Positions 1-64,000 of a stretch of DNA of 64,000 nucleotides are shown one piece after another. Numbering within the stretch: the stretch's first letter is position 1; each line of letters begins with the position of its first letter. The stretch is from Rhizodiscina lignyota (lineage: Eukaryota). The position numbers were made by a program, and so were the translations under genes. The notes under the pieces were generated by a model that saw only the letters and a list, made by a program, of their open reading frames with translations, was not told the origin of the DNA and searched no databases. The stretch lies in assembly GCA_010015805.1 (NCBI GenBank), contig ML978121.1:1426001-1490000 (forward strand), given 5' to 3'.

Positions 1-1217
1 CCCTCTGGTAAGCCTTCGCACTCCGAGTGGAGGCAGCGTCATCTTGGTTGTTGAATCCCTTCAACGGTCCAGCACTCCACGCCTGGGCTTGCGGCAAGAT
101 CAACACGGAATCCATTCGATAGCTTCAATCAAAAGTGTTAGCTGTTCAACAATCGAGGCACAGCTCCATTATCGTAATTTGCACACAAGATGCAGTCGAT
201 TGCTTCAGTCAAGGTAGCCAACGAAGAATATCATCTCTTGAAATATCTACCGGACACTTCTTGTCCTAAGCTCATGCGGCTACTAACTGCTCCTGGCCTC
301 TCCTCTTCCACTTTTTCAACGTTTTTAGAGGTGATGTGCTCTTGAACATATCCCCAACTCAATTTCAGAAGGATTATTTCACCCTTCTAGTCTTCTCTTT
401 CGCCCATATAATGTATTCCACTTACTTTGGATGACAAAGATGACAAGCATGCCGAGCTAACGCGAGCTATCTGCTTGGCAAGAGTTGACAGAGCAGATTT
501 GGAATCAGAATTTGATAGAGCCCTCGCTGGAGAATGAATCGAAACCAGAGAGAAATAGAAAGGATACTGAAAACAGATCAAGCTACATTACAACGAATAA
601 ACACGTGGCAGAGACGTTTGCGCCATTCAAGTTATGGGTAATTCTGATACGGCAAGAAACGGGCCCCTTGCGCATCTGTCAATGCGATATTAGCGACTCA
701 TCGCAAGCAGCAAGGGTTTCATGGTGCAGACTATCTCGCATGTCTTTTGCATTCCTCCTCTACGGTATTCAGGAGAGTTTAACAGTCCCTTTCACGCTAG
801 ATTCAACTCTCGGATTCCTTTCCGGGAGTCATTTCCGCCGCGGGCAATGACCGCCATTGTGTGGCTTGGGCCGGCAATTTGGCGCTCGAACTGAATTTAA
901 AAAAAGCCAAGCTTACAATGCCCATTATGAGACTCACCATCATCATAAAGGCGACTGTCGCAAAACAATTATGGGCGGCACCGAAAATTCGGGTAAATGC
1001 TTAGGAAGAAAGTTGCGGCCTTTAGTCACCAGTTTGGGGACAGGGCGGGTGAAGGGCCGCCTATGAGCACGGAGTGGCGAACCCGATGATGCACCTTTTT
1101 GATACAAAACAACCCACCATTCTTCTTCGCGGACAACTTTCCAAGCTACACCAACGCCAATTGATCGTGTTAACACTACAACGCACTTTCTACATCTTGA
1201 TCTTCGAACCACACGCC

Positions 1218-2419
1218 ATGTCTTCCTCTCTCGATCAGCTCAAGGCGACGGGCACTGTAAGTGGTCGCATTTTGCTGCCCCTCGTTGGCGGGGACCCACG
1301 GAGAAGCTTCCCAACGACCGCCATATAAAATTTTCAAGAACGCGACAGCTAACATTGGACTTCAAATAGACCGTCGTCTGCGACTCTGGTGATTTCGCCA
1401 CCATTGACAAGTACCAGCCACAAGATGCGACCACCAACCCATCCCTCATCCTCGCTGCCTCGAAAAAGCCCGACTACGCTGCTCTAATCGACAGGGCCGT
1501 CGAGTATGGCAAGAAGCACGCCAGCGGTGACATTGATGCTCAGGTGGATGCCACTCTGGACAATCTGCTTGTCCAGTTCGGCAGCGAGATCCTGAAGATT
1601 ATTCCGGGCAAAGTGTCGACAGAGGTGGATGCAAGGTTTTCGTTCGACACCGAGGCTTCCGTGAAGAAGGCTCTGCACATTATTGAAGTACGTCTTTGTA
1701 ATTCGATGTGGAGCGAGGCGCATTCTGACCATTGTTTGAACAGCTTTACAAGGAGCAGGGAATCAGCAAGGACCGCATCCTCATCAAGATCGCTTCGACG
1801 TGGGAAGGCATCAAGGCTGCCGAGATCCTTCAGAGCAAGCATGGCATCAACTGCAACCTGACCCTCATGTTCTCCCTCGTCCAAGCCATTGCTGGCGCCG
1901 AAGCCGGTGCCTTCCTCATCTCTCCCTTCGTCGGCCGCATCCTTGACTGGTACAAGGCTGCCAACAAGAAGGAATATGCGCCTTCAGAAGATCCAGGCGT
2001 CAAGAGCGTTGAGAGCATCTTCAACTACTACAAGAAGTACGGCTACAATACGATCGTCATGGGTGCGTCATTCAGGAACATTGGTGAGATCACCGAGCTG
2101 GCTGGCTGCGACTACCTCACAATTGCTGTAAGTGTGCTCTTGCCCAAAGTCGATTGACAGATGCTAACTGGACACCCAGCCCGCCCTTCTTGAGCAACTC
2201 TTCAACTCAAAAGATGCCGTTCCAAAGAAGCTTGATGCCGCCAAGGCTTCCAGCTTGGACATTGAGAGGAAGAGCTACATCAACGACGAGGCGCTCTTCC
2301 GCTTCGACTTCAACGAGGAGCAGATGGCAGTTGAGAAGCTGCGTGAGGGTATCTCCAAGTTTGCCGCTGACGCCGTCACACTCAAGGGCATCCTGAAGGA
2401 GAAGATCCAGAAGGCGTAG
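1218..2419 (+). CDS. TAL1: Transaldolase (4 exons; introns about 1257-1369, 1688-1743, 2128-2179)
   Basis: Spliced translation [22 protein letters not shown]...[10 protein letters not shown]...[12 protein letters not shown]...[12 protein letters not shown]...NCNLTLMFS...[11 protein letters not shown]...[26 protein letters not shown] donors, CTAAC/CTGAC branch sites and YAG acceptors restore the frame. Confidence 0.97.
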
Positions 2420-2928
2420 GGAGCTTCATAGGGCGCATGCGGTATGGTGCGATTGAGGACGTTAATGCGTAGATTGGTTGTCTCCGCTTTGTGCTCCTCT
2501 CACTTTGATTCAAGATCAAAATTGTATTTAGCCTTCTACATGCAATGCCGTTCGGGCAATTATCGATAGAAGCTTGGCCAAAAGCAGTTTTGAAGGTACC
2601 TTTGTCATGAACGCGGCCTAGACTTTCAATAGCTGTGCTCCAGTGCAACTAACTGTAAATGTGCCGAATGTTCAAGTTCCACCGGAGAGTGGCCCGGCAT
2701 TGGCCAGGAGATTGATTATGACGTGACGTGACGAAAGATATACCTTACCGTAGCTATCGTAAAGTCCGAGCGGAACGTGCGTGCCCCTCACCGAGCAGCG
2801 AGTGGGCGCGCTGACATATTTCAAGTACCCTTCAGTTTCAAGTCTTCTTCTCTTCATCTCTCACAACAAGCAATTGCAAAGCTCCTTTTTCTTTCAATAC
2901 AGCAACAGAGATCTGATATACCGTCACA

Positions 2929-3860
2929 ATGGTCAAAGCCGGTAAGCTCAGCACCCCTTACTACCCTTTCCAGCACTCCAGAAGCTTCACTAGGCCAAAA
3001 GTGGGGTACCCTGAGGGCGAAAGAGCAGATTTTTCTCCCTCATCGAGCTCACTGGATGAGCTAACTCACCTCAATGGTTACCTTTATTACACTGGCCTTG
3101 CAATGGCTTATTCTATTTGTCGCCTAGTCCGCGACATTGAGCGTTTCCCTGTCACTCCATCTCTATCCGTTCTCGCTCGTTTGCACTCTATCCGAACGTC
3201 ACTAATGGGCCACAACAGTCGCCGTCCTCAGGGGAGACTCCAACGTGAAGGGCACTGTTACCTTCGAGCAGGATTCCGAGTCTGCTCCTACCACCATCTC
3301 ATGGAACATCAGTGGCCACGATGCCAGCGCTGAGCGTGGCATGCACGTCCATGCCTTTGGAGACAACACGAACGGCTGCACCTCAGCTGGTCCTCACTGT
3401 AAGCTTCAAGGCTCCCTCCCCCGCATCAATTGAAGGTGTTGAGGTTCAACTACGGGCTCTGGCTAACCATTGCGCTCAGTCAACCCCTTCAGCAAGGAAC
3501 ACGGTGCTCCGTCCGATTCCGAGCGCCACGTTGGCGACTTGGGCAACTTCAAGACCGACGGACAGGGCAATGCTCAGGGTTCCGTTCAGGACAAGCTGAT
3601 CAAGTTGATCGGCCAGGAGAGCGTTATTGGCGTAAGTAGTTTGGCCAACGTAATGATGCCGAGCTAACGGATCTCCTTAGCGTACTATCGTCGTCCACGC
3701 CGGCACTGATGACCTCGGGAAGGGTGGCCACGCCGAATCCAAGAAGACTGGCAATGCTGGTGGCCGTCCTGCTTGCGGTACGATGCAACTTTCTCGTTGT
3801 GTAAATTTGTTTTGCGGAAAGAACTAACAAAGAACAGGTGTCATCGGCATTGCTACCTAA
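2929..3860 (+). CDS. SOD1: Cu/Zn superoxide dismutase (5 exons; first intron 2942-3218)
   Basis: [22 protein letters not shown]...[23 protein letters not shown]...HGAP...RHVGDLGN...[40 protein letters not shown]. The metal-ligand His residues and disulfide Cys are present. Confidence 0.98.
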
Positions 3861-4596
3861 TCAACCAAGTTACACAATCGATCCATATCAGGCTCCAAGA
3901 GCGAAGATTGTAAGGGATCAATGGGAAAGATAAAAGCTGAAAACTCAATAGTGAATGCATAGATAGCACCTACCTGACAAATTGAAGCACTCTTTCCCTG
4001 TAGAAACATAACAGCGGTGAGACTCCGTATCACCCTAGGTCCGCAATAAATTGATGACTGCTGTATTGTGCACAAAAGCTGCCTGCCCTCAACATGCCGT
4101 GAAATTACATGCCTTGAATGTCGCCCCGCCGAATGCTAATTATGGCTGAAGGTGGCTGGTTCCGTCATCGCTCGCGTGGCCAAAATTTGACCCCACAAAC
4201 CTCAGTTGTTCTGCGATCTGTCCTATCCAGCTCCAATATCTCCTCAGCAACCAGATACATAGAGTTTGCTGCTCTTCAGAACTGTGCATAGCTCTCGCAT
4301 TTTCTTCGGGATAACGAATAAAATTCCCCTTCAGCTCCACGTCTGCAAAAGTTTCTGCTTACTGGCCAAGTCCACTTGTGCGTCCTGTCCAATTTTCGTT
4401 CGCCCTGAATGGGAGAGATTCCGCTTCTCTCCACGCTGGACAAGTAAAATATTACTTGAGCTCTATTCTAATTGCTAATTGTCTTGTCAAGAACTTCGTC
4501 ATTCTCCAAACCGACGCCCTCTGCCTACCCAAATCCCAAGTCGTCCCAAACTCGTCAGTCTCGTGCCCACCGCCAGAGCTACCACATCTCTCCAAA

Positions 4597-7281
4597 ATGT
4601 CGACTCTCCAGGCCCGCGTCAAGTCGGTCCTTTCAGGTGATACACTCATCCTCACCTCGGTCAACAACCCTCGCCAAGAACGCACGCTTTCCCTCGCCTT
4701 CGTCTCCGCTCCACGGCTTCGTCGTGAAGGCGACGAACCGTATGCGTTTGCGTCCCGCGACTTCCTCCGCCGCCTGCTCGTAGGCAAGGTCATACATTTC
4801 CGGACACTCTACAAAATCCCAACGACAGGTAGGGAATATGGCATCCTACTGGTGGGTGGAGCGCCCGGCCAGCCGGGCGCGAATCTCCCAGATTTGGCTG
4901 TTGAGGAGGGATGGGTGAAGCTGAGGGATGATGCGGGCCGGAAGGAAGAAGCGGAGGAGACGATGCAGCTACTGGAAAAACTCAGGGCGCTGGAGGCAAG
5001 AGCAAGGGTGGATGGGAAGGGTGTATGGGCGGAAGGTAAAGATGGGAGAGTCGATTGCGGATACGATGTCAGCGACGTGAAGGCGTTCGTTGATGAGTGG
5101 AAGGGCAAGAATATTGAGGCCATCGTGGAGAAGGTCATAACGGGCGATCGCCTAATTGCAAGACTTATGACGGGCCCAACGAACCACACGCAAACGCTGT
5201 TGCTGCTTGCGGGTGTGAGAGCACCAAGCACCAAGAGGACATTGCCAGACGGCACGGAGCAGGCAGGCGAGCCCTTTGCGGAAGAGGCACAGCAATTCAT
5301 TGAGGCCAGGCTGTTGCAACGGAACGTCACGGTTACGATACTCGGCAGCAGTCCCCAGAATCAACTCGTTGCCACGGTGAAACATCCCGCTAAAGGTAAC
5401 ATCGCACCATTTCTCCTCGAAGGTGGACTTGCGCGCTGTACGGATCACCACTCTACACTGCTAGGTCCGGAAATGTCGACTCTTCGCGCAGCGGAGAAGA
5501 AAGCCAAGGATGCACGAGTAGGTGTTTATAAGGGCCATGTCGCAGCAGCTCGGCCTGGTCAAAGTGAGCAAGACGTAGTCGTAAGCCGTGTTTTCAACGC
5601 AGATACGCTCTTCCTACGGAACAAGGCTGGCGCCGAGAAACGCGTCAGCTTGAGCAGCGTAAGACAGCCAAAACCGTCAGATCCTAAGCAAGCGCCATGG
5701 GGTGCAGAAGCGAAAGAATGGCTGCGCAAGCGTGCGATAGGAAAGCATGTACGCGTCACCATCGACGGGAAGAGAGCCGCCACTGAAGGTTATGAGGAGC
5801 GTGAGGTCGCCACTGTAACAATTCAAGGCAAGAATGTCGGCTTGATGCTTGTCGAGAATGGCATGGCGAGCGTCATTCGCCATAGACAAGACGATCAGGA
5901 CAGAAGCCCAATATATGACGAGTTGCTTCAGGCAGAACAAAAGGCTCAAGAGGAGAAGAAGGGCATGTGGGCAGACAAAGGCCCTGCGACCAAGGCATAT
6001 GTGGATTATTCGGAGAGTCTGGAGAAAGCGAAGCGCGCAATGGGACTACTCAGCAGGCAGAAGAAAGTCCCTGCAATCGTCGACTTTGTCAAGTCTGGAT
6101 CGAGATTCACAGTTTTGATCCCACGGGAGAATGCCAAACTCACCCTCGTGATCTCTGGTATCAGGGCGCCGAGGACAGCAAGGAATCCGTCTGAGAAGAG
6201 TGAACCGTACGGCACTGAAGCAGCCGACTTTGCGAACCGCAGATGCCTACAAAGAGATGTTGAAATTGACGTTGAGGACACGGACAAGGTTGGCGGGTTC
6301 ATCGGCACGATGTACGTGAACCGCGAGAACTTTGCCAAGCTGCTTCTTGAAGAGGGCTTTGCGAGCGTCCATGCATACTCGGCAGAGAAGACCGGCAACG
6401 CAAGCGAACTTTTCGCAGCGGAGAAGAAGGCGAAAGATGCGAGGAAGGGTATCTGGACGGATTGGGATCCAAGTCAAGACGAGGATGGTGATGGCGCAGA
6501 CGGCTACAACGACACCAATGGTGCAGCGACAAACGGCGATAGTGCAACTCCACGAAGCAACGATTGGAGAGAAGTAATGGTCACGCATATCGATCCTGCA
6601 ACGGCGAGAATAAAGGTGCAGACGATAGGCACGAGTACTACCGGCAAGCTCACAGAACTTATGTCTGCATTCCGCTCACTACACATCGGCGCCTCGTCCA
6701 ACGCTCAATCGCTCTCTGGCCCGCCAAAGACTGGAGAATATGTTGCGGCCAAGTTCAGCGAGGATGGCGAATGGTATCGTGCCCGAGTACGCCGGAACGA
6801 CCGCGAGAAGAAAACTGCAGAAGTGCTATATATCGACTACGGCAACACAGAGATGAGGCCCTGGAGTGAACTCCGTGTATTATCTGAACGCTATCATCCG
6901 GCAAAAGAGGGTCTCAAGGCCCAAGCAACTGACGTTGCGCTCACCCTCTGCCAGTTCCCTCCGCAAGGCGAGTACCTCAACGATGCGATAGGCTTTTTGC
7001 AGAACGCGCTTGAGGGTCGAAAACTGAAGGCCAGGGTTGACGCACAGGAGAAAGATGGACTGTTGTGGGTCAGCTTAATGGATTCCCAGAGTGATTCTTA
7101 TGATAAAAGCGTCAATGCTGACGCGGTGGCTGATGGCTACGCGCTGGTTCCGCGGAAGCTGAAGGCTTGGGAGCGAAGCGATGGAGAGGCTCTGAAGGCA
7201 ATGAAAAAGCTGGAGGAAGACGCGCGTGATGGTAAGCGGGGCATGTGGGAATACGGTGACCCCACTGCTGCGGACGACTAG
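4597..7281 (+). CDS. SND1: Tudor staphylococcal nuclease (Tudor-SN/p100), intronless
   Basis: Repeated SNase domains (VKSVLSGDTL, VEKVITGDRL, VSRVFNADTL, VDFVKSGSRF) plus a Tudor domain (AKFSEDGEWYRARV...VLYIDYGN), ending GMWEYGD. The real start is probably the ATG at 4597 (MSTLQARV), not the ORF-track start at 4378. Confidence 0.95.
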   Translation: MSTLQARVKSVLSGDTLILTSVNNPRQERTLSLAFVSAPRLRREGDEPYAFASRDFLRRLLVGKVIHFRTLYKIPTTGREYGILLVGGAPGQPGANLPDLAVEEGWVKLRDDAGRKEEAEETMQLLEKLRALEARARVDGKGVWAEGKDGRVDCGYDVSDVKAFVDEWKGKNIEAIVEKVITGDRLIARLMTGPTNHTQTLLLLAGVRAPSTKRTLPDGTEQAGEPFAEEAQQFIEARLLQRNVTVTILGSSPQNQLVATVKHPAKGNIAPFLLEGGLARCTDHHSTLLGPEMSTLRAAEKKAKDARVGVYKGHVAAARPGQSEQDVVVSRVFNADTLFLRNKAGAEKRVSLSSVRQPKPSDPKQAPWGAEAKEWLRKRAIGKHVRVTIDGKRAATEGYEEREVATVTIQGKNVGLMLVENGMASVIRHRQDDQDRSPIYDELLQAEQKAQEEKKGMWADKGPATKAYVDYSESLEKAKRAMGLLSRQKKVPAIVDFVKSGSRFTVLIPRENAKLTLVISGIRAPRTARNPSEKSEPYGTEAADFANRRCLQRDVEIDVEDTDKVGGFIGTMYVNRENFAKLLLEEGFASVHAYSAEKTGNASELFAAEKKAKDARKGIWTDWDPSQDEDGDGADGYNDTNGAATNGDSATPRSNDWREVMVTHIDPATARIKVQTIGTSTTGKLTELMSAFRSLHIGASSNAQSLSGPPKTGEYVAAKFSEDGEWYRARVRRNDREKKTAEVLYIDYGNTEMRPWSELRVLSERYHPAKEGLKAQATDVALTLCQFPPQGEYLNDAIGFLQNALEGRKLKARVDAQEKDGLLWVSLMDSQSDSYDKSVNADAVADGYALVPRKLKAWERSDGEALKAMKKLEEDARDGKRGMWEYGDPTAADD

Positions 7282-7876
7282 AGGCTTTCAACGCTGTACA
7301 AGTTGGTGTTTGGACTTATTTGGAAATGACTTCGAAAAGGAGCCTCTAGTTTGGGACGATGTTTAAGCATGAGCCTTAGGAATCAGCAGGGGGCATATCC
7401 TACAAAAGTATCTTTCACGTCCCTCGAATTGTGGGATTACCAAATATTTCTGTCATTCTTATGAATACATTCACTGGTGCATTCCTTTGGCTCCTTCAAG
7501 CGTTCTTTGCTCTATTTCAGAGCGGAATTTTATTTGCACTTTCCTGTTTGGGGATTCCGCTATGGGGCTGACGGAGAACATATCACCCCGGTGGCTTACT
7601 TAACCTCCAGTTTCGTGTGAGCTTTTAGGTAAAGACTTCACCGCAAGCCCAATTCTTAAGCTGTGACAAAACTGGTTATTTCCTTATACAAGCAGTCACA
7701 AATCTTAGCTCAGCAACGTCGTGAAACTTCGTCCTGTGTTGATTGGAGTCATTCGACTCATTCCGCAGTATCGTACCTGTTGTAGAGTCTGGATATCACT
7801 CCGACGGTAAGTCAGACGGAGTATAAGAGTGTGAAATCTCCGATATTTTTTCTTTGGATCAGAAGTTCAGAACAAC

Positions 7877-8954
7877 ATGAAAATGGGCTCTCTACGCGTG
7901 GCAGTTACTCAGGCAGAGCCAGTGTGGCTCGATCTCGCCGGCTCGGTGCAGAAAACGTGCAATCTCATTGTGGAAGCTGCAAAAGGCGGAGCGAAGCTCA
8001 TCGCTTTCCCAGAATGCTGGGTCCCAGGATATCCGCCTTGGATATGGTACGTTCCGTTTACAACTATGGGCTACCGAAGCTCATGCCCGGAAGAGTTCAC
8101 AGCGACTGACAGATTGCATCAGGGGTACTCATCCCATCGACTTCGAGTTCAACGTCAAATACAGCATGAATGCTCTCGTTGTGGATTCTCCCGAGATGAA
8201 GCAGATCTGTGCTGCAGCAGGGGAAAACTCCATTGTCGTCGTGCTCGGCTTCACGGAGCGTGGCGAGACGGGGAGCCTCTACATCTCCCAGGCTATCATT
8301 TCTCTCAAAGGGGAGCTACTCATGCACCGCCGCAAGATCAAACCCACGCATATGGAACGCACCGTCTTCGGCGACGGCTCCGGCAATGACCTCAAGAACG
8401 TGGTGGAGATCGACTTCGGTGGTGATGTTGGGAAAGTCAAAATCGGATGCTTAAACTGCTGGGAGCACACGTGGCCACTGCTCAAGTATCATACGTACAG
8501 CCAGGGCGAGGTGATCCATATTTCCTCGTGGCCACCATTGCAGCCTCCTCCTGCCGATGATGCTCCGGGCATGTGGTCGATGAGCGATGCAGGAACGAGG
8601 ACCTTGGCCCAAGCATATGCGATTGAGGGTGGTGGGTTTGTATTGTTGTCTTCTATGGTTTTCACCGAAAAAGGCGTCGAGACATTTAGAATGGAGGGCA
8701 ATCCGCTATTCGCCAAGGGAGGAGGGTACAGCGCGGCTATCGCACCAGATGGGCGGCTGATCACAAAACCGCTTGGAAGGCCGGACGAGGAGGGCATTGT
8801 TTATGCTGATCTGGACTTGACGAAGGTGATTGCGAATAGGTCGTTCACTGACGTGGTCGGCCATTATAGTAGGCCGGATCTACTCTGGTTGGGGTACGAT
8901 GATGAGCAGAAGGAGGTCAAGCGGAAGGCAGTAGCTGTGAGGGGTGATGCTTAA
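7877..8954 (+). CDS. Nitrilase (carbon-nitrogen hydrolase superfamily; intron about 8047-8122)
   Basis: [12 protein letters not shown]...[31 protein letters not shown] and LNCWEH give the Glu-Lys-Cys triad. C-terminal [12 protein letters not shown] motif. Confidence 0.93.
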
Positions 8955-9187
8955 GGATGATACATAGTGGCGGAGAACGGAAAGCAATTGCAATCTCGAA
9001 GGCATGGAGGAGGAAACTCATCAAATTGAAACGCTTTTGATCAACCAGTTCAAGAGTTTCCGACTGCTCCACGACTTTGGTGAACGTAACTCAATCCGTG
9101 AGCGATACTAACGAATGCTTTCCTCCATCTGACCTTTCCTCCTAAGCTAACTCCCTTCCCAATCCCATTCACCCATGAACAGTCGCC

Positions 9188-10698
9188 TCATCGATTGATT
9201 TTGGTGCGCTTCGAGGCACGACCACGTTTCATCACTGGAGAAGGACGCTTTGTCGGAGAAGGCATTTGACTATTATTTGAGTCGACACCATCGCTTAGCG
9301 CATGCAGAGAAGTCACACTTGATTCTGCACCCTCTTCACCCGAATTCCTTTCGCCCTCAACCTGGTCTGTGACGCTATTCGCCAATCCAATTGCCCCATC
9401 CCTTTGCTCCTTAGCCCAGTCTCGCAGGTTCCTGAACGCGGCTGCCCCGTTTCGGAAGGTCTCAATGTCCCCGTCCATTGCCCAAGAACCGATGAGGTGC
9501 GTGTAATACTCTTGTCGACCGTTTGGGCCATTCGTCCGAGCAGTGTAGATAGTATACATTGAAAGCTTATCTCCTTCGTAAATCGATGTGATGGTGTGCG
9601 CATTGTTGTCGAATTCTGGTTCGTTTGTCCCATACGAGCGAAGCTGGTGCTGACCTCTTTCGCCTAGTGCGCCGTCATAAACACACTGTCGTCGAACTAC
9701 CGCGCTAGTACCATCAGGACCCTTTGCGTGAAGAAAGAAGTTTGGTGCAATAGGTAGATCATCCTGCGTTGAAGGGATGATCATACCCTTGAGTCTATCC
9801 CGTATTCGGCGATCAAGCTGCTCGGGAAGTGCGCCGTCGTATAGGTCAGGATTACCCGGAGTGAGGGTATAATCACTAGTCAGACCAACTAGGCTTTGAA
9901 GGTTCCCAAATTTGATTTTACCACAAACGTATTTGGTTTCTCCGGAGCTGCCTTCAATGATAGAAACTATAGACTTTGTAGCTTGCTCCTCCTTTTTTGC
10001 ATTTGCAGTAGTTTCCTGAAATTTCTCAAACTCTTCATCTGTAAATCGAGACAGTGAAAGAGAAGGTCGACGTTGTTTTGCTCTTTCTCTAATCTCGTCC
10101 AAATTCTTCGGTTTCTCAGGCTTTCGACCATCTGAATATTTATAGAAGGCGGGAAACACCCCATGGTCTTTGAGTATTTGCTCAAAGTTACGAGAGTAGG
10201 GGCTTGTATTCCTGGTCTTTACTGTATTGGTAGTATCTTCGTTCTTCAAGACAGATGGCCGATTCGCAGCCGGCATCGTAGAGTGTTCAAGAGGATTGCT
10301 AGGTTCTGGATACTAGGACGACTCATTAGCATTCTCGTAAAACAAGGACATCTGGGGATGATTACTCCTCTCAGATCAGACGTGCCTGGACCACCCTGTC
10401 TAGCAAACCGCTTGACCTCTATCAAATCGTTCCTTGAATAACCGCTAAGTATCTCAGATGCAGACTGCTGTCCTTTAGCCCACTTAGCGAGAATGCTTCG
10501 TGTGAGAGGCCGGCGATTTTGTCGATACAGCGGAGGATGCTTGTTGGGCTTATTGTTTCTGCGGTTCAACTCTTTCAATGCGCATTTGGTAAGCCAGATC
10601 TTGGACAGGTTATCCCAATAACTTGATGGCGGCTGAGAGTCTGTATATTTGAGTTGGGGACGTTGCTCCGTGTGTTGGTGCATATGTGGATCAGACAT
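9188..10698 (-). CDS. Uncharacterised fungal protein with a putative PD-(D/E)xK-like nuclease fold (intron about 10365-10313)
   Basis: Two ORFs are joined by a GTAATC..GCTAAT..TAG intron. Motifs WDNLSKIWLT, KRFARQGGP..SDLRG, NPDLYDGA, PNFFLHAKGPDG...RQCVYDGALG.RG and FRNGAAAFRNLRDWA match a widespread ascomycete hypothetical family as recalled. The tail is basic and NLS-like. Confidence 0.8.
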
Positions 10699-11386
10699 TA
10701 TGATGAAGTGCTGCCAGGGTATAAGAGGACGGTATTTGGTAATATTTGACTCCTGTTTTTGCTTGCCATAGTCTAAGTCTAAGACACGGAGCTATGTAGA
10801 GAGACATTTTTGTTTGAGCGGATAGCGACACAAAGAACGCGCAAGACTGCATTAAAATTGCGGCACTGTGAAGGCGCAGACAAAGGGATGCTACCCCATG
10901 GGAGCTTGTTGAAATAGAGCGATAATAATAATACGGCTCGAAGACAAAGGATGTTTGGAATGTCTGCCAGCGATTAAACCTCCGTCCGCTATATGATGTT
11001 GTCGAGCTATCACGTGCATGCAGGTGAGTGACGACTATTAGAGAACTTGGCCCGGGAGCGTTCCTTATCACGACTAATCTGAACTAGGCAAGGCGTATGC
11101 CAAGAGGTATTCTTCCTGCGCTGAGACAAAGTCAGCGTGTGCGCAAAAACCCGGAAGCCGATTCTGCACGCTACTGCAACCCAGGGATTCGTGGACGCTA
11201 CTGTCGCGATTGGGAGGAGCGATTGAGGAAGCGCCCCGCTCCTTTGAACGACTTGAATGGTTGAGTTATTATCAAAATCTGCGTTGCGATAGTCAAGTAT
11301 GGAGCCATGCCTGGGCGGGACGCAAGGACCGCCGCGGATCCCCGTCAAGCCTACCCCATCGAATTCGAACCCCGAGTTGAGGGAGG

Positions 11387-12017
11387 ATGACGAGGGCGGC
11401 AAATGGTGTTTCGAAGAGAAAGAGGCAAGAAATTGAGATTTCAGATACGGAATCGACGGAATTAGATCGTATCGAATGTTCCAGAAGCCACGACAAGCCA
11501 ATTACAACCCCCAGCGAGCTCACGGAACTTATCACAGCACTGAAAGATATCATTCTTCAGCAGGGCCAAATTATCAAGAAAATCCAGAACGACCTCGCCG
11601 ACGTGAAGACTCAGAATAGAGAGCTTAAAGAAGAGCTTAAATCTGTGTAAGCGAAACTCGACGCCTACTCCGTGTCCCCTCCTACCACACGATCGTGGGC
11701 CTCTGTGGCTGTAGGCTCAAATAGTCTACCCTCTCCCACCGACTCGACCTTCTCGCACTCAGTATTATCTGAGCGACGACCGCAAGACTCCTACTGTGTG
11801 AGAATCAGCACTAGGCCACCGACCACCGGAACGGAGGGCCCAACCTTTACTAGATATCTACCGGCCGAGACAGCGAGCGCCCAAATCCAGACGGCCTTAT
11901 CTAATGTCGAGCTAACTAAAGACACGAGAGTCACAGGAGTGGGAACGACAAAAACAGGATATGTCGTGCGTTTCCCCAACGAACAGTCCGCAAGACTTGC
12001 TCAAGAGAACCCTGAGT
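11387..12017 (+). mobile_element. Truncated gag-like ORF1 remnant of a fungal non-LTR (Tad1-like) retrotransposon
   Basis: A coiled-coil is followed in frame (across TAA at 11648-11650, likely a former CAA) by RSWASVA...CVRISTRP...FTRYLP...IQTAL...VTGVGTTKTGYVVRF, resembling fungal LINE gag proteins. Similarity stops abruptly at about 12017 and no RT/endonuclease follows. Confidence 0.7.
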
Positions 12018-12600
12018 CACGTAACACGAATAACGTCGCGATTTATAGTAAAGGCTCGTCGTTTCCTTACGAAAGGTTATAGCTAGTATAACTTTCGAAG
12101 GTCGAAGGGAGAGGGACGCTTTTAAGGAGACAAAACGGCGAGGGTTAGTTATTAACTCGATCATATAACCGGTCGTCGGGTCGAGGGAGGTCGACAGCTA
12201 CTATACATACAGCTCGTAGCGAGGAGGAGGTGACTCGTATCGACTTTGACACTCAATTCGCGAGTAGAGCTTCTCGAGGTAGTTTAACGACTTGCCCGGG
12301 TCATATTGCTATCTAAGCCTAGCACGGGGGTGACAAAATAGCTAAGTCCTGTAAAGTTTAAACGTATTTGGCAAAAGCGAGGTTTCCTCTTCAACACCAG
12401 CGAGAGCATCTCTAAAAGGTCGATAAAATATATACTAGAGTTCGCTTATCTAACATACGCAGCTTTAGCGTGTATAACTTATATTAACTATCGAGGATAT
12501 ATATTCTCGTAGTTCTATATATTATAGCCATGACTCAACTATTTTGTCACCCACTTGCCTAGCTACATGTAGGATTGAGAAATTCTAAGTCATTAGGGCT
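12018..12600. repeat. RIP-like degenerate sequence (TpA-rich, CpA/TpG-poor)
   Basis: Abundant TA/TAA/TAG with CpG retained (e.g. ttatagctagtataactttcg, tatattctcgtagttctatatattatagc), and no long ORF. Judged by eye. Confidence 0.55.
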
Positions 12601-12976
12601 GCACGGACCCTAGTCACGTGAGGGGCTATCACGCTACGGGCGCTCTCTAGCGCTGTGCCTAAAGAGCCGACTTTTACGGTATAGTAGCCTCTAATTGGCT
12701 AGGCGATACTCAGCCACTAAGGAACTGAGATTAGAGGCGTGCGGTTTTCACTTTTCTATGTACCTACAAGGTGAAGACTCCGCTGTTAATTGAATCGAAA
12801 CTCCGCCGCCAAGGAGAGGATCTTCGCGCTCTTCCGCCAGCAGGTTGGGTGTAATTTCCGCTCGCAGGCGGAGCCACGTGTTGACATGCGCCAAGACCCC
12901 GCAACCAGCCACAAGAACACCTTCGATAGCGCACCTTCCTTCCTTCACCTTTCCACAACAACCTCAACACTCCACC

Positions 12977-14491
12977 ATGGATAATAGTCTAGATCCTAAG
13001 ACTTCGCAGGAGTGGTACGAGGAAGTTGAGGCAAGAGAGAAGGAGATCACCGCTCTTCAAGCGGATAGAACCCGCCTGCAAGCCGAGCTTGCAGACACGA
13101 AGAGGACCCTCGGCAACAAGTCTGCTGAGCACGAAAAAGCCAGTGAGACCCTCACCGAACTGGCAAAGAAGCACGAGGACTTGGACTTGGACTGCGGCAA
13201 ATTGAGAGAAGAATTGTCCCTACGAGATGCCAAGATCGCAGGCCTCAATGGGCAGCTCACAGTGCTTTCGGACGACCTCGACCTTAGAAACCGCGCTTTC
13301 TACTCTGCCAAAGCCGAGCGAGCCCAGTTTGAGGAGAAATATGAAACGCTCAAGATTGAGCTCGCCACCAAAGAAGCGTATACCGCAAACCTTTCGGCTG
13401 AGATCGAGCAGATGGAACAGGCTCGGAGGGACTTGGATAGCGTGCAGTCGACCGTTCAAGATCTCATGCTAGAGATTGCCAACCGTGACGAGGAGATGAG
13501 CGACCTCAGGGACCGCGTGCAGTACTGCACTCACAACCATGGCGGCGTCCCAAGCGATGCAGACATCCCAGAAGCAGTCGGCCCACAAGTCGACGAACCA
13601 AGCGCAGTGATCACCAGCAAGCAAGAAACCCTCGGCGCAGAGCTGGCCAACAGCGGGCTTGAAGGCGAATCCGATTCCGACGATGAATTGCAGGATGTGC
13701 CCTCCCCAACCATCTTCCACAACCTCTACAAGGATGCCGACACGCAAACCGAGCCTCCCCTTGTGGCTGCTGTCCCGCAGCTATTGAAAGACGCCGACAC
13801 ACAAACCGACCCTCCCGTCGTGGCCGCCGTCCCTCAGTTCACAAAATCTGGCATCACCGGCACAGGCATCCAGCCTGTGGAGCGTCCGCCGAGGCGCGCC
13901 CCTAGGTTTGCGAAAGGCAGCATCATTGGGTCAGGAACCGAGTCCGTGGATACACCAGCAAGCCTCTTCCCTCAGTTCGCGGAATCCCCCATCAAGGAGA
14001 CACACATTGCGAATCCGAAGCGCCGCGGTAGAGCCGGCCCTCAGTTCACGAAATCAGATATCACCAGCACAGACATCGCGCCTGTAAGGCGTCAGCCTAG
14101 AGTCCTCCCTTACTTCCCGAGAGCCGCCACCCCTGAGGAAGACATCGTGCCTGTGGAACCCGTACCGGCCCCATTGAGCGCCACCCCCGAGGCAATCCAT
14201 ATCTCGCGGCAGTACAATGTCAAGTTGACCGTGTGGGCAGTGGTCTTTGGAATATTCGGTTTGCTGTTCGGTCTGTGGTTGGCAGGGTGGGGAGCGTTGG
14301 CACGCTACCGCGGTTTGCAGGAGCGAAACATGTGGATGGCTGCGAATGAGCAGGCGGTGATCCGCTACTGGTCAATTCAGAGCCAGTCCATGATGGCTGC
14401 TGGAGCCAGGAGCGTAATCGACCTATGGGTCTCGAGCGGGCTGGGCATTGTGGGAGAAGACCTGGCGGAAATGAGCGGGCTGTTGTTTTAG
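12977..14491 (+). CDS. Orphan coiled-coil protein with internal repeats and a C-terminal transmembrane helix
   Basis: CACCATGG start context. About 190 aa of E/K/L heptads, an acidic linker, two KDADTQT(E/D)PP.VAAVPQ repeats, four P(Q/R)F(T/A)(K/E) repeats, then hydrophobic VWAVVFGIFGLLFGLWLAGWG followed by ERNMWMAAN. Intronless with a coding-like codon pattern. Confidence 0.75.
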   Translation: MDNSLDPKTSQEWYEEVEAREKEITALQADRTRLQAELADTKRTLGNKSAEHEKASETLTELAKKHEDLDLDCGKLREELSLRDAKIAGLNGQLTVLSDDLDLRNRAFYSAKAERAQFEEKYETLKIELATKEAYTANLSAEIEQMEQARRDLDSVQSTVQDLMLEIANRDEEMSDLRDRVQYCTHNHGGVPSDADIPEAVGPQVDEPSAVITSKQETLGAELANSGLEGESDSDDELQDVPSPTIFHNLYKDADTQTEPPLVAAVPQLLKDADTQTDPPVVAAVPQFTKSGITGTGIQPVERPPRRAPRFAKGSIIGSGTESVDTPASLFPQFAESPIKETHIANPKRRGRAGPQFTKSDITSTDIAPVRRQPRVLPYFPRAATPEEDIVPVEPVPAPLSATPEAIHISRQYNVKLTVWAVVFGIFGLLFGLWLAGWGALARYRGLQERNMWMAANEQAVIRYWSIQSQSMMAAGARSVIDLWVSSGLGIVGEDLAEMSGLLF

Positions 14492-14531
14492 CTTTTCTTC
14501 TTCTCTTTCTTCTTTCTTCTTTCTCTTTTTT
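14492..14531 (+). repeat. Polypyrimidine/TTC low-complexity tract
   Basis: cttttcttcttctcttttcttctttcttctttctctttttt immediately after the stop codon. Confidence 0.7.
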
Positions 14532-15199
14532 GTAGCTAGCGGAGCCTCTGATACCGCTTCTGAAGCGGCTAGAAAGTTCGGCCTACGCCGGTCGGTCGAT
14601 CGTCCCTTCCTTTTTGGAAGGCGAAGGTCCCGCTGGTGGCAGCCGGAGGAGTACGGCCGAGGCGGGAGCAGTGTCGGAGGCTCGGTTGGCAAGCATGCAC
14701 TGGCGTTGGCGTTTTTCGGTTGTATCTACATTTGCATAAGATACCCAGCATGGCGGCGATGGCTTGGCGCCGCTCAGGCTTTTATGAATGGAATTCAGCG
14801 CTGGGCGCTTGTCAACTGAACTTGTTTGCTCCACTGTAACCGCTGTGCTGAATGTCCCGACTCGAACTACGGCGATACTTGATTGCTCGACAGAGGAAGA
14901 GAGACAGACTCAAACCCCAAGCGGATTGGATGTTCGACAAATGTGCGAATTCTCCAAGTCCTTCCTACTCAGGTCATGCTGGCCTATCGACCGAGGAACC
15001 TCTATTTGAGTACATTATGGATTTCACTCATACGGCTTGCGCGGACTAACGAACATCTACGCTATTCTAACGTGCGTGAGCTTGGAGGGAAGAGATCTAC
15101 AGCATGTAGAGCATTTGGCTCTTGCAGGAGAAGTATGGCATTCAAGCAATCCGCATGCCAAGTGGGCCAGAAATGGTCACCGAGGGTCCTGAGATGGAT

Positions 15200-16117
15200 G
15201 GGAGCAAGAGCAAGAGCAAGGGACTCAGGCTGACGACTCTGGCTCAGACTACACCTTTGTTGATGAAGAAGACGAGGCTTGGGAAGACGACTTGTTCAGG
15301 ACGTCGAAGAAGAACTTAACGAACCAGGCTACTCGCCAAACAAGCGGGACTCACCTCACCCTGTCCTCGAAAACCTCACCACACTAGACGTAGGCACCGA
15401 CAGCAAAGGCAAGAGCCCACTCTGTGAAACGCTGATAGCTACGACAACATTTCCACAACATCCTGGGAGCTATAAAGCAGCAGCCTCACGCGCCTTTCGC
15501 AGTCTCTTTAAGGGCGTCAATCTCGAATGGCTTGCAAGCGAGCTTGTTGATGCTATCACCGAGGATGCCGCATCTATTCTGGGCCAGGACAGTACTCAAG
15601 ACTCATCAACCGGGCAAGTGCATCGCGCATCGGCCGAACGAGTAGCCAATGTGAAGAGAGGGGCACGCTCACACTCACGCTCACGCTCACCTTTCCGTGC
15701 ACCGTCTTCAAAGCGTCACCGTTCGCAGTTGTTTGAGGCAGTCCAGGCGTGGTTCAATCATGGCACACTTCAAGAGGCGTTCACTGATGAGGCAATTCGG
15801 AAATTGCGTTCGCGATACGCGGCACGATCCCAAGCTCGGAGAACGGTATTCCTCTCCGCGAGCTCACCTGCGTGAACAAATCTGTAGATTTGCGGAAGTC
15901 AGAGCAAGCAGTACGAATGAACTTCGTATATGATCAAGGAGATCCTCAGTCGATAGCCCGGGTGGATTTGTGTAGAGGACAGAGGGTAAGTATGGGCTGC
16001 AACAAGCTCGTACGCCTTGCCTGGAGCAGGAGACCGAGGCACTATGGCTGCTTGTTGACGCGTAGAGCAGGAGCAGAAGACATGCACGTGGAAATGGACG
16101 CCAAGGTGGAAGAGTAG
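15200..16117 (+). pseudogene. Degenerate copy of an unknown protein family that is also present in pieces at 25.36-26.19 kb
   Basis: FRSLFKGVNLEWLASELVDAITEDAASILGQ matches 25615-25712(-). ERVANVKRGARSHSRSRSP...RSQLFEAVQ...HGTLQEAFT matches 26020-26190(+). Frameshifts lie at both ends and the boundaries are uncertain. Confidence 0.6.
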
Positions 16118-17156
16118 TACACTTTTCCCTAATCTCACCACCTAATTAACTGGGTAGATCTCCCTAGGTCAGCGCAAGCCGGGTGAGTCGATCCCGTGTA
16201 CATTCAACAGATCATCCAGCAATGCCCGCACTTGATCTGCGACGAAGACTCAATCCATCATGGCTGTAACGAAAGGAGTGAAATGTCATTTCGAGCTGAG
16301 TCCCCCTTGGCCATGCATTGAAAAGCAATCTGTCCCTCCATGTCGTGATTTTAGATCGTCAATTAGATACATAAGCTTTGGCAGAACGAGAACGAGGAAA
16401 GAGAAAATGACACGCCTGGGGTTCACGGAAAACCGGTGGAGTGGCGTTTCCCTTGCTGGATGGTGTGGTCCCTGTCCACAACGGAAGAACCAGGTTCGGT
16501 GGATGAATGGATTGCAGAGCAGTGACACACTGCTAACAGCAGCCATGCCATTGAGTGATATCGAAAGAAACTGCAAATGGAAGGCCCTTCCCGTGAGGTA
16601 ATGGACCAGACCACTGTTCCGTGGAAAAACTGCCGCGCAAGCCTCTGTATATTGCTGCCCATGAAACAAGACCTTCCGCTATGGGAGAAATTGCTGGAAA
16701 CTGGAAGGAAGCTTGACGCAAGCGCTCTAACAGAAAATCCGGATGCCGCGTCCCATTTCGTAAGGAAGCCGCGTTGGTACTCCAAGTCGGGCAGCGTTGC
16801 TCCCGTCAATCCTCATTCGCCTCGGAAATGATCTCCTCAAACCCCGAAAAACGCCGCTGAGAAAAAGACAGAAACGAAAAAGCAAACTCCCGGGGTATTG
16901 CGCACGTGGCGTAAACCGTCCGAAAAGCAGAGACATGACAAGAAAAAGAACCCCTGGCGATGCGCGTTCAATCCGGCTTCCAATGGACTTCAGGTGTGTG
17001 ACTTGTGAGAGAAGAGAAGTCAATGACATCCAAGTGGCTTTGAGAGGAAGTCCATGGCAGGAGTATAAACGGCAGGTATGAAAAGGATCCACATCCAGGC
17101 TCCAGGCGCGGGTTGCGCATGCGAAATGAATAGAAACATTGCTCTCCACCTCTGTA

Positions 17157-18525
17157 TTATCGTCTTCGATGATGGCCGCTGCTTTCGTGGCGGCGGCTCC
17201 CTTTACTCGAGCTCTGTTCGGGCGCTTGAACTAGGAGAAGGCAGTTGTGTCAGTCGTTCCACTTTCCTCAACACACAACCACCGCAAGCACGGGATGGAG
17301 AAAGAGGTAAACAGAACAATGGTAGCAATCTCACCTCGACCGTACTGCTGCTCATAGTACGCCGCGGTCGTCGTACTGCATGGAGGGTGGCTTAGCATCG
17401 TCCAACCAAATATCCAAATGATTACGCGAGGGCGTGTTGAGATACCTTGATCCTGCCGGCTGGGCCTGGCCACTTTGATACACGTTTTCCCTGCTTGTAG
17501 TTGCTGTTCCTGCTGGATATCCATAACCAGGCTGGGCTTGGCCTTGAGTGGTCCTATATGCAGCATATGGATCTGCAGCAGTCCTTGTCCCTGGTGGTGC
17601 ATATCCCTCATAAGCCACGGTGCGTGGCTGGCTTGATTGATCATACGACTGCGGAGTGGTAGAAGTCACATATCCACTTCCTTGAGCGGGTGCAGGATAT
17701 CCGGGAGAAGCAGAGCTGTAGCTGCTCGCTTGGGTGGAAGCACTGTAATTAGAGGCACTACTGTATGCAGACGGGGTTGGAGCATGAATGTTTGAATAAG
17801 CACTTGCTGGAGACTGGTACGAGGCCTCCTGATATCCGGCGGGTTGAGACTGATATGTGGCTCCAGTGGACTGTGGATATCCGGCAGATACAGCGTATGC
17901 TGCGTGGGCTTGGGAGGGATAACCCGCGGTCTCTCTTACCGGTGCTGCCCCGTAGGGATCTCTTTGAGGGGCAGGTGCACCATAATGGGACTCCACTGGG
18001 GCGGGAGTAACGCTAGGCCCATAGTATTGCCTGGACTGATGGGTCTGCGAATCCAAATACGCTGGTGCTGCTGCGGCCAAGTCAGGATATCTGGCTCCTT
18101 TTAAGTCTCGCGTGATGTGCGGACTACCTCCTCTGGTTGAATGACCCTGCTGCTCAGCGCGCCATCGCAGTGAGTCCTGCTTCAAATCCGTCACCATTTC
18201 CTGTTGTCCGCAAAATCGACCGTTAGCACTCGACGCAACGAGGAGGGAGGCAGCTCGCGGGAGGGAGTATGTACCGAAGTCAGATTGCGATACGCCGTAA
18301 TCCAGTAGCCCTCGGCGCCCTGGAGTTGATTAGCCACCCGTCTACGAACGGCGGACGCTTTGTTGGGGCGCCTACATTCTGTGTGCCTGGTCGAACGAGA
18401 GCATCGCGGCCGAGATAGCGCTGTATGTCTGCAGTGATGACCTCTCTCGCAATACCGTCACCAGGCTGAAACCATTTGTTCATTCGCTCGCGCGTATGCA
18501 TGCTGCTGGAAGGCATCTTTGACAT
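17157..18525 (-). CDS. rfeG: RfeG-like putative transcriptional regulator (multi-exon) with a Tyr/Gln/Ser/Ala-rich low-complexity region
   Basis: WFQPGDGIAREVITADIQRYLGRDALVRPG...MVTDLKQDSLRWRAEQ matches the RfeG family as recalled. Spliced 3' exons give ...STTTAAYYEQQYGR/VQAPEQSSSKGSRRHESSGHHRRR*. Confidence 0.8.
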
Positions 18526-21502
18526 GAGAAATGAAAGGAAAAGGCGCGCGTCAGTGGATGACCGCGGTGGAATAGAAATCCTGCAGCGGCTGGTAACAGA
18601 ACAGAACAGGTATGTGAAGATTTCTTCAGCGATCGTCGTCAGTCAGCCAAGTGTGACCTGGCCGCTGGGAGCCTGGAGCGGTTTGCGTGCAAGGCCGGTG
18701 GCTTGTAGAAGCGAAGGAGAAGGGTGTAGCGAATCGAGCCGGTCACAGGCGTGTGCGGGGGGTATATGCAGTTAAGCCACGGCCTGCCTTCCCAATCAAC
18801 AGCGCGACCCGGCCCGCTTTTCCTGGTGGCGGCGCTGGCGCGGCTCAGGAGGTTTGCGTGCGTAGAGAGCGATTCCGCGTCGCGCACAGGGCGTGAGTGT
18901 CGATCCGGGGAGGGGCAGATGGGAAACAGGTGGTGGTGATGGGCGAGGATGGGATTTCTAGCTTTTCACCTGCGAAAAGGGCCGACGAGAGAGCGCGCAG
19001 AGTGCGGCTCAAAGATACTTTGACCTAAGTAGGAGGAAGTCAGCGGGCTCAGCGGCCGCGCGCCATTGGCCGTCCGCTCTTCAGTCAGCTGCACGCCAGT
19101 CTGGCAGGGCTGCGACGCGCCATCGGGCAGCGACTGGCCTGGCCTCGCCGCTGCTGCTCTTGCCTCTTTCGCCCGTCGCACTGCGCGTCAACAGCGCGAA
19201 TATAAAGCCAGCGCAATTCGCACGAGCCAGCGCGACGAGAGCAGGCGGGCGAGCAGATGCGTGAGACGCTGGATGCGCAGTGGGATTGGCAGGCACGCGA
19301 CGCCCGCAAAACATTTCCATAGGGGACCGAGCGTCTTGGGCATCACCACCACGGCACCAACGACTTCGGCCCAAGCTTCACCCTAAACTCTCGACATCTC
19401 CGATTCCAGCTCTCCTTACTCCTGCCCGCGCCGTCGATGACTACTAAAGTGGAGCATTGCAACTCGAAATCACGCTTAAGCGCCGCCGGCGCTGCCCTTC
19501 CACCCAAGCTCGTTCCATATCCCGTTTGGTCGCCAGCCGCGCTCACGCAGTGCCACACTCAATCAGCTTTGCCATCCCGCCCGCCGCAGAAAGCCATTTA
19601 TCACGTCCAGCGTCATTGCGACAATCCTTTCCTCCTTGTCCCTCTTTGCCAGTCAGCTCCGCTACCTCTCCCAACGGCAACAACAGACTTGACTCGAGTC
19701 CATTTGCCGCCGTCAGGGTGAATCCCTGAGACTGCTGCAGTGTCTGCCCAATGGAGCCGACATGTGACTTCAGTCTCCAGCGTATTTGCGAGTCGCGGAT
19801 GAATTGGAAGCAAAGCCGTACCGTCCCGTTCAGGCAAAAACGGATGCCCCATAGAATGGAGCTGTTCACGTCCCATTCTGAAACATTCTGGACTTTGTCC
19901 GCTTGCCTTCCGCTCTATCAGACCATTTATTTTCCACCGGTATCAGCTTATCGCGGCCCGGCCGAGACTGCCTTGCACTCTCAACTCAACTTCAGTCCTT
20001 GTCCCTGTCCTATCATCTAAGTACTTTTTCCGGCATCACCAGAAGTATCCATTGTCCGGTGAACTCGCACTAAATATACTGTATCTCGCCGCTAACATCA
20101 TCTTATGTCCCTTGTCATTCTATGAAGAGTGTCGATTCCTCGCCCGAAAAGGATATTCGTCACGCATCGCGCTTGCGTCAACTTGTATCATATCCGTCAC
20201 CTCAGACATCTGCTGTCCGTCACCTGGTAAATGACAATCGTTACATCGCATCCTACAATATCCCTCAGAGCTCCTGCATATCTCACAACTCCAGCATTAT
20301 CGTCAAGAACATTCTTGCGGCCCGTTTAAGCAAGACTTACATTGCATGCTCTCAGTGAGTGGCCGACCATGTCTACGGAACCTTCTTGTACAAATGGCGT
20401 ATCTGAGCGGCGCGATCTGTCAATGCATAGCAATACCTCATCTTGATTCTTTGTCTTGCTCGCCAGACCACAACGAATGAGCAGTTGCCACACTTGTGCT
20501 CACTGCACGCATGGTTGCACGATCTTCGATCTTCCAAAGCGCCCGCGAAGTGTCTTGAACGCTGCGAATGGCCTCTCCCCGTCGTGATAGCCTTCTTTAT
20601 GCTTATGGCTTACGAAGCATGGCGTCTTCTCCGCGAAGTGCCTTCATTGAATAGCTATTTCGACAGATCTCTTCACTCGCATGGCTTTCCTCGCATGGCT
20701 TCCCTCACATGGCTTCATTAAGCGGGACTGCCGTTGTTGTGCTATGTTTTGTCGTTGAAGATGTACTTGGAGACAGTCTCTTCCGCCGGACGCTAGTTTT
20801 GATATTGTAACCACGGCGTTGGGCCATAACTGTCGTGAAGGCAACATCAACTTACGTTTGAGGTCGTGCAGCATGCGTCTCTCTGGTTTTCTAGCCGGAG
20901 CATATCCGCTTGCAGGATACGTAGAAGGAGATCGAATAGCATTGTCCCTTCGTTTGTAGAATGGTGTTATATTTGTACAACGTAACTTCGAACACAATAC
21001 GCAACTGGTGGAAGAACGTGGAGCGAGTGGGATGGGTGAGGTCTCGATCGTGGCGCTACACTAGTGGCTGGACTCCGCGTGCCATGGAACGCATCGATAA
21101 TGCATCGATCCTCCACAGTTCCACTGCATACCGGCGAAAGCAGATGCCCGACTTTGCATATCGATACTGCGGCTTCGCATGTATTGCATAAGTCAATCAC
21201 ACATTGTCTTAAATGGTTATCGTTTCCGAAAATTCTCGAGCAGGAGCGCAGACGTTCACATAGAAGGATTTTGGTCAAGACACTAGTGTGCTTGTATTGT
21301 TTTTTGTTTTTTTTGGTAAGAAGGAATGTACAGCGCTGCAATTCAAATGATAAATCAAAAAGGTGGTATATTCCCAAACACCAGTCGCTAATGCATCAAG
21401 AAGAATGACCAGGCCTAATAAATACAATAAAATCCAAATGGCTCGCTATGCAATGAAAACCAAATCCTCTTCAGCTCATGTATTGCCCTTCATCCCAGCG
21501 AT

Positions 21503-22219
21503 TTACGCAACCGTGCAAGTGATGGCCTTGATGTCCACAGGCTTCTTGAAGGTCGCGTCCTTGCCGACGGAGAAGGCACCGAGCTTCGCGTTCTTGTTGC
21601 CGAGCGCCTCGCAGTTGACGGCCTCGTGCGTGTGGACGATGGAGACGGAGAGGGCGTCCTGGCCCTCGAGGGGCGCAGTGAGCGCGTGGGGCTTGCCGTC
21701 GGCGACGATGTCGCCCTGGGTCGCGAGCTCATCGAGACCGTCGATCTGGATGGTCACGGGGAAGACGTCGGAGCCGCTGCCGCTGCCGGAGCCCAGCTTG
21801 CCGCAGGTGGATGCGAAGAGGGCGGTCGTGTCGCAGCAGACGGAGCCGATGGCGACGGCGGCGGATGCGTTGGAGTCGACCTCGCCGTCAGAGGCGTCGG
21901 TGAAGCTGGCGGTGGTCGTGGAGTCGAAGGTGCTGCCGAGCTTGGTGGCTCCCTTGGCGTCAGAGAAGGCCTGGCAGGTGAATCCACTGTCGACTACGAG
22001 GGCGTTGACGGCGCTGCCGAGGCCGATTCCGTTCGTTTGCGTGGTTTGAAGCTTTCCATTGGATACGATGGTCTGCTGAATGGACTCGTCACCATCTCCC
22101 GTCTTCTCCTGAATGTTGATCGTCGTGGAGGCGGCTCTGGGAACGGCAGCTGGGGCAGCGAATGTGAAGGTGGAAGCGAGGAGGATGGTGGTGATAGCGG
22201 TGGCGATGGAGTACTGCAT
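21503..22219 (-). CDS. Secreted small Cys-containing protein with two internal repeat domains
   Basis: Signal peptide MQYSIATAITTILLASTFTFA. Two similar halves (TINIQ..DE..Q..I..NG...CQA....KLG.F...IGSVCC and TIQI..DE..Q..I..DG...CEA....KLG.F...IKAITC) are joined by a GS linker. Strong C/G third-position bias and a TATAAG box upstream at about 22450. Confidence 0.8.
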   Translation of the reverse strand: MQYSIATAITTILLASTFTFAAPAAVPRAASTTINIQEKTGDGDESIQQTIVSNGKLQTTQTNGIGLGSAVNALVVDSGFTCQAFSDAKGATKLGSTFDSTTTASFTDASDGEVDSNASAAVAIGSVCCDTTALFASTCGKLGSGSGSGSDVFPVTIQIDGLDELATQGDIVADGKPHALTAPLEGQDALSVSIVHTHEAVNCEALGNKNAKLGAFSVGKDATFKKPVDIKAITCTVA

Positions 22220-24001
22220 TTTGATTGTTTCTTTTGTTGTTTATTGACTGAAAGAAGGTAGGTTGGTCGATTTTTCTTAATGAGTCGAATTGTCTAACGA
22301 TGGTAGAATGAAAGTTGGTTCGGAAAGAATGTAAGTAGGAAATAGATAGGAAAAATAAGAAAATGGAAAGAGATAAGAAAACTGGTTGGTTGCTTTGGTT
22401 TGATTGTTTTGATGAGGAGGAAGAGTATGGTCAGCGAGAGGAGGGTATACTTATACATCTCCAGGACTCGCTCGTGGCGTTGCCACAGCCTCCGCCGGGC
22501 GGTCGTGGAAAGCACAGATGATGTGAAATGCATAATTAAGGTTACTCTACAAAGTAAGGTTAATTCTTAATTCATCCAACCGGGCCCGCTAAATTCTAGA
22601 TCTCACCTAAGAATAGCATACGCCGACCTTTCTGCGCCAATCGTATCGCTAGATTGCCGCTATCGTAGCCAGTGAGATTTTAGTTTCCGCGCGCTGGCGA
22701 GTTAGTCTCGCGCGAGTTGACTCGCATCCTCGGCCGCCTTCGATGTCCACGTTATCAGGTACCTGCGCAAGAATAATCACGGATGGCGCAGCGCTCACGA
22801 CGTCGACATTTGTGTAATCGGAATGCTGCAGTCCCGTGAGCACCATCCCCGCGGGCCGTCTCCAACCCATAGTCGAACATAGATAGATACTCTGTAAGAG
22901 GAGGCTGGTGAGACGACCGGCCGTGCTCGTGCGGCCGCCTGTGGCGGTTCTACACCGAGAGTCATGCGCTTAGCTAACCACCGAGGCCGAAACTCCAAAT
23001 GAGTCCTCGCATTTCAGCTCTCTCGATCGCTTAGGACCGCCGACGGGACTCACGGGGATTCCGTCAGGATTTGGACAAGAGAAGGCGAACCAATCCTTCA
23101 GAATCACGTACCTTTTTCCTATCTCGTTCCTTTAATTTCAAAAGGTTCAACGGCCTGTTTCCTGCCAAGTACGGAATACCTCGGAAATGCCCAATAGAGC
23201 AAGCACCTTGTCTACTGCTTACAGATAGACCGAACGCCTCGCAGAAAGAGATGTATGGCCATAGAGCCAAGACAAGCATTTTGCCAGAGCGTTGTGCAAC
23301 CTCGTAAGAAGTAGTGTCGTACCTAAGGACGATTTGAACAGAAGGATCGCCTCCCCTTCTTCTGCCGGGTAGAAGATGATTTCGAGCCCCTTAGTCATCG
23401 AAGCTGGTCTACATACTAGTTTCTGTGCGATACTAGCAGGTCTGTCGTATTTGCTCCCCCTTAACCAGTTAACTCCTCGAGGGCCATCGTCGATCGATAT
23501 GCTCACATCTGCATACCCGTATGAATCGAGTCATTTCGGTCAATTCAAGTATGCCTAGCAACTTGTCCATGTTTAGTATTCACCATTCTTTACGTAATGT
23601 CACTTCTCTTCTAACTCTTCCCTCGTCCTATCTTCGACCACTTCACCTCACTGGATATGGGCACTGAGAGCAAACGCAAGAGACCACGCTGCGAAGGCCG
23701 CAAACTCCGAAGACATTTTGACAATATCCTCTAAGCCATACAGCAGCTAATGCCGAGCAAAACTTACATAGCTTCGCTCGCGTTCCGTCAGTTCTTCAGG
23801 GACGTGAACCTTGGATTGGAAGAAATACTCGAACTTATGTGTCACAGCCCAGCTATCTTGTGACCCTCGACAGTGGAATGCTAGAGCGGTGTCTACATGT
23901 AATTTGCGGACTTGGATTAGACGATGCTCAACATATTCTACCATTCTATTCACGTGACATACTTCAGTGTTTTAACTCGTCATACGAAAGAAAGACGCAT
24001 C

Positions 24002-24530
24002 TCATTTGAATACTGGAGCCTGCTGTACCGGAACTCCACGCTCAAGCTGCACAGCTCCTTCAATAGGCTTCAACCATGTAGCTCTCTGCGTCGTGAAAGT
24101 CTCGCCCTTCGGGTCGAATTTTGAAAGGCCGGCATCGTCCAATACTCCAGTTTTGATAATCGCTCTGTCAGGCCTGCGCTCGGAGTAGGTCCAGAGCGGA
24201 GAGCTGCACGTCCCGCAGAAATTCAACTGTACTGGCTTCCCACTGCCTGTGTTGGTGACGGTGTACACTTTTGGCTCTCCGGAGACGATCTTGAGACCTG
24301 CAAGAGGGAACATTGCGTTCGTGCTGCAAGCAGCACCAGAGACCTTTTGGCAATTGTTGCAATGACACGCGCCCTGCCTTATAGTCAGTAGGTACTGGAC
24401 GATTGAGACATAGTTGGTTGCCAATTCACGACTCATACGAGAGACATACTTGGACTGAAGGCTCGCCCTCGAGGCTCAATTTTATGGCCCCACAGAGGCA
24501 CGAAGCGCTGTAAACGGCGGGAGAAGACAT
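24002..24530 (-). CDS. GFA/CENP-V (Mss4-like) zinc-binding protein, one intron
   Basis: MSSPAVYSASCLCGAIKL...EP/GACHCNNCQKVSG...SGKPVQLNFCGTCSSPLW...IKTGVLD...ETFT..RATWL. The CxC, CHCxxC and FCxxC motifs are present. Confidence 0.88.
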
Positions 24531-24982
24531 TTTTGCATGCAGTTGAAGTAGATGAAAGCTCGAGAATGAGATTCCAGCCGTGGGAGGAGAAAGGAATTTG
24601 AAGACACGAAGTCAGCATTCAGCTGCGACGCCACAAATCCGATCGTCAACTTTACTTATCTTCACGGAATAACCTACAAGGATTAACCGAGCGACAGCGA
24701 CAAATTATATGCTTTGAAGCTGGCTATCCTCATAATAGCTTCTCATAGCTGTATCAGCGAGCCAAAGAGCACCATGTTCGCTGACAATGTCTAATTGGTG
24801 TTCGGTTCTATTCTCAGCTCTGCCAATCCTCGGGATGTTTCTCATCTCTTCACTTCGCATCCTCATCAGCCTCGGCCCCTTACTCCCACCCCCAGAAGTG
24901 GTTTTGAGAAGTCGCTGAAATATTTTGAATTGTACTTGACAATTTTATCCAGTAAAACACATTTTGATTTTCTCAATTATAC

Positions 24983-25329
24983 GAGAAAGAAATCGCTGAC
25001 GTCGAACTCGGGGGTCTGACGGCATTGGCGAAAGCGAAGGCTGGCATGGTATTGGACGAATGTGCTAGGACAGCGGTCCTGTTGTTTGGAGGGAATGGAT
25101 TCACAAGAACGGGAATGGGTGAACTGGTCGAGAAGATATACAGAGAGGTGCCAGGCAGCAGGATTCCAGGAGGTACGTTCCGAATGCTATTTTTGGGGTT
25201 AATTTAACATTTTTTCTAGGGAGCGAAGATGTGATGCTAGACCTGGCCATCCGGCAACTAGTAAAGAACTACCGGGCGAAGACAAAGGCACTGCAATCCA
25301 GAGGCACTGATGGAATGGCGAAATTGTAA
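24983..25329 (+). pseudogene. 3' fragment of a peroxisomal acyl-CoA dehydrogenase (5' part absent; intron 25173-25219)
   Basis: ADVELGGLTALAKAKAGMVLDECARTAVLLFGGNGFTRTGMGELVEKIYREVPGSRIPG/GSEDVMLDLAIRQLVKNY...MAKL*. This is an ACAD C-terminal signature with a PTS1 (AKL). Upstream sequence shows no ACAD similarity, and the GFA gene starts only about 450 bp away. Confidence 0.8.
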
Positions 25330-25359
25330 TATGATTCTAAGGCAGTACATATTAGGAAA

Positions 25360-25712
25360 TTAGCTTTCCTCGACTGCCTCTTGGAGAGTACGAATCTGTA
25401 GCGAGCTCGTTTTTGGGTGAGAAGTCCCTTTGAGAAGGCTTTCGTATACTCGGGCGCGGGCAAGCATACCGTACGTCCGATCTACTGAAGAGCCAACATA
25501 GCTTCCATCCTCAGAGCTCTTGCGGACACCATTCCAATAGTAACCGAAGCCTAGCAGCGTTGACTCAGAACACCTTGGGATCGCGCGAAGGTCATCATAC
25601 GTGATGAGATGTTGGTCCAGCATAACAGCAGCATCCTCGGTACTCTAATAGCCTCAACGAGTGTGCCCGCAAGCCATGGGATATTAACGCCTTTGAAGAA
25701 TGTGCGAAAGGA
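25360..25712 (-). pseudogene. GIY-YIG-like endonuclease fragment (frameshifted, truncated)
   Basis: FRTFFKGVNIPWLAGTLVEAI/TEDAAVMLDQHLITYDDLRAIP...GYYWNGVRKSSEDGSYVGSSVDRTYGMLARARVY. A G-Y-Y...Y-V-G-S bipartite motif is followed by an Arg at a GIY-YIG-like spacing. Confidence 0.55.
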
Positions 25713-26008
25713 GTATCTTCCAATTTCCCGTCTTCTTCATGATCCTCGTCATAGGTAACTTGGTCTGTGTGAGACTGGGAGTGGTAAAGAGCGCAACTCA
25801 TCGATTGCGTTGTCGGGGAGTGTATTCATAGAGGTGATGGTGACCAGCGAGGCAGGAGCGAGACACTCCTTCCTCAGGCTACATCAGGCTCCAGACATCG
25901 TTCCATCTCATTTTCCCATTATTTTCATCCTCCTTTCCATCATTTCAAAGTCAGGGGCGTCGCCTTCCATCGCTTTGAGTACACTTTCGATCAAGAGTTG
26001 CCACTACG

Positions 26009-26190
26009 ATGGCCAGGCCTGTTCAAGCCCGACCTGCACCAGCTCAACGCGTAGCTAGTGTAAGGAGAAAGGCACGCCCACGGTCCCGATCCCCATCTCC
26101 TAACCCCAAGCGCCGCGCTCGTCGTTCGCAGTTGCTTGACGCAGTTCGCGAGCAACTTACCAACGGCACCCTTCAAGCGCCACTCACTTC
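26009..26190 (+). pseudogene. Fragment paralogous to 15615-15785
   Basis: QRVASVRRKARPRSRSPSP...RSQLLDAVREQLTNGTLQAPLT versus ERVANVKRGARSHSRSRSP...RSQLFEAVQAWFNHGTLQEAFT. Several differences are third-position (gtc/gtt, aca/acc, gag/gac). Confidence 0.6.
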
Positions 26191-26261
26191 TATGGCCGTA
26201 CGAACTGGTGGGCCTGGGCCATCCAGTCACTCGCTTCTCATTGTCCCCCTTCTTGGAGTTC

Positions 26262-26418
26262 ATTTAACATTTTTCTAAGGAGCAAAGACGCGGTAATGGA
26301 CCTGGCTATACGGTAACTAGTAAAGAACTGCTGCGCGAAGATAAAGGTACTATAATCTAGATATATTGATAGAATAGCGAAATTGTAATTTGATGCTAAG
26401 GCAGTAAACATTAGGAAA
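26262..26418 (+). repeat. Direct-repeat copy of 25202-25359 (ACAD intron end, last exon and 3'UTR), RIP-mutated
   Basis: Co-linear alignment over about 157 bp. Copy 2 has caa>taa twice, aca>ata, gca>gta, ctg>cta, atg>ata and tgga>taga, and the CTAG acceptor has become CTAA. Confidence 0.9.
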
Positions 26419-27792
26419 GTATCCAGTAGTCATAAAAGTCAATACTTCGTCAGGTCATTGCTACGTTCCACTTCCGATCTCCGGCCGCCGAACGCAAGCA
26501 AATTCAGATATCCATGAAATTCGACGGCCACACATTCTTAATTCTGCAGCCGCCGCAACGTTTATGGCCGCATGCCTCGCAGCGCGGCCTGCCAAAGCAT
26601 GACGGCTCCCAAAAAGCCATCCCTCGTCTGCAGTTGCAGCACACTACCTTTCTGATTGACTTAGTTTTTGAGGGCATCTTGCAATATCAGTGAGATGGGC
26701 TTAATCTGTTGTGATTCGTTATTGCTGATCAGGTTCTGAGATAGCATTGAAGTGAGTATACGAAACCTCGGCGTATATGAAGCTACGCAACAGATCATGG
26801 TGAGAAGTTTCGTCAATGTGAGACAGAATCGCTTTGTTGCACTCCTTTGAGAACAAGACCAGGAGACATCAAAGAGCTCCTGAAGCATCATGACCCCCAT
26901 TGTGAGCCACACTAGCTCTTTGTTGATTGTTTCTAGTCGACATGAAGACCGATTATAGCTCTGCTTTGAATGTGATCCAAATTCGTTCAGTCACACTTGG
27001 AAAATGGGATGCTGACTTTACATCGGGGAAAAAACTGAGATATTTCGACACCCGGACAGCTACTTTCTATCCCCTCTCACGACCGCAATCTTGCCTTAAT
27101 AATTATAATACTAGTATAAAATGAACTATAAGGATTAGTCTATGTAAATCTCTACTTTATTTTAATAAGAAAATTAATATTCGTCGAGAAAACTGGCGAA
27201 CAATTGCTGATATCTGAGTGTCAATGGCGTGTCACTTTTTCGCCCGACGTAGGGGCTGAGTAGCTACTTCGTATTCACGGGGGCGGTCAAGGGTACCTAA
27301 ACCTGGGTACCCCGCCCCACTGGGGATTGGATTGGGGTTCCGCCCTTTAAGGGCAAAGCCCTCTTCAGAAGATCGCCACGAAGATCTTAACTACTGCTCT
27401 GTACAAATATATTCACCGTCAAATCCTCTTGATTCTAGTGTTGCCTATTGGCGTGTTCGTCTCCGCATTTTGGCCCTTGGGGTCCGTTTTCAGGCCGGAC
27501 CTCTCAGAAGACACCCGTCAGCCATAGGCCGTTTCCTTGCGCTAGTCCAAGCCTCGTTACTGAGGCGGTGACTCCTTCTTGACTCCCTTTTCTACAGGCA
27601 GCGTAGGTATAAGTCATTGTCTGTGTCGCGTGCTACCTTTCCCAGTGTCTTCATCGTCCAGTTACACATGCGACGCGGCGATAGAAGATTTCCTTTGAGG
27701 TCTCTCACGATATACAGAGTATCTTTCTGACTGTTTCAGCTATTGTCAACGTCCTTCACCCGCTTGTCGTTTCATTATTCCTCCCCGTCATA

Positions 27793-30700
27793 ATGCAAAT
27801 CAATTTCGATATACCACTCATACGAGATGGTAAAAGCAAAGACCTTGTCTCATATCTCAATGAACTTCGACAGAATCACTCGGATGTCGCCATTTGCCAA
27901 TCACTGTTTGAAGCTGTTGATCAAGAATATATCCCGCCAGATATCTTCAGCATATTTATTCCCTGGTCAAAGTCTTCCGATATCATTGCACTGTGCGTTC
28001 ACAATCAACAATCCCGTTTCGTTCGAAATCAAGGCATCAAGTTCTTCGGCAAGGTACTGGCGGATCCCGAACGGTGGGAGGCTGCGTGGTTGGCTTTAGG
28101 CGGATCTGAAGGACTCGTCAGTCTGTTCGCAGAACTCTCCGTCATAGATGTCAGGGCTCTGTCAACTGCAATTGGTTGCTGTAAACGTGCTCAGCATGAA
28201 GATGGAGTGCGAGAGGAAACCATCGAGGAGTTGCTGCGAGCACTTCTACCGACGCACTATCCCGGATCGAAATATGAAAGCCATGACAAACGTCCTATTC
28301 AGCACCACTATGCTCAAATGGCGCCTGCATGCTCGGACGAATTTATTGCCGAATTACTGGATGCCGAAGACGAGTCAAATCCGCTTTATCGACGACTCCC
28401 TGTGACACGCTTGATCAGGACTCACGGAGAGCTCTTACGAAGGCGGGTCATCGAAGGCATCTTTGGGGATGGAAATGAGGACAAGCAACTTCCTCAATTT
28501 CTAGCAGCGTTCGTATACAGCCAACCACCCAGACCTGGACCAGATCAGAAGGTGTCAGCATCCATGGCATTTGCAATGAGCGTCTTGCAGTCCCGACTCA
28601 AAGACATCGATAATGATAAATATTGGCCTGCGACGGTATCTGAAGCCGACATATTCTTCTCACTCTTTCGACGAAGTCTTAAAAAGAGATTGCCCGAGGC
28701 TAGAGTATACGACGTCATCAAACTCGGGCTGCAGATGGTGGAGGCTCAGCCAAAGCTGAAATCCAACTTTAAGTCCAAAGATATCTGGTCCAAGCTGATT
28801 GCACGTTGGAAGAGAACGCCAAAACTCTATGGAGACTTGATTTCGCTTGCTTTGCGTTTGGGACTGGGGGCAAAATCGGAGAAAACAATTTCAAGAGACT
28901 TCCTTCAAACTCTACAAGCTGCCAGCTTGAGGCCAGAATTGCGGTGGCCACTGCTTCGATTGTACTGTCTTCACGTCCCCAGGAAAGGTATCGACATAGA
29001 TAGCGCCGACGACTACACGACCCTTGGGGATCAGCAATGGTCTAGTGATCTCTTCTACCAGCTAAACACGAGTCAAGCACTTCGACTATTGAAAGGCCTT
29101 CAGGACGCGAATCCGGAATATCCATTTTTGGTTGGGTCTGGGGTTTTGGCCGATCAGAAGATCTCAACTTATCACAACTTCAATGCTGAACTCCTTGAAG
29201 TTATTCTCCGGCGCGGCTCCGAAGAGACACAAAGAAAGGCCGAGGCTGCCGTCGACGATCTCCGCAAGAAGTCCGCGACTGCAAGGGAACAATTGGACCG
29301 AGCCCGACTTGCGAAAGGTGCTTCTTCTTATGCTATCGCAAGCGGCAGTCTTGACCTTTACGCCGAGACAATCACTTGGCAGCAGCGATACGTTCGGGAT
29401 CCTCTTACTGTGAAAACCATATTTGCCCGGGATGCCGTCACCACTACAGAAGGGATCGAGCTTCTCTCCGGGATACCGAAACCGTTTTCGAGTTTGGCGG
29501 AAGTCGCATCAAGAGTGGAGAAGGCAAACAAGATCTTACTGACTCTGGAGGAGACAATGCGAATGGCGAAACGAGAGCCCTCCTTCCACCAGCCAGATTG
29601 GCAATTTATCAGCCAGTTATTTGGGGATGTCATCAGTCAACGCGTCGCTCGCGCCACCGATCTGCAGAAGCATCTGAAAGGTTCCGATGCGGACGTGTAT
29701 ACTGCAATATGGGGAGGAACCTTGGCCATGGTGGAGAAAGTAGGCGTTGACTTCCTAAATGCAGCTCGTGGCCCGATCAGAGACCTCTTCGAAACCCTCC
29801 CTCCAAAAGCTCTGGCTGCTACAACGAAGTCTATGCTCGAAGCTGGTAAGGAGAGGCGGAAGAAGCAAGACCGTGAGCCAGGAGATGATATTCTGGAGCA
29901 TCTGTCATACGATGTGCTGCTGCGGCTCGGTAAAAGCGACAAGCCCGAATTAGGGCAGCAGCTTGTTCTCCAGACAATCCTCGATCGACCAGATGCAAGC
30001 TCTTGGCATCGACAAATGTTGTCGGTGGCGTTTATGAAACGTCTCTCCGCCAAAGATGCCCAGGAACTACTTCTTGCATTTGCAGTTGGAATTAGTGAAA
30101 AGCTTGGGGAGCAATCGTTTGTCAGAGTGGGAGAAGCAGAACCAGCCAAATCAGCACCGCCCCAGTCGCTTGTTAAAGTCACTACGGTCAAATACCTAGC
30201 GCAACTCCTTGACAACGCCGAGTTCATCTCAGCAGACAACGCAGTGGAGGTACTAGTGGAACTGTTCAAGGCCGGGACGCACAGGGATATTCGTCTCGCC
30301 ACTCTCGACAGCCTGTTGAGCTTGCTGAACAGCATATGTAGCCGAGGGGACGAGGGTTGGAGATCTAACCCGTTGGTTGAGAAGATAATGGGAGCTCTGG
30401 AGACCGTCATCCCAGTTTTGGTATTTAGGGAGCGCCAACCAATGAGACCCCAGGACTGGGAAGAAGCTAAAGAGACGGGAACCGTGCCAGCTATTCCTGA
30501 CGTATCTCTTGACCTCCCTCCGTTGTTGAATGCTATGCTTACAGCAGCCGATGGACGCCAATACCCTGGTCTGAAAAACTTGCAAGCTGAGTTTGTGGCC
30601 CGGTTCTTCTTGCCCATTCTCGAGCTGTCCCAAGCAGAGCATATGAGATGGGTTGCATTGTTCCTCACTAAATACAATTACAAGGCGAGGTTCACTGTAA

Positions 30701-31821
30701 AGGACCTCCCTCGGACGCCAGTTAGGGTCCGGGTATGGGAGACTCTCGTACGGTCCTATCCCGATTTTGTTCCCCAGACTGTGTTTGAAGACTACAATGA
30801 GCATATCGTCATGACAATCGCACCACCTGCGGCACTTACAGACTTCAATAAGTCTCTCAGAGCGGATCCGAATCTCCGGAATACGGCTGAAGTCCGGCAT
30901 TGGCTCTTAATCTTTGGCCGAAGCATGAACCAGTACTCGTCCTCTGGAACTCAGACATTCGTGTCTATGGTCCATCATGGCTGGCCAACTCCTTCAATTC
31001 AGAATGGCATCTCCGCGGAGTGGTTGATGAGCGCAATCAACAGCCATGCATCACTCTTCCTCAACGATTATGAGAGGTACACGGGTGTCTGGAAACTCTT
31101 CACACGGGATTTACGTATGCCTTCCGAGAGTCCTGGCTCTATTCCCTCGATGGTGTCAGCATGGCAGAAAAGTGGCAGACTCTTGCTCGAGCAAATCACA
31201 TCGCTGGTAGTCCGTACAAGGATCAGGCATGCCGCAGAGAATAAGCGTACTCTTCTTCCCTCGGTTACGAAACTTCGTCTTTGGCTCCTGCCTTATCCTT
31301 GCTTCCCAGACATAACGGAAGCCGATTTTGTCAAGGCATTAGAGGAGCTTCTAGATACTCTTCTGAAAGGTGAAGCTAACGTCCTCCGTTGGCCCAACCT
31401 TGCCGAAGATGCCTTCACGATCTCTGAATTGCTCAACACGGATGAAGAACGACTACGGGTTGCGTCATACATTGGAGGACTCGAGGAGCCATCAGATAAG
31501 AGTATCTCGGAATCGTCTGCCCAGAAACCTTCGTCTGGAGGTTCCACAAGCGATCCAGAGTCGAGAACTACCAGTGATCAAAGGGAGTCAGCTTTGAACC
31601 TCATCCGAGTTGCGCTTGCGCTAAGGCTCATTGAAGAGGGACAGAACGGTTTGAAGAAGGATGCCAAGGGCGAATTAGTGGCGGAAAGCAAGGATCTTGT
31701 CCAACGCCTCCAGAAGAGGATTGTGCACTGGCAGAACGATGACGATGAGAGCATCCGAGAGCGGATCGCAGAGTGGAGAAAGCAAGAGAACGGGCTTTGG
31801 AAGACTTTGATGGGTAAATAA
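27793..31821 (+). CDS. Large (1342 aa) intronless uncharacterised, probably alpha-helical protein
   Basis: A 4-kb uninterrupted ORF with Leu/Ala/Glu-rich amphipathic composition. No catalytic motif, signal peptide or clear TM segment was recognised. Confidence 0.85.
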   Translation: MQINFDIPLIRDGKSKDLVSYLNELRQNHSDVAICQSLFEAVDQEYIPPDIFSIFIPWSKSSDIIALCVHNQQSRFVRNQGIKFFGKVLADPERWEAAWLALGGSEGLVSLFAELSVIDVRALSTAIGCCKRAQHEDGVREETIEELLRALLPTHYPGSKYESHDKRPIQHHYAQMAPACSDEFIAELLDAEDESNPLYRRLPVTRLIRTHGELLRRRVIEGIFGDGNEDKQLPQFLAAFVYSQPPRPGPDQKVSASMAFAMSVLQSRLKDIDNDKYWPATVSEADIFFSLFRRSLKKRLPEARVYDVIKLGLQMVEAQPKLKSNFKSKDIWSKLIARWKRTPKLYGDLISLALRLGLGAKSEKTISRDFLQTLQAASLRPELRWPLLRLYCLHVPRKGIDIDSADDYTTLGDQQWSSDLFYQLNTSQALRLLKGLQDANPEYPFLVGSGVLADQKISTYHNFNAELLEVILRRGSEETQRKAEAAVDDLRKKSATAREQLDRARLAKGASSYAIASGSLDLYAETITWQQRYVRDPLTVKTIFARDAVTTTEGIELLSGIPKPFSSLAEVASRVEKANKILLTLEETMRMAKREPSFHQPDWQFISQLFGDVISQRVARATDLQKHLKGSDADVYTAIWGGTLAMVEKVGVDFLNAARGPIRDLFETLPPKALAATTKSMLEAGKERRKKQDREPGDDILEHLSYDVLLRLGKSDKPELGQQLVLQTILDRPDASSWHRQMLSVAFMKRLSAKDAQELLLAFAVGISEKLGEQSFVRVGEAEPAKSAPPQSLVKVTTVKYLAQLLDNAEFISADNAVEVLVELFKAGTHRDIRLATLDSLLSLLNSICSRGDEGWRSNPLVEKIMGALETVIPVLVFRERQPMRPQDWEEAKETGTVPAIPDVSLDLPPLLNAMLTAADGRQYPGLKNLQAEFVARFFLPILELSQAEHMRWVALFLTKYNYKARFTVKDLPRTPVRVRVWETLVRSYPDFVPQTVFEDYNEHIVMTIAPPAALTDFNKSLRADPNLRNTAEVRHWLLIFGRSMNQYSSSGTQTFVSMVHHGWPTPSIQNGISAEWLMSAINSHASLFLNDYERYTGVWKLFTRDLRMPSESPGSIPSMVSAWQKSGRLLLEQITSLVVRTRIRHAAENKRTLLPSVTKLRLWLLPYPCFPDITEADFVKALEELLDTLLKGEANVLRWPNLAEDAFTISELLNTDEERLRVASYIGGLEEPSDKSISESSAQKPSSGGSTSDPESRTTSDQRESALNLIRVALALRLIEEGQNGLKKDAKGELVAESKDLVQRLQKRIVHWQNDDDESIRERIAEWRKQENGLWKTLMGK

Positions 31822-32435
31822 TGATGCACGATCGGAACCTGTACGAACGATCAGCCATTAATACATTCGCGCGTATCTCCTGGTATGTAGACGGAGAATT
31901 GCGGCTCGACAGGTTTGATACTTTGGACGTCGCGTCGCAAATCCTGAGTCCTGTTTGCTTGTACTGGATTTCCGACGTCGCCTTTTTGAGACAAGAGTCA
32001 CAGTTATGGAGCGAAGCAAGGATTTGACCAACACTAGTTATTAGGTCAAGCATGACTGTCTATGTACACAAAAAGAAACCTCTATTACATTATTAGGGTG
32101 GTGGGAACTGTTTCCGACCCATTTGTCTATGTCATCAAACCATCATTGCAGTGAATTGTTAGAGTCCCGCCGCCCATGTGCTAACTCCACTCAACGCTTT
32201 GGGCGTTATGCGAAAAAGAAAAGGCGAACGTATCCCACGTAGCCTGAATTTGTGTGTTCGAAAGAGGTGCAATGCGGGCGGAAGCCTTCTATATCCGGTC
32301 CAACCGCAGACATGAAGGAACGAACGGTTCATGACACCAAAGCATATGGTGCCAGGCTCCCGTATACATATGAAAGTCGAAGAACGCGCACTCGGAGCCC
32401 CTCAGAGACTGAGCTCTAGTCGAAAGAGGCTATGA

Positions 32436-34975
32436 TTAGAAGAAAAAGGCTGCAGCAAACACGAGCGCCGTAAATGCCGTAGTTATACAGTATTCCACTT
32501 CAAACAGAGCTGTTTGCGGTTTAAAGGCAGTTTTCTTGGCATGTCTCGTCGGATGAGCGATGCCGGTCTTCGAATCTCGGTCCAGCAATGCTTCTCTATC
32601 AGGCATGCTTGGTGGATCAATCGCATATGTGACTGGAATCCAGAATGCGCTGCATGTCATGACCCAGGCCACGGGAGGCCAGAAGGCATGTGTTAGAAGA
32701 CATTCCAGCTGATCGCGCGTTGTAGGTTTATCCAGGAGGCAGTGAAGACTAGTCAGAGTAACGGCTGTGAGACAGAAGTAAACGTAGAGAACGTGGTAGC
32801 CGGCGAGGTAGTTGAGGACGATGATGCGGAGTCGGCGAAAGAGAGGAGCGCGGGCGGCAGGGTCGCGCTCATTGAGTTCGGACTTGAGTGAACCAGATGG
32901 CTTGAAAGCTTGAGTTTGGCCTCCGAGCCACCTCGGGAGTACGAAAGAGCGAACGATTGTGAGCGCGATATACGGGCTCATCCAGAGCTGTGCGCGACTT
33001 CCGCGCTGGCCGGTTGCATAGCCAGAGGGTATGAAGAGGACGACCTCGCAGATGCGGTTCATGATGAAAGCGGCGAAGCAGGAACGAATGAGCCAACGGA
33101 GTTGTTCGTCGTTTGCGTAAGCAACGAGTGCGTTTCCGGTGATGAGAACGATCGGCAGCGCGAAGAGGGAGAGGGTGAGGAATACGTTGAACAAGCTGAG
33201 GACGGCGTAGATGAAGCTAGACATTCGTTGATAGAAGGTCATCTGGCGGACAGCGTCTCCATAGAGACAGAACTTGAGTTTGAATGACGTGTCCACAGTG
33301 CCGATTGCCTGGCTCCAAGTTAGTGACAATCATGTAAAACTTGGCGGTAGGATTTACCCATCTCGTCCTCTGCTTCAAATGGCTTCCATAGCTGTCAGGA
33401 ACTGTTCCGAACTGCAGCGGCTCATGGATATATGCGGTTTTCCAACCCTTTCCCAGCATAAGTGTAGAAGTAGCGACATCCTCTGCGAGCGATCCTTTAG
33501 GAAACAAACCAATCTCCTCGAGCGCATCCCTGCGGAGTACATAACCACTACCCGTGCACCATGCAACACCTAATGCGTCTTTTATTGGTTCTGATACATG
33601 CACAAAGAAATCGAGGCTTTGGCAGAGTGGATCGCCTGGTGGAACGTTGTAGAAAAGCTGGGGCGGACATGCGAGAGCCACTTTAGGATCAGCAAGTAGA
33701 TGAGGGACGATTGCACGAAGCCAGCTCTGCTCAGGTATCATGTCCGCATCCAACGCAGCGACGTACTGAGAAGCTCCACCCGGCATATCAATGACCTCTT
33801 CGAGCCCATAGTTCAGGTTACCAGCCTTGAAGTGGTGCGGTACTCCGGGAATCTTCGTTCTGGCGCGATAATGCAAATTTGGATATATCTCAGTCAGCCC
33901 TTGGACGGACCTTTGCAGCTCTGCCGATTTTGCGTCGTCCAGAACAACGACCCGGAATTTGTTCAGCGGATAGTCCACATCACAGGAAGCTCGCACGGTG
34001 TCCAGAATCAGGTCCACCTCTTCTCCACAGCACGTGATAAAGACGTCGACGGTAGGGACGTCCTTACCCACAAGACGAAGCTTAGGGCGTTTCCTCTTTT
34101 TCAGAGAAAATATCGTGAAGAACGACTGCAGGAAGATAGGAATGGCCACGGAGATTTCAACGACGATAAAAACCCACGCGAGTGGAAACCAGCGGTGCTG
34201 TTGTCTCTGTGCCGAAAGGACGAAGAGTATCCTTAGGGTGAAATAGAGCCAGTACAAGCCCAGAGTGAGGATGGCCAGGATCGGAGCGCTGAAGTAGAGG
34301 TATCGCTTCCAGTTCGAGAGCTGGCCGACGTCGTCTCGGCTATGGACTTTCGCAATAAGACCTTCTTTAACCCAATCTTTGTCGAATATTTGGGATGGCG
34401 ATGCCGGAAACAATGGTTTGTTTATTTCAGAGCTCTGGTTCAAATTAGTGTGAGCTTTGCGAGGGTCTTAATGTAGTTCATACCAGAGGTGTTGGAGTGT
34501 TGGAAGAAGCATATGATAAATGTTGATACGGTTGACCGTGAGAGAGCCATGAGGGATGTGGGCTAGTAAATGGTGTGCCCGGCGGACTCTCAGCATACAA
34601 ATCAAGTGATGAGTGTCCTGGTCGAAAAACAGGACGCGTGGCCACGGGCTCGGCTGTGTAAAAGGAGCTTCGTCGCCGCGCGAACGGTTGTATCTCGTCT
34701 ACTTGTTCGTCGCTCTTGTTCTTCCTGTCTTCCACCAGTCTTGCCGATTCCATGGAAGAATGTCCATTCAGCGGCCACACCTCCCTCTCGGCCTCTGTTC
34801 GCATCGGGGAGATGGGCACAAGCTGCTCATACTTCTCTTTTGTCTCATGACTAGAGTTGTCGTCGTTCGCGGTATGTAGGGAAGGGGTGAGCGATCTTTG
34901 GTACGCCGATGGTGGTCTGGTAAGAGTCGGATGCAGCGCTTCGTAGTCGTCAACGATAGGGCGAATCGTTGACAT
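32436..34975 (-). CDS. Cellulose-synthase-like processive GT2 beta-glucan synthase (CelA/Tft1-like), 3 exons
   Basis: Two N-terminal TM helices, then DVFITCCGEE, LDD, HHFKAGNLNYGL, DAD, PQLFYN, CTGSGYVLRR, LAEDV and QRTRW (D,D,D,QxxRW), followed by several TM helices. No PilZ domain. Confidence 0.93.
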
Positions 34976-35507
34976 TGCGCTTGGCCGGCAAACACTTATA
35001 ACAAAACGAAAGTAGTACGAGATACCTCAGTATCTCAGTGATGTGTTGGAACGAGTGACAAAGTAGCGAATGAAGAGTCGAGAATAGGATTGCACCAGTG
35101 AAACAAAAGGGAAGAAGGAAAGCTTGCAAGTTTGACAGGTAGGACAAGCTATCAGCGGGACATCCCTCCGGAGCAGCGAAAACACGGCACGGTGTAGTGG
35201 CTGGCGCGTCGCGCACGTTATCCGCAGTGTTGAATCAGGTTGGTGAACGTATCAAACTTGGTGGCTGCGGGCCCACAAAATTCAAGGAGTGATGTTGATA
35301 AGAACAACACCAAGCCGATAAACGCACTGAGACCTGATCATCCTGGAAATACAATATATCGGACGGAAGATCCCACACTGCTTAATTCAGGTCAACGCCC
35401 TCCTTACCTACCTACTTTGCTCTGATGATCTTCGCTCTTCTATATCTCTCCTGAGGGTTCTGGCCTCGAAGACACTCCATCACAGGACAGGCCCTCCGGC
35501 AACAAAA

Positions 35508-36943
35508 ATGTTCTTCCTCGCTCTTCTCAGTGGCTCTCTCTTCATCCTACCAGTTGCTGTTACTATCGGCGTCTTCCTCGGTGTCGAGCGACAGCGCATC
35601 TTCAGCGGGGACGCCAGCACTGGCGGCGGCGGAGGAGGAGGAGGCATCTTCGGGTTGGGAAGACCGAAAGTCACCACAGATACGTACTGCCAGAAGTCGT
35701 ACGGCATAACGCCCTTTCCCGGGCGGTACATCTGTACGTCTCAGTTCCCCTGCAGTAGCTCCGACGCAGCGGTTGCGTTGGCAGAAGCATGAGGCGTCGT
35801 CTTGATTTGTGCCATCGGCGTTATTAACCTCCTTGAACCCCGTCACGCTAACCATATACAGTTAACCCAAATCAGTTACGTCGATGTCCCTGCTCGAATC
35901 AACTTTAGGTTCGCTGCCGCGAAAGCCCTGTTTCTAACGATTGACGCAGATGGGGTGATGAGCAAGATTTGGGCGACCTGTGCCTGAACGTGAGTGTCCG
36001 CCACTTTCTCTTCAGCTTTCGTCATCGTGGCTGACGACGCCTCGTTGCACCTTGCCACTTTTGCGCTCGGTCGCGCTTTGATCACGTCCCCAATTTTAAC
36101 GTCTCCGTCGTTTCCGTCGTTTCCATGTGATTCCTTGTTTCAGACAGCTGTTGTGTGACTGCGCTTGCTGAAAACTCCTGCAGATAACAACAAGCACAGC
36201 AACGAAGAGCAGCGAAGTGTACGCTGCAGGATGGTCAGTGACAGTAAGTGTCTCCTTGCTATTCAAGTTGTCGTGATTAACCCCTTTTACAGTGGCAGTA
36301 TCCGCCTGGGTCGGCGGACGAGCCTGTGCATGCTTTTCCAAACGCCAAACTTGAATTGAACGACACAATTCCGGCGCAGCTATCCGACATTAAATCCCTT
36401 TTCCTCGATGTGACGTGGACATATGGACTTGGCAACTATATTCACAACGAGACGAATAGCACTAATCTGGAAGCCGCCGGCGTTAATGCAAACGTCGCGG
36501 TCGATATGTTCTTTGCAAAAGATAAAACCAACTCCACAAGTACCACCGATTCCGATTACGAAGTAATGGTTTGGTTGGGACGCTGGGGAGCAGCCGTGGA
36601 CCCTATCGGCCTTGCGAGCGGAATTAAAGCTAACCACAGCATCAACGGTACTCATTTGTATGTTGCACAATCCAGATCATACGACAGTGCTAATTCCTTT
36701 CGAAGCTCTTTGTACTATGGTGACAACCAGAACACTGGCCAGACGGTATTCACATGGGTAGCGGATCAGAATACGACTTCCTTCACAGGGGATTTGACGC
36801 CGCTCGTGTCAAAACTAGAAGAGAATGCTGGGCCAGATGGGAAAAGTTATCTTGGATATGCTGCATTCGGCTCCGAAGCACTGTACTCCTTTGAGAACGT
36901 CACCTTTTTTGTGCCACGTCTGGAGATGGATGTCCAGGCATAG
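35508..36943 (+). CDS. GH12 endo-beta-glucanase with an N-terminal hydrophobic anchor (6 exons, including a 13-nt microexon at 35862-35874)
   Basis: Spliced translation MFFLALLSGSLFILPVAVTIGVFLGVE...GGGGGGGG...YCQKSYG...YI/FNPNQ/WG..LCLN/...WSVT/WQYP...VHAFPNA...ANVAVDMF...DYEVMVWLGRWG..DPIG...YLGYAAFGSEAL. Both GH12 catalytic Glu residues (YEVMVW, GSE) are present. Confidence 0.88.
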
Positions 36944-37843
36944 CCGAGCATTCAAACCGTTTGTATATTAGCAAACAATGACATAGAACAATGTAAACGA
37001 TGCTATCGGGCGTTTCATCACTACCTAAGAATGTCCAGAAGCATCTTGAATTTTTGGAGGATGCAATCAGGTTCAACTCTGAGCAACTCAGTTCCGATTT
37101 GTAGAACTGCCTAGAGAGTTAACGCTGCACCACTCCAAACCCCTGAATGGTGGCCCGCATCAGTTCGAGAACATTCACCGGTATCCTCGTCGTGCATTGC
37201 AGTTATCGTGTGTTGCTATGCAGGTGATGAATGCATGGCCGTTGTTTGACATGTCGTGCAACTTGTACCTTACCTTACTCGCTCCAAAGGTACGGATGTA
37301 GTGTGGTTTAGAGTCTATCGCTTATGTGTTTATTACTAAAAAGCCAAATGAAAAGCATAGTGCGCTCTATACATCCCAGTGCTTTTAGATATCGACGTCC
37401 AAGCTCATGTTGAATTGTGATTAGCTTCGCGTGTCTCGGTGGCCTTGAACGTTAATTCTCTGGTTTTTTTCTCCAGGGGCTATCTCGATCCAGCGGGCCA
37501 GGCACCCATCCCCTAGCTGGCCAGGCACCGAGAACCTAACTAGCAGGGTACCAAAAGTCTGCCTTCTCAGGTACCCGCACTCTCTGCCTAGGCCAGGCAT
37601 CAACAATTAACTACAAAGCACATATGTACTCGTCTCGAACTCATGCCATTTCTTGTTCTTATATAATCTCGTTATCGAACTCGGGATTAGTCACAGCCCT
37701 CCGCCGAGTCCATCTTTGCGTGAGAACCGCCACATTCACGCTGCATCTCCGTGGCGGAATTGTCCACAAAAGACAATTCTCCGATCGTCACACAGCCACG
37801 CCCTTGTTGCCGTGCGTGTTTTGGCCGTCTACGGTTGAATGCA

Positions 37844-39331
37844 ATGCCGGAGGCTACCGACGCTGCTCTGCAGCATACAGCCAGCATTGAGGATGCATCT
37901 GCTCCTTCTGGCAACGACCAGGCGTTGAACGATGCTGAAGAAGAACAGCGCGTTCTGCTGGCTGCCATCGACTCCTTTCAGTAGGTGCTAGATCAATACA
38001 ATTCTTTGCCGCAAATCCATTGGGTGTTCATCGTCCGCGAAATCTCCTAAAGTAGACGTCTTGCTGCATGTAATGATCTCTAAGCTCCCACGGCAATTCC
38101 AATGCTGATGCCCTCTCCTCATCATAACGCTTACTTCTCCCGCAGATCCTATCGCACAGCTGCTCATTACAATGTCACTCATCTCCGTCGTCAATCTTTC
38201 TATGCTTTGCCTCAGGCTCACTGGACTCTTCTGGCCGAGCCTCCTTTCTCAATCCTCGATACGTTCAACGAGGTAGACGACGCGATTGATGCAAACGCGG
38301 ACATTGCCGAAGCAATTGCGAACGCCGCATTACCACCATTCGGAATCGCTCTGGAAGAAGACGGAGAAGCATCCCATGAAGGAAACTCCAATAATAATGA
38401 GGTTCCCTGGAGAGGCCAAGCCACCCCCTCAGACCGGGATAAGGCGCGAAGCACTCTCCGTCAAATCTACAGAGACTGGAGCGCAGAAGGTGCAGCAGAA
38501 CGTGATGCCTGCTATGGGCCAATTCTACAAGCCCTTCAATCCGAATTCTCCTCGACACCGGATCGAGAGAAGGGTAATATCAGTGTACTCGTCCCTGGAG
38601 CCGGTCTTGGTCGCCTTGTGTTCGAAGTGTGCCGTGCGGGATTCGCAGCTGAAGGGAATGAGATATCCTTTCATCAACTCCTGACCAGCTCGTACATTCT
38701 GAACCATAGTAGCCGCGCGGATCAATTCGCTCTGTACCCCTTCGCGCTCTCGTTCTCAAACCACGTCAGCCGCTCTAACCAGCTCCGCAAAGTCCTCATT
38801 CCAGACGTCCATCCGGCCACGGCTCTCGAGGAAGCTTCAGCTGGAATGGATATTCACGCTTTCGAGAGACTAGGCATGGCTGCGGCAGACTTCTGCGTGG
38901 CGTATAAGGAACCCCATAGCAAGGATAAGTATGATGCAATCGCTACCGCCTTCTTCATTGACACTGCGCCAAACTTGATTGCATATATCGAAGCCATACA
39001 AAACTGCCTCAAGTCTGGTGGTATATGGGTTAATGTCGGCCCATTGCTCTGGCACTTTGAGAACAACCCGCCTGGGAAGCCTGAGCAGGGAAGCCGACAG
39101 CCTTCGGCATCTGACCCGCGGGACGCCACGTTCGGCAACCAGTCTCTCGGGATCGGAGAGGCAGGGTCTGTCGAACTGTCGGAAGAGGAAGTCGTGCACC
39201 TCGTTCAGCACTTTGGATTCACGATGGAGAAGCATGAATGGGGCGTGCATTCCACAGGCTACATTCAGGACCCGAGAAGCATGTTGCAAAACGTCTATAA
39301 GCCCTCATTCTGGATTGCGAGGAAAAGGTAG
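37844..39331 (+). CDS. Carnosine N-methyltransferase / N2227-like SAM-dependent methyltransferase
   Basis: EEQRVLLAAIDSF/..Y...AHYNVTHLRRQSFYALP...KARSTLRQIYRDWSAEG...VLVPGAGLGRL...EGNEISFHQL...FFIDTA...GGIWVNVGPLLWHFE. Confidence 0.92.
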
Positions 39332-39529
39332 AAAATGGTATCATCCACGTAATTTGAGAGAAGAGGTCTCGTTGGCTCATCATGCTCGTCCGACATTTAT
39401 CAAAAGCAATTCCCCAAGCCAGCTAGCCTCGCTATGCTCCTGCCGCAACGCCTTTACCATGCCGGCCGTTATGTTCTTAATGCAGCAGTGTTTCTCGTTT
39501 CGTCGTTAGTCCAGGATCATGAAATTGGT

Positions 39530-40268
39530 TCATTCCGTTTCCTTCTTGAAGTATTCGTCATAGCTCCCTTTGTATCCCAGCAACAACTCTCCGATAAGGA
39601 CCCCTCCGACATAGACGAGCGCCCAGCTGACAGCTCTTCCAACAAAAGCCGGTATGAACGGACTCGGTATCGGTACCGCTAGCGGGGTGCTGCTGGCATA
39701 CAGAAAGAGCAGAAGTTGGAAGATACTCGGCTCCATCTTCCCCTTTTTGCAGTCGTCGATGTAGCTAAAGAATGATGTTAGCGCTCGGCTCTCCATATCG
39801 AAGGTGTTCCCAGTCATTGAGGCTCCCTTACCCCAGGAAATTCCTGAAGAAACTGTGCTCGGCGTCCCTCAGATCTGGATCCAGTGCAATCTGTAGCACC
39901 ATCACATTGTCTGGGTCCGGGTTCTCAAAGCGATGATAAGCACCCATTGGAATGACAATGGTCTCCCCGGCGTTGATCACGGTTGGCTTGCTCGCGTCCG
40001 GCACCATGCAGGTCTCGGTGTTCAGGAAGAAGTGTCCAACGCCTTCGCGGACGGTCAGCGTTTCGACTTGTACCGCATGGAAGTGAAGCGGCGGGTTGAA
40101 CGCAGAGGGGATGCCGGCCTTTGGAATGACGTGCGTTACGCCATAACGCGAGTTCTCGGCGAGGGAGTGGAATTCTTGGGAGGCGCGGCCGTCTTCGTAG
40201 TATACTTTCGACTGAGCAGCGGTGTTTGAGCGCCGCGGTGGGTGTCCGCCAGCGAGGAAGGAGAGCAT
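39530..40268 (-). CDS. Cupin-domain protein (one intron at about 39.76-39.83 kb)
   Basis: PPLHFHAVQVETLTVREG and IPMGAYHRFEN cupin motifs, followed by FFRNFL/GYIDDC...PSIFQLLLFL and a hydrophobic C-terminal part. Confidence 0.85.
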
Positions 40269-42430
40269 GTTGGAGGGGCGCAGTTGAGGAGGCGATGTGG
40301 TGATAATGCTTCATCAACTCCTCACCGCCTGCGGGACATGCCAATGCGGCTCTGGCTTTGATACGGCGTTCGCTGCCGGTTGCTCGGGCGGTTGTTCGGC
40401 CCAGTCTATGGGTCGGTCGTGGCTGCCTCCCAAGGACCCTGCTCTTGCGACATAGATGCGTGCTTAAAGTCAGACTTCAAGTGTTCATCTCCGCGCTCTC
40501 ATGTTCACGGGGTCCCGTGAGGCTGTGAATGAGAACACTCTCAGAACACTGTCCCGCGGGCCTGCTGCCGCAGCTCGCTCCTTCCACTGGTCACTCGAGG
40601 ATCACGCTCATTCCTTCACTGTTGAGAACAGGCGCTTGGAGCGCGCGGGGTCCCAACCAGTGTTTTCGGTTTCGTTTTGCGGTTTCGTTTCCTTCTGCTT
40701 GAGCCTTGCCCCAATTGGGCATGATAAGGGAATATCTGGAATATCTTCTTTCCATGCTCCTTTGCCAACCTCCTCCGTCCGCCATGGCGCCAGCAACAGC
40801 AGTGTAAGTAGAGGTCACGTTGGCGCGAGCAGATCTGGAAGTGGTGATAATATACTACATCCCCACAATTGACGTCGTGTCGGTAACGTGTGGGATTATT
40901 CCGCCCGCCCACGCGAGGGGTATAAGATCCGATGCTTAACCTTCGCCTTCCAGCAGGGATTGCCCTTTCGCTGACGTGGAAAACGGCGCTGAAAACGCTG
41001 CAGGGGGAATATGGTCAAAGACAGTCGCGCGCGTCAGCTTGGGAATGCACGTAAGAAGGCCTTGTGGGCCGGCGAAATGAATGGCAGAGAGACGCCTTGC
41101 ATCAGAGCTAGGGGACCAGTCCGAGATGCTCCACACTCCTGGACTATTCTCCGCTGCATGAACAACAATCCGAGCTGAAGTAGTCGCAGCTGCTGCCGCT
41201 GCTGCATATACGATGGAATGCGAATCTATCCTTCGTTCCGTACGTTACTCGCGACCCATAGGGTTATTAAGCTGTAGAAGAATCCAGACATCGAGGGAGT
41301 CCAACGCAAATGGAGACTAAGCCGTATCGACGCTGTATCGACCCAAGGAATCTCTGGAGCCCCAGTATATTTTTTTTCCGTGGGCCTCGTGTTTCTCGCT
41401 TATTGCATGATCCGCACATCCAATTAATTTTCCGAAAACGTTGCCGCTTTCAGGAGCATTGGAGTGACATGTCACTCATTCTGATCGGCGCGATGCTGGA
41501 GGTTCACACTTTCGCCTTAATGGACGAAAGGCCTATAATGCTGCCTAAATATCACCCAAGCTGCCTTGGGCTGGATGATCGGCAAATACACAGACTCCAG
41601 GCAGCGAATAGCCTGACTGCCGATGCAAAGGCGGGAGAATATGCAGGAGTAAACAAGAGACTGCTGTATGTCAAGGACAAGGGGCGAGGCCGTGGGCCGT
41701 AGCGCACTGCATGTTAAATGACTCGCATAAGCCTGCACGCTGCCAGGATTGCTATTGAATATTGATTTGCATGCAAATACCAATTTCGCAGGTTCTTGTT
41801 CAGCAAATACAGTGATGCTACCAGAGCGAGCCACGAGCGCGCAGCAGAGACAGGAGAGCAAAAGAGTTTTGCAATACGTACAGCTCAGCAATCGGAAATT
41901 GCGAGACGCGCCAACACACCCCGAACAAGTAAGAACACCTCCACTCGTTTCTCTGGTCTTTTGTACAAAAATTCAAAATTGCATATGCCATGGACCACTT
42001 CGCCATCTCGTGCGTTGCCATGCGGACACCTGAACACCTAACATCACCCAGAGACGAGCTGTGACCCTAGCATAGGCCCTTTCAGAGTCCCCTTGAAACG
42101 TTCTAATCACACATTGACGAGAAAGACCAACGATTGGAAGGGCATAGCGCCCGATCCAGTGTACAAGTTGGCCAAGAAAAACCCGATCCTGAACTGCCCC
42201 CAAATGCACCTAGCATGTGGTATCCTGTGAGTGCAGCCATCAAAAACATAGGAGAGACGTTTCCATGGACCCATAGACAGTATCGTGACAACGTGCGCCG
42301 CAATATGGACGTACATGAAATTAGAGCTGCCGTCTGCGCACCAGTCTAGCCGACGAGAACGAAAGTATTAAAGGGTGCGCAGATCGAGTATGAACAGCTG
42401 TGGGATGCGGACGGATGGTCGATTGTGCGG

Positions 42431-43743
42431 TTATCTTCGCCTTCCTGAGGACGAGGCTACCGTGTTCTGGTCATCGAGCAGATCAAGACACTGCATGAGT
42501 ACTAGATAGCTCCATTAGACTGTTACACCTCATCCTTCAGGTCTTTGGGGCTCACAATCCATTATCGACTCCTCCCATACTCCCATCTGATAATCTACTA
42601 GCCCGTGCTTCTCCATGATGTCGCAGAGCCGCACGAGTTCGTTGCCCATATTCTTCAGGAATTCGACTTCCATAAGTGTTTGCGGTGCTTGTGGAGGTTG
42701 TCCGGTTTTGTGCATCTCGACCGTGAGATCTTTTTGCCTCTGCAGAGCAGCTAGCCAACAGTAGTTGAACTCCTCCCAGAGCCTTAATCGCTCGTCGTGC
42801 ATGGCTTCCTCATCACGAACTAGACCTGTGTCAATGTTGCTCAGTCGCAATTCTCTCAATAACGCCAAAACGGAGCTATCTCCGGCGACGAAAAATTTGA
42901 ATGTCAGGACATACCCAGCGACTCAGCATTCCCTAGTAACCACTCGGATACGCGCACCAGGGAGCTCCCTGCTTCAGCCAGCCTTCCATCTCTCACATTT
43001 TCGTTTGTTCTCCGTAACTCTCCCTGATACTGCTGGTATGCCGCATCGAACTCAGATCCGCTCTGCGCTGAGTAGCCTTGTGTGCCGTATTGTGAAGTCG
43101 TCCCTTGCGCCGAAGTATCTGTCATAGCCGCGCCATAGGCAGACGCAATAGGCTCACGAGCGTGCGCGACAGGGCTCTGCTGCGTATACGACAGCGATGG
43201 GTACTGAGAGGGAACATTCTGCTGCGCTATTGCTGTGTTTGGTGCGCTCGTAGGACCTGTATCACCGGCCCCTGGGACATAATATTGCTGTGGTACCCCA
43301 AACTGCGTCGCTAACACCTCGACCGCTGCCGATTGCCGAGGCTGCTGCGCGTAAGGTTGCACAGAGTCGTAAGGCGAAGCTGGCGAAGCTCCCTGCTGCT
43401 GCCCGGGCACGTTGTACATGATATTTGATCCATACTGGCTATATTGTGGTTGTTGCTGTGAGCGCGTCGAATCTGACGTGTACTCTGGCTGATACTGGAT
43501 TGTTCCCGCCTGCATTGAGGAGCCGACGAACTGCGCGCCTTCACCGTACCCGTAGGCGCCGTAAGTCTGACTACCAGCTCTTCGATTTGACGGTGCTGAT
43601 GTTGGTGACTGCTGTAGTGTCGCCTGTCGATAGCGATCCGGCGCGCTCGCTGGCGGATACTGCGGCGATTGTTGTAGGAGTCCCTGCTGAGTGGTGTAGC
43701 CTGTTGGATTGCTCTGCCTTTGCCGCCGGTCATTATTTTCCAT
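42431..43743 (-). CDS. Conserved uncharacterised protein with a Q/Y/S-rich low-complexity N-terminus and a helical C-terminal domain (3 exons)
   Basis: MENNDRRQRQ...YQQYQGELRRT...GRLAEAG..L..VSEWLLGNAESL/GLVRDE...RLRLWEEFNYCWLAALQRQK...LVRLCD.MEKHGLVDYQMGVWEE/LLMQCLDLL...SGRRR*. Canonical introns. Confidence 0.85.
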
Positions 43744-46700
43744 CCCACCCGCTCGGTCCTTTAACGCTACGGGCGGATCGAGGACCCTTCGATGCGCCGA
43801 CGGCGAGAGAGGCGGGGTCGCATAGAGCAGTGCCAGCTTTTCGAACTTGGATTTCGAATGAGCTATGTGGAGCGGCGGGTGTTGTTGTGCGATGGTAAGC
43901 GTGCCCGTGTCTGCTAAATGACACTTTCAGTCCACGGAGCCACGGAACACGGACTGATGACCTTATAGTACAACAACCATTAGACGCGAACACTCTTGAC
44001 TATTCTTCGCATGAGAAGGGACGTACCGAGCCAAGCTGGAGCAAAGACTGAATCACAGGCGAAAAAGAAAGGTTGGATGAGGCACGCGGATGATGCCCAA
44101 TGGGACCATGCAAAAGCTCAAGTTGAATGTCAGGTCCCAAAAGAATGTCTTGCACAGAACGGAGCGACAAGGGTACCCTCGAGGCAAATCGACAGCGCAA
44201 AAGAAACGCAAAGGCGAGAATCCTGGAATTATACCTGGTTTGCAGCTCCCCGGGTGAGATCAAGCGAGCAAGATGAACTGGCAATGCGGACTAGCTGGAC
44301 GAGCTTGACCCAGGCGTGATGACAGCCCTGTGTGGGTTTAGCCAGGACTGGCCTTGGTGCGTCAGACGTGATGTTCGACCGGGCTTGAAACGACGCGTGA
44401 AGGGAGGCCCTTGTAAGGCCGCTCCACTCCACGAGGGCGCCCAGCTGCGGCAGCACGTGTGACGCGATTTCGGCGAGGGAAGCTTCTAACCTTCTGGAAA
44501 GACCAAGGAGGACCGAGCGCGGTAAGGTTCCGGCAGGTCAGCGCTGGTTTCGAGTGCAGAGTGCCGGAAACGTTCGCTCGAATGGACAGAGCCGCAATGA
44601 GATGTTCCTGCTCGATTACGCCGGGTCGAGTCAGAGTCAGGACTCAAGACAGAAGTGCGACGGGCTAAAGACGTCTTTGTAAGCCCGGCGGCCACGCGCG
44701 CTGAGCGGGAGAGATGCGAAGGAGGCAACAGCAGAAGAAGAAGCATGAAATTGGGAAGTTGCAGAGTTACGAACCTGCTCAGAGCGCGCTCCGCTCTCCA
44801 TTGGCTGCCGTCCCACGACAGCAATAACGGACGAGTGGCAGCACTTGAGACGAACGGGCAGGAAGGGTGACTACGGCAGATAGATGGAGCAGAGAGGCTA
44901 TGCTCGAAACAACATCGCCCAGTGCTAACCAACGCTTTAGGGCCCAGAGGAGCGCAGGCCGGAGCAAAAGAGCCAATTGCTTCGTGCCGGGGCCAAGCTT
45001 GAGATGGGGACGCGCAACAGGCCGGCGGAGGGGGTGGCAGAGGGGAGGGTAGGATTGAGCTTTGGTAGCAGGCCGGCAGGGCTGGCTAGTGAGAGTATTT
45101 GTAGAGTGATGGCGCGCCGACGTCGACGAGGACGCGTTGGTCCTGGTGTAACGCTTGCGGCGCCATCGACTGCCAAACCCAAAAAGGTGAGCGAGATGTG
45201 GTCCCCGATGGGCACCAGAAGGGACCGGCGGATGACAAGACGAGGAAGAGTGGGGAGCAACGCCGCCAACGCCACACTCGAGCTTCCAACTCTCGCCGTG
45301 GCCTGCGAAAGCGGCGTGCTATTGCATCCAGCATCGCGTGACGGCGACTTGGCCTTGACGGATGCTGGAGCACTTCAAACTCACCACGCGCCCTGCCCGC
45401 CGCGCCGTACGCCGGGAGCAGAGATTTTCACGCGCGCAGGCTCGCTGTCGCGCTCTGCCTCGACGCCAGCTGAGGCAGCGCGAATGAGCAGCAAGATGGA
45501 TCGAAGAGGCTTGCCAGCCGTCCCAGCTTCCTGGGAGGCGTGGCGGGCCGACTCAGTGCAGTGCATGTTGAAGCTGGCGCCGCACTCGCTGCCATTGGGT
45601 GCAGGGCGAAGAAAAAGTCCGAATGCCTTTGGGTCGCGTTACAGAGATCTGCGAGATGCGCTCTGGACTTCAGGGCTGGCGGGCAGGGGGCAGCTTCCAA
45701 CCATAATCTCCCCACTTTGGGTAAATCGCTGTTGATGCCCGACCATTCGCCAGATGGACTGCTCCCCTTTCGCTCCATGCCTCGTGCATTCACGCTGCGC
45801 GCGGCCACAATTTCAAAAAGCTCTCCGTCTAGAACTCGGCGCGTCACGAGGCCAGTCCAATGGCGACGATCGGCCTTCCCGCTGCATCCGCTCAGCAAAC
45901 GACGAGCGGCAACGCGGCTGGTGGCTTGTGCAGAGGATATTTCAGTCCTGCCATCCCAAGTCAATGCCTGGGCGTGGGCGGGAGCAAGTCAATGCGCTCT
46001 GTCACTGCAGTGTCTTATTACATCGCACCGCTCATGCCCTGACCTTTGGCGACGTTCCTGCGCATGCCGAGTGGGGAGCGTCATGGCGACCTCAAAGTGC
46101 CACTATGGGCTTACTACTGGTCGCAGTAAGCGAGAGAGAGGTCGCTGCTCCGCCCAAGGGCGGTACTAGTGCACGGGTATTGACGAGCAGAAGTTCATCA
46201 GGGGAATGGTCCGCCTGAAGCAGGCGAACATGCGCGCACGTCGATCACAGATCCGATGCATTCGCTCTGCGCGACTCAGTCGCCACGACGAGGAGCCTCA
46301 CTTAGCCTCACCAAACGCTTCATCGCAGTCTAGAAAGTGTGGCCACTGTCGATCCAATACATGTTTATTTTAAGCACGCCGCACGCGATCCATCTCGCTT
46401 TCGAGCCGTCCTTACTACTCCCGGCTATCCGGATCCGTGCGGCGCCTCTTAGTACATAGATACAGATTACAATATGTAATGCCACCGACCGAGTTCGGCT
46501 TTAGCAGCTTGGAAGACTCACACGGCACCTCCTCTGCGCACAGTACTGTGGAGTGCCAAAATTGCTTCTTGGAGCGTAAGCAGGAAAGCAACCCGGCTGC
46601 CCGGATATATGACCTCGTCATCACCCAAACTCCCAGACAATAAGCTCACTCCTAATCAGAGCAGAAAAAGTCTATCCTCTGGCCTTTGTCCACTTCCTGC

Positions 46701-48449
46701 CGGTAGCATGCTTGCGATTGGATCAATGTCCATGTGCTCAGCAATGCACTTCACCAAGACTCTGACCAACTTCAGCAGTGTCGCCGTTCATGGCTGACCT
46801 CAGTTCATGGACCGTCCAAAGCATGTTTGCATGGCTCTGGCAAGCACTCCTGTAACCTGCCCAGCTCCCATGCGCCGACGTCACGCGACGGCCACCCTTC
46901 CGTTGCGACTCCAACGGTTTTCTCATGATCCACGCCGTGGATCGCCGCCTGGCTTGAGCGGCACGCCTTTGGCAAGGATGCTCCGAGATGAGATTGAGGG
47001 GGATATTGCACATTCTCCCCTAGCGCGTTCCCTCGTCCTTTCCAGAAGTTTCAGGTTCTTCCAGAACGACCATTCTTCCGACATGGCAGCGAATCATGCG
47101 CAGATGAACACCGCCCGCATGATATGCTTTGTGTACGTCCGCACTCGAAGGATCCGCGAAGTTCCCCATGTGGCTGGACGCGTTTCGCGTTTCCGCCTTG
47201 AGCATCGCGTCACGGACTCACGGTGCACTTTTGGGGTTCATCCTGCGTGCAGCAGGCAGCCATCGAAGAAGCTTTCAATGCCCTCACTCTCCCGGCGAAC
47301 GCTCGTAAACAAGATATCTCGCGTCACGCCACAAGGACCAACGGATGCGCTGGAGAGACTCCTCACCAACACCTGCGTACAGCACTAATGTCCACATAGT
47401 TTCATGATCGAACACCAAGCACGCCTCACGATAGTAAGCTTATCTCTGCCAGCACTCATCCTTCTGGAAGGTTTTATGGCACTTTGCTTCGGCATTGCGC
47501 GCATACATATGCGACGCTGGAGTGCCACGCGAGTACGCCAGCCACAACATCTGTGCATGACTAAAGGCCGCGATTGTCAAAGCTCTCATGTATTCGGTAA
47601 TTGGACCTGCAAGGCTGGAGCTCGTATACACGGGTAGTAGCGAGCGTTTGCAGGGCTGAATCTGCATGCAGGCTTCCGTGTCATCAATATGGGTTCATGC
47701 TTGTGCATACCCGGAAAGATGGAAAGGATCGCCAATGTCGACATCAAGCTGTCACAGGCCATGACTTCGGTCTTAGTGACCTTTTCCTCGACGCATCCCG
47801 CTGTCGCTGGCAGATTTTGCGCATTGCAAGAATAGACGAAGAAATGTCAAACACCGTTCGGTGGAGTACATTGAGCATACGACATCCTACAATCAATCCG
47901 AAACATGCAAGGGCGGTGGATCGCAAACCCGACCACGACTGAGCGATAGTGAGGCAAACCGCCGACGAAACAAAGCAACTCTTGTCGGAGAATGAATCTC
48001 AAAGATACGTAACTCTTGAGGAGCCTTGTAACTGCGGAAATAATAGTCCAATGGACCGATGTAATGCGTACGTTATCGCTTCATGCCTCATGACTGACCA
48101 AGCAATATGTCGGAGCGGAATGAATGCGCTCCGCTGCATCTCAATTACTTCCAAACCATAGACATATACGTATTTGAAAGCTTATACGTTGCGTTCAGAT
48201 CGCTATACATGATCTTAAGGCATGAGGATCGTTATTAGCGATCTCTAGTTCATCGTTCTTCTCTCGTTGGTCAAGATGTACACAGAATTATTTGTTTTGC
48301 TAAGCATTCTCATACTCTTGATGCTATCAGACATTTAGTATCCTCTGTACAAATGGGGTTTGCCAATGCTATGTGAGCCGGCATAAATGCATACAACATG
48401 AATATTTGTACAGTCGCGAAAATGCGGCAAAACGTAATGTGAATCCCGA

Positions 48450-49469
48450 TCATCTCTTGACCCAAGTCGGCATCTTTCTAGCTTTGACATGGCCAGGCTT
48501 CTTTCGCTCAACTTTTCGGGAATCACGAGTGAGTGTGCCGGCTACAGAGATAATTAGCAATGCTCGTTTTCCAAAAGTCACAGTCAAACTTTGGACAATC
48601 GACTCACCAAGTTTAAGCGGCAATCTCAGGCCTGGTTCCATAACGCACAACGCCTTCGCAACGGCCAATGTCAACGCCTCTGCCTGCCCCGTGATTCCAC
48701 CGCCTCTCACGAGCGCCCAGACATTGTACTTGTCGAGCCTCTGCGTGATTTTCAGCGGCCACACCGCGCTCTCCCTGTCATGCACGCGGCCGAAGAACTG
48801 GGTCAGACTCTTCCCATTGATCAGAACCTCTCCGTCTCCTTGCACGACGTATGCCTTGGCCGTGCTGGACTTTCTCCTCCCGATGCCCATTGCGCGGCCC
48901 CACTCGTCCAGGAATTGCTGCTTTGGCCGAGACTCGTACGGGTCGATTTCTCGCGTGTGTCTCGCGATTGCTTCTTTGACTTCGTCGGGCATCAGTGCGG
49001 GATGGATGGCATTCAGTCGTCTGAGCACGGCAATGATCCTCTCGTATCGCGCCGCGTCGATGCGCTCGCCGTCGCCAATCTCATGGTGGAATTGGTCCAA
49101 AGTTTTCCACGAGGCTTTCGGTGGCTCCGGTGTCCTCGGGAGGACTTCATGACGGCGGAGGAGCGCTCGCAGGGCGAGGAGCGTGTCAGTGTATTGTGGC
49201 TTCGCAGTAAAGTATGAGGGGGAAGCTGGGACTATGCGAACGCGTTTTGATAACGGGACACGTGACGGATGGGAGGAACTGAAGTCGATTTGGGGAGCGG
49301 CTTTGAAGGGTTGCTGTTGCTGCTCTTGACGGCCAGGAAAGGATGAAAAAGCCGCTCGAGGTGATTTGCGGAGGAGTAGCCGCTGCTGAGTTGGGCAGAG
49401 TGACCTGTGGTTCTGTTCGGAGCTTAGAGAGAGCCTCTCCAGAGCTATTGAGAGACGTGAGGCCCTCAT
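48450..49469 (-). CDS. MRPS9: Mitochondrial ribosomal protein S9 (uS9m)
   Basis: Arg/Ser/Leu-rich presequence MRASRLS..., then RIVPASPSYFT, GIGRRKSSTA, GGGITGQAEA and TRDSRKVERKKPGHVKARKMPTWVKR. One in-frame intron near 48.54-48.61 kb. Confidence 0.95.
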   Translation of the reverse strand: MRASRLSIALERLSLSSEQNHRSLCPTQQRLLLRKSPRAAFSSFPGRQEQQQQPFKAAPQIDFSSSHPSRVPLSKRVRIVPASPSYFTAKPQYTDTLLALRALLRRHEVLPRTPEPPKASWKTLDQFHHEIGDGERIDAARYERIIAVLRRLNAIHPALMPDEVKEAIARHTREIDPYESRPKQQFLDEWGRAMGIGRRKSSTAKAYVVQGDGEVLINGKSLTQFFGRVHDRESAVWPLKITQRLDKYNVWALVRGGGITGQAEALTLAVAKALCVMEPGLRLPLKLGESIVQSLTVTFGKRALLIISVAGTLTRDSRKVERKKPGHVKARKMPTWVKR

Positions 49470-49705
49470 GTTGCAGGATATGCCGCCGCAATGGGCGAAA
49501 TGGAGGTCGAGCAAAGCTTGAGACGAAAAGTGAAGATGCAGATGCACGTCCCCTGTTGCCAAGCCCACTCTTGGCGAGGCTCCTGCAAAAAAGTCCTCCA
49601 CCAGCGTGGAGCTTCTCCAGCCCACCACCTTTCAATTCCCAAAGCACCACCAACTTCCGCTCTCAAGCTCAAGGAACTGCAAGCAAACCGTAAATACCGG
49701 CAAAG

Positions 49706-51246
49706 ATGGCTACCGAGTTCGGCGGAAAGCTTTACGGTTTCGATGTAAGCTCCTCCACATTGCATTTCGACCCTCCACAGCTTCTGACCTTTGCGTCTGG
49801 CAGGGCAATGCGCGCACAACTGGCATCATGGCCGTTGTCAAGGCCAACAATCTCAAAGTCGAGCTCGTACAGACCAATCCTGCAAATGGACTGTCGAGCG
49901 ATTACCTTGCCATGAACAAGCTCGGCCGCGTTCCCACATTCGAGGGAAATGATGGCTACGTCCTGACCGAATCTATGGCCATCGCTATCTACTGTGAGTC
50001 AGATTTTCTTTGTACCTTGCACAGCAAAGTTTCGATGATGAGTAAATTATGCTTCAGTTATCCCTGTCTGAAATACAATGTTGAGACTATTCACACTCTG
50101 AGTCATCTATCTCATTGAAGATTCTTCGAAATACAAGTAGGGGATTTTTCTGACATTGGCAAAGTGACCTCCCAGAACGAGAAGACTACCCTCCTCGGCA
50201 AGACCAAGAAGGACTACGCTAGCATCTTGCGATGGATGTCCTTCAGCAACACTGAGCTTCTCCCGGCGCTCGGTGGCTGGTTCCGTCCCCTGGTTGGCCG
50301 TGACCCGTACAACAAGAAGAGCGTTGAGGACCACAGGATCACAGCCCTCAAGAATATCAAGGTGCTGGAGGAGCACTTCCTCGTGAACACCTACTTCGTC
50401 GGCGAGCGTCTTACCCTTGCCGACCTCTACGTCGTCTCGCAGGTCTACCGTGGATACCAATACGTCCTTGACAAGAAGTTCCGCGAGGAGCACCCTAACG
50501 TCACCCGCTGGTATGAGACCGTCTACAACCAGGACATCTATAAGTCAGTGGCGCCGAAATTTGAGATGTGCGAGGAGGCCGTCAAGTACACCCCTCCGAA
50601 GAAGGAGGCCGCACCAAAGAAGGCTGAAGCACCGAAAAAGGAGGCACCAAAGAAGAAGGAAGCTGAGGACGAAGAAGAAGAGGAGGACAAGCCTGCGCCA
50701 AAGCCCAAGCACCCGCTCGAGGCTCTGCCGAGAGCCACGTTCGTGCTGGACGACTGGAAGCGCAAGTACTCGAACGAGGAGACGCGGGAGGTTGCTCTGC
50801 CGTGGTTCTGGGAGAATATGAAGTGGGACGAGTACTCTATCTGGCGTGTCGACTACAAGTACAACGAGGAGTTGACCATGACGTTCATGACGTCCAACTT
50901 GATCGGTGAGTTTCAAAACCTCCGCTGATGGGAGTCATGGATTATGCTAATGGGAGTAGGCGGCTTCTTCGCTCGTCTTGAGGCTAGCCGCAAGTACCTC
51001 TTCGGTGCTTGCTCCGTCTATGGTGTCGCCAACGACTCTGTCGTCCGTGGCGCATTCGTCGTACGCGGGCAGGAGGCGCTCCCCGCGTTTGATGTTGCTC
51101 CTGATTGGGAGAGCTACGAGTTCACCAAGCTCGACCCTACGAAGGCTGAGGACAAGACGTTCGTCGACGACATGTGGGCGTGGGATAAGCCCATCGAGGT
51201 CAACGGCAAGACGTACGAATGGGCGGATGGCAAGGTGTTCAAGTAA
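49706..51246 (+). CDS. TEF4: Translation elongation factor 1B gamma (introns 49745-49803, 49994-50164, 50906-50959)
   Basis: GST-like N-domain (LGRVPTFEG..GYVLTESMAIAIY), a Lys/Glu linker, and a C-domain (KPKHPL, LDDWKRKYSN, FMTSNLIGGFFARLEASRK, APDWESY, DGKVFK*). Confidence 0.96.
50034..50107 (+). ncRNA. snR38: Intronic box C/D snoRNA, snR38/SNORD38-like
   Basis: C box ATGATGA (50035-50041), guide CAGTTATCCCTGT directly before D' CTGA (50068-50071), C'-like ATGTTGA, D box CTGA (50098-50101), and a terminal GATGA/TCATC complement. The guide is antisense to LSU rRNA ACAGGGAUAACUG. Yeast snR38 is hosted in the TEF4 intron. Confidence 0.9.
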
Positions 51247-52409
51247 GCGAGGCTGTATGCCTTGTTGATGAGGTTGATGAGCGACACGAGTGGATGAAAA
51301 ACGAGCTTTGATGCACGATGAATGTGATTTCGAGATGCGATTATACCTGGCATGGGTTACACTGCGATGTCCTTCATGGTAGTTCGCATGCACATAAAAT
51401 AGACAAAGTTACCCTACAAATGCGCCGCGAGATAAGTGATGTGAGGCCAGGATACAAGCGAATCACTGTGACAGGCTCGCTTGCCTTCTAGAAGATCGAC
51501 GGAAAGCAGCAGCAGGATCATGACCTCTCCATTGGGTAACTCCAGCCAGCGCCGTAGTTCGTCGTCATGATCGCGAAATTGCACTGTGCACAACGATGAT
51601 ATGGACTGCCTAGACTGCGAGGACTGGGACGGCCTAGGCCCCGCTGTAGGGCTGCGTAATAGAGTGGGAGGATGCGGCTTAGATCTGTGATTGAGATCTG
51701 CGGTTGGCTGTGGCACAACGTCGCGTTGCTTGGCGCGCGAACATTCGAGACTTTGACGTCTTGCCTCCATCACAGCCAAACAAACTCCAACATTCCACCA
51801 CCCGCTCCACTTGACTTGCACTGGCCGCTTACCCGCAGCGAAGACGTCACCTCTTCTAGCTCCTCGCCTTCTCTCTCAACCGTTTCACGGACACGTCTCT
51901 GGGAATTCTTCGATCCTTCCATACGCCACCTCACGAGACCACCCAATGCAAGGCAGCTGCCCAGAAGGCGTGAAAATCAGCGCGATCCTCCACTCTCGAT
52001 ATTTCCATCTTGCCCTCTTCCTTGGATCGCTTTCTCGGAACGTCTATTTACCTTTAGCTCCGATCTAAAACCCACTGCGTTGGTTTGACGGTTGGCAGCG
52101 TGTGTCGCCCCACAAGGCCAGCCAATTGTCATTAACGCGTTTGGCATCTCCGTTGTTCCCAAGCGCGTCCGTAGCCTGCACGTGCGGAGACTTTTACTTT
52201 AAACTCCCTAGACGGCTTTGTTTTAGCAGCTACCCGAAACATACTTAGGAAATCCACCGTACCTTGCGCCTGGTCGGCCTGCCAACCTCTCTACTCGCCG
52301 TCCATCTAATTTCCGGCACGAGATCTGTCTGAGAGCAACCGTTTGGTCAGGTTCCGCTTAACGGACGGAGTGCCCGTTCCGATTGAAGCATTTACGAGGG
52401 AGAGCCTTC

Positions 52410-54543
52410 ATGAGCCACGGCCAAAGCAGGACGAGCGGCAGGAGCCATGGCCATGGTCATGGAGCGCAGCGTTCGAGCGAACCGGCAATCCAGGTGATAT
52501 GCTTGGTGAGTCATTACTATCTTCTTTAAATGATTACTCTTACCACGGTACCAGGGGCTTGTATGACATGTATGCTAGAGTATTATGTTTCTGTATAAAT
52601 CGAGACATTTCTGTGCGCGTCATTTGCCGCAGCAACATCCAGGCCCATTTTCGTCAATGTGCTTGTTTTATGCAAGTAAACGCGTAGATCGTTAACCACG
52701 GGATTAGGGCTCGGGCGGTGGACCAAGCGAGGACAACGTCACGGGTTTCCTAGTCCGGTCGACGGCCGCAAATTGGTCAAAGGGCTCCATCTTAGCGGTC
52801 GACGCAGGTTCTCACCTTGCTGCCATTACCCGTATCCTAGAGAAAGATTTCTCAGCTGAATTCTCGAAGGTGGAGAACAACCATGTCACAGGCTCGGGAG
52901 AACTGGCACATTCCCCTGAAAATCTCTCTGGATCACCATCATCATCTCCACCCTCGGGAACTGAAAGCCCTGCCTTCTCTCGAGCCTCAACTCCACCAAT
53001 CACTATCACTACTCTTTCCACAGGACCATTTGCTGGCGTTCCGTTTCCCTACGCAACAGCTTCTGCAAACGCAGCGCACATCGTCCGAGAACATGTCTCA
53101 ACATATCTCATCACGCACCCACATTTGGATCACCTCTCTGGCTTTGCAATCAACACAGCAGCCTTCCACAACACTTCACGGCCAAAGCGCTTAGCTGCTC
53201 TGCCATTCACCGTCAATGCGATCAAGACTCACATCTTCAATGATCTCATTTGGCCGAATCTTACAGACGAGGATGGCGGTGTTGGTTTTGTGACCTTTCA
53301 GCGACTCACAGAAGGCGGCAACATTGCGCTTGGTGAAGGTCATGGCAGAGGCTTTATTGAAGTCTGCGATGGCTTGAGCGTCCGAGCCTTCAAGGTCTCT
53401 CACGGCAGGTGCACGATGGGATTTCCTCCTCCTTCTGGCTATCGTAGGAGCAGTGGCGGGAATATCCCAGAAGCAGCAACTCCCGTCCATCACGGCCATT
53501 CGCATTCACATTCTCAGACGATTTCGTACAACGGCGTCGGTGCAGGCGGAGCTCCACAACCATTAGGTACACCGAGAGATCCAGGCAGACGAGGCAGCTT
53601 GTACAGCCAGCCTTCGCAACCGGGCACGCCGACGTGGGCACCAGAGCACACCCAGCCAGTTGTTGACAGTAGCGCGTTCTTCATCCGCGCCGAAGCTCCC
53701 TACCTCACGTCTTCCACTCCGAACTTTTCGGCTTCTACTGCATCTCATGGATCATCTCACACTAGTGTAGCCTATACTCCTCGCTCGACAGAGATCTTGG
53801 TCTTCGGCGATGTCGAACCAGATTCTGTTTCCCTGTCTCCCCGCACCTCCTTTGTCTGGGGAGAAGCGGCACCAAAGATCGCAGCAGGCATACTCAAAGG
53901 CATCTTCATCGAATGTAGCTATACCGACGCGCAGGCCGATGCTGTGCTATTCGGTCATTTGGCCCCGCGTCACGTCATTGCTGAGCTCGTGGCACTCTCC
54001 GAACTTGTCGAGAAGGAGCGCAAAGAGCTGCAGCGCGAGCGGGAGGAGAGTAAGAAGGAACGAGCAGCAAGGAAGAGGAAGCGCATAAGCGTTGGCGTCA
54101 TAGAGATGGGCAACGACTCAAGCGCCGGCTTGGCACCACCTGGAGAATACGTTAGAACAGACGATGTAGAGAAAGGTCACCGCAGCAGGCGACGCACGTC
54201 TAAAACGCCGAACCTCCCGATCGATGAGTCGATGACTGACATACCGGCGGAAGCGTCCACGCCACTTCCTCCGCCACAGTCGCTACCGATTTCGACGATG
54301 ACTTCACCTACCTTACCCAGGAGGGCGAGTGTCAATGTGGCAACCGTCGGCGGCGGCGGCGGTTCTTTGAGGGGCTTGAAAGTGGTCATCATTCACGTCA
54401 AGGACTCGCTGAGCGACGGGCCGCCCACTGGGGACGTGATTCTGCAGGAGTTGAGGGCGCACGAGACGAGGCTTATGAGTCAAGGGAAGGGACTTGGCTG
54501 CGACTTTGAGGTCAGCAAGAGCGGCAACTCTTATTGGTTTTGA
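52410..54543 (+). CDS. PDE1: Low-affinity class II cAMP phosphodiesterase (intron 52506-52707)
   Basis: AIQVICL/GSGGGPSEDNVTGFLV...AVDAGS...YLITHPHLDHLSG...HIFNDLIWPNL...VSHG...DSSAFFI...FGDVEPDS...GIFIECSY...LFGHLAP...VIIHVKD. Confidence 0.94.
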
Positions 54544-54981
54544 TTTGGTATTTCTCGTCTTGCAGGGTCCGCGAGGGGTGGACATTATGGGCGGCGGCTA
54601 TTGTGAATTTCTACGTGGCTATGGGGTTTGATTATGGATGGCACAGCCAGCATGGGTTCTCTCACCCAGGCTGGAAGAGCCTTCTGCATCTTTGGTTGAG
54701 TTTCGGGTTTCAGGAGCGCTATTCCCGCAAGCGTCGTTCGGATTGGCGAAGCGCGAGCGACATTTTTTCATTTCATCTCGATTAACGCAGTATATCCTAG
54801 TACAGCGCTCTGTTTCTTCTCTTGTACACAGCCGAGACTCCAGTAACTCCACAGATGGGTGCGATGCTACTTCAATGGAAGTTGATATCGAAAAAGTTCA
54901 GAGTTGCCTTGATTCCGTAAGGATATTTCTAGAACAAAGATGATTGAAGAAAGATAACTACATACGCGCGAAAGGCAAAAC

Positions 54982-56135
54982 TTACACTGCACTGTATCCT
55001 CCTCTCGACCCTGGGCCTTGTATGGTGCTCACCACTCGCCTTCCCCAGTCCTTTACTAGGTACGGGATGTCGCGAATGGTGTCGCCGTGTGGCAGGAGAT
55101 CCCAGCCTCTTGCACCGTAGCGATTGTAGTTCAGCCAGGAGCCGAAGATGAGGTAGGCAGAAATGCAGAGGAAGAGGCTTGATAAAACATTGGCATGTGG
55201 CATGCGGCATGTGGCAGAATGAAGGAGGGAGAACTCACATAATCAAGAACCAAGTAAAGAAGCCCCATCCATCTTTGGGATTCAAATCTGGGTTGTTAAC
55301 CGCGTCCTCGCATGCATACTTCGTTTTCCATTCCAGCCTGAGCACACCGACAGCTGGGTCGCCTTCTTGTTTATAGCTCACAAACGTCAAGCTCTTATTC
55401 TTCTTCTCGCCTTCCTCTCCCTTTTCTTCTCCCTCATCGTCCCTCTTCTCTTTCTCATCTCCATCCTCCTTCGGCCGGTCGTCCTCCTCGTCCCCTTCCA
55501 ACCCCGAGCGGTCCTTGTCGCACACCATTTCTATCATGGCCTTCTGCGGTACTCCCTTCTTGTCGTTGAACGGAAATTTCCCGCCGTTGAATTCGATCAG
55601 TAGCCCCTCGCGGTCCGCGTCAGCGTGAGATCCGGAGTTCTTGAGTAGCTGCCACTTTGGGTCCCAGCCCGCTGTCGAGTGGATGAAGTCGCCCGCGATG
55701 GGCACGACGTGCTCGATGCGCGAGGTGTTGTCATTTTTACCCGTGACGTAGTCGATACCGCAGACTGTGATTGAGGGGACTCATGTTAGCTCGGAGGCTT
55801 CTGGTGATGCGTTTGGGTGCCTGATAACTTGGTGTGGGGAGTATGGGAATTGGGTGGAACATACCTCTCGCACCGTTGGGGCATTCTTCGTCGGCGGGGA
55901 CGCCCTTTGTCCTCTTCAACGGTTGACATATGTCGATGGTGTATGTGTGATTGTGGGTGATAAGCTCTTCCGTCTCTATCCAATGTACCACGTGCGGACC
56001 CCCGAGCGGTTTCAGGTTGAAGCGAATTCTATCCTTGACAATGTCGGAGCAGTCGAAGCTAGCTGCGGCGAGGATGAGGCTAGGGAGGGAGAGGAGGGAG
56101 CATAGGCGAATCGTGGGCGCCGATAAGGGCCGCAT
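54982..56135 (-). CDS. ATG27: Autophagy-related protein 27 (type I membrane, MRH-like), 3 exons
   Basis: Signal peptide, Cys-containing luminal domain, LEWKTKYACE, WGFFTWFLI/..FLCISAYLIFGSWLNYNRYGARGWDLLPHGD, and a C-terminal RGGYSAV YxxPhi signal. Confidence 0.93.
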
Positions 56136-56774
56136 GTTGGAGGTCGTGGTGTATTACAAAAGAGGATCCGCAGTTGTGGAAGGTCGGAAAGGGGAAGGAG
56201 AAGACGGTACTTGAGTTTTGGACGCCGCAGATGGAAAAGGGATTAAAGAGCGACGCCGAAGGAAGATTAGGAGGGTCTAAGTAGAAGGGTGACAGATAAA
56301 TGGGGCTTTGAAGTGTGGAGAGGTTCTTGTTGGCGTTGACTGCGAGCGTGACATCGGCATATGCCTGAACGGCAAAACCTCGGCTCGGCAACTTTGTCGA
56401 AACCTTTTAGTCCAACTCCTTTGGCGTTTTGTATAATGTGTGATGGCTTCGTACTGTCATGGCATCTATTTCATTCCTAACACGAATACATTTCTGACTA
56501 TCAGACCTAGATTTTGCGAGTCCGTACAGAGTAACACGATCTCTAATAAGCTACTGACAGCCGACGATGTCTCACAGCAGACAACCTCCCGAGATCCACG
56601 CCTCGCATCCGCGTGACAATGTACAGAGACAGCACAAACGAATCGACAGAATGACATAAGTACAGGAAACCGCATAAACCAACTAACGATCATGTTCATA
56701 ATCATGACATATTACCGAAATGGTTGCCTTTGTGGCCTTTGTCTCTCATATCGTACCTTTCCTTTTCCGTCGCT

Positions 56775-58229
56775 TCATCGCCCCTTTGAGTCCTTCTCCT
56801 CGTGCGCCTTACTCTTCCTCCATTTCTCCAGCGTCATGATCGACTTTTTGGCTTGGTCTACCGTCTTGTTCTCCTTGATCAGTTTGTACATTTCCTCAAA
56901 GCAGATCCGTGTGTTGCGGCCGACTTTGCTATGACCAAGGTGCGTTTTGTAGTGTTCTTGAAGGTTGTCGTTCCTGCTGAACCAAGATTTCTTGCATCCA
57001 GGAACATCGCAGTGGAACTCTCTCTTTCCGGTGTGGGTGTATATGTGTCGTCTATGATGTTCGATACGGGCAAATGCCTTTAAGCACCTCGATCCGTCAG
57101 GGAGCATTGCGCCACAGGGATGTTTTTTCGGAACTTTCCCCGTTCGATCGCCGTTCACGTTGTTATCGATTGTGACAGCTATCTTGGTACCTTCGGCGCC
57201 TGGAAGATATCCGGTAACCTGGCGCGCCTCTCGATGCTTCCTCGGCAACGACCGACGTCGTTTCTCCCTCTTCGCTCTTTTGCCGCCAGTCGGCGACTCA
57301 TACATGGAGTGGGTCGTCCCTTTACCGGAACGTCTGAATGATGGGGTGAAGTCCGGGTCATCATCGGACTTCATGTCAACGTCCATGAAAGGTTCCGGCG
57401 ATGCAGTTCGACTCAAGTCGGCAAATCTCAAGCGATGTCCAGACGACGGACTCGGGTCCACCTGCAGAGGGCTGTGCTCGACGAATGTCGCCGAAGGAGC
57501 AATGGTAGATCCATGCTCTGCAACCATACCACCAGGGAGCGAAAATGGCTGCCGGAGCTGATCGATTGGAATGTTTGGAAGACCATTGAATTGGCTGATT
57601 TCGGTGGGAGCTTGCGCAGATCCATAGAAAATGTCGGGCTCCTTCCAACTGTCACATGTTGAGAAGTAATAACCGGACGGATTGCCTGGACCAGTTGAAG
57701 TACAAAACTGAGCAGGGTCTTCTTGGGCAGTGAAAGGCAGGCTTGGCCCAAACGATGATCCAAAGCTACCGGTGGTGGACAAATCCTGATAAGCGACCGA
57801 AGAGGGAACATTGGTTTCAGAGCCACGTATCCATATCCACTCTGTCTCTTGTTGAGCTGAGAAATCCTCTACTGGCGTCACTGGCGTTTGTGGTGTCGCG
57901 ACCGGTACGCTGTCGAAAGAGCTTTTTGAATCCAATACCTGAGACTGTTGGCTCAAGGTAAAGCTACTAAACGAAAGACCGGGATTGACTACGCAGTAGC
58001 TGTTGGAAAGCCCATTGTCTGCTCCTCGTGGCGTTGAAGGACCTTGGGTTGTTTCGACTGAGGACACACTTCCCGGATAGGAACCGAACCCCCAACACTC
58101 TGAAGACGCAATAGAACCTCGTCGTCCTTCCGTTGCAGAGGGAAGTGGAGTCAGCAATCCGCTATGGATATACCCTTCGTCACTCGGAGTCCCTAGGTCG
58201 GTGGTGTCAATACGCAGGTATTGATCCAT
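56775..58229 (-). CDS. Two-finger C2H2 transcription factor, BrlA-like zinc-finger region
   Basis: C(x9)C..AFARIEHHRRHIYTH-TGKREFH-CDVPGCKKSWFSRNDNLQEHYKTH...GRN. S/T/P-rich activation-type N-terminus and a basic NLS. The likely ATG is at 58229 (MDQYL). Confidence 0.85.
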   Translation of the reverse strand: MDQYLRIDTTDLGTPSDEGYIHSGLLTPLPSATEGRRGSIASSECWGFGSYPGSVSSVETTQGPSTPRGADNGLSNSYCVVNPGLSFSSFTLSQQSQVLDSKSSFDSVPVATPQTPVTPVEDFSAQQETEWIWIRGSETNVPSSVAYQDLSTTGSFGSSFGPSLPFTAQEDPAQFCTSTGPGNPSGYYFSTCDSWKEPDIFYGSAQAPTEISQFNGLPNIPIDQLRQPFSLPGGMVAEHGSTIAPSATFVEHSPLQVDPSPSSGHRLRFADLSRTASPEPFMDVDMKSDDDPDFTPSFRRSGKGTTHSMYESPTGGKRAKREKRRRSLPRKHREARQVTGYLPGAEGTKIAVTIDNNVNGDRTGKVPKKHPCGAMLPDGSRCLKAFARIEHHRRHIYTHTGKREFHCDVPGCKKSWFSRNDNLQEHYKTHLGHSKVGRNTRICFEEMYKLIKENKTVDQAKKSIMTLEKWRKSKAHEEKDSKGR

Positions 58230-61200
58230 GCTTGAAGTTGCTTGGAGTCCACTACGTAATGATTCAATCAGCAAGAGGACGGAGCTGAAGCAGGTACACT
58301 TGCGAAGCTCATACCACAGTGCGACAAATGGGAATTATGCGGGGTGACTCAATGAAAATGTCGAGCGTCCACGGACAACATTTATGGACGGAAATCTCTC
58401 TCAATGGACGAATGAGACGAATAACAGGGGACGGAGAGACTCTGCAGGACCAGCCCTCCAAGAGCATGGCCAGAAGGGCATAATGGCAATCTTTTGCGAG
58501 GCGAGCACTAACCGCTGTGAAACAAGAATAATTGCAGACTGCCAAAACGCGGTTCGTGAACGCGCTCTAGTTAGGACCTGACGTAGGAATGGCGTATCGG
58601 ATATCGGCAAAGGCTGGATCTCTCCACAATCGTCAACGTTTTCAGTAGGGCTTCGTCGGTAGACGTTGAATCTGCAGTGCAAGAGTAGGTAGCGCCACCA
58701 AGGGGTCTGGGTGGAAAGGACGACTTAATCTCCCGCAGGTAGATCGGATCGCGCAGGGTCTGCAAGGGATATCCTGAACTGGCAGGATCTTCAGGAACTG
58801 GACAAGTGAAGTGCTTTCAACGGCGGAGGGCCACATGTAAACGAGTACCTTGCAGAATCGTTCGTGTGGGGAGAAAAACGGTCTTTATGAAAGCTAGCTG
58901 AAGTGGTGTGTGCCTCAGCAGGTGAATTGACCATACCCGCCAGCTTGGACCTTGTTGGAATTGAGGGTCTGCCTCGAGAGCATACTGGCCAGTTTTGATC
59001 ATTGCTCTTTCAGCCTTCAGCAAACGCCTCAGACGTGGAATGACACAACACAGGTTTGCCACAAAGCAAGCTCGACGCAAAATGCTACAGCCACCTCCAC
59101 CACGGTTCTGCAGGCACTGCGATAACATCTGCATTTCCACGATGCCACATCTTCGAAGAATCTGCTCGACGTTCTGCGCTAGCAAGCTCGAGTCGCATCT
59201 TGCCCCTGAGCTTGCAGCTGCAGAAAATGACTTGCAGACGCGTCCAGCCATACTGCACCCCACAGCATGAACTGGGATTGATCCAAAGATTATCCAGTGA
59301 TTTTGCAGCGCAGTACATGGCTACCGGCTGTGTAAGGCGATACTGAAATGACTATCATCGTGTGAACTTTCCCTGCGCACTAGATCGCAGCTATTCGTGC
59401 GGGACTAAGAACGCAGACAAGGTATACAGAGGAATGAAAACAGTCTGTGGCACACATCTCCGCCAAGTTTCTCCACCAGCCTTCAACACACTTTTCCCGT
59501 GCGCCAATCGTACCACTTTCTGCGAAGCGTATCGCTCAAGCTAATCTTCATTCGAGACCCACTTGGCGGAAAGGCAAAGAGGCTGTTTTGTGTCAGAATG
59601 CACTTCAACTGACCTGCTGAAAGAGGGCTGTGGCGGATCAGTCAGCCTGGAATGGATGGCTAGCACGACCTTCTGGGGATAGGCAAAATTTACGATTGGA
59701 TACCAAAGGGACGGGTATGGCGTAGATCGCATAGGCCAGCTACAGCTGTCAAAATCCCGCCCACTGCCTATTTGGACAACAACGCTCTCCACCACGTTTT
59801 TGGAGGTCACTACAACCTCCATCCAGTCTTTCAAGTTGATTGAGTACAACATGACATGTCTCCTCTTCTGAAAAGGTCGCACATCATCGTTTGAATTCAG
59901 CACTGGCGTTTCTCAGTAGGGCCGAATAGCGCCGCTCGATTAGGACGTTGTACAACGTCTGCAAATTCTATATGCAGTAGGGGCTTGGACCTCTTATAGC
60001 TCAAAGCTGAATCGGAGAAGACACATCGAATATTCCGTGGAGCAACAGTTGCCGATAGCGAGCTAGCCACCACTAAAGTGGCCTACATGTCTTAAACCCG
60101 CTGCAGGCTACGCGAGAACCCAGAGGAATGAACCTTCAGGATATCGCCGACCTCGGAGCCAGAACGAGGCGCGAGGCTCAAGTGGAGATCCCGACGGTGG
60201 CTGCATTGCTTCTTTCTTCTGGAACTCAGAAGAAGACGTCAGTCTGGAAACTGGAGAGAAGTCACGCAACTGTGGATCCTCGTTGGATCTTCTTTGTATT
60301 CCCAACAGTGTCTCATCCATTCCTGTCCGGATCCGTCTTTCCAGTGTGTGTACTCGAAGGTGGTGGTGAACACAGGATAAATGCCAACAAGGGCCCGAAA
60401 TGGAGTCGACTCTCTACCGGGGTAACGGAGGAGCCCATTGGTCGGATACAGTCTGGCCGATCATGTCAACGTTGTGAAAAATAACGGTTCGCCGACGGCT
60501 CCCTGCATCGTGAGAACAAAGAAACGCGCTCTCTGGAGATGAGTTTCAACAGACGCGAGAGTCGCCTGCGAGGTCATTGGCCTGAGGCCATTGCAGATGC
60601 GTTCCTCACAAGGGCGGCTGGGCAGGCTAGCGCGCCAGACGCGGTCGATAGCGAGATGAGATGCTTCACGCCAAGCACAATATGCAGACATGTCATACTG
60701 ATGGTGGAGAAAATGGTCTGGGGACGGGAGTGCTTTTCCTTGATTTTTCCATGTCTATTGCTGTCCCCAATTTGCGGTCGCTTCTCTTTCCGGTCTCAGT
60801 TCCAACTGCTCGTCCGTGAGACACTTGTGTCTCATACCGATGAGAACATTGATCATCTGTTGCCCGTTGATCAGTACCCTCTCACTGGCACTTGACATGT
60901 CCATTCCCCCTATGCATCGATTTGTACTGCCGACTGAGTCAGTGCCCGAGGCGAGCCGGATCTGCGTCGTAGCGTCCGGTGACGACCTGTCTCAAACATG
61001 CACAACACCGCTCCACGTGAGTGGACGAGTAGGCGCTGTATGTCTCAACAGGCCTGGCATTCGCGCAATGACATTCGCGCAACGGCATTGTCTTGGGTCC
61101 GTGAGGTCTGGTCTTTGCCATTCAACATGCGGTACAAATGCATCGGGCCGAGTTGACGTGCGTACAGCAACGCAGAGAGATCACAGGGCGCACCCACGGT

Positions 61201-61647
61201 TGACAGTGCTACGACATACATCTCTCCAGGCAGCACCGTTGTGAGTGGTCTCTGCGGCAGGCGCGCATAACCAGTACGTTTCGTTTGTGAGGTCTCTTCT
61301 CTGAGGTGGGATGACAAGTTCGGATTTGAATCGAATCGTCTACTGTTCGGTACAGTACAGTCTGTTGGTCAATCTGACCAGAATGTGGATGATCTATCAT
61401 GCGTAAATCGCGACCGTCAGTCTAGATGTGGTTCCCAAAATTCCAGTCCGTCTATGTCTTGGTAACATAACCATCATTCCTGCCTCCTTTCCATGTCCCT
61501 GAAACCCATATGTTACAACAGCGCTTGGGAAACCGAACCGAAAACGCCAGTACTATGCAGTAAGCAGAATTTCGTATAACACGTCCAACCATATGTTTTT
61601 CATCTCCCAGTGACGTTGATCGATATCTTCGTTTCACGTCTTCGGTT

Positions 61648-62819
61648 TCACGTCTTCGGGACTTCCAGATGTGATTTCTTAAGCGCTAAGTTCAGATCCC
61701 CTTGTGTGAAATGCTCGTCGTTTCTCTGCGTCGGCGATTTCGCTATGCCGTTCGTGAGAGGCGACTTCGGTCGCGTTACAAGTCGGCTCGACTGATTTCG
61801 CGGCCGCGGCGATGTCGGTCGCGATGCGCCGGCGGTGGTATCTTCATTTGTCGCCTGGCGAGAGAGCCCGACTGTGAGGGAAGACTCACGTCAGCGCCGG
61901 GTGTCTATACGAAGAACTCTTAATATCGGACATGTACGGCAAAGCAATGGATTGCTACTAGGGAGGTAGACATGTATGCGCCACTTCCAAGTCTACAGTG
62001 AGACCAAGTAGAGTGATGATGCTTGCAGAGAAGTAATACGAGAGTATGAGGGGACAATGGAGGAATGATGGTTAGGGGCACGAATCTAAACGGCTATGTC
62101 TATGCCATCCATGTCTATGAAGAGCACTCTCTCGGCTCCTTCGGACAACAATCAACGCCAATCTCATGAAGAGCATACTCCTCCCGGCTCTTTCGGCTGC
62201 AATGCGACATGAGGAAATGATGGACAATGAACGCCAACCCAATGAAGAGCATACTCCTCTCGGCTCTTTCGGATGCAACGCGACATGAGAAATGCTGGAC
62301 AATTAACGCCAAACCAATGCAATCGTGACTTTCATGTGTAGCTTAGAACGACCATGACTCCAAGGAAGACCTCAACGCACCGTTTGCAACGTCGCTTGCA
62401 TCTTCCTTTCCTTCCTCTAGCCCATCGGGAGGAAGCTCTAAGCTCCCACCCCTCTGAAAGCTCTTCCTCATTCCTGCCGTGCCAGCCGTCGTCACGCTCC
62501 CATTTCTCGATGGTCCAGTTGTGACACTGCCCGCACGACTGGGCATTCTGCTTCCCATCGGACTGTACATGCTCTGATGCGACCTTCGCCGCCACGCTTT
62601 TGCGAACGAGAATGCTTCAAGATGCTCCTTGTGTTCTTTGGCGACAGGTCGCCGGTATTTTAACGGCGGCATCTTCTCTCCCGGCTTATAAACATTTGGA
62701 TTTGTACGGTAGTCGAGGGTGGTGCCATTGGTGTTGGTTTTGGAGAGCGAGGAGGTATCGGAGTTGCCGCTGGAGGAGTTGCGGGAGAATGTCTTCCTCA
62801 GGCGCTCGCGGAAAGGCAT
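61648..62819 (-). CDS. Conserved small uncharacterised Ser/Arg-rich protein (2 exons; intron 62380-61872)
   Basis: MPFRERLRKTFSR...YKPGEKMPPLKYRRPVAKEHKEHLEAFSF..AWRRRS..S.YSPMGSRMPSR...DVAN/VGLSRQAT...FTQGDLNLALKKSHLEVPKT*. GTGCGT donor, GCTGAC branch site and CAG acceptor. Exon 2 is not in the ORF track. Confidence 0.82.
62117..62316. repeat. Intronic tandem repeat of three units (49, 76 and 75 bp)
   Basis: Units start ATGAAGAGCA at 62117, 62166 and 62242 and share CTC..CGGCTC.TTCGG and ACAAT.AACGCCAA. The first unit has an internal deletion. Confidence 0.9.
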
Positions 62820-64000
62820 GGTGGCTGAATTGGATATTTATTTCGAGAATATTAGAATGGAAGAATATTTAATTGAAGGCCAATTGATCGCTAAAATATG
62901 GCGTTTGACGTTATGGAGGCGGAGATTAGCGGCCTGACGATTGGTGGTCGAGGCGTGGCGGCGTCATGCACGCGATAGGGATCGCGTCGATAAGGTGACG
63001 TTCTGGAAGACGGTTCGATGCAGGCTGTGCCAGCGTTATAAGAGAGACATATCTACCTGCGGTTTCAGGTTCGGAGATGAAGAGATATCCAAAGCACCGC
63101 GAGACATGTGAGAAGGCGGCGTACGTACGCACGTCGAGAGGTCGAGCGGATATTTTAAATACGCCTCATGCCTGGCGATTCTCCCGCCGCCCGCAAGGTG
63201 GCATCCGAATCGTGGGTGCGTGTTTGGGGTGTGATGGGGACGGGGGATGCTCCTTGGGGCAAAACCGGGGCTTGCGGGAGGTTGCGGCTCCTTAGCTTGA
63301 ACATGCTTCGCTGAGCTTTTCCTCGCCTTCGCGACGCTGCTGGGATGGCATGCTCTGCACGGCTAAACGTTGGGCGGAGCTCGTTGGTCGTTCAGGAAGG
63401 TGGCCGGACAAGCTCCTGAAAGCGTTGGGGAAGGCTGACTGCTGCTTTCTTGGTCGCTGAAGCTTTGATGCTTTTGGGGACTGCCAATTCGTATCTGGCA
63501 CACATCCTGCATGGTGTTGCATCTCTGCTCGTTAGGAGGCTGACAGTTGTTTGGCATGGTCCCTCTCGTCTTACGGGGGTCTATTACGATACGCAGATTT
63601 GATCAACCCACGATCTTCCAGCGTGCTCTCGGTGCCTCGCGGATTCGCGCTGTCGTTTACCATGTTTCGATTGTGGCGAGCGCTTTGTCGGGAAAGAACC
63701 GGATCAACGGTTGTCTTACGACCCCCACTGATAGCATATTTGCCTGTAAAAGGGAGGCAGGTCTTACTAGAGATAGCAGAAGGGTCGAGGGATACTTGGG
63801 TACTTCGCCCCATGTCAGAGAAGGAATTCAGCCGTCGGATGCGGCCGAGCATGGTGGGATTATTGCAGCCACAGCCAGCCACTTCGTAGTTCGTAATGCT
63901 GTCCAGAGCGACGAGCAACCTGGAAGAGTGCATTCAGCTCGGGGCTGCGCAGAACACGAGTTCACGAGACGTGCGGAGCCTGATTGAGGCAGGCATAGCA

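Follow-up and report, generated by a model that had tools for sequence, protein, structure and literature searches.

Within the 64,000-nucleotide stretch of Rhizodiscina lignyota DNA analysed here (the window), a cellulose-synthase-like glycosyltransferase of family GT2 and a glycoside hydrolase of family GH12 are encoded by adjacent genes. We consider it probable that these genes form, in filamentous ascomycetes, a conserved two-gene module in which a membrane-anchored GH12 acts on the mixed-linkage glucan made by a GT2 of the Tft1/CelA type. The proposal is based on the gene models, sequence motifs, the fold of the GH12, the conservation of both the pair and its anchor, and the common history of the two genes.

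The GT2 gene, of TFT1/CelA type, occupies 32436..34975 of the minus strand (exons 34975-34484, 34434-33358, and 33308-32436, with two GT..AG introns of 49 nt each), and its spliced translation of 813 aa agrees letter for letter with the database protein P0063. The GH12 gene lies on the plus strand at 35508..36943 and comprises six exons, encoding 313 aa in our corrected model. The divergent start codons, put about 530 bp apart in the preliminary description, are separated by 532 bp (34976-35507), and this intergenic region is presumed to be a bidirectional promoter common to both genes. The same head-to-head layout is found in the metagenome loci L001, L002, L004, L007, L011, L013, L014, and L015.

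GT2 matches the Pfam GT2 and Cellulose_synt families, both exceeding the cut-offs, and the intact D,D,D,QxxRW set previously ascribed to it is indeed there, with D, DxD, (T/A)ED, and QxxRW all present. The motifs, all on the minus strand, are VLDDA (33931-33945; residues 328-332), LDADM (33739-33753; residues 392-396), WCTGSG (33544-33561; residues 456-461), LAEDV (33475-33489; residues 480-484), and QRTRW (33358-33372; residues 519-523). In a 26-sequence GT2 alignment (A2), the DD of VLDDA and the D-A-D-M of LDADM are invariant, as is every residue of the other three motifs. The closest solved relatives are the BcsA structures 4hg6 and 7lby (E about 3e-24); in the gene tree, the protein falls within a fungal clade. 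A crude hydropathy scan gave six hydrophobic segments, two before the GT domain and four after it; seven membrane passes are predicted for Tft1 (PMC4344333).

GT2 shares 61% identity over 713 aa with P0093 of Aspergillus fumigatus. Because A. fumigatus is reported to have a single protein homologous to the plant CSLF/CSLH enzymes, namely Tft1 (PMC4344333), we equate P0093 with Tft1, the synthase of mixed-linkage glucan; the accession XP_748682 is absent among the 15 listed cluster members. Expressed heterologously in Komagataella, AfTFT1 proved to be a mixed-linkage glucan synthase (preprint 10.64898/2026.09.17.752320). We infer from sequence that the window GT2 is an orthologue of Aspergillus Tft1/CelA with a mixed-linkage product. 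Zymoseptoria ZtGT2, a candidate for the same synthase, was rejected because the paper on it ties it to Cryptococcus Cps1, with Tft1 unmentioned in the accessible portion (PMC5653360).

The β-1,3;1,4-glucan product has been demonstrated only for the A. fumigatus enzyme, AfTFT1, so the GT2 of the present lineage might make some other polymer, cellulose-like or an acidic glycan, with a GH12 tuned to that product. The identity to the A. fumigatus enzyme and the invariance of all catalytic motifs argue against this. An acidic glycan is further disfavored by a search for a UDP-glucose dehydrogenase or any other conserved third gene, which found none among window ORFs of 75 aa or longer in the 20-48 kb interval or among flanking ORFs of 130 aa or longer in L001, L004, L011, and L013; the search was by ORF length, and short exons could escape it. 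We regard a different polymer as very improbable.

The GH12 gene model required correction. Its reading frame runs open from the ATG at 35508 to the stop codon at 36941-36943 through exons 35508-35733, 35862-35874, 35950-35989, 36184-36243, 36293-36657, and 36706-36943, and all introns are GT..AG. The second exon is a micro-exon of 13 nt (TTAACCCAAATCA, 35862..35874, plus strand), set between AG and GTTACG, which together with one base from each neighboring exon encodes FNPNQ. The database model, P0001 (306 aa), misses the micro-exon and lacks the residues YIFNPNQ; the corrected product is P0001 plus these seven residues and is otherwise identical. A counterpart of 14 nt is present in locus L001, and the acceptor position is kept in L004, L005, L012, and L013. 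Eleven of the 12 GH12 sequences in alignment A1 contain the corresponding stretch (NPNQW in nine, variants in two), the sole exception being P0001 itself. By these comparisons, the six-exon, 313-aa model is probably the true one.

Pfam family PF01670 matches P0001 with 70.7 bits (cut-off, 27), and the last-exon ORF by itself scores 54.2 bits. In GH12 enzymes we take the Glu of E-x-M-x-W to be the nucleophile and the Glu of G-x-E to be the acid/base, which would assign these roles to Glu203 of YEVMVW (36557..36574, plus strand; residues 202-207) and Glu292 of FGSE (36866..36877, plus strand; residues 289-292). Alignment to the solved GH12 5gm3 places these motifs opposite YELMIW and FGTE, in agreement with the earlier claim that both catalytic Glu residues are kept. 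Both are invariant across alignments A1 and A3, and E[VILA]M[VIL]W was found in 111 of 112 subfamily proteins; the protein atlas clusters are ascomycete. The fold was assessed on the model of an orthologue, P0006 (pLDDT, 84.8), standing in for the window's own protein; Foldseek matched it to 1oa2, 4npr, 4h7m, and 5gm4 with TM-scores by target of 0.83 to 0.86 and E about 1e-17. The window GH12 is predicted to be a retaining endo-β-glucanase. Its catalytic domain looks extracellular, given nine N-glycosylation sequons and two invariant Cys residues. Since the P0006 fold is equally near endoglucanases, xyloglucanases, and the 1,3-1,4-glucanase (7ee2, a solved GH12, carries the title β-1,3-1,4-glucanase), substrate specificity cannot be read from structural similarity.

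The N terminus of the GH12 has the long hydrophobic stretch and poly-Gly spacer that the preliminary description gave it. Residues 2-26 (35511..35585, plus strand) are 25 uncharged residues, including P15, T19, G21, and G25, with a Kyte-Doolittle 19-residue mean of 2.32; they are followed by ERQR and then by a Gly-rich linker (35586..35684, plus strand; residues 27-59), with eight consecutive Gly at residues 39-46 (35622-35645). P15 does not vary in A1 or A3; in A3, the conservation of T19, G21, and G25 reaches 90% or more. The signature P-x3-[TS]-x-[GAS]-x3-[GAS] occurs in 106 of the 112 full-length subfamily proteins. The AlphaFold model of P0006 has a helix at residues 2-32, and pLDDT is below 50 in the linker region. 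We interpret residues 2-26 as a type II signal anchor that probably stays uncleaved; its conservation, as judged from the alignments, is what sets it apart from an ordinary signal peptide. As a point against this reading, positive charges flank the helix on both sides in many members. By these comparisons, a conserved anchor marks a GT2-linked GH12 subfamily.

The hydrophobic stretch could instead be a cleaved signal peptide, making the protein an ordinary secreted GH12 that acts on plant xyloglucan or cellulose. The fold does match those of secreted fungal GH12s, and sources automatically label many subfamily members "xyloglucan-specific endo-β-1,4-glucanase." The segment, however, is long (median, 25 uncharged residues across the subfamily) and conserved in sequence across classes, and it is followed by a low-complexity linker (median, 35 aa; range, 24 to 69) with no equivalent in the solved secreted GH12s (chains of 216 to 243 aa). 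Moreover, the pair occurs in Metarhizium and Ophiocordyceps, which are insect pathogens, in the black yeasts Exophiala and Cladophialophora, and in the rock-inhabiting Meristemomyces. Of the alternatives weighed here, a secreted plant-wall enzyme is the one to which we give the least credence.

The survey of synteny proposed in the preliminary description revealed the pairing in Dothideomycetes, Eurotiomycetes, and Sordariomycetes. Linkage in named species was read from consecutive accessions or locus tags, which were found for GT2 and GH12 in 26 species (5, 8, and 13 in the respective classes); in two further species, the identifiers are 2 to 3 apart. In Cordyceps sp. RAO-2017, the genes lie on separate short contigs. 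The two genes are arranged head to head in eight of nine metagenome loci with at least 1.8 kb upstream, the eight representing four sequence groups. At L018, the only unpaired locus that was informative, the relative encoded has a short, classical signal peptide in place of the anchor. Because the pairing recurs in so many named species and in nearly all informative metagenome loci, we judge it to be far beyond chance. As a lead only, we note that Epichloe festucae has adjacent genes EfM3.080040 (GT2) and EfM3.080050 (labelled GH16), both reported as upregulated in stromata (PMC6921078).

Conservation is confined to the two genes. When 207 window ORFs (at least 80 aa, 15 to 56 kb) were compared with 19 loci, matches came only from those overlapping GT2 or GH12. 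The GT2 tree and the GH12 tree have the same odd split of the Eurotiomycetes, with Eurotiales on the Sordariomycete side (branches starred). That the synthase/hydrolase module put forward earlier is real and conserved, rather than a chance adjacency, is strongly supported by synteny in three classes of Pezizomycotina, non-conserved flanks, matching trees, and the conserved anchor.

Linkage might nevertheless be kept for regulation only, for instance through a common bidirectional promoter that is active as the wall grows, with the anchored GH12 remodelling other wall β-glucans or the cell surface generally. The subfamily's nearest relatives are unpaired and have a signal peptide and a GPI-like C-terminal tail (24 of 46 long representatives inspected, and L018), as would fit a wider surface-remodelling branch of GH12, and Tft1 functions alone in yeast. 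Against this, GT2 and GH12 are the only genes that stay together over three classes while their flanks change, their trees have the same unusual split, and the N-terminal type of anchor accompanies the GT2-linked proteins. Purely regulatory linkage is, in our assessment, unlikely.

Not every lineage with the synthase appears to have the GH12. No Aspergillus protein was found among the matches listed (120 of 139 GH12-subfamily matches). In Aspergillus nidulans, celA adjoins ANIA_08443, which encodes a DUF3431 protein (PMC5519750); AN8445 is a peptidase (PMC8780418) and, from the gene numbering only, would adjoin celA as well. The best-studied species thus seem to manage without a GH12 partner. 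The preliminary description had likened the pair to BcsA with BcsZ and CesA with KORRIGAN, in which the synthase needs its glucanase. The likeness holds for the stable association of the genes, but two facts temper it: mixed-linkage glucan was obtained in Komagataella from AfTFT1 alone (preprint 10.64898/2026.09.17.752320), so that GH12 is dispensable for polymerization, and A. nidulans celA has no GH12 neighbor in the published accounts. GH12 is an accessory, not an essential, component of glucan synthesis.

In the mechanism we favor, the module would work as follows. GT2, a BcsA-like multi-pass protein, would polymerize UDP-glucose into β-1,3;1,4-glucan and extrude it through the plasma membrane. 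GH12, transcribed divergently from the region of about 530 bp that it has in common with GT2 and presumably co-regulated with it, would adopt a type II topology. An N-terminal helix that stays uncleaved and a flexible linker some 35 residues long would keep the enzyme on the outside of the same membrane rather than let it escape into the medium. From there it may contact the synthase and would act on the emerging mixed-linkage product; its cut would set chain length or release the glucan, or, alternatively, the enzyme would transfer the glucan to another wall glucan by transglycosylation. A bolder version, which we hold only tentatively and think rather doubtful, is that the GH12 helix (P-x3-T-x-G-x3-G) docks onto the synthase in the membrane, and that, within the resulting fixed holoenzyme, the retaining GH12 measures the emerging mixed-linkage chain, cuts it, and grafts it onto wall β-1,3-glucan by transglycosylation, a step secondarily lost in lineages such as Aspergillus. 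If that were true, the docked holoenzyme would be an independently arisen counterpart of CesA-KORRIGAN that uses a third glucanase family.

Biochemical confirmation of the synthase of mixed-linkage glucan, a fungal wall polymer, came only in 2026. A dedicated, membrane-tethered GH12 encoded beside this synthase is a concrete candidate for the step that sizes the chains, releases them, or fixes them in the wall. A full-text literature search found no prior description of the GT2/GH12 pair, a search by locus tag found no mention, and GH12 or an endoglucanase is absent from the main text of the Tft1 paper, the celA paper, and the 2026 preprint. The apparent absence of the partner in both model species studied may be the reason that the pair went unnoticed. 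If our reading is correct, a GH12 subfamily automatically named as xyloglucanases would become one of fungal wall enzymes.

Among known systems, Tft1 (AfTFT1, XP_748682/Afu3g03620) and CelA (AN8444) are nearest to the window GT2, having the same GT2 lineage, motifs, and multi-pass architecture; the gene neighbors differ, being a DUF3431 protein and a peptidase in the case of A. nidulans CelA and GH12 in the window. The secreted GH12s (Trichoderma Cel12A, Aspergillus XEG, Phytophthora XEG1, and 7ee2) share the fold and both Glu residues with the window GH12. Identity to the named fungal and oomycete structures is 22 to 28%. The highest profile score with a solved GH12 is 89 bits, whereas subfamily members from different classes exceed 300 bits. 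Unlike the secreted enzymes, the subfamily has the conserved helix, the linker, and an insertion of about 15 to 20 residues after the WTYG strand.

Bacterial BcsA works with the endoglucanase BcsZ, a GH8 enzyme, and plant CesA is accompanied at the plasma membrane by KORRIGAN, a GH9 type II membrane endoglucanase. The fungal pair resembles BcsA/BcsZ in that a processive GT2 is genetically linked to an endo-β-glucanase across the membrane; there, however, the genes form an operon with a GH8 glucanase, whereas here a GH12 with its own tethering helix belongs to a divergent eukaryotic pair. With CesA/KORRIGAN it shares an N-terminally anchored endoglucanase alongside a GT2 glucan synthase, but KORRIGAN has a long cytosolic tail and its gene is unlinked to those of the synthase, whereas the GH12 tail is 1 to 6 residues and the genes are adjacent. 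The pair is thus an analogue, not a member, of either system, its glucanase being neither GH8 nor GH9. The module suggests that in fungi, too, as in bacteria and plants, the enzyme that builds a glucan is paired with one dedicated to cutting it; if so, it would be a third independent instance, beside bacterial GH8 and plant GH9, of processive β-glucan synthases having an endoglucanase of their own.

The window is fungal, Rhizodiscina lignyota being a member of the Dothideomycetes, order Aulographales, and the GT2 glucan synthase P0063 and the GH12 glucanase P0001 are both filed under this species in the public protein collection. Three exons of the GT2 gene on the minus strand (34975-34484, 34434-33358, and 33308-32436) were spliced by script, and the product was identical to P0063, with 813 residues. 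Pfam gave GT2-type and Cellulose_synt matches, and the intact catalytic motif set claimed in the preliminary description was found complete (VLDDA, LDADM, WCTGSG, LAEDV, and QRTRW). A hydropathy scan identified six hydrophobic segments, two N-terminal and four C-terminal of the catalytic domain. The nearest solved structures are those of bacterial BcsA (4hg6 and 7lby, E ~3e-24), with plant CesA and barley CslF6 ranking after them; P0093, the 738-residue Aspergillus fumigatus protein taken to be Tft1, shares 61% identity with the window GT2 over 713 residues. Just past GT2, on its 3' side, lies an uninterrupted open frame of 1378 codons (27685-31821, plus strand), for which a Pfam search returned zero matches at E <= 0.001.

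The GH12 gene starts at 35508 on the plus strand, and 532 bp separate it from the start codon of GT2, in agreement with the divergent starts about 530 bp apart noted initially, and its stop codon is at 36941-36943. A six-exon model (35508-35733, 35862-35874, 35950-35989, 36184-36243, 36293-36657, and 36706-36943) is open throughout, has GT..AG boundaries at all introns, and encodes 313 residues that match P0001 save for seven extra residues. In 11 of the 12 sequences of a GH12 alignment (A1), a short stretch precedes the conserved W-G, NPNQW in nine and variants in two; it is missing from P0001, where PGR is fused straight onto WGD. The second exon, a 13-nt micro-exon at 35862-35874 on the plus strand (TTAACCCAAATCA, preceded by AG and followed by GTTACG), together with one base of each adjoining exon, restores the missing stretch. 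The nearest metagenome relative (L001) has a homologous micro-exon of 14 nt, and the acceptor position is the same in loci L004, L005, L012, and L013, but the second intron is absent there. Judged by these relatives, the micro-exon is real. The public model (306 residues) skips it and thereby lacks YIFNPNQ, seven residues of the first conserved strand. Downstream of GH12, at 38084-39331 (plus strand), is a gene resembling carnosine N-methyltransferase (PF07942, 305.6 bits), which is not kept alongside the pair in the metagenome loci.

The preliminary description also gave the GH12 protein a long hydrophobic N terminus and a poly-Gly spacer, and both are present: residues 2 to 26 are uncharged and strongly hydrophobic, and the linker that follows contains eight consecutive Gly residues (39 to 46). 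The first conserved Cys (YCQK, residues 60 to 63) lies close to the start of the GH12 domain. YEVMVW (202 to 207) and FGSE (289 to 292) align with YELMIW and FGTE of the solved GH12 structure 5gm3. Both Glu residues are kept and are invariant across A1 and a further GH12 alignment, A3; their presumed catalytic roles are those usual for GH12 enzymes. The ectodomain carries nine N-x-S/T sequons and two Cys residues invariant in A1 and A3, which fits an extracellular location. For the Aulographum orthologue P0006, which shares 59% identity with P0001, the AlphaFold model (pLDDT 84.8) consists of a helix (2 to 32), a disordered segment (34 to 50), and a β-sandwich (53 to 312). Foldseek placed this model among GH12 structures, with TM-scores by target of 0.83 to 0.86; the fungal and oomycete structures are 22 to 28% identical to it, and it is equidistant from endoglucanases, xyloglucanases, and the β-1,3-1,4-glucanase 7ee2.

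The N-terminal segment is a property of the subfamily. Among the 112 full-length proteins (Met start, at least 290 residues) in a set of 158 matches, 106 are hydrophobic at the N terminus (KD19 of at least 1.6) and 111 contain the nucleophile motif; the six exceptions of low hydrophobicity look mostly like mis-modelled N termini. The uncharged run has a median length of 25 residues, and the linker up to the first conserved Cys a median of 35 (range 24 to 69, n = 103). A signature, P-x3-[TS]-x-[GAS]-x3-[GAS], occurs in 106 of the 112, and its strict form, P-x3-T-x-G-x3-G, in 74. Such conserved Pro, Thr, and G-x3-G positions would, in our judgement, be unexpected in a segment destined for removal by cleavage, and they suggest that the helix is retained and packs against another helix. 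Profile scores exceed 300 bits within the anchored subfamily, across classes, against a top score of 89 bits for solved GH12 proteins. An exhaustive profile search returned 864 representatives at E <= 0.001 and 115 at <= 1e-30. We inspected 46, the longer ones among 150 matches listed: 13 carry the N-terminal anchor or a variant, and 24 (within P0375-P0474) combine a signal peptide with a hydrophobic C-terminal tail resembling a GPI signal. A short signal peptide and such a tail, with small residues just ahead of it, characterize the proteins most closely related to the anchored subfamily, and the whole branch may consist of cell-surface enzymes rather than secreted plant-wall enzymes. The preliminary description suggested a tree to look for an anchored subclade; in a quick 50-row tree, unrooted and built without canonical secreted GH12, the 24 GPI-like proteins and six of seven others form a group of 30 (support 91), and the 19 N-anchored proteins fall outside it, bar one long-branch exception.

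If GT2 and GH12 form a unit, they should be adjacent elsewhere, as was proposed at the outset. Judged by consecutive accessions or locus tags, they are adjacent in 26 named species besides Rhizodiscina lignyota. Dothideomycete pairs occur in Meristemomyces frigidus (LTR85_007654/53), Aulographum hederae (KAF1990738/37), Lineolata rhizophorae (KAF2459008/07), Venturia inaequalis (EG328_003684/85, and two further strains), and V. effusa (QDS67697/96). The Eurotiomycetes contribute Rhinocladiella mackenziei, Exophiala oligosperma, E. viscosa, Cladophialophora psammophila, Thermomyces dupontii, Penicillium chermesinum, P. atrosanguineum, and P. taxi. Sordariomycete pairs were found in Metarhizium anisopliae, M. 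acridum, Ophiocordyceps sinensis, Conoideocrella luteorostrata, Hirsutella minnesotensis, Stylonectria norvegica, Cylindrodendrum hubeiense, Fusarium zealandicum, Trichoderma asperellum, T. viride, Niveomyces insectorum, Sodiomyces alcalophilus, and Phialemonium thermophilum. The identifiers are two to three apart in Trichodelitschia bisporula and Trichoderma asperelloides; as a counter-case, Cordyceps sp. RAO-2017 has the two genes on separate short contigs (7,046 and 15,043 bases). The GH12 subfamily is also found in Leotiomycetes.

UniRef assigns one GT2 and one GH12 of such a pair (P0174 and P0189) to the firefly Photinus pyralis; the GH12 entry, labelled "GH16 domain-containing," clusters at 90% identity with proteins of Metarhizium, and the entries are probably fungal contamination of the insect data, in which case, provided that the data come from a transcriptome, the two genes were expressed together. 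Two neighbouring genes of Epichloe festucae, EfM3.080040 (GT2, log2FC 5.0) and EfM3.080050 (labelled GH16, log2FC 3.7), are listed as upregulated in choke stroma in Table 6 of PMC6921078, and may be another instance of the pair.

Metagenome contigs scanned with the GH12 alignment yielded 19 loci, of which nine have at least 1.8 kb upstream of GH12 and ten are too short to judge a GT2 neighbour. tblastn located a GT2 upstream on the opposite strand in eight of the nine (L001, L002, L004, L007, L011, L013, L014, and L015), which represent four sequence groups, one Cenococcum-like, two Chaetothyriales-like, and one unplaced. Where the GH12 start was aligned (L001, L002, L004, L007, and L013 to L015), the first aligned GT2 residue lies 0.8 to 1.3 kb from it. 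The ninth locus, L018, has zero GT2 matches within 10 kb upstream, and its GH12 relative (9300-10700) has a short classical signal peptide in place of the anchor. When 207 window ORFs (at least 80 codons, 15 to 56 kb) were compared with the loci, only those overlapping GT2 or GH12 matched, so conservation is confined to these two genes and does not take in a wider block. A search for a UDP-glucose dehydrogenase gave no match among window ORFs of at least 75 codons (20 to 48 kb) or among ORFs of at least 130 codons flanking four of the loci (L001, L004, L011, and L013), and the module in this window comprises two genes. On the 4.3-kb contig L017, two GH12 relatives lie tail-to-tail (65-715, plus; 4170-3554, minus), 30 to 54% identical to protein P0003 over the aligned segments, with both N termini lost at the contig ends.

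Quick maximum-likelihood trees of 26 GT2 proteins (alignment A2) and 25 of their GH12 partners share several features. The Dothideomycetes form one side of a branch (99) in both, and the Eurotiomycetes are split in both, with Eurotiales (Penicillium, Thermomyces, and Aspergillus) on the Sordariomycete side and Chaetothyriales apart; the branches behind this split are starred in the trees (100 and 96). That both genes deviate from the species tree in the same manner is consistent with their having been inherited, or moved, together. The placement of Eurotiales would reflect either transfer of the pair between classes or an old duplication.

Tft1 (XP_748682/Afu3g03620) is reported to be required for wall β-1,3;1,4-glucan of A. 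fumigatus (PMC4344333). A preprint of September 2026 (10.64898/2026.09.17.752320) describes a fungal AfTFT1-like lineage and reports that AfTFT1 by itself yields β-1,3;1,4-glucan in Komagataella; a term search of its main text for "GH12," "hydrolase," and "endoglucanase" gave no occurrence. In A. nidulans, celA is adjoined by ANIA_08443, described as a DUF3431 protein with a transmembrane region that is upregulated ~429-fold on celA deletion (PMC5519750), and AN8445 is given as a peptidase (PMC8780418); no DUF3431 gene was seen in the 18- to 52-kb part of the window. Of 139 GH12-subfamily matches, the 120 that were listed include proteins of Penicillium, Talaromyces, and Thermomyces and none of Aspergillus, which suggests, without proving, that the subfamily was lost in Aspergillus. 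Searches of the main texts of openly available papers yielded no description of a GH12 adjoining or working with a Tft1-type synthase; a review of cell-wall proteins names GH12 and CelA together only as families absent from Cryptococcus (PMC5872309).

We propose that GT2 would extrude mixed-linkage glucan across the plasma membrane, and that GH12, which its helix and a ~35-residue linker would tether to the outside of this membrane, would therefore encounter the emerging chain. Since enzymes of family GH12 retain configuration, this one could either hydrolyse or transfer the chain. From the finding in yeast and from the loci of Aspergillus, we argue that GH12 has an accessory role, in shaping or placing the polymer, and is dispensable for its synthesis. 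The arrangement that the preliminary description observed is confirmed, and its interpretation as a synthase/hydrolase module is partly supported: that the pair is a real, conserved module is nearly certain, and action of GH12 on what GT2 produces is reasonably likely. A synthase with a dedicated endoglucanase is a known arrangement; what is new here is the fungal host and the GH12 family.
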